This document shows, in pieces, positions 1 to 30,209 of a DNA stretch of 30,209 nt (its first letter is position 1; each line of letters begins with the position of its first letter). The position numbers were made by a program, and so were the translations under genes. Where the stretch lies: NCBI GenBank assembly GCA_964424365.1, contig CAYRJF010000001.1:1-30209 (forward strand), given 5' to 3'. The notes below the pieces were generated by a model. That model searched no databases, was not told where the DNA came from, and saw nothing but the letters and a program-made list of their open reading frames with translations. This DNA is from an uncultured Gammaproteobacteria bacterium. GTDB taxonomy: Bacteria > Patescibacteriota > Patescibacteriia > Patescibacteriales > JAGXOH01.

Positions 1-6
1 GTAATA

Positions 7-27
7 GTGGACGCACTAGGACTCGAA
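7..27 (-). repeat. 21-bp direct copy of the tRNA-Val 3' end (T-loop to acceptor), att-like
   Basis: gtggacgcactaggactcgaa at 7-27 is identical to 189-209 inside tRNA-Val. Confidence 0.9.
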
Positions 28-148
28 GGGGCGGAAGCCCCAACACCGGGCGGCTTTGCGTTGAATATTTTTGTTTTTAAACTTCTTGCGTTCGGACAAG
101 TTACTGAAGTAGTCTAGCACGTTCACTAGGTTCTCGATACTAGTAATT

Positions 149-192
149 CCACCAGTAAAAAAGCCCGCCTAAGCGGGCTTTTTTACTGGTGG
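149..192. terminator. Perfect 20-bp inverted repeat, intrinsic terminator of tRNA-Val, overlapping the CCA end
   Basis: ccaccagtaaaaaagcccgc-ctaa-gcgggcttttttactggtgg; GC stem with T6 on both strands. Confidence 0.85.
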
Positions 193-263
193 ACGCACTA
201 GGACTCGAACCTAGGACCCCTTCGGTGTAAACGAAGTGCTCTAGCCAACTGAGCTATGCGTCC
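187..263 (-). tRNA. tRNA-Val(TAC), CCA encoded
   Basis: Cloverleaf: acceptor GGACGCA/TGCGTCC, anticodon arm CTTCG-TTTACAC-CGAAG, T arm CTAGG-TTCGAGT-CCTAG, ACCA end. Confidence 0.97.
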
Positions 264-270
264 GATTCTC

Positions 271-298
271 ATTTAAGATTTATGATTTATGATTTTAA
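271..298. repeat. Degenerate 7-bp tandem repeat (4 units)
   Basis: ATTTAAG ATTTATG ATTTATG ATTTTAA. Confidence 0.7.
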
Positions 299-318
299 AA
301 ACAATTTCTTAACAATCT

Positions 319-378
319 TTCGTGAAGTTCCGTGTATCTTCCGCATAGTTCCGCGTACATTCAGCGAAATTCCGCGAG
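319..378. repeat. Degenerate 9-11-bp tandem repeat (6 units, TTCCGYG-like core)
   Basis: TTCGTGAAG TTCCGTGTATC TTCCGCATAG TTCCGCGTACA TTCAGCGAAA TTCCGCGAG. Confidence 0.8.
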
Positions 379-402
379 TTAAAATTTTTACTTTTAACTA
401 AG

Positions 403-486
403 TGCGGATGAGAGGATTTGAACCTCCACGGCCCTAAGGGCCACAAGCCCCTCAAGCTTGCGTGTCTACCATTCCACCACATCCGC
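403..486 (-). tRNA. tRNA-Leu(GAG), CCA not encoded
   Basis: Acceptor GCGGATG/CATCCGC, anticodon arm CAAGC-TTGAGGG-GCTTG, long variable arm GGCCC-TTA-GGGCC, T loop TTCAAAT. Confidence 0.96.
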
Positions 487-515
487 TTGTTTAACTCGCT
501 TAAAGGGCCGAAAGT

Positions 516-1043
516 TTAAGACACCTTTTTTTCTTTTAATCTCTTTTTATATCCTCTCTTTAAGAAATAAAGTTTGGATCTGCGCACCTTGGCTTGTTTT
601 TTAATCTCAATTCTGGTAATAGTGGGCAAATTTAAAGGGAAAATCTTTTCCACTCCAATACCATTAACCACCCGGTGGACTGTTATGCTCCCTCCGGCTT
701 CTGTGTTGTGTTTTTTAGCAATTATAATTCCTTCGAAATACTGAATTCTTTCCTTTTCCTCCTTTTTCATGTTAAGCTCCTTAATCTTTTGATAAACCCG
801 AACAGTCATTCCCGGTTTTAACTCGGAAGCGTCGGGGATATCTTTTTCTTCTTTTTTTTCTTCGGTTTCCGAATCTTTGGTGTTGTCCTCGGAATCAGGG
901 ATTTCTTTTTTCTCTTCTTGCTTTGTCTCTGCGTCAGAGACCTCTTTTCCCTCTTTTGGCTCCTGAGTTTCTTCTGTATTTTTTGTTTCTTCTTCAGAAG
1001 TATTTTGCTCTTCTTTGTTTTTTTCCTCTTGTTTGTCAGACAT
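516..1043 (-). CDS. rplS: 50S ribosomal protein L19 with about 70-aa acidic N-terminal extension
   Basis: L19 core motifs LKPGMTVRV, ERIQYFEGIII, GVEKIFP-like GIGVEKIFP, KVRRSKLYFL. Confidence 0.95.
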   Translation of the reverse strand: MSDKQEEKNKEEQNTSEEETKNTEETQEPKEGKEVSDAETKQEEKKEIPDSEDNTKDSETEEKKEEKDIPDASELKPGMTVRVYQKIKELNMKKEEKERIQYFEGIIIAKKHNTEAGGSITVHRVVNGIGVEKIFPLNLPTITRIEIKKQAKVRRSKLYFLKRGYKKRLKEKKVS

Positions 1044-1234
1044 ATAAAAAATTTAAACTAAATTCACTCTGCTGACATGCGTCAGCCTTAGGTTTGAATT
1101 AAAAATTATTTTAAAAGCTTCAAAAACTTTTGAAGCTTTAAGGCCTACAAATATCGCTCAAACGAAATTTGCAGGCCTTATAAAAAAATAGAATCTCGAT
1201 TCTATTGCGTGTGTCACCTCTAATTGTTTTTCTA

Positions 1235-1263
1235 ATGTTACAACGGAAAACAATTACTGTCAA
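1235..1263 (-). promoter_or_regulatory. sigma70-type promoter for rplS, overlapping the cmk stop codon
   Basis: TTGACA (1263-1258), 17 bp, TAACAT (1240-1235). Confidence 0.7.
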
Positions 1264-1826
1264 GACTTGGAAGCCAGTTTTTCTTTTACTATTTTAAAAA
1301 TTTTCTGAAAAGCTTCTTCCGGGCTCAAATTGGTCGTATCCACAACAAAATCATAATTACTCTCCTTAAAAACATCTATACCAAAATATTTTTGATATCT
1401 TTTTATATCACTTTGTCTTCTGTTTTTAATGCTTTCTAACGCGTCCTCCGCAGATTGAAATTTTTTATCTTCATTTCTCTCCTCACTATCTTGAGCCGCG
1501 TTATAGATACGCCGGGCCGCCTCCTTATCGTCCACTTTTACAAAAAATTTTAAAGACTGAGGGATAAAATACCAGGAAGTTCTGCCTTCAATCACAAAAT
1601 TATCCTTCTTTTTCCCGAGTTCTTCTTGATATTTGTCCACTTCCAAATCAGTGGAAGGATCTGTCTCTCCCAATTTGTTGTATTCCGCTAAAGTTAGGCC
1701 TCTTTCTTTAGCTTTTTGCCTGCGCATCCCGCCGATATAATAATACGGCCACTTAAGCTCACGAGCCAATCTCCTGGCAATGGTGCTTTTGCCCGATCCG
1801 GCTTCACCTCCGAAGGATATAATCAT
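1260..1826 (-). CDS. cmk: Cytidylate kinase, archaeal/COG1102-like NMP kinase
   Basis: P-loop GEAGSGKST, then G.MRRQKAKERGLTLAEYNKLGE, DLEVD, VIEGR, R.SD..RY.KY, DFVVDT. Confidence 0.8.
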   Translation of the reverse strand: MIISFGGEAGSGKSTIARRLARELKWPYYYIGGMRRQKAKERGLTLAEYNKLGETDPSTDLEVDKYQEELGKKKDNFVIEGRTSWYFIPQSLKFFVKVDDKEAARRIYNAAQDSEERNEDKKFQSAEDALESIKNRRQSDIKRYQKYFGIDVFKESNYDFVVDTTNLSPEEAFQKIFKIVKEKLASKS

Positions 1827-1833
1827 AGCTACT

Positions 1834-1949
1834 TTAAAAACTTTTTTGAAAAAAGTTTTTAACCTTTTTCAAAAATTTAAGGTATCTTAAAATTTTTTAA
1901 CAGCGATCCGCCGGCTGGCGGACTGATGGCCGTTAAAAATTTTTAAGAT
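1834..1949. repeat. Cluster of inverted repeats in the cmk-smc divergent intergenic region
   Basis: 14-bp perfect IR 1834-1862; 18-bp IR with 1 mismatch 1884-1901/1932-1949 enclosing tccgcc-ggct-ggcgga (1907-1922). Confidence 0.75.
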
Positions 1950-2012
1950 TATAATTAATTACTTATTTGTTGTTTAGAATATTTACTTTTATTTAAACTC
2001 AATTTTCTTAAT

Positions 2013-2042
2013 TTGGCAAATCTTTTCAAAATAAGTTATAAT
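2013..2042 (+). promoter_or_regulatory. Candidate sigma70 promoter for smc
   Basis: TTGGCA (2013-2018), 18 bp, TATAAT (2037-2042). Confidence 0.55.
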
Positions 2043-2136
2043 GAATTTAACAACAAAATGTATTTATAAAATTGATTACACTTATATAATACAAAATTTG
2101 TGTTATTTGTGTTTGATTTGTGTATTTGTAATTAGT

Positions 2137-4782
2137 ATGTATTTAGAAAAACTGGAAATTCAAGGATTTAAGTCTTTTGCCACCAAAAACAAACTTACTT
2201 TTCCCGGAGCCGTGGGAGGTGAAAAAAGAGGAATCACGGCCATTGTGGGTCCCAACGGGTCGGGCAAATCCAATATCGCCGATGCCATTCGCTGGGTTTT
2301 GGGCGAACAAAGCATGAAAAGTCTCAGGGCCAAGCTGGGAGAAGATGTGATTTTTTCCGGAACTAAAAACAAAGGCAAACAGAACCTGGCTGAAGTTTCT
2401 CTGTATCTAAATAATCAAAGTGAAAAAGAGGGGGGCGTGGGAAACAAAGCCCCGATTCCTTACAGTGAAATGGTTTTAACTCGCCGAGTTTATAGAAACG
2501 GGGAAAATGAATATTTAATTAACAATAACAAAACCAAACTCTCGGAAATCCAAATGCTTTTGGCCAAAGCTAATTTCGGCCAAAAAACTTATAGCGTGAT
2601 TGGCCAAGGCATGGTGGAAGACTTTCTTAAAGTAAGCCCCAAGGAAAGAAAAGAGTTTTTTGACGAAGCCACCGGAATCAAAGAATTTCAAATCAAAAGA
2701 GAGACCTCCTTAAACAAGCTCATTAATAGTTATAAAAATCTGGAGCAGGCCCAAGCCCTGCTTAAAGAGATTGAGCCACACCTACGCTCCTTAACTCGCC
2801 AAGTAAATAAACTGCAAAAAAAGGACAAACTGGAAACCGAACTAAACACCCTTTTAAAAAGATTTTTCAAGTACAGGTGGCACAAATTAAACGACCAATT
2901 TATTCATTTTAATAATCAATTTTTGGAAACCGAAAAAGAAAAAAACTCCCAAGAAGCAAAGCTGATTTCTTTAAATAAAGAATTTAATCAAATTCAGGAA
3001 GAAAAGGGGGTGAGCGAGGAGTTTGGTTATTGGTCAGAGGTTATTTCTGATTTGCAAAAAAAACGCGAGACCCTGGTCGGAAAACTCGCCACCCTGGAAG
3101 CGCAAAAAAAATTGCAACTGGAAGCCAAGGGAAACTTTGACCTGTCTTGGCTGTTTACCCGCCAAAAAGAACTGGGAACAGAAATCAGACAACAAAAACA
3201 AGAAACCCAAAAATTGGAGACAAGCTTAAAAACCAAACAGGCAAAACTGGAAAGCCTGGAAAAAAACATCTCCGATTTAAGGGGAAAAGTCAACGAACTA
3301 AACCAAAATTTAAGAGAAACCTTTCAAAAAAGCGCTCAAGGTGAGGCCCGGGACCCGAAACTGCAAACCGAGCTGGAAAACATCAATCAAGAATTAAAAA
3401 ACATCTCCTCTTGGAAAGACATTGAAAAAATCAAAAAATCTTTAAACGAATTAAGGGATAAAGTTAAAAAGCTATTAAGCCTGGACGGAGAAAAAGACAA
3501 GACCTTGAAAGAGGAGCAGAAAAAAATAAATCAAGAACTGGAAGAAAAAAACAAACAACTAGAAAACTATTATCAAAACAAAAGCGCTCTAAGCGCCGAA
3601 CTTAACACTTTAAAAGAAAAGCTGTCTCTTTTAGAAAGTCAAATCAAAAGAAGTGAGGAAGAGCAAAAAGAAGTAAAAGAAAAAATTCAAAAATATTCTA
3701 AAAAAGGTGATGAAAACCAAAAAACCGAAGAAAAAAATCAAGAAAAACTGGAAGAAGAGCGGAAAAAAATTGACCAAGAAATAAACAAGGCCCGGGAAAA
3801 ATTGAGCCGGCTAGGAGAAGTGGAGAAAGAAAAAAAAGAAAAAATTTCCGCCTTGCAACAAAAAAGTCAAAACCTCCAACAAGAAATCAATCATCTTAAC
3901 AACCGCTTAAACGATTTTAAAATTAAATCCACCAAATACGAAACCAAACTGGAGGACCTGGAGGGGGAAATTAAGCAATCCCTGACAGGCTCCTTAAAAG
4001 AAATTAAACAAAACCGACTAAAGGGAAAAATTAATCCCGAAGAAACTCAAGTTGAAATAAAGAAACTGGAAAACCAATTAAGCCAAATCGGCGGGATCGA
4101 CCCGGAAACCGAAACCGAATATTACCAAACCAAAGAAAAACACGACTTTTTAACCGAACAAATCTCTGACCTGGAAAAAGCCATAAAAAGTTTGGAAAAC
4201 ATTATTAAGGAATTAGATGTAAACATTAAAGAAAAGTTTGAAAAAGAGTTTAAGCGAATCCACAAAAATTTTGAAAAATATTTTAAAATTCTTTTCAGCG
4301 GAGGAGAAGCCAAAATCAAAACCATTCCCTACCTGGAAGAAGAGTCAGACGAAGAAAGAGAAAAGTCGGAGCAAAAAGACAAAATCACCAGACTGGCCAA
4401 AAGCAGTGCCACCGGGATTGAAGGAATTGACATCCAGGTTCACCCTCCGGGTAAAAAAATTACCTCTATTTCCATGCTCTCCGGGGGGGAGAAGGCATTA
4501 ACCGCAATCGCCCTGATTTGCGCCATAATTAGCGCCAACCCTTCACCTTTTGTGGTTCTGGACGAAGTGGACGCCGCCCTGGATGAAGCAAATTCGGAAC
4601 GTTTTGCTAAAATTTTAGACGATCTCTCTTATAAGACTCAATTTATTTTAATCACCCACAACCGAGCCAGCATGCACAAAGCCAACGTCCTTTACGGCAC
4701 TACCATGGATGAAAGCGGAATTAGTAAACTTTTGAGTATACAGATGGAAAGCCAAGAAGCACAAAATCAAAAATCCAAATAA
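2137..4782 (+). CDS. smc: SMC-family chromosome segregation ATPase, short form (881 aa). True start ATG 2137, not 2041
   Basis: MYLEKLEIQGFKSF, Walker A GPNGSGKSN, DAIRWVLGE, Q-loop VIGQG, signature LSGGEK, Walker B/D-loop VVLDEVDAALD, H-loop ITH; long coiled coil. Confidence 0.93.
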   Translation: MYLEKLEIQGFKSFATKNKLTFPGAVGGEKRGITAIVGPNGSGKSNIADAIRWVLGEQSMKSLRAKLGEDVIFSGTKNKGKQNLAEVSLYLNNQSEKEGGVGNKAPIPYSEMVLTRRVYRNGENEYLINNNKTKLSEIQMLLAKANFGQKTYSVIGQGMVEDFLKVSPKERKEFFDEATGIKEFQIKRETSLNKLINSYKNLEQAQALLKEIEPHLRSLTRQVNKLQKKDKLETELNTLLKRFFKYRWHKLNDQFIHFNNQFLETEKEKNSQEAKLISLNKEFNQIQEEKGVSEEFGYWSEVISDLQKKRETLVGKLATLEAQKKLQLEAKGNFDLSWLFTRQKELGTEIRQQKQETQKLETSLKTKQAKLESLEKNISDLRGKVNELNQNLRETFQKSAQGEARDPKLQTELENINQELKNISSWKDIEKIKKSLNELRDKVKKLLSLDGEKDKTLKEEQKKINQELEEKNKQLENYYQNKSALSAELNTLKEKLSLLESQIKRSEEEQKEVKEKIQKYSKKGDENQKTEEKNQEKLEEERKKIDQEINKAREKLSRLGEVEKEKKEKISALQQKSQNLQQEINHLNNRLNDFKIKSTKYETKLEDLEGEIKQSLTGSLKEIKQNRLKGKINPEETQVEIKKLENQLSQIGGIDPETETEYYQTKEKHDFLTEQISDLEKAIKSLENIIKELDVNIKEKFEKEFKRIHKNFEKYFKILFSGGEAKIKTIPYLEEESDEEREKSEQKDKITRLAKSSATGIEGIDIQVHPPGKKITSISMLSGGEKALTAIALICAIISANPSPFVVLDEVDAALDEANSERFAKILDDLSYKTQFILITHNRASMHKANVLYGTTMDESGISKLLSIQMESQEAQNQKSK

Positions 4783-4858
4783 CAAATCAAAACCTAAATT
4801 CTAAAATCCAAATTTTTTAATATAATTTTGACATTGGGGCTTAAGATTTTGGACTTAA
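4763..4858. repeat. Heptamer-periodic tract with a mirrored (T-rich) second half, spanning the smc stop
   Basis: AAATCAA AAATCCA AATAACA AATCAAA ACCTAAA TTCTAAA ATCCAAA ... TTTTGAC ATTGGGG CTTAAGA TTTTGGA. Confidence 0.65.
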
Positions 4859-4885
4859 AAAATTATTCTTAATTTTTTGCAATTT

Positions 4886-6406
4886 ATGTCTTCCCAAATC
4901 ATCTCAGCCACTGTGGTGGGGATAAACGCGGAGTTAATCGAGGTGGAAGCTGACACCAAAGGAGGAGGAGAGCTTGGTTCGATTGCGATTGTGGGTTTAC
5001 CGGACACGGCTGTCTCTGAGGCTAAAGAACGAGTCAGAAGCGCGATAAAAAACTGCGACCTAAGTTTCCCGAAAATAAAATTAACCATTAACTTAGCACC
5101 GGCCCATTTAAAAAAGCAAGGGTCGGGCCTGGATCTTCCGATCGCCATAAGCACATTACTAAATTCCGGGGTGCTTCCGGAAAAAAACGACTACCAAAAA
5201 AGTCTTTTTTTAGGAGAATTGGCTTTAAACGGCAGGCTTAGGCCGGTGGAAGGGGTTTTACCTATGGCCATTAAAGCAAAAAGGGAAGGTTTTGAAACTT
5301 TATACGTCCCCGAGGATAACGCTGAAGAAGCTAAGCTTATTAAATCTTTAGAAATTGTTCCGGTCAAAGATTTGAAACAACTTACCGAACACTTGCAGGG
5401 CAAAAAAGAAATTAAACCGCAAGTTTATAAAAGACCGGAGCTTTTAAACTCGGCTCCGGTTTATGACATGGCTTTTATTAAGGGTCAGGAACAAGCCAAG
5501 AGAGCTCTGGAGATCGCGGCCGCCGGCAACCACAACCTCTTAATGACCGGGTCTCCGGGAGCGGGGAAAACTATGCTTGCCCAGGCATTGCCTTCGATTC
5601 TACCGGACTTAAAGCTTGAAGAGGCCCTGGATGTAACCCGGATTTACAGCGTGGCGGGCGAACTTTTAAATCAAAACCGCCTTATCACTAACCGCCCTTT
5701 TCGCTCACCTCATCATACCGCCTCGGCGGTATCTTTAACCGGGGGAGGAACCACCCCTCGGCCGGGGGAAATCTCCCTGGCCCACAGAGGAGTTTTGTTT
5801 TTGGATGAACTGCCCGAATTTTCCAAGCACATTTTGGAAAACTTACGCCAACCCCTAGAGGAAGGGATTATTCAAATTAGCCGGGCCAATAATTCAGTTA
5901 AATTTCCGGCCAATTTTATCTTAATCGCGGCCATGAACCCCTGTCCTTGCGGATACTATGGAGATGAGGAAAAAGAGTGTGTTTGCGGTGCCAGTCAAGT
6001 CTTAAATTATCAAAAGAAAATTTCCGGTCCAATCTTGGATAGAATTGACCTGCAAATTAAAACTCCTCGGGTTAAGTTTGAAAAAATCGCCGAGAAAAAC
6101 CCGGAAGAGCCGTCCCGAGAAATTAAAGAAAGGGTGGAAAAAGCTCGAGACCTGCAAAAAAATCGCTACGGAAGAGAAACTTTTCAGTTAAACGGAAATA
6201 TAGGCTCGGAAACAGTTAAAAAAGTTTGCTCTCTTGATAAAGAATCGGAGGAAATTTTAAAACAGGCTGTGGAAAAATTAAAGCTGAGCCCCAGAAGTTA
6301 TTTTAAAATTTTAAAAGTAACCCGAACCATTGCCGACCTGGAAGAATCAAGAGACATACAAAAAACACATCTTTCCGAGGCCTTACAATACCGATTTTCT
6401 GATTGA
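4886..6406 (+). CDS. comM: ComM/YifB family Mg-chelatase-like AAA+ ATPase. Start ATG 4886
   Basis: IVGLPDTAVSEAKERVRSA, TINLAPAHLKKQGSGLDLPIA, Walker A GSPGAGKT, RPFRSPHH, PGEISLAH.GVLFLDELPEF, AAMNPCPCG. Confidence 0.95.
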   Translation: MSSQIISATVVGINAELIEVEADTKGGGELGSIAIVGLPDTAVSEAKERVRSAIKNCDLSFPKIKLTINLAPAHLKKQGSGLDLPIAISTLLNSGVLPEKNDYQKSLFLGELALNGRLRPVEGVLPMAIKAKREGFETLYVPEDNAEEAKLIKSLEIVPVKDLKQLTEHLQGKKEIKPQVYKRPELLNSAPVYDMAFIKGQEQAKRALEIAAAGNHNLLMTGSPGAGKTMLAQALPSILPDLKLEEALDVTRIYSVAGELLNQNRLITNRPFRSPHHTASAVSLTGGGTTPRPGEISLAHRGVLFLDELPEFSKHILENLRQPLEEGIIQISRANNSVKFPANFILIAAMNPCPCGYYGDEEKECVCGASQVLNYQKKISGPILDRIDLQIKTPRVKFEKIAEKNPEEPSREIKERVEKARDLQKNRYGRETFQLNGNIGSETVKKVCSLDKESEEILKQAVEKLKLSPRSYFKILKVTRTIADLEESRDIQKTHLSEALQYRFSD

Positions 6407-6434
6407 ATTTTATATTTTCATTAAACAAAATTTG

Positions 6435-6443
6435 TGTTATAAT
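6435..6443 (+). promoter_or_regulatory. Extended -10 promoter element upstream of the solute-binding lipoprotein
   Basis: TGtTATAAT, 36 nt before ATG 6480. Confidence 0.55.
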
Positions 6444-6479
6444 ATTTATACGAAGAAAATACTTCTAAAGCTTAGTTTT

Positions 6480-7859
6480 ATGACTAAAAAACTTTTCACC
6501 TTTTTTTTAATCTTTAGCTTCTTGCTTGGTGTTTCCGGCTGTCAAATTGGAGCCCCCCAGGAAGATCCTAGAGAAAAAATTAATCTAAATTACTGGAGGC
6601 TGTGGGATGACAGTGCTTCATTCAAAAAAATTATTGAAGAATATGAATCCCAACATCCCAACATCACTATAAACTACCGAAAACTTCGCTATGACAATTA
6701 CAGGGATGCCCTACTCAATGCTATGGCCGAGGATAGAGGGCCGGATATTTTTTCCATACACAACACTTGGATGAAAGAATATAAAAATAAAATCTCCCCT
6801 GCTCCGGAAGAAGTTGAGATGAGCAAGGTAAAAATGGAAGGGACCTTTAAAAAAGAAAAGGTTTTGGTCGTAGAAACTAAAAAGTTAATTACTGTAAGTG
6901 AGCTGGAAAACAAGTTTTTAGATGTGGTTTATGATGATGTAATTTTAAGAAATGACCAAGGAATGGAAAAGATTTATGGACTACCCTTGTCAGTGGACAC
7001 TTTAGCAATGTATTACAACAAAGATCTTTTAAACAATGCCGGTATCGCTGAACCACCTAAATATTGGGATCGCAATTTTCAACAAGCAGTTAAAAAAATA
7101 ACTAAACAAAACAATGAAGGAAGTATAGTTCAGTCCGGGGTGGCCCTGGGAGGAGCTTATAATATTGAGAGGGCAAGTGATCTTCTCTCTATATTAATGC
7201 TTCAAAGTGGCGCCACCATGATGACTGAAGACGGCTCAGTCATGTTTCATTCCGCACCAACCGGAATGGAGGGTTACAACCCCGGCTTAGAGGCCTTGGA
7301 ATTTTATACAGATTTTGCTAATCCTGGTAAAGAAGTATATTGCTGGAATCACTCGCTAAAAAACTCCTTGGAACTTTTTAGTGAGGGAAAGCTCGGCATA
7401 ATGTTTGGGTATGCCTACCACTTACCGTTAATAAAGGCCCGGGCTCCAAAACTAAATTTTAACGTAGTTAAGCTCCCTCAAATTAAGGGCAGAGAAGTTA
7501 ATTTTGCTAATTACTGGGTAGAAACGGTTTCTCAGAAAAGCGAACACAAAGATGCGGCCTGGGATTTTATTCAATTTGCAACAGAAAAAGAACAAGTTGA
7601 GTCCTACTTAAAAAGCTCCAACAAACCAACCGCTTTGCGTTCTTTGGTTAACACTCAGACCGAGGACCAAGAAATCGGTGTTTTTGCTCAACAACTCTTA
7701 ACCAGTCAAAGTTGGTATGAAGGCTATGACGCCCTAGCCGCAGAAGAAGCTTTAAGAAAGATGATTGAGGAAACTAATGCCCGAGAAAATAAGATAGATA
7801 AAATTATGACCAGAGCGGCAAATAAAGTTCAACAAACCACGGAACCTAAATATGAATAA
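6480..7859 (+). CDS. Extracellular solute-binding lipoprotein (sugar-binding family 1-like). Start ATG 6480
   Basis: Signal peptide with lipobox VSGC; F...HPNITINY, GPDIF, YGLPLSVDTLAMYYNKDLL, F..GKLGIMFG, AAWDFIQF. Confidence 0.85.
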   Translation: MTKKLFTFFLIFSFLLGVSGCQIGAPQEDPREKINLNYWRLWDDSASFKKIIEEYESQHPNITINYRKLRYDNYRDALLNAMAEDRGPDIFSIHNTWMKEYKNKISPAPEEVEMSKVKMEGTFKKEKVLVVETKKLITVSELENKFLDVVYDDVILRNDQGMEKIYGLPLSVDTLAMYYNKDLLNNAGIAEPPKYWDRNFQQAVKKITKQNNEGSIVQSGVALGGAYNIERASDLLSILMLQSGATMMTEDGSVMFHSAPTGMEGYNPGLEALEFYTDFANPGKEVYCWNHSLKNSLELFSEGKLGIMFGYAYHLPLIKARAPKLNFNVVKLPQIKGREVNFANYWVETVSQKSEHKDAAWDFIQFATEKEQVESYLKSSNKPTALRSLVNTQTEDQEIGVFAQQLLTSQSWYEGYDALAAEEALRKMIEETNARENKIDKIMTRAANKVQQTTEPKYE

Positions 7860-8283
7860 AATAAAAAAAATAAATTTGATTAAAACGTTTTTTATAGCTG
7901 GATTAATCCTGTTGGGGTTTTTCACACCAGCCAGTCTTGATTTAGAATCAAAAACTTTTCTTTTTAATCAATCTCAAGCCGGGGGCGTGGTTTCCTGTAG
8001 CGGGGCCGGATGTAAATTGAATGATTTTGCTATCACGGCTGTAAAAATCGCTCGTTGGTTGTTGGGGGTCGTGGGATCCTTGGCCTTGTTGATGTTTATT
8101 TACGGAGGTGTTATGCTTCTTATTTCCGGAGGAAACCAACAAAGAGTGGAGCAGGGCAGGCAAATTTTAACTAACGCCGTGATTGGCTTAGTCGTGGTTT
8201 TTTTAACATATATGATTATAAGCTTTGTGGTGGGCGCGCTGGGCGCGGAAATTCAAGACGGATTGCAACTAAAGCTCGGATAG
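7852..8283 (+). CDS. CPR-type VirB2/TrbC-like pilin (T4SS_pilin family)
   Basis: N-terminal signal, C-x4-C-x-L-x-DF, two hydrophobic helices around IYGG.MLLISGGN...VEQGRQILTNAVIGL; overlaps the upstream stop by 8 nt. Confidence 0.85.
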   Translation: MNKIKKINLIKTFFIAGLILLGFFTPASLDLESKTFLFNQSQAGGVVSCSGAGCKLNDFAITAVKIARWLLGVVGSLALLMFIYGGVMLLISGGNQQRVEQGRQILTNAVIGLVVVFLTYMIISFVVGALGAEIQDGLQLKLG

Positions 8284-8478
8284 GGCCTCTACTGACTTAA
8301 GTTAGCCAGGAGACCTGATTTTAAAATTTTTGAAGAATCGAAATTTTAAATTTTTATAACCAAATATTTTTCTTCCCCAGAGTTTTTGTTTCTTTTTTTA
8401 AAAAAGGGGACATAATTTTTCAACGGCTGATAGATTTGAAAAAATAGTGAACACCAGATAAAACAACAAATATAAAAA

Positions 8479-9150
8479 ATGAACGGATTTAAAAAAAACC
8501 GAGTTTGTTATGATTATGAAACTGTGGGCGAACAGTTGTCTTTTAGTCGTCAGAAACAAAACTTAAGCCTAAAAAAGGTCTCTAAAAAACTAAATATAAA
8601 CCCGGAATACCTGGAGGCTCTGGAGTCGGGAAACTACAAAAAACTGCCCGAGGGCGTTTACAGAAAAAAAATCTTAAAAAAATATTGCGAATTTTTGAAA
8701 CTGGACTCAGAAAAAGTTAAAAAAACCTTTTTTAAAGAAAAAGAAGTGATGTCACCGGATTTATCTAAACTGCCGATTCTTAATAAAATCAAAGCTCATA
8801 ATTTTATAATACTCCCCAAATTTATTAAAAATGGACTGATTTTATTGCTAATATTAGTTTGTTTTGGATATTTAGGTTATTACTTGAGCCAAGTTATTTC
8901 ACCGCCCGACCTGTTTATCAAAACCCCTTCAAAAAACAACTTAACCGTCTCGGAAAAACAAATTGAAATTATCGGACAAACTCATCCGGAGGCAAAAGTT
9001 TTTATTAATAACAAAAACATCTTAAAAGAAAACTCAGGAAATTTTTCCCAAAATATTAATCTAAAGGAAGGACTAAATACCATTACAATAAGCGCCAAAA
9101 AAAAATATAGTCGCTTAAATGTTATTAAAAAACAAATAATGGTTCAATAA
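8479..9150 (+). CDS. RodZ-like protein: N-terminal HTH, single TM helix, C-terminal Ig-like domain
   Basis: GEQL...R....LSL..VS.KL.I...YLEALESGNY.KLP..VY....LKKYCEFL.LD; TM GLILLLILVCFGYLGYY; Ig-type L.EGLNTITISA. Confidence 0.8.
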   Translation: MNGFKKNRVCYDYETVGEQLSFSRQKQNLSLKKVSKKLNINPEYLEALESGNYKKLPEGVYRKKILKKYCEFLKLDSEKVKKTFFKEKEVMSPDLSKLPILNKIKAHNFIILPKFIKNGLILLLILVCFGYLGYYLSQVISPPDLFIKTPSKNNLTVSEKQIEIIGQTHPEAKVFINNKNILKENSGNFSQNINLKEGLNTITISAKKKYSRLNVIKKQIMVQ

Positions 9151-9151
9151 T

Positions 9152-9700
9152 ATGAAGACAAACGAAACAAAAGGATTATTAGATATTAATTTAATCTTGG
9201 GCCAAATTAAAATCAGTCAAGGACAAAAAATTGCCGAGTTAGGATCCGGCGCCTCCGGGTACTTTACTTTTCCCCTGGCCCGATCAGTCGGCCCCGAGGG
9301 TAAAGTTTTCGCTCTTGATGTGGTTAAACAAAACTTGCAAATTCTGGAAAAAGAGAAAAAACAAAGAAACCAAAATAACATTGAAACGGTTTGGACTGAT
9401 CTGGAGGTTTACAGAGCCACAGACCTGGAAACAGAGAGCGTAGACAGCGCTTTATTGATTAATACTTTATTTCAAACCGAGGAAAAAAAAGAAGTTTTAA
9501 AAGAGGCCTATCGACTTTTAAAAAAATCCGGCTACCTCTTAATAGTTGAATGGGAAAACAGCGACTCCCCGTTGGGTCCTCCGGCCGAAAAAAGGGTTGA
9601 TTCTGACTACTTAAAGACAGTGGCCGGCAAAATAGGCCTTAAATTAGAAAAAGAGTTTACTGCCGGGGAACATCATTACGGCCTTTTATTTTCTAAATAG
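9152..9700 (+). CDS. Class I SAM-dependent methyltransferase
   Basis: Motif I IAELGSGASG, VFALDV, VDSALLINTL, EAYRLLKKSGYLLIVEW. Confidence 0.85.
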   Translation: MKTNETKGLLDINLILGQIKISQGQKIAELGSGASGYFTFPLARSVGPEGKVFALDVVKQNLQILEKEKKQRNQNNIETVWTDLEVYRATDLETESVDSALLINTLFQTEEKKEVLKEAYRLLKKSGYLLIVEWENSDSPLGPPAEKRVDSDYLKTVAGKIGLKLEKEFTAGEHHYGLLFSK

Positions 9701-9705
9701 CGCCT

Positions 9706-10104
9706 ATGTCAAATCTTTACTCGATTCAATTTTGGTTTAATTTATATCCTCCCAAATTAACCCCCCTATTTAATTATACCTTAATTTTCGCTACAACGTT
9801 TTTTTTACTGGGGGCAATTCTTTTTACTTACCTAAAAAAAAGTAAGGGTGAAAGTAAAAATTTTTATTTAGAGGGTTTTAGAAGACTATACGAATTTTCT
9901 CTCACCCAGGCAATTATTGGATTTCTTTTTATATTTTTTAATTATCAAGCTATTCCCTTTTTTTCCGCTCGATTTTGGTATCTTATCTGGTTTGTCATAA
10001 TTGTTGTTTGGCTTTATCATATTTTTAACTTTTTCAGTCGCAAAATACCGGAAAAAAAGAAAAAAGCGGAGAACGAGGAGAAATATCACAAATATTTACC
10101 CTAA
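9706..10104 (+). CDS. Hypothetical membrane protein (about 3 TM helices)
   Basis: Three hydrophobic segments and a basic C-terminal tail; 5-nt and 1-nt gaps to its neighbours. Confidence 0.75.
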   Translation: MSNLYSIQFWFNLYPPKLTPLFNYTLIFATTFFLLGAILFTYLKKSKGESKNFYLEGFRRLYEFSLTQAIIGFLFIFFNYQAIPFFSARFWYLIWFVIIVVWLYHIFNFFSRKIPEKKKKAENEEKYHKYLP

Positions 10105-10105
10105 T

Positions 10106-10468
10106 ATGGTGGCTTCCAGTCAAAAAATTGGAGTCTTTGGTGAAACACTTGCCAAAGATTTTTTAATACGGAAAGGGTATGCAATCTTACACCAAAATCT
10201 AAAAATTGGATATAAAGAACTGGACATTGTCGCCAAAAAGGGGGATAAAACAGTCTTTATAGAAGTTAAAACAAGAAATTTGAACTCCTATCCCGGCGCA
10301 GATGAATCATTAACTCAAAAACAACTTCAAACTTTGAAAAAAGGGATAAAAAACTACTGTTTTAGCAATAAAATTAATTTAAAAAAAATCAGGGTCGATT
10401 TAATCGCAGTTAATCTAATAAAGCAAGAAAACAAAGCAAATATTAAGCATTTTAAGGATATATTTTAG
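10106..10468 (+). CDS. yraN: YraN family (UPF0102) PD-(D/E)xK nuclease. Start ATG 10106
   Basis: G..GE..A..FL..KGY.IL..N, ELDIVA, VFIEVKTR, RVDLIAV. Confidence 0.92.
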   Translation: MVASSQKIGVFGETLAKDFLIRKGYAILHQNLKIGYKELDIVAKKGDKTVFIEVKTRNLNSYPGADESLTQKQLQTLKKGIKNYCFSNKINLKKIRVDLIAVNLIKQENKANIKHFKDIF

Positions 10469-10520
10469 ATTAAACCTCTTCATTTGCCTAAAAAACAACC
10501 AATATTTAGCACTCTCTCCA

Positions 10521-10586
10521 AGTCCACATTTTTGTGGACTTTCATTTTAATTCTTTCCACGAAAGTCCACAAAAATGTGGACTTTC
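10521..10586. repeat. Pair of AGTCCACA-N4-TGTGGACTTTC palindromes (copies 1 and 2)
   Basis: AGTCCACA-TTTT-TGTGGACTTTC (10521-10543); GAAAGTCCACA-AAAA-TGTGGACTTTC (10561-10586). Confidence 0.9.
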
Positions 10587-10716
10587 GTGAAGAAAGAGCT
10601 CTTACAAAATTAAACAAAAAACAAGGTTTAAGTCCTTGTTTTTAGTGTTTTTAGAGATTTTTTAGGTTTTACATCAAACAAAATTTAATATCCACAGACC
10701 CTTAATTTTTAGTTTG

Positions 10717-10789
10717 TGGACCCGACCGGGCTTGAACCGGTGGCCTCTTGCATGCCATGCAAGCGCTCTGCCAACTGAGCTACGGGCCC
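10717..10789 (-). tRNA. tRNA-Ala(GGC), CCA not encoded
   Basis: Acceptor GGGCCCG/CGGGTCC with G3:U70 identity pair; anticodon arm CTTGC-ATGGCAT-GCAAG; T loop TTCAAGC. Confidence 0.96.
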
Positions 10790-10790
10790 A

Positions 10791-10825
10791 TTTATAATTT
10801 CGATTTTCAATTTTCGAATTATTAA
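10791..10825. repeat. Degenerate 7-bp tandem repeat (5 units)
   Basis: TTTATAA TTTCGAT TTTCAAT TTTCGAA TTATTAA. Confidence 0.65.
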
Positions 10826-11148
10826 ATATTATAAAGATCTATAAGTTGTGTTTTTAAAATAAAAACATTATGAAAATTAATTTTAAAAACTTGCCTTGCT
10901 ATTTTTTTAATAATTTTAACTATTATTTTACTAATATTAGTAAATTTTTATTAAAGTCTGGTTTTTTATTTAGGGGGTTCCTAAGTTTTGGAAAAAAATT
11001 AGCAGCCAGGCAAAAAATTATTTTCATCCCCACCTTTTCTCTTTAGAAAAAAGAAACAAAAACTCGAGGGAGGAAAAATACTTGATTATAAGAATTTGAT
11101 TAGTTCTCGCTTATTTTTTTTAAGCAAAAAGTCTTATTAACTCTTAAT

Positions 11149-11177
11149 ATTCTATTACACTCTTTTTTAAAGGTCAA
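11149..11177 (-). promoter_or_regulatory. Candidate sigma70 promoter pointing toward tRNA-Ala
   Basis: TTGACC (11177-11172), 17 bp, TAGAAT (11154-11149). Confidence 0.5.
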
Positions 11178-11227
11178 GTTGAGTTTCTTAGAATTGTTCT
11201 TAAGTTTAATTTGTTATTCTATCTCTC

Positions 11228-11283
11228 AGTCCACAACACTGTGGACTTTCGTTTTATTTTAGTCCACAGTATTGTGGACTTTC
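11228..11283. repeat. Pair of AGTCCACA-N4-TGTGGACTTTC palindromes (copies 3 and 4)
   Basis: AGTCCACA-ACAC-TGTGGACTTTC (11228-11250); AGTCCACA-GTAT-TGTGGACTTTC (11261-11283). Confidence 0.9.
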
Positions 11284-11289
11284 ATTGGG

Positions 11290-11362
11290 TGTCCCCACCA
11301 TGACTCGAACATGAATCTAGGGCTTAGGAGGCCCTTGTTTTATCCGGTTAAACTATGGGGAC
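11290..11362 (-). tRNA. tRNA-Arg(CCT), CCA not encoded
   Basis: Acceptor GTCCCCA/TGGGGAC, anticodon arm AGGGC-CTCCTAA-GCCCT, T arm CATG-TTCGAGT-CATG. Confidence 0.95.
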
Positions 11363-11379
11363 TTAAATCCAGTGTCTAT

Positions 11380-11422
11380 ATCATATTTTTGCTTTGACAA
11401 AATGTCAAGTCCTAGCTAAAAT
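11380..11422. promoter_or_regulatory. Overlapping divergent sigma70 promoters (tRNA-Arg on minus, bactofilin on plus)
   Basis: Plus: TTGACA 11394-11399, 17 bp, TAAAAT 11417-11422. Minus: TTGACA 11408-11403, 17 bp, TATGAT 11385-11380. Confidence 0.75.
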
Positions 11423-11475
11423 TATAATAGTAGCATCTTCTTTAAATAAAGCAACTTTATTATTCATTTAACTAT

Positions 11476-11883
11476 ATGTTTAAAAAAAATGTGTCAAAGC
11501 GCAATCAACCTAAAAAAATTGAGACCGTAATTGGTCCCAATATAAAAGTTAAGGGAAACTTTAACGGAGAAGGAAACACTGTTATAGAAGGGTCCTTGGA
11601 GGGAAGCTTGAAGACCAACGGAGATGTTTATATCGGAGATAATGCTAAAGTTTTAGCTAACATTAAATCAAAAACTGCTAGAGTCGGGGGGGTGGTTACT
11701 GGAGATATTTACGCCAGCGGACATTTAGAAATTGTTTCCTCAGCTCGCATTTCCGGAAACATTGAGTGCAAGACTCTTTCAGTGGAAAGCGGCTCTCTGT
11801 TAAACGGCCAATGCACTATGTACTCGCAAACCCAGGAGAAAGAAACCAAAAAAGAAGAGGTAAATCCAAAATCAAAAAAATAA
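11476..11883 (+). CDS. Bactofilin (polymer-forming cytoskeletal, CcmA-like)
   Basis: ETVIG....VKG.F......IEG.LEG.L...GDVYIG..AKV.ANI....A.V.G.V.GDI.A...LEI...ARI.GNI....LSVESG....GQC beta-helix repeats. Confidence 0.93.
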   Translation: MFKKNVSKRNQPKKIETVIGPNIKVKGNFNGEGNTVIEGSLEGSLKTNGDVYIGDNAKVLANIKSKTARVGGVVTGDIYASGHLEIVSSARISGNIECKTLSVESGSLLNGQCTMYSQTQEKETKKEEVNPKSKK

Positions 11884-11899
11884 TTTTTCAAAAAATTTT

Positions 11900-12664
11900 A
11901 TGTATGTTTATATCTATGACGGTATTGTTAATAAAAGAAAAAATCGGAAAACTTTAATAAAAATTGAAAAAAAAATTACTGATCTGGGATTAAACGGAAA
12001 AATCGTTCGCTTAGAAGGGATAAAAGACACTGAATCAATTATAAAAAACGAGGTTAGATATCAAGCCAAAACAATCGTGGCCGTGGGGAACGACAGCACC
12101 TTAAACACTGTGATAAATGCCGTTTTAAAACAAAATTTAACCGCCTCCTCTCGGGAATTGCCTGTAATCGCCCTAATTCCACTAGAAGCTTCTAACAATT
12201 TAATTTCCGCCTCATTAGGAATTCAATCTCCGGAAGCGGGTTGTGAGGCCTTGTTATCCAGACGCCTAAAAAATATTAATATAGCTCAAGCAAATCAGGA
12301 ATATTTTTTAACCCAGGCGGAAATCTTGGGTAATTATACTAAGATTCAAATTGAGAAAGATTATTCTATAGAAATAAAAAGGGGTGGAGAAATAAACATC
12401 ATCAACCTGCCTTTAAAAAAAGAGTGGGGTGATTTTTTAAAAATTGAATCTGGAAAAAAGATTCTGAAGCTCTTAATACGCCCTCCCAAAACCACCCGAG
12501 CCAGTTTAATTTCCGAAAGTATTTTTTCTTTAAATAAGCTAACAGTCACTAAAGAAACTAAAAAAATAATTATCGACAACTGTAAAGAAATTGCCGCCCC
12601 GGCAACTATTAAAACCACTGATAAATTTTTGAATTTAATAGTTGGTAAAAATCGTTATTTTTAA
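11900..12664 (+). CDS. Diacylglycerol-kinase-family-like protein with a degenerate catalytic motif
   Basis: TIVAVGNDSTLNTVINA (canonical GGDGT), ALIP....NN...SLGI. Confidence 0.6.
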   Translation: MYVYIYDGIVNKRKNRKTLIKIEKKITDLGLNGKIVRLEGIKDTESIIKNEVRYQAKTIVAVGNDSTLNTVINAVLKQNLTASSRELPVIALIPLEASNNLISASLGIQSPEAGCEALLSRRLKNINIAQANQEYFLTQAEILGNYTKIQIEKDYSIEIKRGGEINIINLPLKKEWGDFLKIESGKKILKLLIRPPKTTRASLISESIFSLNKLTVTKETKKIIIDNCKEIAAPATIKTTDKFLNLIVGKNRYF

Positions 12665-13320
12665 CTCTTGTTCTGGACTGGCTCAGCAACAACCACCAAC
12701 CTCTGCTTTTCAGAAAAAACAGGATGGCAGGTAAATAAGGTTAGTTTTTCTTCTTCAGAGGGTTTTAAAATGCTTAAGTCCTCAGCTTCCACCAAAAAAC
12801 TTCTTTTAACCTGATAAACATATTTTTCCTCTTGATAATAAACCATTATCCGATCTCCTGGTTCTAGTTTATCCAGGAAATAAAAAGTCAGGTTGTGGGG
12901 TGGTAAATATTTAAACCTGTGAGCAGTTATAATAGTATTTCCCCGCCTACCGGGACGGCTTCCTTGTGGCAATAACCAAGCCCCTTGGGAAAGCCCTGTG
13001 GCAGAATTTTGGCTTTCTGAGAGGGGAGTGTTGACATTGATCAAGGGTATAATTATCCTATTTTTTACTTTTAAGCTTTGCCCTAAAACACCCTGTTTGT
13101 TTGTCTGTTCAAGACTCAAAGGATCGTCCTGTCCTTGAAAAATATTGTCAATTTTTTGAACTGATCTTTGGTGCCTGAATAATTGCAAATAAGACTTTAA
13201 CTTAGGATAAACCGGTAAAAAAACCAGGTATAAAATTACCAATAAACCGCCCAAAATCAAAATTTGGGAAAAAGATTTTAAAATTAAATCTTTGGCTTCC
13301 TTTTTTTTAAGCTCGCGCAT
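12661..13320 (-). CDS. Sortase (class E/D-like)
   Basis: N-terminal TM; IIIPLINV, G..PG..GNTIITAHR, L.PGD.I, LTLFTCHP, QRLVVVA; His-Cys-Arg triad intact. Confidence 0.93.
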   Translation of the reverse strand: MRELKKKEAKDLILKSFSQILILGGLLVILYLVFLPVYPKLKSYLQLFRHQRSVQKIDNIFQGQDDPLSLEQTNKQGVLGQSLKVKNRIIIPLINVNTPLSESQNSATGLSQGAWLLPQGSRPGRRGNTIITAHRFKYLPPHNLTFYFLDKLEPGDRIMVYYQEEKYVYQVKRSFLVEAEDLSILKPSEEEKLTLFTCHPVFSEKQRLVVVAEPVQNKS

Positions 13321-16141
13321 AGACCTTAATACCTAAAGAGCCTCCGAAAAGAAAAAGTGATAATATTAACAAAAAGGAGAGCTCTTTATCGTTAAATCCC
13401 GAAGGCGCTAATTTTACGCCCTTGACTTCTACTTCACGGACTTCTAAGGGAGTTTTAGCGGTAATTGTTTTATGATTTTTTGCGGTTGCTTGAGAAAGAT
13501 TATGATAAATCCCTTCTTTTACTTCTTCTCCGATAACGACGGAATATTTAATTTCCTCCTCTTCTCCCGGAGACAAGTCACCCAGGCTCCAATTATAGGT
13601 ATCTTCTTGACTGGATTTATAAAAAAATCCTTGGGGCAATTTATCAATTAAAACCACCCCTAAAGCCTCGGATGCCCCTTCGTTTATAACTCTAACTGTA
13701 TAATCAACGATGTCTCCCGGGTTGGCAAATGAAACACTAACCGTCTTGGAAATTCCTAAAATCGGATCTAAGTCTTCAGGTGTTGAGGTGGGAGTAGCCG
13801 GATCTTTTGACGATTCTTCCGGTGTACCGGTTGCCCCTCTGCCCGCTTGAAAAATCCAAACAGGAGTTCCGCCGGTCCCTCCTGAGCCCCCTCTGCTTTC
13901 TTCTTTTTGACAATTTGAGCTACATCCGTCTCCGGAATTTGTATTTCCATCGTCGCATTCCTCGCCGGCTTCTACCAAACTATTCCCACAGATTGGTTTT
14001 TTTTCATTTCCTCCCCCGTTGCCGGGTTCTTGAAAGTGGTTGTTAAACTCTGCCAGGGCTTCTTTTCCAGAAACCACTTCTACCTCCTGCTCACCCGAAC
14101 CAGGGGTAATTGCCTCCCAATTTTCCCTTGCGGTTTCTTTTAGTAAATATTTTCCCGGACTTAGATCGGTAACTAAAGCCTCTCCGTTTGTTGTCTTTAC
14201 CTGAGTACTGCTACCGGATCCGAATTGAGGAATAATTTCAAACTCCCAATTTAAAGAAGCAGACAGGGCTCGATCATCTTTTGTCGAATCTTGACCGTCT
14301 TGGTCTTCATATTTTTTAATCCTTAAAGACCCCAACGGCTCTCCTTCATAATAATTTACAAAATCCCAGCCGTCTTTAATTTCACCAACACTTAAACTAA
14401 CCGCTTCCTCCGGACCCTCAAGCATCGTCCAATTAAGCGGTAAAGACTCCAGAAGTAAATAATTACCCGCTCTTAAATCGGAAAACTCATAATAACCGGA
14501 GGAGTCGGTGGTGGTTGTGGCCACAATTTCTCCGGGGCTATCTTCAGAATATAAATTTATTTGCCAAGGGTTTTTAGCTAAATATCTGTCTGCGCTTGTA
14601 GTAGCTAAACCGTCTTGATCAATGTATTTTTGACCTGACAAACTGGCGGTTCGATAATTTATAAATTTCATTTTTTGCTTTTCTCCTGTTTTTAAGGAAG
14701 TGGTGGCTTCTCCATTTTTAGGGCTTAAAACAGTCCAACCCGACAATATTTCCTCTCTGATTTTATAATCTCCTTCCTCTAGTTCTGTAAAAGAAAGGCA
14801 ATATTCTCCGGGTTTAGTGCTTAAGGTTTTAGTGCTTGTGGAAATATCGGTTCTATCCAAATCAAAGCTCCAGACATTACCCGTGGCCTCGGTCCGGTCT
14901 AAAGTGGTAGAGGGTAAACCGTCAAAATCCTCATATTTACAAACCTCAATACTGCCTCCTAGGGCCAGTTGGTGATTTCCAAAAATTTTTCCTTCAAGGT
15001 TTTCTTCCCAGGCTAAATTAATTTCATAATTATTTGTTTCCGGAAATGTTTGTTCCCAGTCCGGAATTGTTTTTTCCTTTATTGTATAAGAACCGGCGGG
15101 TAGGCCGGAAAACTTATAACACCCCAAACTATCGGTGGTTTGTGTAGCAATTAAGGAACTATTTTCCAAAACAATCTCCCAGCCCTCAATAAATGGCTCT
15201 TCAGTATCTTTGTTGCCGTTTTGATTTAAATCATTAAATTTACACCCGGAAATTGAGCCGTATTGGCATAATCTGGTGGATATTTGGCTATAAATACTTT
15301 CTAAATCATCTGAAGTGGGGGAGTAATAATATTCTGCCTGAGTTTCCCCTGCAATTTGTTTTAACATATTTTCATTAATATCTCCATTGCTTCCCAGGCC
15401 TATAGTAAACACCTTAATTCCGGCTAAAGCCGCCTCTGAGGCTTTTTCTAAAGCATATTGAACATCTCTGGGGTCTTCCCCGGAACCGCTTCCCTGGGGC
15501 TTGTTTGCCTTTCCATCTGTTAAAAGAATAACCACTTTATTGGCCTGGGGGTTGGCTCGGGAAGAGCTTAGCTCTTCTCGAGCTAAAGCAATTGCATCTC
15601 CAATATTGGTAGGGCCTTCTGCTTCTAAACCATCTAGTGAATTCTTGGTGGAATTATGACTAAAAGAAAGTTCTTTTTCCAGCTTGGCCAGCCAATCACC
15701 CTCTTTTTCATAAGAAAAATATACCAACCCGGACTGATCTTTGTTCCCCAGCAAATTTAAAAACTTACCTGCGGCGGCCTTAGCGGCAGTAATTTTATTT
15801 TCTCTGCTCGGCGTATATTCTGCCGGTCTATGTTCAGCATCTTTTTCTCTACACCACTCTTCAGTTACATTAGTCTCTTGATACTGAACCCACTGCTTAG
15901 AAGGTCCCTTCCATTCCAATTGATACCAAACACAAAGACTGTCTCTTCCTCCATCCTCCATACTCCCGGAGCGATCCAGGGCCAAAACCACATCTATCTC
16001 CGCCTCACAAAGACCTGATTCCTGGGCTCTAACCTGATTTAGCTTATAAGCACTCCAAACGCTTAAAAACAAAATTAAACTGATTGTTAAGAAAAACCTT
16101 AAATTAAAATAATTTAAATTTTTAAACTTTAGTTTTTTCAT
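13307..16141 (-). CDS. Large surface adhesin: signal peptide, vWA, 4 SdrD-B/Cna-B-like repeats, Myxococcus Cys-rich repeat, DUF11, LAPSG sorting motif and TM
   Basis: MIDAS DRSGS ... GPTNIGDA ... LLTDG; repeats GSI.GCKFNDLNQNG / GSI..CKYEDFDG / ASL.GQKYIDQDG / GSL..KKYEDQDG; CGNS.VEAGEECDDGN..SGDGCSSNC; GISKTV...ANPGD.VDYTVRV.N.G. Confidence 0.88.
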   Translation of the reverse strand: MKKLKFKNLNYFNLRFFLTISLILFLSVWSAYKLNQVRAQESGLCEAEIDVVLALDRSGSMEDGGRDSLCVWYQLEWKGPSKQWVQYQETNVTEEWCREKDAEHRPAEYTPSRENKITAAKAAAGKFLNLLGNKDQSGLVYFSYEKEGDWLAKLEKELSFSHNSTKNSLDGLEAEGPTNIGDAIALAREELSSSRANPQANKVVILLTDGKANKPQGSGSGEDPRDVQYALEKASEAALAGIKVFTIGLGSNGDINENMLKQIAGETQAEYYYSPTSDDLESIYSQISTRLCQYGSISGCKFNDLNQNGNKDTEEPFIEGWEIVLENSSLIATQTTDSLGCYKFSGLPAGSYTIKEKTIPDWEQTFPETNNYEINLAWEENLEGKIFGNHQLALGGSIEVCKYEDFDGLPSTTLDRTEATGNVWSFDLDRTDISTSTKTLSTKPGEYCLSFTELEEGDYKIREEILSGWTVLSPKNGEATTSLKTGEKQKMKFINYRTASLSGQKYIDQDGLATTSADRYLAKNPWQINLYSEDSPGEIVATTTTDSSGYYEFSDLRAGNYLLLESLPLNWTMLEGPEEAVSLSVGEIKDGWDFVNYYEGEPLGSLRIKKYEDQDGQDSTKDDRALSASLNWEFEIIPQFGSGSSTQVKTTNGEALVTDLSPGKYLLKETARENWEAITPGSGEQEVEVVSGKEALAEFNNHFQEPGNGGGNEKKPICGNSLVEAGEECDDGNTNSGDGCSSNCQKEESRGGSGGTGGTPVWIFQAGRGATGTPEESSKDPATPTSTPEDLDPILGISKTVSVSFANPGDIVDYTVRVINEGASEALGVVLIDKLPQGFFYKSSQEDTYNWSLGDLSPGEEEEIKYSVVIGEEVKEGIYHNLSQATAKNHKTITAKTPLEVREVEVKGVKLAPSGFNDKELSFLLILSLFLFGGSLGIKVYARA

Positions 16142-16145
16142 ATTT

Positions 16146-17045
16146 TTAGGTTTGTTTTAAATTTTTTTTATAAAACCAGATAAATGAAGTGGCTATTAAT
16201 AAAACGCCCAAAACTATAAACCAATACCAATACTGGCCCAAAAAAAGGCTCCAAGATTTTTCAGACTCCACCACTGCAAAAGCAAAATTCTCTTTTTTTA
16301 TTTTCTCTCCTTGCAACAAAACCGAAATATCAGCGTGATATTTGCCCAGAGAAGATTGGGGTAGATTATAGAAAAGCTTCACTTCTTCCTGTTCTAAGGG
16401 TATAATCGCTGCTTTACTTTCCGGGTAAGGGTAAATAAAATTGTCTATTATTTTGCCCTCCTTAATAATTTTGACTTGTAAATCCGGTTTTAACAAAATA
16501 TTCCCCTGATTGCGGTACTGGGCTTTAATCTCCAGGGGTTCGCCTTTCATGATTACGTAATTTTTTGGCGAAACCGAAGCGCTTAGTTTTACTATTTCCT
16601 GATCTGTAACCTTGATTACAACCTGCCTGCTGACTCTTTGAGCCACTGAGACAGAAACCTTTTCCGAAGAAGTGTTTTGAGGGTTATATTCCACAACCAA
16701 ACTTCCGCTATATTCACCATTAGGTAAAGTGTCCGGAAGCTTTATTTCCACATCCACCCCTTCTTTACCCTCTCCCTCTATCTCTAGCTCTGTTATTTCA
16801 GACTGATTATAAAAAAACTTTGTCCAGCTTTTTATGTCTCCTTCTGCCAGTAAAGCGAATTTAAGGGTCTTTTGGTTGTTGTTAAAAACCTTTAATTCTT
16901 CCTTTATCATCTGCCCTCTTAGGGCATTGTTAATTTCAACCGGCTTACTCATCAATCCGATTGCTTGAGCCTGGGGAACAAAAAACGCAAAAAACAGAAA
17001 AATTAAGGCAGACAGAGTTGTTTGAATTTTAATTTTTCTAAACAT
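16146..17045 (-). CDS. DUF916/DUF3324-like (WxL-interacting-type) two-Ig protein with C-terminal TM. Start ATG 17045
   Basis: Signal peptide ending AQA; V.I.LPDTLPNGEYSGSLVV; YRNQGNILLKP; G.Y.A.I; TM YWYWFIVLGVLLIATSFIWFY followed by KKNLK. Confidence 0.65.
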   Translation of the reverse strand: MFRKIKIQTTLSALIFLFFAFFVPQAQAIGLMSKPVEINNALRGQMIKEELKVFNNNQKTLKFALLAEGDIKSWTKFFYNQSEITELEIEGEGKEGVDVEIKLPDTLPNGEYSGSLVVEYNPQNTSSEKVSVSVAQRVSRQVVIKVTDQEIVKLSASVSPKNYVIMKGEPLEIKAQYRNQGNILLKPDLQVKIIKEGKIIDNFIYPYPESKAAIIPLEQEEVKLFYNLPQSSLGKYHADISVLLQGEKIKKENFAFAVVESEKSWSLFLGQYWYWFIVLGVLLIATSFIWFYKKNLKQT

Positions 17046-17053
17046 ATTTTTTC

Positions 17054-17094
17054 TATCCAGGGAGGAGAGGGGGAGACCCCCTCTCCTTTGGATA
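17054..17094. other. Strong intercistronic hairpin between the secreted subunit and the DUF916-like gene
   Basis: aggagaggggg-aga-ccccctctcct (11 bp) extended by tatcca/tggata. Confidence 0.75.
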
Positions 17095-17104
17095 ATTAAA
17101 TTAC

Positions 17105-18256
17105 TCAGTTGGAAACACAGACCGGGCAACACTCCCGAAAATTAGCAAACTTAGCGTCCAGAGTCATAGTACCGCTATAAGTTGAATTCTGGTTCGGAAA
17201 TTTAGAAACCAAGATAGAAAAATCTACCTCTTCCACCTCGGATAAATCTAGAATGTCTTCTAGCCACCTGTGTTTTTCCGGATAATAATTTTTCCAATCT
17301 TCTTCGTTATTACCCACCCGAGCATCGTATCTAACATTGTATACAGTGTCTGTGGTTCCAAATCCCATGTCATCCTGGCTTACGCCTAAGTAAAGACGGG
17401 TATTGCCGGTATTTCTAACTGAGGGCTTGTCAGCGGTTCCCCAGGTAGTATCTCCGGAAATTCTTTTATGAGTATTTAGTTTAACATTTCCGTAATCAAC
17501 TCCGGTAAAATCAACTTCATAAGAAGTTAGGGGTAAATACTCAAAGTGATTTTCCGCCTCATTACTAAACACGCCGGCGCTGTCTAAGGCAAAAATCTTT
17601 ACTCTATACATTCCGGCAGGGTCTTCCCAGATTAACTCCTTGTCCGCGCAATAGACATAAGCGGTCTCTTTCATCAACTCCCCATCCACATCACAAATTT
17701 CGTTATAGTTATAATTCTCAAAAAAAGAGGGTAGGTCGTTGTTGTTGTTTCTGATATTGTTGCAAAACAAGTCATAACCATCTGTCTTACTTAGTCTGGT
17801 TAGACGGTTTTCATCACCTCTTTGCTCCCCGCATCCGCTTAAACCATAATCAGGTGACTCACCTGTTCCCCCGTTTATTTGATCCGGGTTAGAGGGGTCT
17901 TCCGGGTGAAAAGCCACTGTTTCCGGATAATAAATATCAGTATAAACTCCATCTATATCAGAAACACCGTCTGGGTCTGTAACTATAGCACAGATGGAAT
18001 AGCTCGTAGTAGATCCCCAAACCCCGGGTGCGTCAAACTGGGCTCCGGAATTACTACTATCATCTTCCCCTGATAATTCGGAATAAAACCCTTTCATTTC
18101 CCATTTAGCTTTAACAATCGGGGCTGTTCCCCCTCCTTCGTCCCTGGTTAAAGTGGTATTGACTCCGGATTGTCCGTAAGCCGGTCCTACTAAACCCATA
18201 GAGAAAAGCATTGTAATTAGAGCGATCATTCCGCTCCAACGTTTTATCTTTTTCAT
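17105..18256 (-). CDS. Secreted Ig-like protein without a membrane or LPxTG anchor; WxL/TasA-like C-terminal domain; terminal CCPVC
   Basis: Signal peptide ending AYG; IVTDPDG..DI, G.YRVKIFALDSAG, VDYGNV, VRNTGN, YSGTMTLDA; 8 Cys. Confidence 0.7.
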   Translation of the reverse strand: MKKIKRWSGMIALITMLFSMGLVGPAYGQSGVNTTLTRDEGGGTAPIVKAKWEMKGFYSELSGEDDSSNSGAQFDAPGVWGSTTSYSICAIVTDPDGVSDIDGVYTDIYYPETVAFHPEDPSNPDQINGGTGESPDYGLSGCGEQRGDENRLTRLSKTDGYDLFCNNIRNNNNDLPSFFENYNYNEICDVDGELMKETAYVYCADKELIWEDPAGMYRVKIFALDSAGVFSNEAENHFEYLPLTSYEVDFTGVDYGNVKLNTHKRISGDTTWGTADKPSVRNTGNTRLYLGVSQDDMGFGTTDTVYNVRYDARVGNNEEDWKNYYPEKHRWLEDILDLSEVEEVDFSILVSKFPNQNSTYSGTMTLDAKFANFRECCPVCVSN

Positions 18257-18408
18257 ATTTTTTAGTTTTAGTAATTCTTTTGATTAGCTTCCCTCCTGCG
18301 CGAGCTAATCAATTAAGAATTTCTAAAAATCTTTTATTTGTTAATATTAATTTTTTACCAGACCCCCGGCTAAGCACCGGCTTTAGGCCTGGGCCGACCT
18401 TTAATTAA

Positions 18409-18451
18409 AAACGCCCCTGTAAGCTAAAGCAAAGCTTTTACAGAGGCGTTT
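18409..18451 (-). terminator. Intrinsic terminator-like hairpin downstream of the Com-like gene
   Basis: Minus RNA AAACGCCUCUGUA...UACAGGGGCGUUU (13 bp including one G-U), then UUAAUU. Confidence 0.7.
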
Positions 18452-18492
18452 AAATTTCTAATAACTTAGAATGTTTATGCCTGTTATAAAAA

Positions 18493-18705
18493 TTATTTTA
18501 TTTCTTCTTTTTTAAGTTTGTTTTCCTCCACCTCGGATCGGCATCGAAAAATTAGTTCTCCGTTTTCAGATATTAAAATATTAACTGACTTGCATTTGGG
18601 ACATTTTTTTTCTAAATGAACTCCGTCCCTAAATTTATAAATATTAAGCAAGTGGTTTGAACACCGGGCGCACCGCCAAATAAATTGACCGGGGTAATTA
18701 TTCAT
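18493..18705 (-). CDS. Small zinc-ribbon protein, Mu-like Com family
   Basis: RCARCSNHLL-x13-KKCPKCKSVN matches the Com pattern RCxxCxxLL...KCPxCxxxN. Confidence 0.7.
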   Translation of the reverse strand: MNNYPGQFIWRCARCSNHLLNIYKFRDGVHLEKKCPKCKSVNILISENGELIFRCRSEVEENKLKKEEIK

Positions 18706-18734
18706 AATAATTTTCAGAGGACCGCACTTTTAAT

Positions 18735-18810
18735 AAAAAAACCGGAAAAACAAATTAAGAAAATTTGACCCTAAATAATAGGGTTGTCTTTCTAATCCGT
18801 TTCCGGTTTT
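18735..18810 (-). terminator. Long imperfect hairpin plus U-tract in the leader of the Com-like gene (attenuator-like)
   Basis: AAAACCGGAAA / UUUCCGGUUUU outer stem, ACCCUA-UUAUU-UAGGGU apex, U7 about 30 nt before the ATG. Confidence 0.6.
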
Positions 18811-18909
18811 CATCCCCTCCTAAAATTAAGTTTTTAAAATTTAGAAATGTTTCCTTTTCACTCAAGCTGTTTTTCAAACCTTAAACACAAACATTTTAAA
18901 GACAAGAAA

Positions 18910-18937
18910 ATCTTACCAGTTAAGTTTTTTTTGTCAA
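18910..18937 (-). promoter_or_regulatory. Candidate promoter of the Com-like/surface locus
   Basis: TTGACA (18937-18932), 16 bp, TGgTAAGAT extended -10 (18915-18910). Confidence 0.6.
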
Positions 18938-19046
18938 TGTTTTTTTGTTTGGTTTTTTCTGGCCCTTGACTTTTTGAAATAAAAACTTAAAATTTTAAAA
19001 GTGTCCGGTGTCCCGCCTCTCACTCTTTACTGTTTTTTTAACCAAC

Positions 19047-19081
19047 AAAAAAATCAGCCACTTCTAAAAAAGGCTGATTTT
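19047..19081 (-). terminator. Intrinsic terminator of tRNA-Asp
   Basis: aaaatcagcc-N12-ggctgatttt 10-bp stem followed by a U-run on the minus strand. Confidence 0.75.
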
Positions 19082-19095
19082 ATTGGGTTTAAGTG

Positions 19096-19169
19096 CGGAG
19101 CGGACGGGGCTCGAACCCGCGACCTCATGCGTGACAGGCATGCGTTCTAACCATCTGAACTACCGCTCC
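19096..19169 (-). tRNA. tRNA-Asp(GTC), CCA not encoded
   Basis: Acceptor GGAGCGG/CCGCTCC, G73, anticodon arm CATGC-CTGTCAC-GCATG, T loop TTCGAGC. Confidence 0.96.
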
Positions 19170-19234
19170 AAAAAAATAAAAACGACACCGGATCGTTTTT
19201 CTCTGCTTACGCGAGACTTATTAAAACTAAATCA

Positions 19235-19263
19235 ATAATATCAAAAAGAAATTTCCTAGTCAA
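19235..19263 (-). promoter_or_regulatory. Promoter of tRNA-Asp
   Basis: TTGACT (19263-19258), 17 bp, TATTAT (19240-19235). Confidence 0.6.
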
Positions 19264-19273
19264 CTGTTTTTGC

Positions 19274-19304
19274 TTTTCCACAATTTAACCACAACTTATA
19301 AACA
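19274..19304 (+). promoter_or_regulatory. Three tandem DnaA boxes upstream of dnaA (oriC part 1 / dnaA autoregulation)
   Basis: TTTTCCACA 19274, TTAACCACA 19285, TTATAAACA 19296; exact 11-bp spacing. Confidence 0.75.
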
Positions 19305-19334
19305 AATCCGGGGTTTTTACTTTTTTTGTTTAGT

Positions 19335-19343
19335 TGTTATAAT
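19335..19343 (+). promoter_or_regulatory. Extended -10 of the dnaA promoter
   Basis: TGtTATAAT. Confidence 0.6.
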
Positions 19344-19508
19344 GTTTTTATTAAAATAAAATTTCAAAAACCATTCTTTTTCCCGGTCCCTGTGTTTCTT
19401 TTTTTTATTTAGCGGTTATTAATTTTAAAAAATACATGATCGCTAAAAAATATTCCCCCCATCGACATAGGGTTGGTAGACTATATTTAAATATTAAAAT
19501 TTAAGGCT

Positions 19509-20885
19509 ATGGATAATAATCAAATCTGGCAAGCTGTTTTAGGTGAAATTGAGCTAAACCTTTCTAAGGCAAATTTTACCACCTGGTTTAAAAACACCTT
19601 TATTCTCTCCCAAGAAAATGGAGAGGTAATAATCTGTGTTCCCAACACCTTCACTAAAACCTGGTTGGAAAAAAAATATCACAGCGAGATTTTAAAGGCC
19701 TTAAAAAATGTTTTAGGGGAAGAAGTAAAAAATATTTATTACAAAGTTCAAACCAAAAAACAAGAAGAAAAAAAAGAAGAGAAAATTAAAGTCAGATCCG
19801 GCTCCTCAAAAACCGACCCAAGTGAGTCCGTAGAAACCAAACCCCAAAACAAACCCTCTTGCAACCGCTTCGGACTTAATCCCAAATATGTTTTTGAAAC
19901 TTTTGTGGTTGGAAAAGGGAATGAGCTCGCCCACGCCGCCACCAAGGCGGTTGCCGCCAACCTGGGCAGGGCCTATAACCCCTTGTTTATTTATGGAGGA
20001 GTGGGGCTGGGAAAAACACACCTTCTTCAGGCGGCGGGCAATGAAGTTTCTAAAAACAGTCGTGTTTTATATACAACCAGTGAAAAATTTACCAATGATT
20101 ACGTACAAGCAGTCCATAGTGGAAAAGCCAAAGATTTTAAAGACTACTATAGAAACGTAGATATGCTTTTAATTGACGATGTTCAGTTTATGGCCGGAAA
20201 AGACGGAACCCAAGAAGAGTTTTTTCACACCTTTAATGAGTTACAGCAAGCGGACAAACAAATTATTATAACCTCTGACAAGCCCCCGAAATCAATCCCC
20301 GCCCTGGAAAAACGGCTTTTGTCTCGTTTTGAGTCGGGAATGGTGGCGGATGTTTCTAAGCCGGACACTGAAACCAAAATCGCGATTTTAGAAGAAAAAG
20401 CTAAAGAAAAAACCTATTCCCTGGAAAGAGAAATTTTAGAATATATCGCCAACAATATCAACAACAACATCCGAGAACTGGAAGGCGCTTTAAATAAAAT
20501 TATTGCTTTTCATGAATTTAACAATTCTACTCCCTCCTTAAAAACCACTAAAAACATATTAAATGATCTGCTGTGTAATCTTCAAGCCAAGAGTGTTTCA
20601 ATTAAAGATATTGTTTCCGCGGTTTGTAGTTTTTATAGTATCAGCAGTAAAGATTTAACCGGAAAAGGGAGGAGAAAAGAATTGGTTTGGCCCAGACAAA
20701 TAGCTATTTTTTTAATGAGAGAGGAGGTTGACGCCTCCTACCCCACAATCGGAAGTGAGTTGGGGGGAAGGGATCACACCACAGCCATGCACGCTTACAA
20801 TAAAATTCTAGAAGAAATAAAAGAAAAAGAAAACGAAAAAATCAAACAAGAAATCGAGTCAATTAAACAACTCCTAAGTTCTTAG
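19509..20885 (+). CDS. dnaA: Chromosomal replication initiator DnaA
   Basis: W..VL..IE..LS..NF.TWF; LNPKYVFETFVVG; YNPLFIYGGVGLGKTHLL; LLIDDVQF; RELEGAL; domain IV PRQIAIFL..GGRDHTTAMHA. Confidence 0.99.
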   Translation: MDNNQIWQAVLGEIELNLSKANFTTWFKNTFILSQENGEVIICVPNTFTKTWLEKKYHSEILKALKNVLGEEVKNIYYKVQTKKQEEKKEEKIKVRSGSSKTDPSESVETKPQNKPSCNRFGLNPKYVFETFVVGKGNELAHAATKAVAANLGRAYNPLFIYGGVGLGKTHLLQAAGNEVSKNSRVLYTTSEKFTNDYVQAVHSGKAKDFKDYYRNVDMLLIDDVQFMAGKDGTQEEFFHTFNELQQADKQIIITSDKPPKSIPALEKRLLSRFESGMVADVSKPDTETKIAILEEKAKEKTYSLEREILEYIANNINNNIRELEGALNKIIAFHEFNNSTPSLKTTKNILNDLLCNLQAKSVSIKDIVSAVCSFYSISSKDLTGKGRRKELVWPRQIAIFLMREEVDASYPTIGSELGGRDHTTAMHAYNKILEEIKEKENEKIKQEIESIKQLLSS

Positions 20886-20893
20886 GTATATCT

Positions 20894-21156
20894 TGTGAAA
20901 AACCGCGGGTAAGGCTGTGAAAAAACGCGAGTCTTCTCGGGGATAAAATTTAACAAGCTGTGAAAAAAACAAAAAACAAAAAAACACCTGTGTAAAACTT
21001 TAAACCCAATCCACCTAAAAACCCCACTTTGTTAACAAGCCATTATCTAGTTTAAACCCCGCAAAACCTAACTTTAAAAACAAAAAAGAAAACTTATTCA
21101 CACCCCTTATTAATATTATCTTTTTATTATCTATTAATTATTTAATTAAATAAAAC
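20894..21156. other. oriC: DnaA-box cluster and unwinding element in the dnaA-dnaN intergenic region
   Basis: TTWTNCACA matches on the reverse strand at 20894, 20916, 20959, 20989 (weaker at 20938); forward TTATTCACA 21094 then CCCC, TAT TAA TAT TAT, and an AT-rich tract. Confidence 0.88.
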
Positions 21157-22284
21157 ATGAAATTTTTAAGTGTAAAAAACAATTTTAAAAAAGGACTTTT
21201 TTTGGTTAGTCATATAGCGGGTAAAAACGTAAATTTACCAATTTTAAACAATGTAATGATTAAAATAGAAAACAAAGACATTAAATTGATCACTACAGAC
21301 CTGGAAATAGGGGTGGTACACCACTTAAGGGGCAAGATAGAAAAAGAAGGTGTTTATACTGTTAATTCCAAAATGATCGCGGATTATATTAATTTACTCC
21401 CGGATAAAAAAATAGAAATAGAACAAAAAGAAAATGAGTTAAAAATTCAGTGTGAAAATTATAAAACCAAAATCAAAGGACAATCAGCTGAAGATTTTCC
21501 CCTAATTCCCCAAGTGGAAAAAAAGAACGGATATAAAACAAACATAAAAAACTTAAAAAAAGCTTTATCTCAGGTGGTTTTTGCCACTTCATCCGCGGAA
21601 ACAAGAATTGAATTAACCGGGGTTTTGTTTATTTTAAATCAAGACGAACTCATTCTTGCCTCCACTGATAGTTATAGACTGGCGGAGAAAAAAATAAAAC
21701 TACAAACCGAAAACAAAGAAGAGACTAGGGTAATTGTGCCGGCCAAGACAGTTCAAGAGCTTTTGCGGGTTTTAACCGGATTAAGCGAAGAAGAAGAAAT
21801 GGAAAAAGAGGAGGAAATAAGTTTTTATCTCTCGGAAAACCAAATTCTTTTTACCACCCAAAACACCGAGCTTGTTTCCCGTTTAATTGAGGGTCAATAC
21901 CCTGATTATAAACAAATAATTCCGGAAAAAAGCCAAACCAAGGCGAAAATAAATAAAAATGAATTAACCAGGGCTGTTAAAACCTCCTCCCTTTTTTCTA
22001 AAACAGGAATTAATGATATTAATCTAGACTTTCCCGAAGGAAAAAATCAGGTTGTGGTAAGCTCGGTTTCCGGGCAAACCGGTGAAAATTTAGTGGAAAT
22101 AGATTCTCAGGTAAGCGGTAAAGATAACCGAATTGTGGTTAACTACCAATATTTACTAGATGGTTTAAAAATTATAGAAGACGAAGAGGTGGAAATAGAG
22201 GTTATTGATAACAACACTCCTTGTATAATTAAACCCACTAAAGAGAAGGATTATTTATATATAATTATGCCCATAAAACAATAA
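21157..22284 (+). CDS. dnaN: DNA polymerase III beta sliding clamp
   Basis: LPILNNV, TTDLEIG, AEDFPLIP, LTGVLF, STDSYRLA, VIVPAKT, SRLIEGQYPDYKQIIP, YLYIIMPI. Confidence 0.99.
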   Translation: MKFLSVKNNFKKGLFLVSHIAGKNVNLPILNNVMIKIENKDIKLITTDLEIGVVHHLRGKIEKEGVYTVNSKMIADYINLLPDKKIEIEQKENELKIQCENYKTKIKGQSAEDFPLIPQVEKKNGYKTNIKNLKKALSQVVFATSSAETRIELTGVLFILNQDELILASTDSYRLAEKKIKLQTENKEETRVIVPAKTVQELLRVLTGLSEEEEMEKEEEISFYLSENQILFTTQNTELVSRLIEGQYPDYKQIIPEKSQTKAKINKNELTRAVKTSSLFSKTGINDINLDFPEGKNQVVVSSVSGQTGENLVEIDSQVSGKDNRIVVNYQYLLDGLKIIEDEEVEIEVIDNNTPCIIKPTKEKDYLYIIMPIKQ

Positions 22285-22369
22285 GATCCCGGCGAATCAA
22301 TAAATTTACTACAAATTATTTTTTTAATAATTAAGCATTACCTTTCTCGCTAACGCGAGTTAGTAGGCC

Positions 22370-25297
22370 CTAATTATTGTTTATAGTGACATATATTTCT
22401 TTTTCCAGGGTTTCTTTACCGTCCCAAGTGAAAAGTTTGGGGGTGATTTTGTAAGTGCCGCCCACATTGGGTTTGTTCCAATTAAATTCCATAGTTCCTT
22501 GACCCCCTCTAGTTTTATAAATGGAGTCGATTTCACTGGAAGTGGAGGTTAACTCGGAAATAAACTCGACTTGAGCGACTTTAAAATTATTAGAGATATT
22601 TAACTTAAAAGTAAAAGGAAAATCAACCGAAGTTAAAGAAAGGTTTTTTTGGGGTTTTATCCAAGAGACGCTCGGGACAGCGTCTTTTTTGTTGGAATTG
22701 TTTTTATAATTAAAAATTAAGTTTTTTCGAGTGCAATTACCCACCCCATCACAAGACTCTACCCCCAAGTCATGATAACCGCTATTTAGAAAATCAATAT
22801 TTCTATCTAAACTAAAAGGATATGACTTACTGCTTGTGAAGTAATTGTTATTTAGATAATAATTAACTCTATTAATACCCCTCGGGGCGGATGTTTTTAT
22901 TTTTACCACCAAATTTTTACTTGTAATTATCTCTTTGTTGTTTGGTTCCTTAATGTTTAATAGGGGTTTAAATTCAGGTCTGTGCACATCATCGTATTTA
23001 GTGGGTATTTCGATTGAAGAAGTAGAGGAAAACTCATTTTCTCGCGCCCAGTTTTGAACCGCCTTTTCCCAAGAGTTAAACTGTGGATCTTGACTCGGGT
23101 CTTCCGGAGCCTCTCCCAGGGGGTCTTCTTTGTTAATATAATAAAGTATACAATGGGGGTCTGCTTGGTATTCCACCTCTTTGATATACTTTTCCGGGGT
23201 GTGTTCTGTGGCCAACAAACCGGAAACAGTGTCAATTTTTACGGTTTGTTTAAAATCAAGCTCTCCGTCAATTGCCGGCTTTCCGGTTTTTATATCCACG
23301 GGTTTTTTAAAAGTCTCAACCGGCGTATCCCCCAAAACTCGGCTCATATAATGATTCCAAATCGGGGCGGCCGCATTACCCCCCGAGGCGCCTCGAACCA
23401 TTTTTTGGTTGTCATTATTTCCTACCCAAACTCCGGCCACCAAAGAAGGAGTATAACCCACTGTCCAAGCGTCTCGGTAATCATTGGTGGTTCCGGTTTT
23501 TGCGGCCACCGGCCGAGAGTCTAGAGTTAACCAGTTGTTTAAACCATAAGTAAAAGAACGCGCTTGATTGTCACTTAAAACACTATTAATCATTCGGGCG
23601 ACTTTGGGTTCAATTATTCTTTCTTCTTGTTTTTTATGTTCCTCAATCACCCTTCCTTTAGAATCTTCTATTTTAGTAATTACGCTTAAAGGGTGGATTA
23701 CGCCCTCACGAGCAAAAACACTGTAGGCGTTAGCGTGTTCAATTAATTTTACTTCAGCGCCCCCTAAAACCAAAGAAAGGCCAAAACGACTCCTATCTTC
23801 AAAAGTGGAATAACCTAAATTTTTTAAATATTCAAAGACATTATCCAGGCCGGCTAAATACAAAGCTTTTACAGCCGGGATATTTAAAGATCCGGCCAAA
23901 GCTTTTCGAATACTAATCGGGCCATGTTCTTCCAGGTCGTAATTTTTTGGTTTATAGGGCTGATTGGGATTGTTAGAGAAATTGGTAACCACATCAAACA
24001 ATTTGGTTTGAGGGGTAAAACCTTTGGTAAATAAATTTGAATAAACCAAGGGCTTCATTGAGGAGCCCGGCTGTCTTTTGGCTGTGGTAACATTAAATTT
24101 TCCGTCGATTTTCTCGTCAAAATAATCCCGGGATCCCACCATTGCCAATATTTGCCCGGTTTTAGGATCCAAGGAAACCAATCCGGCATTCTCGGCATTA
24201 TATTTTTCCTGATTTTTCTTCACTCCTTCCTCTACCACCTCTTCGGCAATTTCTTGTTTATAAGTATCCAGGGTGGTATAAATTTTTAATCCCCCTTGTT
24301 CAAGCATTTTCTGGCCGTATTTTCGGGAAAGAAGACTTTTAACATACATTACAAAATGAGGAGCTTTAATATTTGAAGAAGGTTGTCTAAATTCCAGTTC
24401 TTCTTTTTGAGCTTCTTCCATTTTAGTTTCAGAAATATAGCCCTGTTCATTCATTAGTTTTAAAATATAATCTTTTCTTTTCAGTAAAAGCTCTTTGTTT
24501 GGTCCATAAGGGGAGTAAAAACTAGGGGCTTGAGGAAGAGCGGCTAAGATGGCTGATTCCGCCAAACTAATATCCTTTACATTTTTACCAAAATAATAAC
24601 GACTGGCAGCTTCTACTCCATAAGTGGTTCCTCCATAAGGAATTTCATTTAAATAAAGTTGGAGAATTTCGTTTTTGGAAAATTTTTGCTCTAGCCTATA
24701 GGCCAAGATTAATTCTTTTATTTTTCGGGTGAAAGTTTTTTCCGGAGTTAAAACCGCGTTTTTTACCAATTGTTGGGTAATAGTAGAACCCCCGGCTTTT
24801 TTCCTATAAATTATATCCGTAATAGCGGTTCGAAAAATTGCCCAGAGACTAAAGCCCTGGTGCTCATAAAAATTCTTATCCTCCATGGCAATTGTGGCGC
24901 TTTCCATATAATCGGGAATATCTTCCAGGGTAACCAAAGTTCTTTGCTGCTCCCCATGAATTTCATAAAGCAAGGTATCTCCGGTGCGGTCATAAATTTT
25001 TGTACTTTGGGCCACCTCTCTTTGAATTAACTGATTGGGATCAGGAAGATTTTGAGAAGCCCAAATAAAAGTACCTAAAATCGTTGAAACCCCCAAAAAA
25101 AACAGGATTATTAAAATACCTAGAAATTTTTTACTAAAAATCAGGTTTTTTAGAGAAAGTTTCTTTTTTTTACGCTTAGAAAAACCGTGATTTCTGTGGT
25201 TGGAGCCGGTTCTTTTAATTTCCTGGAGGCCGGGTTTATTTGTTTGGTTTTTCCAGGATTTATTATGTTTGTGTTGATTTAATTGAGGGATGGGCAT
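22370..25297 (-). CDS. Class A penicillin-binding protein (PBP1A-type) with C-terminal Ig-like domains
   Basis: TM; GT51 motifs MEDKNFYEH.G, GGSTITQQLVKN; TP motifs SSMK, SLN, KTGT; C-terminal Ig-like I..VNYYLN. Confidence 0.95.
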   Translation of the reverse strand: MPIPQLNQHKHNKSWKNQTNKPGLQEIKRTGSNHRNHGFSKRKKKKLSLKNLIFSKKFLGILIILFFLGVSTILGTFIWASQNLPDPNQLIQREVAQSTKIYDRTGDTLLYEIHGEQQRTLVTLEDIPDYMESATIAMEDKNFYEHQGFSLWAIFRTAITDIIYRKKAGGSTITQQLVKNAVLTPEKTFTRKIKELILAYRLEQKFSKNEILQLYLNEIPYGGTTYGVEAASRYYFGKNVKDISLAESAILAALPQAPSFYSPYGPNKELLLKRKDYILKLMNEQGYISETKMEEAQKEELEFRQPSSNIKAPHFVMYVKSLLSRKYGQKMLEQGGLKIYTTLDTYKQEIAEEVVEEGVKKNQEKYNAENAGLVSLDPKTGQILAMVGSRDYFDEKIDGKFNVTTAKRQPGSSMKPLVYSNLFTKGFTPQTKLFDVVTNFSNNPNQPYKPKNYDLEEHGPISIRKALAGSLNIPAVKALYLAGLDNVFEYLKNLGYSTFEDRSRFGLSLVLGGAEVKLIEHANAYSVFAREGVIHPLSVITKIEDSKGRVIEEHKKQEERIIEPKVARMINSVLSDNQARSFTYGLNNWLTLDSRPVAAKTGTTNDYRDAWTVGYTPSLVAGVWVGNNDNQKMVRGASGGNAAAPIWNHYMSRVLGDTPVETFKKPVDIKTGKPAIDGELDFKQTVKIDTVSGLLATEHTPEKYIKEVEYQADPHCILYYINKEDPLGEAPEDPSQDPQFNSWEKAVQNWARENEFSSTSSIEIPTKYDDVHRPEFKPLLNIKEPNNKEIITSKNLVVKIKTSAPRGINRVNYYLNNNYFTSSKSYPFSLDRNIDFLNSGYHDLGVESCDGVGNCTRKNLIFNYKNNSNKKDAVPSVSWIKPQKNLSLTSVDFPFTFKLNISNNFKVAQVEFISELTSTSSEIDSIYKTRGGQGTMEFNWNKPNVGGTYKITPKLFTWDGKETLEKEIYVTINNN

Positions 25298-25321
25298 TTC
25301 TTCTTTAATATAAACATTAAT

Positions 25322-26251
25322 TTAGTTTTTGTAGAATTGGGCGGCTTTTTCCGGAGAAATAGAGTTAATTACCAAACCGGAGCCGAGCTCTACGCCGGCC
25401 CAAACGCTATCTCGGGGTTGAATTTTTAAATAAAAATGTTGGTTAGTGTCTGAAATAATATTGTGAAGAAAATAGTTAAAAGACAGGTTAATAGAGTCAA
25501 GTTTAACCAAGAGGTTTTTTAGGGTTTGGGCCAGAGAAGAAAGCTCGGCGTCATTAAGTTCGGTTATGTTGTCCACATGTCTTTTGGGGAAAATCCAGGC
25601 CTCATAGTGGTATTGGCTGGCATAAGGGGTGAAGGCGATTATGTTTTTATCTTCTACTATTTTTCTTTCGGTTTTCGCTTCTTTTTTGATTATATCGCAA
25701 TAAGGGCAAGTTCCGTTTTTGATTCGGTATTCTTGTTTTAATTTTGCTTCTTCGCGAAGATCGTCCGGAATAATTCGGGTGGCGAAAATCTGAGAATGAG
25801 AATGAGTAATAGAGGCCCCGGCTTTATACCCTTGGTTCTTAAAACACAAAATATAATCAATTTCTTTAACCTTGCTTAGCGTTTTAGTTCTTTGGGCATA
25901 CATCTCCAAAAGTCTTTTGACATTTTTTACCGGCAGGTGGGCTAATTCTTTGGTGTGTTGCGGACTGTCTATAATCACTTCTTGGGTTCCATAAGCTTTT
26001 TCATTATCCAGGCTTACAGCCGGATAAATGTTTTTTAAACTTAAAACCTCCCAATCATTGGAACCGGGCTTGTTTATTCTATCTGTAATATTTTTTTTGT
26101 CAATATTTTCCGGGCAAAAGGGGCAGTTAGGATCTTTTTTAATAGTGGTGTGTTCTTTTAAATCCCTGGGGCGAGCCGCTCTACCCGGCGTAATAATGAC
26201 ATATTTATTTAGGAGATAAGATTTCCTAATCTCTGATTTGTTTTGACCCAT
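25322..26251 (-). CDS. galT: Galactose-1-phosphate uridylyltransferase-family HIT nucleotidyltransferase
   Basis: RAARP, CPFCPEN, NIYPA, EVII, FKNQG..AGASITHSHSQI (HxHxQ), CPYCDII. Confidence 0.85.
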   Translation of the reverse strand: MGQNKSEIRKSYLLNKYVIITPGRAARPRDLKEHTTIKKDPNCPFCPENIDKKNITDRINKPGSNDWEVLSLKNIYPAVSLDNEKAYGTQEVIIDSPQHTKELAHLPVKNVKRLLEMYAQRTKTLSKVKEIDYILCFKNQGYKAGASITHSHSQIFATRIIPDDLREEAKLKQEYRIKNGTCPYCDIIKKEAKTERKIVEDKNIIAFTPYASQYHYEAWIFPKRHVDNITELNDAELSSLAQTLKNLLVKLDSINLSFNYFLHNIISDTNQHFYLKIQPRDSVWAGVELGSGLVINSISPEKAAQFYKN

Positions 26252-26375
26252 AAATGTATTTGTGTTATTTGCCCACCGGACTGAAACCGAGTTCCAGGTT
26301 GGTGAGGAGGGTAAATAATATAAAAGTTTATTTGTAGATTTGTGAAATGATTTGTTGATTTGAGGGGACTTTTTT

Positions 26376-26424
26376 ATTATAGCAAAACCTCGGCCTTTCT
26401 TCCAATTTTAAAATTTGTTATACT
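26376..26424. promoter_or_regulatory. Divergent extended -10 promoters (galT on minus; small ORF on plus)
   Basis: Minus TGcTATAAT (26384-26376) with TTGGAA 18 bp upstream; plus TGtTATACT (26416-26424). Confidence 0.55.
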
Positions 26425-26462
26425 GATAACTAGTTCTTAAATTTTATAATTAAAAAATTTTT

Positions 26463-26540
26463 ATGGATTTTTGGGTTGTTTTTATAATAATTCTGGTCGC
26501 GGCAGTAGCTATAATAATGGTTAAAGCCAAACTGGAATAA
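26463..26540 (+). CDS. Unannotated 25-aa single-pass membrane peptide MDFWVVFIIILVAAVAIIMVKAKLE
   Basis: ATG...TAA frame; 18-residue hydrophobic core with a basic tail; own -10 upstream and terminator downstream. Confidence 0.55.
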   Translation: MDFWVVFIIILVAAVAIIMVKAKLE

Positions 26541-26546
26541 AACGAC

Positions 26547-26586
26547 AAAAAAACACGCCCCTGAGTTTAATTTGAGGCGTGCTTTT
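26547..26586. terminator. Bidirectional intrinsic terminator (pnp / small ORF)
   Basis: cacgcc-N16-ggcgtg stem flanked by A7 and TTTT. Confidence 0.7.
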
Positions 26587-26601
26587 ATTTACTAAAAGTT
26601 T

Positions 26602-28833
26602 TTAGTGGTTGTTTTTCGGTTTAAAGGGAGGTTTGGAGTTAAAATTTTTCCCCGCCCCGTTTTGAGAGGATTTGTTTTTATCCCAGATCGGCTGATTTGC
26701 TTCCAGGCCCTTCATAGTCAAGCCGATTTTCCCCTGATCGTCCACGCTTTTTACTTTCACAGCCACCTCATCCCCTTCTTTAACCAAATCTCCGGGGTGA
26801 TTAACCCGGAAAGGAGCCATTTCACTAACATGAACCAGTCCTTCATGTCCGGAAAACAAGGAAACAAAAATTCCAAAGTCAACGATTTTTATTACTACAC
26901 CCTTAAAAGTTTCTCCCACTTCAAATTCGTAAGTAATTTCTTTAATCCAGCCAATCGCCTCTTCACAGTTTTGTTTATTGGCTCCGGAAACAACCACAGT
27001 GCCGTCATCTTCAATATCAATAGAGACATCTTTTTCTTCAATAATTTTGTTAATAACCTTTCCTCCGGCACCAATTACATCGCGGATTTTTTCCGGGTTA
27101 ATCTTTATTTTTATCAGTAAGGGCGCGTAGGGGGAAAGCTCCGGATTGGGCTCCTTAATAGCGCTGTCCATTGTGTCTAAAATTCTTTGGCGAGCTTCTT
27201 TTCCTTGTTCCAGAGTTTTTTTGATTATTTCCGGGGTGATCCCGTTGGTTTTAGTGTCTAGCTGAATAGCGGTAATTCCGTCTCGGGTTCCGGTGATTTT
27301 GAAGTCCATACCTCCTTTACCGTCTTCCAGGTCTTGAATGTCGGTTAAAACTTTCCATTGGCTCATATCTTCATTAGAGGCAAGCCCCATAGCGATGCCA
27401 CCCACGGCTTTTTTAATCGGCACACCCGCATCCATTAAAGCTAAACTGGAGGCGCAAGTGGATCCCATTGAAGAGGATCCGTTGGAGCTTAAGGTTTCGC
27501 TCACCACTCGGGTGATGTAAGGAAACTCTTCTTTGTCCGGAACCACCGGGGTTAAAGCTTTTTCCGCCAAAGCGCCGTGGCCGATATCTCTCCTGCTGGG
27601 ACCGAAAATGGGTTTAGTTTCTCCCACGGAATAAGGGGGAAAATTATAATGATGCATAAATCTTTTAGTTCCCATTCCTTCAATGGTTTCACTGTATTGT
27701 TCTAAGCCCGGAGCCCCCAGGGTGACAATAGACATAATTTGGGTTTCTCCTCGAGAAAATAACCCGGCGCCGTGGTTTCGGGGTAAGATTCCCACCTCCG
27801 CGGACAAGGATCTTATTTCATCAAGTTTTCTGCCGTCTACTCTCTTTTCATTTTTCAGAATTTGCTTGCTAACCTCGGCCTCTACCGCCTTCTCCACGGT
27901 TTTTTTCAAGGCATAACCTCTTTTCTCTTTGCTAATTCCGTTTTCGTAAAGGTGGTAGTCCAGTTTTTGTTTTATGGCTTCTACCGCCGCTTTTCTTTCG
28001 CCTTTTGTATAATATTGTTTATCAAACAATATAGGGTGAATATTTTCGTTCAACCAGCTCTCCGCTAGATCTAAGATTTTTTGGTTATCTTGCTCTTCTT
28101 GCTTTTCTTCTCCGTTTTTCAAGGGTTCAGCCGGAGAGTTTTTTTCCTTGGCGGGAACTTCTTGTTTTAATTGTTCAATAAGTTCAATAGCCGGCTGTAA
28201 TTCTTTTTGCCCTTCAGTTATAGCTTCAAAAACTTTGTTTTCGTCCACTTCCCAGGCTCCGGATTCGAGCATTATGGTTTTTTCCTTGGTTCCGGCTATT
28301 ATTAAATCCAGATTGCTTTCCGCTTGTTGTTCATAAGTGGGGTTTAACACCAGCTCTTCATTAACCTGCCCCACTCTAATTCCCCCAATCGGGCCTTGCC
28401 ACTCCACCCCGGAGATAGCCAGAGCCGCGGAAGCGGCCACCAAGGCCACAATATCGTGAGGATTTTTTTTATCCACCGACAAAGAGGTAATTAAAACTTG
28501 GACCTCTTTTCGAGAGTCTTCGGTAAAAAGAGGTCTAATAGAGCGATCAACCATTCGACTGGTTAAGACCGCCTCATCACTGGGCCTGCCTTCTCTTTTG
28601 ATCCACCGAGATCCCTTAATCATTCCGGCCGCGTAAAATCTTTCTTCAAAAGCGACCATTAAAGGAAAAAAATCCACGTTTTTTTCTTCTTTGGACTCCA
28701 CTACCGTGGCCATAACCACGGTTTCTCCATACTGGACTGTAACCGCGGCATCGGCTTGCCGGGCCAGCTTGCCGGTTTTAATTGTTAATTCTCTGCCCAG
28801 CCACTGGGTAGAGAGGGTTTTTTCTTCTGCCAT
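26602..28833 (-). CDS. pnp: Polyribonucleotide nucleotidyltransferase (PNPase)
   Basis: TGKLARQADAAV, DFFPL.V..EERFYAAG.I.G, R.HG.GLFSRGETQ, SNGSSSMGS.C, GMDFK, KH (IRDVIGAGGKVI) and S1 (HEGLVHVSE). Confidence 0.99.
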   Translation of the reverse strand: MAEEKTLSTQWLGRELTIKTGKLARQADAAVTVQYGETVVMATVVESKEEKNVDFFPLMVAFEERFYAAGMIKGSRWIKREGRPSDEAVLTSRMVDRSIRPLFTEDSRKEVQVLITSLSVDKKNPHDIVALVAASAALAISGVEWQGPIGGIRVGQVNEELVLNPTYEQQAESNLDLIIAGTKEKTIMLESGAWEVDENKVFEAITEGQKELQPAIELIEQLKQEVPAKEKNSPAEPLKNGEEKQEEQDNQKILDLAESWLNENIHPILFDKQYYTKGERKAAVEAIKQKLDYHLYENGISKEKRGYALKKTVEKAVEAEVSKQILKNEKRVDGRKLDEIRSLSAEVGILPRNHGAGLFSRGETQIMSIVTLGAPGLEQYSETIEGMGTKRFMHHYNFPPYSVGETKPIFGPSRRDIGHGALAEKALTPVVPDKEEFPYITRVVSETLSSNGSSSMGSTCASSLALMDAGVPIKKAVGGIAMGLASNEDMSQWKVLTDIQDLEDGKGGMDFKITGTRDGITAIQLDTKTNGITPEIIKKTLEQGKEARQRILDTMDSAIKEPNPELSPYAPLLIKIKINPEKIRDVIGAGGKVINKIIEEKDVSIDIEDDGTVVVSGANKQNCEEAIGWIKEITYEFEVGETFKGVVIKIVDFGIFVSLFSGHEGLVHVSEMAPFRVNHPGDLVKEGDEVAVKVKSVDDQGKIGLTMKGLEANQPIWDKNKSSQNGAGKNFNSKPPFKPKNNH

Positions 28834-28842
28834 AATTTTCTT

Positions 28843-28912
28843 TACTTGATCAATAAACTTAAGAACTATGACGCTTATCGGTTCATAGCGCTTCTTGTTT
28901 ATTGACCAAGTA
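28843..28912 (-). promoter_or_regulatory. 70-nt stem-loop in the pnp leader
   Basis: Minus RNA UACUUGGUCAAUAAAC / GUUUAUUGAUCAAGUA 16-bp duplex, plus AAGAA/UUCUU and CUAUGA/UCAUAG; ends 9 nt before the ATG. Confidence 0.8.
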
Positions 28913-28928
28913 TAATTAAATAATAAAT

Positions 28929-29429
28929 TTACTTGATTAAGTATTTTTTAGTGTTCTCGCTTAAGTTTATAAAATCATCCGCCTCTTCCACCAGTTTGGC
29001 GGAAGCGGTTTTTTGAAAAGCAATCACCTCTACCAGGCACCCGGTGGTGTTTTGTAAATACTTTACCAAGGGAACATAGTCTCCATCTCCGGTAACCAGG
29101 ATTATAACATCCATGTTCCCGGCCATTTTAATGGCATCTACGGTAATACCCACATCCCAGTCCGCCTTTTTAGCTCCTCCGGCAAAAATTTGTAAGTCTT
29201 TTTCTTTTACCTCAAACCCTTGCTGGGAAAGCGCTTCCAGGAAGTTTGTCTCTTCGCCGGATTCGGTTTTTACCACATAAGCCATAGCCCGAATTAATTT
29301 CCGGCCAAAAACAGCGGTTTTTAATATTTCCTTAAAATTAACTTTTCGGCTGTAAAGGTTTTTAGCAGAGTGATACATATTAGCCACATCAACTAACACG
29401 CAAACTCTCTGATCTCTATGTTTTATCAT
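28929..29429 (-). CDS. NYN-domain (LabA/DUF88, PIN-like) protein
   Basis: VLVDVANMYH, KKADWDVGITVD, LVTGDGDYVPLV, L.EEADDFI. Confidence 0.92.
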   Translation of the reverse strand: MIKHRDQRVCVLVDVANMYHSAKNLYSRKVNFKEILKTAVFGRKLIRAMAYVVKTESGEETNFLEALSQQGFEVKEKDLQIFAGGAKKADWDVGITVDAIKMAGNMDVIILVTGDGDYVPLVKYLQNTTGCLVEVIAFQKTASAKLVEEADDFINLSENTKKYLIK

Positions 29430-29440
29430 AATTTTAATAA

Positions 29441-29476
29441 AAATTGCATTACCCTAATTAGCCGGCAATGCAATTT
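29441..29476 (-). terminator. Hairpin between rpsO and the NYN gene
   Basis: aaattgcatt-N16-aatgcaattt perfect 10-bp stem. Confidence 0.6.
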
Positions 29477-29485
29477 ATGTAATAT

Positions 29486-29881
29486 TTAGTTTTCTTTATC
29501 ACCGTCCTCTGATGAGGATTCTTTTTCTTCTTCTTGTTCTTCGGCCAGTTTGTTTTTTTCTTCCAGTATTTTTTCCATTTCTTTTTTGGCTTCTTCCTCT
29601 TCTTCTATTTTTTTGGCAATTCTTAAATTAAGTTTTCGAGCCAAGTCTTTAAAAGTTTCTTCGTCTTCCTTTTTTAAATATTTAAGCATTTTTTTCCTCT
29701 CTCCGATTTTTTTTAGAAGTCCTCTGCGGGAGGAATGGTCTTTTTTATGCTCTTTTAAGTGCTCGGTTAGATCTTTAATTTCCTCGGTTAGAATTGCGAT
29801 TTGCACTTGCGGGGAACCGGTGTCTTTATCATGGGTTCCGTACTTTTTAATCAACTTTTCTTTAGTTTTTTTGTCCAACAT
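29486..29881 (-). CDS. rpsO: 30S ribosomal protein S15 with about 40-aa acidic C-terminal extension
   Basis: DTGSPQVQIAILT, HLKEHKKDHSSRRGLLKKIGERKKMLKYL. Confidence 0.98.
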   Translation of the reverse strand: MLDKKTKEKLIKKYGTHDKDTGSPQVQIAILTEEIKDLTEHLKEHKKDHSSRRGLLKKIGERKKMLKYLKKEDEETFKDLARKLNLRIAKKIEEEEEAKKEMEKILEEKNKLAEEQEEEKESSSEDGDKEN

Positions 29882-29980
29882 AGTTTCCCAGACCGAGATG
29901 AAGCCTTAAAAACGCTTAAGCCGACATCCAAGAAAAGGTTATTTTTAATAAAAAATTAAAATTTTTTATTCGCCGAGAGC

Positions 29981-30010
29981 CACGGAATAGACGCTGAATA
30001 TCGCGGAGTT
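29981..30010. repeat. Three units of the same 10-11-bp repeat family as 319-378, in the opposite orientation
   Basis: CACGGAA-taga-CGCTGAA-tat-CGCGGAG; reverse complement gives TTCCGTG and TTCAGCG cores. Confidence 0.6.
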
Positions 30011-30066
30011 TTACTTTTCACTTCTAGTGAAAAGAGTTTGTGCGAATTCAAAATTTTATTATTGTG

Positions 30067-30095
30067 ACCATAACACAAGATTTTAAAAAAATCAA
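30067..30095 (-). promoter_or_regulatory. Candidate promoter for rpsO
   Basis: TTGATT (30095-30090), 17 bp, TGtTATGGT (30075-30067). Confidence 0.5.
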
Positions 30096-30098
30096 GCC

Positions 30099-30126
30099 TG
30101 TCGCAATTTTGGTTAAAATTGCGACA
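30099..30126. repeat. Perfect 12-bp inverted repeat
   Basis: tgtcgcaatttt-ggtt-aaaattgcgaca. Confidence 0.8.
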
Positions 30127-30209
30127 TATAATTTTTAACATAAAAAAAGAGCCTAACGTTTGACCTGTGTTTTGTATACTGACTTGAAACTCTTTTAGCT
30201 AAAAAGAGT

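What the first reader, a model, noticed from the sequence alone, without database searches (positions are those of the whole stretch)
12661..18937. Candidate undescribed surface-assembly system: Com-like regulator, secreted subunit, DUF916-like anchor/chaperone, vWA adhesin and sortase, next to oriC
Seen: five co-oriented minus-strand genes behind one promoter-like element. The adhesin stop overlaps the sortase start by 14 nt, and the DUF916-like stop is 4 nt from the adhesin start. Three different surface-retention modes sit side by side: no anchor, C-terminal TM, and sorting motif plus TM. Established: Firmicutes WxL/csc clusters combine WxL proteins, a DUF916-DUF3324 membrane protein and an LPxTG protein, and sortase pili use vWA tip adhesins. 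Seen: this locus has no true WxL motif and no pilin YPKN motif, it has its own sortase, and it has a zinc-ribbon gene at its head. Inference: a hybrid non-covalent fibre or lattice with a sortase-anchored adhesin for host attachment in an episymbiont, benefiting from origin-proximal gene dosage.
Basis: partly seen in the sequence, partly recalled or inferred. Interest (0 to 1): 0.7.

Follow-up and report, generated by a model that had tools for sequence, protein, structure and literature searches.

The report
Patescibacterial WxLIP-like surface adhesion cassette
This is a gene cassette conserved across ultrasmall Patescibacteria that encodes a secreted protein of an undescribed family, a membrane-tethered distant relative of the Gram-positive WxL-interacting protein and a large von Willebrand-type adhesin (here with its own sortase), so it is a good candidate for how these episymbionts build their attachment surface.

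Summary
The five co-oriented genes, the 14-nt overlap, the 4-nt gap and the three retention modes are all as described.

The system is not five genes. In 60 species-level Patescibacteria loci the conserved core is the secreted 383-aa protein followed directly by the 299-aa membrane protein (41 of 44 testable loci). A VWA adhesin follows in 25 of 37. The zinc-ribbon gene (15 of 55) and the sortase (5 of 60) are accessories. dnaA is adjacent only in the closest relatives.

The "DUF916-like" call holds as remote homology. The profile comparison with Firmicute WxLIP gives 97% probability over the full length, and solved WxLIP structures are the top Foldseek hits. The 383-aa protein is an unannotated two-β-sandwich family (891 representative clusters). 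It is not a WxL protein and not a pilin.

Two terminator-like hairpins and a structured leader argue against a single promoter. "Com-like" is unsupported.

Best reading: a WxL-cluster-like surface display module with a different client, in which the tethered WxLIP-like protein docks the secreted protein while a sortase-anchored MIDAS adhesin binds the host. Docking is inferred, not shown.

Side finding: a conserved AAAGGTCGA element precedes nearly every gene of the family and also TasA-like genes.

The parts
18910..18937 (-). Sigma-70-like promoter match (TTGACA-16-TAAGAT, TG-extended), downstream of tRNA-Asp and upstream of the zinc-ribbon gene
   Evidence: This is a consensus match only. 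A similar TTGACA-N17-TAATAT follows the tRNA in relative L005.
18736..18811 (-). Long hairpin followed by a U7 run in the zinc-ribbon leader (terminator- or attenuator-like)
   Evidence: -30.1 kcal/mol, z -3.3.
18493..18705 (-). 70-aa zinc-ribbon protein (CxxC...CPKC plus invariant H18 and C55); an accessory gene of unknown role
   Evidence: The family sits upstream of p383 in 15 of 55 loci. Only generic Zn_ribbon_8/FmdB-type sub-threshold hits were found, and no Com family hit.
18409..18451 (-). Intrinsic-terminator-like hairpin (17 bp) with a U-run, directly after the zinc-ribbon gene
   Evidence: -23.1 kcal/mol, z -4.84. The same arrangement occurs in L072 and in many loci.
18394..18402 (-). 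Conserved cis element AAAGGTCG(G/A), 146 nt upstream of the p383 start codon
   Evidence: It occurs once in the 30-kb window. In 60 loci, 50 of 73 occurrences directly precede a p383-family gene. L005 carries the variant CAAGGTCGA.
18257..18393 (-). Structured p383 leader with two strong hairpins; the second presents a conserved CAGGAGGGA loop
   Evidence: -44.1 kcal/mol, z -4.85. In L005 the loop is conserved while the stems have changed.
17105..18256 (-). p383: Sec-secreted, anchorless protein of an unannotated Patescibacteria family. It has two beta-sandwich domains; the first carries a Cys-rich helical insert. Six cysteines are invariant.
   Evidence: no family hit; 489 homologues; alignment; AF2 pLDDT 86.9; only generic tandem-Ig Foldseek hits, TM 0.3 or lower; 891 representative clusters.
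16146..17045 (-). p301: signal peptide, two Ig-like domains and a C-terminal TM helix; a remote homologue of WxLIP (DUF916-DUF3324)
   Evidence: hhalign 97.1%, E 6.8e-11, full length; top Foldseek hits 9i25_C and 9i1y, E 5e-11; 7 of 46 members hit WxLIP_PGBD weakly; AF2 pLDDT 84, disordered loop at 127-134.
13307..16141 (-). 944-aa adhesin: signal peptide, VWA domain with intact MIDAS and a ~55-aa insert, prealbumin-like (SdrD_B/SpaA) stalk domains, a Cys-rich DUF4215 repeat, DUF11, and a cell-wall sorting signal
   Evidence: The head (residues ~20-390) is the part conserved across loci.
13397..13411 (-). Sorting motif LAPSG (adhesin residues 911-915), followed by F, a hydrophobic segment and KVYARA
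   Evidence: Orthologues carry L(P/A)xTGF at the same place, including every locus that has an adjacent sortase.
12661..13320 (-). Membrane-anchored sortase with His/TLFTC/Arg; its class is unresolved (class C 72.5 bits and class E 68.6 bits, both far below the 160 cut-off)
   Evidence: The start overlaps the adhesin stop by 14 nt.

Best explanation
This is a lineage-wide Patescibacteria cell-surface display and adhesion cassette, built on the same logic as Firmicute WxL/Csc clusters but with different clients.

Shown:
- All proteins downstream of the zinc-ribbon gene are exported or membrane-anchored.
- p301 is a remote homologue of WxLIP, with the same layout of signal peptide, two Ig-like domains and a C-terminal TM helix.
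- p383 and p301 are almost always adjacent, and a VWA/MIDAS adhesin usually follows.
- The adhesin here carries an LAxTG-type sorting signal and is translationally coupled to a sortase.

Inferred:
- p301 stays tethered in the membrane and uses its first domain to dock and stabilise the anchorless p383 module. [quoted passage not shown]
- In genomes with a second, longer paralogue, the p383 module sits at the C-terminus and would display an N-terminal extension.
- The VWA adhesin, fixed to the wall by the sortase (by a plain TM helix or a dockerin in other lineages), binds a ligand on the host cell through its MIDAS site.
- The zinc-ribbon gene and the conserved AAAGGTCGA leader are control elements of unknown mechanism.
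For: - Synteny: p301 follows the p383 gene or genes in 41 of 44 loci with enough sequence, and the VWA gene follows p301 in 25 of 37. It is also seen.
- p301 is related to WxLIP: hhalign 97.1%, E 6.8e-11, over both domains. Solved E. faecium WxLIP chains rank 1-3 of 1946 Foldseek hits. Weak Pfam WxLIP_PGBD hits occur in 7 of 46 members.
- WxL clusters on Firmicute plasmids show the same order: small secreted protein, WxLIP, large surface protein.
- WxLIP is predicted to bind WxL by inserting a loop-derived strand (PMC10599100).
- p301 also resembles PapD-like chaperones (TMt up to 0.47).
- Long p383 paralogues carry the module at the C-terminus, as large WxL proteins do.
- The sorting motif L(P/A)xTGF is shared by orthologues, and every sortase-bearing locus has it.
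- The MIDAS motif and the sortase catalytic residues are intact (sequence).
Against:
- p383 shows no similarity to the WxL domain. Its best structural matches are generic tandem-Ig proteins with TM 0.3 or lower, so an incomplete fold that needs a donated strand is not demonstrated.
- p301 falls below every Pfam and NCBIfam cut-off. Its sequence-only hit to EfmWxLIP1 is not significant (E ~0.6).
- Twelve of 37 loci lack the VWA gene after p301.
- Expression evidence is minimal.
- p383 is unusually conserved (~50% identity across classes). That could point to a role other than a displayed adhesin.
Confidence: 0.5

Rival explanations
1. Two-component surface layer. p383 is the abundant lattice subunit and p301 is its membrane-anchored stalk, as with SlaA and SlaB in Sulfolobales. 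The VWA adhesin is a separate passenger.
For: - p383 is secreted, has no anchor, and is always paired with a TM-anchored Ig-domain protein.
- It has its own long, strongly structured leader after a terminator. Long, structured leaders are, from my own knowledge, a feature of some highly expressed S-layer genes.
- The same leader motif precedes TasA-like matrix genes.
A literature search found no paper naming a Patescibacteria S-layer protein.
Against: - S-layer proteins usually diverge fast, whereas p383 keeps ~50% identity across classes.
- There is no expression-level evidence.
- There is no similarity to any solved S-layer protein among the top Foldseek hits.
- One to three paralogues occur, some with extra adhesin-like domains such as LTD and DUF4215.
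Confidence: 0.2
2. A non-covalent fibre. p383 polymerises by donor-strand exchange, with p301 acting as a membrane-tethered PapD-like chaperone or assembly platform and the VWA protein as tip or base.
For: - Foldseek matches p301 to PapD-like chaperones (Caf1M, FimC, DraB, CfaA; E ~1e-8 to 1e-7, TMt 0.4-0.47).
- Foldseek matches p383 to chaperone-usher subunits (CsuE, CfaB and CfaE; probability 0.95-1.0).
- p383 has a conserved, low-confidence N-terminal segment (TGLTRxxGGGxxP) ahead of its first strand.
Against: - The matches are generic Ig-fold similarities with low TM (0.2-0.3 for p383).
- The p383 model is confident and appears complete as a monomer (pLDDT 86.9).
- The N-terminal segment lacks the alternating hydrophobic pattern expected of a donor strand (read from the alignment).
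- No homo-oligomer prediction was possible.
Confidence: 0.15
3. A classical sortase-assembled pilus: VWA tip adhesin, p383 as shaft pilin and a pilus-specific sortase.
For: The VWA adhesin with CnaB/SpaA-like domains and a sorting signal resembles tip pilins. The sortase scores slightly best against class C.
Against: - p383 and p301 have no sorting signal and no YPKN pilin motif (sequence).
- The sortase is absent from 55 of 60 loci.
- The sortase score (72.5) is far below the class C cut-off of 160, and class E scores nearly the same.
- The LAxTG-type motif is, from established knowledge, the class E housekeeping signal.
Confidence: 0.03

Closest known systems
WxL / Csc cell-surface clusters of Firmicutes (small WxL protein, WxLIP = DUF916-DUF3324-TM, large WxL protein, often a small LPXTG protein)
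   Same: - The middle gene is a homologue of WxLIP, with the same signal peptide, two Ig domains and TM layout.
- The gene order is the same: small secreted protein, WxLIP-like protein, large multidomain surface protein.
- Short and long forms of the client module occur, with the module at the C-terminus of the long form.
- One component carries an LPXTG-type anchor.
   Different: - There is no WxL domain anywhere. The client is an unrelated, larger two-domain family.
- The large protein is a VWA/MIDAS adhesin without the client module.
- The anchor signal sits on the adhesin, not on a small CscD-like protein.
- A dedicated sortase is present in a few lineages.
- The hosts are Patescibacteria rather than Bacillota.
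- p301 is below the Pfam thresholds for both WxLIP domains.
Sortase-dependent pili with VWA tip adhesins (for example RrgA, SpaC, GBS104)
   Same: A VWA domain with MIDAS and an insertion, a stalk of prealbumin/CnaB-like domains, a C-terminal sorting signal and an adjacent sortase.
   Different: There is no shaft or base pilin and only one sortase substrate. The sortase is not classifiable as class C, and it is missing from most loci.
Chaperone-usher systems (PapD-like chaperone with donor-strand complementation)
   Same: p301 has a two-Ig-domain fold that Foldseek aligns to PapD-like chaperones. Its gene sits next to that of a secreted Ig-fold subunit.
   Different: The organism is a monoderm with no usher. 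p301 is membrane-tethered. The similarity is at fold level only, and no strand exchange has been shown.
Two-component archaeal S-layer (SlaA and SlaB)
   Same: A secreted, anchorless subunit is paired with a beta-sandwich protein carrying a C-terminal TM helix, and the two genes are adjacent.
   Different: No sequence or structural relationship was found. p383 is small and highly conserved. This is a functional analogy only.

Membership tests
WxL/Csc cluster (definition in PMC10599100: adjacent genes with at least one WxLIP and at least two WxL proteins) | A WxLIP protein: DUF916 (PGBD) plus DUF3324 (HBD) plus a C-terminal TM helix, with a signal peptide | tested here: inconclusive
   The architecture is identical and remote homology is supported (hhalign 97.1%, E 6.8e-11; top Foldseek hits). 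No member reaches the Pfam cut-offs, however (best E 0.0078 for WxLIP_PGBD). The conserved NQIDKxxxYFDLK motif is not evident in the aligned consensus.
WxL/Csc cluster | At least two proteins with a WxL domain (dual Trp-x-Leu motif) | tested here: not met
   No WxL hit in Pfam or NCBIfam for any gene. The p383 profile against a WxL profile matches only the signal peptide, at 8% probability. There is no WxL motif in the p383 sequence.
WxL/Csc cluster | A small LPXTG-anchored protein (CscD) in the cluster | tested here: not met
   The only sorting signal is on the 944-aa VWA adhesin.
Sortase-dependent pilus locus | A major pilin with a pilin motif (YPKN Lys) and a cell-wall sorting signal | tested here: not met
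   p383 and p301 lack both features (sequences; alignment).
Sortase-dependent pilus locus | A class C (pilus-polymerising) sortase | tested here: not met
   NCBIfam class C scores 72.5 bits against a cut-off of 160, and class E scores 68.6. Only generic Pfam Sortase membership is met.
Sortase-dependent pilus locus | A tip adhesin with a VWA domain and a sorting signal | tested here: met
   VWA 1.6e-17, SdrD_B 8.9e-26, SpaA 9.2e-17. The C-terminus is LAPSG, a TM segment and a basic tail.
Sortase family (PF04203) | Sortase domain with catalytic His, TLxTC Cys and Arg | tested here: met
   Pfam 2.1e-25, above the cut-off. ITAHR, TLFTC and QRL are present in the sequence.
Phage Mu Com-type zinc-finger translational activator | A match to the Com zinc-ribbon family, and an RNA hairpin target at the regulated start codon | tested here: not met
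   No Com family hit for the window protein or any of 16 relatives. Only generic zinc-ribbon families were hit, all below cut-off. RNA binding cannot be tested here.
Chaperone-usher pilus | A PapD-like chaperone plus an outer-membrane usher plus subunits with an incomplete Ig fold | tested here: inconclusive
   p301 has fold-level similarity to chaperones. No usher-like gene was found in the window or in the conserved cassette. Completeness of the p383 fold could not be examined.
TasA/SipW matrix fibre | A SipW-type signal peptide (TIGR04088) on the subunit | tested here: not met
   No hit for p383. Such genes exist near the cassette in other loci but not in this window.

The most novel reading that the evidence does not exclude
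The p383 and p301 pair is the previously unidentified outer protein layer, or a usher-independent donor-strand fibre, of Paceibacteria/ABY1-type Patescibacteria. It would descend from the same ancestral monoderm module as Firmicute WxL/WxLIP. It would be co-controlled with TasA-like fibres through a phylum-wide AAAGGTCGA leader element, so that one regulon builds the whole episymbiont attachment surface.
Probability: 0.15. Interest if true: 0.85.

Novelty: new variant of a known kind. Interest (0 to 1): 0.6.

Why it matters
Patescibacteria make up a large share of bacterial diversity and mostly live attached to other cells, yet outside the type IV pili of Saccharibacteria almost nothing is known about their surface or attachment machinery.

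This cassette gives three concrete, widely conserved and so far unannotated targets:
- a secreted family with about 900 representative clusters
- a WxLIP relative in Patescibacteria, outside the Firmicutes where WxLIP has been described
- an orthologous VWA/MIDAS head

These can be tested by multimer modelling, metaproteomics, and cryo-ET or genetics in the few cultivable lineages.

The link to WxLIP also suggests that the tethered two-Ig scaffold that holds an anchorless client is an old monoderm solution, not a Lactobacillales speciality.

The conserved AAAGGTCGA leader offers a handle on gene regulation in a phylum where essentially no promoters or regulons have been defined.

Tried and rejected
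- **Family searches on p383.** Pfam and NCBIfam gave nothing for the window protein. Scanning all 35 aligned members gave only weak Big/PKD hints. The profile against PDB sequences gave nothing.
- **Foldseek on the p383 model.** Only generic tandem-Ig hits were returned (integrin legs, AgI/II, arrestin, transglutaminase, CsuE, CfaB), with TM 0.3 or lower. I did not assign a fold family.
- **p383 against other profiles.** Against WxL and against p301, only the signal peptides aligned.
- **Word-indexed homologue search for p301.** It found only 5 and then 18 relatives. The family proved common once neighbours of p383 genes were examined directly.
- **Sequence-only link of p301 to EfmWxLIP1.** Not significant. 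Only the profile-profile and structure comparisons were decisive.
- **'Com-like'.** Rejected.
- **Rfam.** Nothing was found in the leaders at the gathering threshold or at E up to 1.
- **Hairpin after the motif.** A downstream hairpin is frequent, but the z-scores were no better than for an upstream control region, so I do not claim a conserved RNA structure across the whole family.
- **RNA evidence.**
  - No RNA run holds the window.
  - Saanich-type marine metatranscriptomes gave one 169-nt contig on the L003 homologue.
- **Multimer prediction.** Not possible within the structure-prediction cap.
Full report
**1. The observation**

One search shows five co-oriented minus-strand ORFs:
- a 70-aa zinc-ribbon protein, 18493-18705
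- a 383-aa protein with a Sec signal peptide and no anchor ('p383'), 17105-18256
- a 299-aa protein with a signal peptide and a C-terminal TM helix ('p301'), 16146-17045, start as in P0121
- a 944-aa adhesin, 13307-16141
- a 219-aa sortase, 12661-13320

The 14-nt overlap between adhesin and sortase and the 4-nt gap between p301 and the adhesin are exact.

Pfam and NCBIfam confirm the domain content:
- The adhesin has VWA, SdrD_B/SpaA prealbumin-like domains, a Cys-rich DUF4215 repeat and DUF11.
- The last gene has a sortase domain with an intact His/TLFTC/Arg signature.
- p383 matches nothing.
- p301 gives only faint Ig-like hits.

The adhesin has a complete MIDAS motif (D56-x-S58-x-S60). It ends in LAPSG-F, a hydrophobic segment and KVYARA. 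The window also holds tRNA-Asp, dnaA and dnaN next door.

**2. Is it a system? Neighbourhood survey**

p383 has 489 homologues in the word-indexed search. All named ones are Patescibacteria 'hypothetical proteins', at about 50% identity even across candidate classes. An exhaustive profile search finds 891 representative clusters at E ≤ 1e-3, 600 at ≤ 1e-10 and 325 at ≤ 1e-30.

I fetched 60 species-level loci from GTDB representatives and scored all ORFs with the window proteins. The results:

| Feature | Loci with it / loci testable |
|---|---|
| p301 homologue directly after the p383 gene(s) | 41 / 44 |
| VWA protein directly after p301 | 25 / 37 |
| Zinc-ribbon gene upstream | 15 / 55 |
| Sortase in the locus | 5 / 60 |
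| dnaA adjacent | 1 / 60 (L005) |

- Seventeen loci have two or three p383 paralogues.
- The nearest relative, L072, has synteny identical to the window, including dnaA and dnaN.
- L073 (64% identity) has p383, p301, VWA and sortase at a different genomic location.

So the conserved core is the p383-p301 pair, usually with the VWA adhesin. The zinc-ribbon gene and the sortase are lineage-specific additions. Origin proximity is incidental.

The conserved part of the adhesin is its head, residues ~20-390: VWA plus the first prealbumin-like domain. The stalk and the anchor vary. About eleven orthologues end in L(P/A)xTGF plus TM plus a basic tail, including every locus with a sortase. Others end in a Trp-rich TM helix, and two end in a dockerin-like repeat.

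**3. What p301 is**

- Seven of 46 family members hit Pfam WxLIP_PGBD (DUF916) weakly.
- The family profile aligns colinearly but non-significantly to E. faecium WxLIP1 in the PDB.
- An AF2 model (pLDDT 84) shows two beta-sandwich domains, a disordered loop at 127-134 and a long C-terminal helix.
- Foldseek against the PDB puts the solved WxLIP chains (9i25_C, 9i1y_A and 9i1y_B) at ranks 1-3 (E 5e-11 to 2.5e-10). RbmA, the CEP192 SPD-2 domain and PapD-like chaperones follow.

I then collected seven Firmicute 'DUF916 and DUF3324' proteins from plasmids and compared profiles. hhalign gives 97.1% probability, E 6.8e-11, over 254 columns that span both domains. The control comparisons, p383 against p301 and p383 against WxL, align signal peptides only.

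I conclude that p301 is a remote homologue of WxLIP with the same architecture. It is not a member by Pfam's thresholds.

**4. What p383 is**

The AF2 model is confident (pLDDT 86.9, pTM 0.78). It shows two beta-sandwich domains. The first carries an insert of about 90 residues with helices and four of the six invariant cysteines. The second has an RNxGNxR motif.

- Foldseek gives only generic tandem-Ig matches with TM ≤ 0.3.
- No Pfam, NCBIfam or PDB-sequence relative exists.
- It is not a WxL domain.
- It has no sorting signal and no pilin motif.
- Longer paralogues (430-690 aa) mostly carry the module at their C-terminus behind a 100-200-residue extension. Large WxL proteins are built the same way.

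**5. Comparison with WxL clusters**

In E. mundtii, B. thuringiensis, L. monocytogenes and L. plantarum the order is (LPXTG protein), small WxL protein, WxLIP, large surface protein. The Patescibacteria cassette has the same order: secreted client, WxLIP-like protein, large adhesin.

PMC10599100 defines the cluster as at least one WxLIP and at least two WxL proteins. It predicts that a disordered WxLIP hairpin becomes a strand that completes the WxL sandwich. The cassette fails the WxL-domain criterion, so it is not a member of that family. It plausibly works like one.

**6. Transcription**

The promoter-like match at 18937-18910 is real as a pattern, but three features argue against one simple five-gene operon:
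- A hairpin with a U7 run lies between it and the zinc-ribbon gene.
- A 17-bp hairpin with a U-run follows that gene.
- The 146-nt p383 leader folds into two strong hairpins.

The zinc-ribbon protein gives only generic, sub-threshold zinc-ribbon hits and no Com hit.

**7. Mechanism**

Most likely (confidence ~0.5) this is a surface display and adhesion module.
- p301 is tethered in the membrane. By analogy with WxLIP and PapD-like proteins, it docks the anchorless p383 module.
- The MIDAS adhesin binds the host. In this lineage an LAxTG-type sortase fixes it to the wall.

The homology, architecture, synteny, motifs and anchoring signals are shown. The p383-p301 contact and the ligand are inferred.

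Rivals:
- a two-component surface layer (0.2)
- a donor-strand fibre (0.15)
- a classical sortase pilus (0.03), which is contradicted by the lack of a second substrate and the rarity of the sortase

**8. Side finding**

The 8-mer AAAGGTCG occurs once in the window, 146 nt upstream of p383 and just after the terminator-like hairpin.

In the 60 loci (655 kb) it occurs 73 times, and 50 of those directly precede a p383-family gene. Each paralogue has its own copy. The consensus is (T)AAAGGTCGA(A), and L005 has CAAGGTCGA.

At least seven further copies precede other secreted-protein genes. Four of these carry a SipW-type (TasA-like) signal peptide above the TIGR04088 cut-off.

Its role is unknown: transcription start region, regulator site or RNA element. 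Rfam has nothing there.

**9. Limits**

- No multimer prediction was available.
- RNA evidence is minimal.
- Organism names for some MAGs are unreliable. Several 'Gammaproteobacteria' and 'Saccharibacteria' labels come from one automated set, and I could not verify them.

Noticed in passing
window 18394-18402 (-); 50 sites upstream of p383-family genes in L001-L064: A conserved element (T)AAAGGTCGA(A) occurs once per locus, 50-250 nt upstream of nearly every p383-family gene. It often lies just after a terminator-like hairpin and just before another hairpin. It occurs only once in the 30-kb window.
   Followed up: partly
L020 8890-9966, L025 5610-6683, L034 7857-8606, L042 14243-15103, L051 1853-2560; also L028 13871-14614 and L043 11432-13066: The same AAAGGTCG element precedes genes for TasA-like proteins with SipW-type signal peptides (TIGR04088 above cut-off in four). 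It also precedes another secreted-protein type with an AFEAHV(I)NVTA N-terminus. In L020, L034 and L042 the TasA-like gene lies just downstream of the VWA gene. This suggests a shared control signal for extracellular-matrix genes in Patescibacteria.
   Followed up: partly
window 18286-18318 (-); L005 about 6935-6965; L072 about 6945-6980: A hairpin in the p383 leader has a loop that keeps CAGGAGGGA (Shine-Dalgarno-like, ~35 nt before the ATG), while the stem sequences differ between the window and L005 in a compensatory way. The start codon itself has no obvious ribosome-binding site.
   Followed up: partly
L012, L016, L023, L029, L041, L044, L049, L050, L060, L064 (about 80 nt after the motif): One clade shares a longer leader: AAAGGTCGAAGTTGTT...AAGGGTGAAAG...AGTAACT. 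The outer helix shows apparent compensatory changes and there is an invariant GGGTGAAAG segment. This is a candidate structured 5' UTR RNA that is not in Rfam.
   Followed up: no
L024 9317-12961 and L045 9140-11818 (C-termini): Two orthologous VWA adhesins end in a dockerin-like repeat (DINRDGNVD...DLNNDGKIDEYD) instead of a TM helix or sorting signal. This implies cohesin-dockerin-type attachment in some Patescibacteria.
   Followed up: no
window 11476-11883 (+) and 11900-12664 (+); 22370-25297 (-): A bactofilin and a DAGK-type lipid kinase lie convergent to the sortase. A class A PBP with a Big_7 domain lies beyond dnaN. This synteny is identical in L072.
   Followed up: no
window 19274-19293 and 19508-19516: Three one-mismatch DnaA boxes lie in the AT-rich tRNA-Asp to dnaA spacer. 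The window holds 16 one-mismatch boxes against 6.9 expected. This is consistent with an origin, but the cumulative GC skew does not give a clean minimum.
   Followed up: partly
P0057, P0063, P0110, P0141, P0245 (p383-family members): Some family members are fused to LTD, DUF4215 or SpaA-like domains, or sit inside giant proteins of 1594 and 3149 aa. The p383 module is therefore also used as a building block of large surface proteins.
   Followed up: no

Follow-up and report, generated by a model that had tools for sequence, protein, structure and literature searches.

A zinc-ribbon gene and its adjoining conserved RNA element, a candidate on/off control for surface genes in Patescibacteria

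The RAT of the BglG, SacY, and LicT systems is a weak, conserved hairpin with internal loops that lies over the 5’ arm of a terminator and wins only when protein-bound. RfaH-ops, LoaP, and EAR RNA are leader read-through devices of long envelope, polysaccharide, and pilus operons. Regulators of the ANTAR class (EutV, AmiR, NasR) stabilise small hairpins whose formation excludes that of a terminator (PMC3369931; PMC8934654). The Com protein of phage Mu combines an N-terminal CCCC zinc module with a non-globular C-terminal tail, and its RNA target is the sequence CC(N)2-3GAG in a hexaloop, beside a structure that hides the start codon (PMC6483171). Here, we describe a cassette from a member of the Patescibacteria in which a small zinc-ribbon gene is followed by a conserved RNA element, which we call R1, and by a surface operon. 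This cassette is probably an undescribed on/off control for surface genes and not a true copy of Mu Com. A literature search returned no description of the zinc-ribbon/R1 pair; a paper on CPR pili (the Pam pilus) deals with different classes of the group and makes no mention of such a regulator (PMC13278184).

The window, by which we mean the whole stretch of 30,209 nt that was analysed, derives from a genome of ~0.9 Mb in 135 contigs. All features of the cassette lie on its minus strand, and the 5’ neighbours are a tRNA-Asp gene (19095-19169), equipped with a separate terminator-like hairpin, and the divergent genes dnaA and dnaN. A sigma-70-type promoter at 18910-18937 (TTGACA-16 nt-TG-TAAGAT; 10 of 12 consensus matches plus a TG extension) is predicted to drive the cassette. 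The leader contains a first terminator-like hairpin, T1, with a run of seven U residues (18735-18811; -30.1 kcal/mol, z = -5.6 against dinucleotide shuffles). The 70-aa zinc-ribbon ORF follows at 18493-18705; its product, MNNYPGQFIWRCARCSNHLLNIYKFRDGVHLEKKCPKCKSVNILISENGELIFRCRSEVEENKLKKEEIK, starts with MNNYPGQFIWRCARCSNH and continues with ...KKCPKCKS.... Downstream of this gene is a second hairpin with five U residues (18409-18451; -23.5 kcal/mol, z = -5.3), and the 236-nt spacer as a whole, from 18492 to 18257, folds far better than its shuffles (z = -6.0). The last hairpin of the spacer (18270-18324; -19.1 kcal/mol, z = -4.4), with GCAGGAGGGA in its loop, comes ~35 nt before the ATG at 18256. 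Promoter, leader hairpin, CxxC...CxxC gene, second terminator, and structured spacer had all been claimed in a first-pass annotation of this DNA and were all recovered here, the gene being conserved in other genomes as well. That annotation had also reported no convincing sigma70 promoter between the second terminator and the ATG at 18256, in agreement with our consensus scan, in which the minus strand from the zinc-ribbon ORF to this ATG was free of sigma-70-like sites. A simple terminator scan of the window flagged neither T1 nor the second hairpin because their loops and bulges exceed the rules of the scan. Their status as terminators is based on fold energy, U tract, and conservation, and two terminator-like hairpins flank the zinc-ribbon gene in many related loci.

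Four genes at 12661-18256 form the surface operon located 3’ of the zinc-ribbon gene. The first encodes a 383-aa secreted protein lacking a Pfam match (17105-18256) and the second a 328-aa protein with a C-terminal membrane anchor (16146-17132); each has an N-terminal hydrophobic, signal-like segment, as judged by reading the N-terminal sequences. A 944-aa adhesin follows (13307-16141), which carries VWA, SdrD-B, SpaA, and DUF11 domains and ends in a sorting-like signal (KLAPSG), a hydrophobic segment, and a basic tail. The last gene, at 12661-13320, encodes a sortase. In every related locus with downstream sequence the order is the same: the zinc-ribbon gene, a spacer of 160-1000 nt, and genes for proteins with signal-like N-termini, and the co-occurrence with surface operons that the first-pass annotation had named as a test of its model thus holds. 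In 8 of 17 such loci a homologue of the 383-aa protein (46-49% identity) is encoded first, and several go on to homologues of the 328-aa protein, adhesin, and sortase. Other loci encode proteins with the N-terminal motif FSDTETSxGNTFTAG, which we take to be of the TasA/SipW type, together with a small membrane protein that is presumably a signal peptidase; still others encode different secreted proteins.

The distribution of promoters across these loci favours read-through from the upstream promoter into the structural genes, as far as can be read from sequence matches. Promoter-like TTGAC[AGT] sites occur 180-275 nt 5’ of the homologous zinc-ribbon genes in many loci, several of them with a TGn-TAnnnT -10 box, and the pooled spacers 3’ of the gene (~15 kb) contain few promoter matches, all of them weak. 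An unusual promoter within the spacer is also conceivable; besides RpoD, the genome has genes for three small ECF-like sigma factors.

The 70-aa gene is real and belongs to a family that is rare, single-copy, and confined to Patescibacteria. A word-indexed homologue search with the 70-aa protein gave no match, five relatives were found in 60 related genomes, and a six-frame search of 316 genomes of the same order recovered one copy in each of 20, which belong to many families. Exhaustive HMMER searches of 1.84 billion cluster representatives returned 14 proteins, four of them at E <= 1e-10. A further 30 loci were found in species-representative genomes and 42 in JGI metagenomes; the overall number is ~70. 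Relatives are labelled Candidatus Parcubacteria, Falkowbacteria, Kuenenbacteria, or Buchananbacteria, which places the source genome in the Patescibacteria (CPR). Members share the signature IWRCAKCSNHFANI-x-K-x2-G-x4-EKKCPKCKS-x-N, usually with I-x-I-x-C after it; C12, C15, C35, and C38 are invariant. The usual tail is acidic and aromatic (...FDP..NGY...YPYP), and that of the window copy is shorter and diverged. AlphaFold models the protein as a zinc ribbon with a beta-hairpin and a low-confidence tail (mean pLDDT 77); it is basic around the zinc site, the tail is charged, and no signal peptide was detected. Searches of Pfam, NCBIfam, and PDB sequences gave generic zinc-ribbon matches only, all below threshold, and Foldseek against PDB and BFVD returned no match with E < 0.2, generic zinc ribbons and the carrier protein LysW being at the top. 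Pfam and fold searches singled out no RNA-binding family for the protein, and no known antiterminator domain (CAT/PRD, ANTAR, HutP, NusG-like) was matched in the family by Pfam or NCBIfam.

The first-pass annotation had described the protein as a domesticated relative of Mu Com, to be recognised by the profile PF10122 (Zn_ribbon_Com). The gathering score of this profile, 22.9 bits, was reached neither by the 70-aa protein, which gave no match at E <= 1, nor by any of its relatives: 4 of 13 family members were matched below threshold (best E 0.045), generic zinc-ribbon Pfam families scored higher, and a six-frame scan of 19 carrier genomes found nothing over the cut-off, zinc-ribbon genes scoring 10-12 bits in three of them. 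Com was also absent from the best 50 Foldseek matches. What stands of the Com-like assignment is remote similarity. An hhalign comparison with an alignment of true Com proteins gave 92.4% over 30 columns (R-C-x2-C...E-x-K-C-P-x-C-K), a short and cysteine-driven match; phrog_6417, annotated ‘translational regulator’, matches 10 of 13 family members (best E 3e-7), and phrog_13819, gpCom, matches three of 13. We read the protein as a possible remote relation of Com, built along the same broad lines. Like Com, it has ~60-70 residues, an N-terminal CCCC zinc module, a non-globular C-terminal tail, and an alignable R-C-x2-C...E-x-K-C-P-x-C-K core, and its gene is situated directly 5’ of the genes that are putatively controlled through an RNA hairpin. 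Unlike Com, the patescibacterial family stays below the Pfam threshold everywhere and has an additional beta-hairpin with a fifth conserved cysteine; the conserved RNA ends in a terminator rather than covering a start codon; and the Com target, compared by eye, was not apparent in the R1 element of the window or in its spacer. The phage context is missing as well: we found no member of the zinc-ribbon family in 2.9 million viral contigs, and the neighbours are dnaA, dnaN, a tRNA gene, and surface genes, so that the proposed domestication from a phage finds no backing.

The most informative part of the cassette is the second hairpin. Rather than an isolated terminator, it is part of a conserved RNA element that is absent from Rfam: a covariance search of positions 18100-19550 passed only tRNA-Asp, with the next best match at E 0.36 and no c-di-GMP/GEMM riboswitch. 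A covariance model of R1, built from 17 copies, places the element of the window at 18405-18485. Spacers begin with this module, which consists, in order, of GG(C/U)AU, 4 nt, the 4-bp helix P1 (usually GUUU...AAAC), AU-N, AACGCC, the long and variable hairpin P2, and GGCGUUUU. The corresponding positions in the window are 18477-18481 for GGCAU, 18456-18471 for P1, 18445-18450 for AACGCC, 18410-18450 for P2, and 18407-18411 for the U tract. GG(C/U)AU and AACGCC/GGCGUUUU are near-invariant across copies, and covariation on 48 distinct copies supports both helices, P1 and upper P2. The pairs of P1 are UA in 44 copies and CG in four at two positions, and UA in 39, AU in three, CG in three, and GC in one at another; upper P2 shows up to six pair types. 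The covariation score was reached by none of 500 shuffles, and slid controls scored far lower. A reading of GGCAT as a sigma-54 -24 box, or of a promoter before the element, was rejected on account of spacing that is inconsistent among loci.

The element follows the gene closely. It is present in 20 of the 316 genomes of the order, and all 20 protein-bearing genomes carry it adjoining the gene; among the protein-less genomes there was one weak match. Of the further independent loci, 28 of 30 and 36 of 42 have it directly 3’ of the gene in the same orientation, and four more copies, which contain long insertions or are cut by contig ends, were found by eye. A match of the RNA model in genome G246 was rejected, given that it resembles an ordinary terminator. 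Each carrier genome has a single copy of the element, with the exception of G061, in which an orphan copy on another contig is positioned ~90 nt 5’ of a fused polysaccharide-deacetylase/GT2 gene with a surface function. This arrangement hints that the element might act away from the zinc-ribbon gene and be used as a leader on its own.

The co-occurrence of gene and RNA could also be a matter of plain physical linkage, and the orphan copy in G061 is the only one that argues for action in trans.

Calculated in the absence of the 3’ arm of P2, the 5’ segment of the element takes the same structure in 45 of 46 copies: a GGC:GCC helix, a 6x6 internal loop (AUNNAC/AUNAAC), and P1. The GCC of AACGCC also pairs with a 3’ GGC as the base of P2, and the two folds are mutually exclusive because both need the same GCC. 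This sharing also accounts for the invariant base of the terminator, whereas the rest of its stem drifts. Being invariant, the 3-bp GGC:GCC helix is beyond proof by covariation; the C of GGC varies only by replacement with U, a change that retains the pairing with G. The 5’ fold is calculated at about -1 to -10 kcal/mol, compared to about -23 for P2. As modelled, the layout is that of an antiterminator and a terminator, in which a conserved structure reaches into the 5’ arm of an intrinsic terminator, so that only one of the two can form.

These competing folds suggest how the cassette could operate. Transcription would begin at the promoter at 18937-18910 and polymerase would first meet T1, past which the zinc-ribbon mRNA would be made. 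By default, transcription would stop at the terminator P2 (18410-18450). The 5’ part of R1 may fold as the weak alternative hairpin of GGC:GCC, 6x6 loop, and P1, and the zinc-ribbon protein could bind and steady this antiterminator on the nascent RNA, thereby withholding the GCC that P2 needs. Polymerase would then proceed through the leader with its AAAGGUCGR motif and hairpin into the operon for surface proteins, adhesin, and sortase. We infer protein-RNA binding, and read-through rather than termination as its effect; for the proposal that the zinc-ribbon protein binds R1 on the nascent transcript, stabilises the antiterminator, and so permits read-through into the surface operon, we see about an even chance of being right. 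Of the model put forward in the first-pass annotation, regulated read-through is consistent with the layout of the conserved element; the identification with Com is weak. The positive feedback that it had envisaged does not follow from this layout: read-through cannot raise expression of the zinc-ribbon gene because the gene is upstream of the regulated terminator.

The proposed antiterminator recalls RAT in that its weak, conserved hairpin lies over the 5’ arm of P2; in addition, the strands of the R1 internal loop (AUNNAC/AUNAAC) resemble each other, as would suit a dimer. In contrast to BglG, SacY, and LicT, however, the zinc-ribbon protein has no CAT or PRD domains, the RNA sequence is a different one, and the regulator is encoded upstream on the same transcript. 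An antiterminator-type fold that excludes the terminator is likewise shared with ANTAR targets, whereas the ANTAR domain and the dual hexaloop motif are missing and the protein has a single zinc ribbon. The proposed presence of a dedicated read-through device in the leader of a surface operon parallels RfaH-ops, LoaP, and EAR; these use NusG paralogues or a large RNA, however, and there is no sequence resemblance to the cassette.

TRAP and PyrR are proteins that promote termination, and the zinc-ribbon protein might similarly be a negative regulator that binds R1 and favours termination, or that destabilises or autoregulates its own mRNA, with the surface operon switched off as the outcome. 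The linkage and structure described above are equally compatible with this reading. Against it, P2 (about -23 kcal/mol) outweighs the alternative fold (-3 to -9 kcal/mol) by so much that termination needs no help, and a weak but conserved structure over the 5’ arm is what one usually finds where a protein stabilises an antiterminator. We consider negative regulation quite unlikely. Alternatively, R1 could be a small-molecule riboswitch or an independent small RNA, and the protein could have an unrelated role, for example as a cofactor in the assembly of surface structures. A terminator before surface genes would be a suitable expression platform, zinc ribbons also mediate protein-protein contacts, and the top fold match is LysW. 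However, a sensing part made up solely of a 4-bp helix and an internal loop would offer little room for a ligand; this reading would give no reason why RNA and protein occur one-to-one across 316 genomes; and the protein has no signal peptide and is basic around its zinc site. We regard this as the least probable of the readings discussed here.

Beyond the element, a second motif is conserved in the spacer. In the window, AAAGGUCGG occupies 18394-18402, and fold calculation places a hairpin directly after it at 18358-18392. Its family consensus, WAAAGGUCGR, is found one to three times 3’ of P2 and within 700 nt of the stop codon in 40 of 45 loci, compared to a genome background of 0.026 per kb per strand for AAAGGUCGR. 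The 45 nt after the motif fold with a mean of -7.5 kcal/mol, versus -4.6 for shuffles, and the hairpins formed there are unrelated in sequence. A reading of AAAGGTCGR as a general genome motif was rejected: its frequency is about that of chance, and other copies are in unrelated places. AAAGGUCGR could be a further binding site or a counterpart of nut sites, could mark a place of processing with the hairpin as stabiliser, or could be a special promoter.

The last of these possibilities leads to an explanation at the level of DNA, in which the zinc-ribbon protein would be a transcription factor, or the partner of an alternative sigma factor, acting at AAAGGTCGR as an independent promoter or operator, and R1 would be the mere 3’ end of the regulator transcript. 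The frequency of the motif far above background in 40 of 45 loci and its occasional, operator-like repetition are in line with this view, as are the three ECF-like sigma genes of the genome and the NCBI name for Com relatives, ‘DNA-binding transcriptional regulator’; moreover, an ordinary terminator after a regulator gene is common. However, aligned flanks revealed no conserved partner box 16-20 nt to either side of AAAGGTCGR (sigma-70, sigma-54, sigma-28, or ECF), and the motif keeps strictly to one strand, ahead of hairpins that are unrelated in sequence, an arrangement in favour of RNA. A plain terminator would also leave the invariant GGCAU, the covarying P1, and the fixed 6+6 spacing unexplained, as it would the orphan copy in a leader. 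Control at the DNA level is therefore unlikely in our view.

The near-universal AAAGGUCGR motif has no part in the preferred model of read-through at R1, and it could be the true site of the protein.

The remote similarity to Com also raises the possibility of translational activation, which the first-pass annotation had offered beside antitermination. The protein would then bind a leader hairpin and free the start region of the first structural gene, with the hairpins serving mainly for mRNA stability. The structured leader, with its motif and hairpin and a last hairpin near the start, would be compatible with such a role, and in two loci a copy of AAAGGUCU is found 8-10 nt before the start codon. 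Specific support at the start of the structural genes is lacking, however: the leaders that were inspected have no hairpin over the start codon, their start regions are A-rich and unstructured-looking, and the Com target motif was not seen by eye (PMC6483171). In addition, Shine-Dalgarno sites are rare in the genome, and the most conserved RNA is 150-900 nt away from the start and ends in a U tract. Taken together, Com-style translational activation appears very unlikely. The missing Shine-Dalgarno sequence was rejected as a sign of translational control, given that such a site precedes only 5% of the long ORFs of the genome.

The leader upstream of the zinc-ribbon gene might constitute a separate point of control. 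A 27-codon ORF, MKTGNGLERQPYYLGSNFLNLFFRFFY, preceded by AGGAGG, extends from 18813 to 18730, spanning the whole of T1 with its stop just after the U tract. A comparable hairpin and U run is present 15-60 nt before the gene in most related loci. Among the 20 loci with a recognisable promoter, which are mutually related, 17 have an ATG-initiated ORF of at least 12 codons (13-46) that ends at or in the first hairpin, whereas 5.0 were expected from mononucleotide shuffles of the leaders; the upstream peptides of related loci keep the frame and an N-terminal MNxFxI. Given that the ORF crosses or meets T1, its translation would melt this hairpin. As a lead only, the arrangement suggests ribosome-dependent attenuation of the regulator gene itself. 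It is reminiscent of leader-peptide attenuation at trp and pheA, in which a short ORF likewise lies between promoter and terminator hairpin and the position of the ribosome decides termination; unlike these, T1 offers no obvious run of regulatory codons and no evident alternative 2:3 pairing, and the likeness is one of statistical association only.

Read-through at R1 and attenuation at T1 can be combined into a two-checkpoint riboregulatory cassette, a broader proposal that we put forward tentatively and with less confidence than read-through at R1. A leader-peptide attenuator would gate production of the zinc-ribbon antiterminator, which would in turn clamp the quasi-symmetric internal-loop hairpin of GGCAU, P1, and AACGCC and override the terminator. 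The AAAGGUCGR motif and its hairpin could add a nut-like function that licenses long operons for surface fibres, adhesins, or exopolysaccharides, and the cassette could represent one branch of a wider class of Com-like zinc-ribbon antiterminators in Patescibacteria, so far unrecognised.

Patescibacteria account for a large share of bacterial diversity and live in attachment to other cells; regulation of the surface fibres and adhesins that serve this purpose is almost wholly undescribed. The cassette offers a compact and conserved protein-RNA pair, neither part of which matches a Pfam or Rfam family, and which is tractable in vitro or with reporters in Escherichia coli or Bacillus subtilis, so that the uncultured host is not needed. 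If the proposed mechanism is true, it would extend the small set of RNA-binding antiterminators by a new protein family and provide a handle on the timing with which these organisms deploy their surface structures.

The conserved RNA element directly 3' of the zinc-ribbon gene (the GGCAU-P1-AACGCC-P2 terminator structure; 18405-18485, minus strand) occurs as an orphan only once in the 316 genomes. This copy (L071; G061:C86:10979-11057, minus strand) adjoins no zinc-ribbon gene and is located ~90 nt upstream of a gene encoding a 707-aa fusion of a polysaccharide deacetylase and a GT2 domain. At one related locus, L104 (Ga0180438_10137804), the first 420 nt after the stop codon lack the element. 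This stretch appears unrelated to the spacers of the other loci and could be an insertion.

The motif WAAAGGUCGR (18394-18402, minus strand) is present in 40 of 45 related loci. One to three copies per locus lie in the stretch that separates the terminator from the first surface gene, and the motif is followed at its 3' side by a hairpin whose sequence is unrelated among loci. L097 and L100 each carry a second copy, AAAGGUCU, 8-10 nt upstream of the start codon. A candidate arm at 18274-18400 (minus strand) raised the question of a c-di-GMP (GEMM) riboswitch; a permissive Rfam scan of 18100-19550 returned no GEMM match at E <= 5.

In one relative, the 279-aa protein P0013, the zinc ribbon constitutes the C-terminus, preceded by a long, helical, and charged N-terminal part, which shows that fusion of this module with a further domain is possible. 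The window's genome (G000; 0.9 Mb) encodes one RpoD-size member of the sigma-70 family and three small, ECF-like members of 187-202 aa (contigs C29, C36, C62, and C70). Several MAG records with the zinc-ribbon locus, which is clearly of Patescibacteria type (L073, L074, L076, L080, and others) are titled 'uncultured Gammaproteobacteria bacterium', which looks like a placeholder or wrong label.

Shine-Dalgarno 5-mers, sought at positions -20 to -4 of all G000 ORFs of at least 200 aa, precede only ~5% of them. Given this rarity, both the Shine-Dalgarno-like AGGAGG at 18815-18820 and GCAGGAGGGA, which lies in the loop of the hairpin near 18295, are exceptional in this genome, and they may serve some other role. 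In the leader of the zinc-ribbon gene, a 27-codon upstream ORF (18730-18813, minus strand) spans the first terminator-like hairpin. Across the related leaders, those of L074-L132 included, 17 of 20 loci have a short ORF that terminates at or within this hairpin (5.0 expected). The peptides of one family share the N-terminus MNxFxI, and their frame is kept although substitutions are many. Together, upstream ORF and first hairpin may provide leader-peptide attenuation of the regulator gene.
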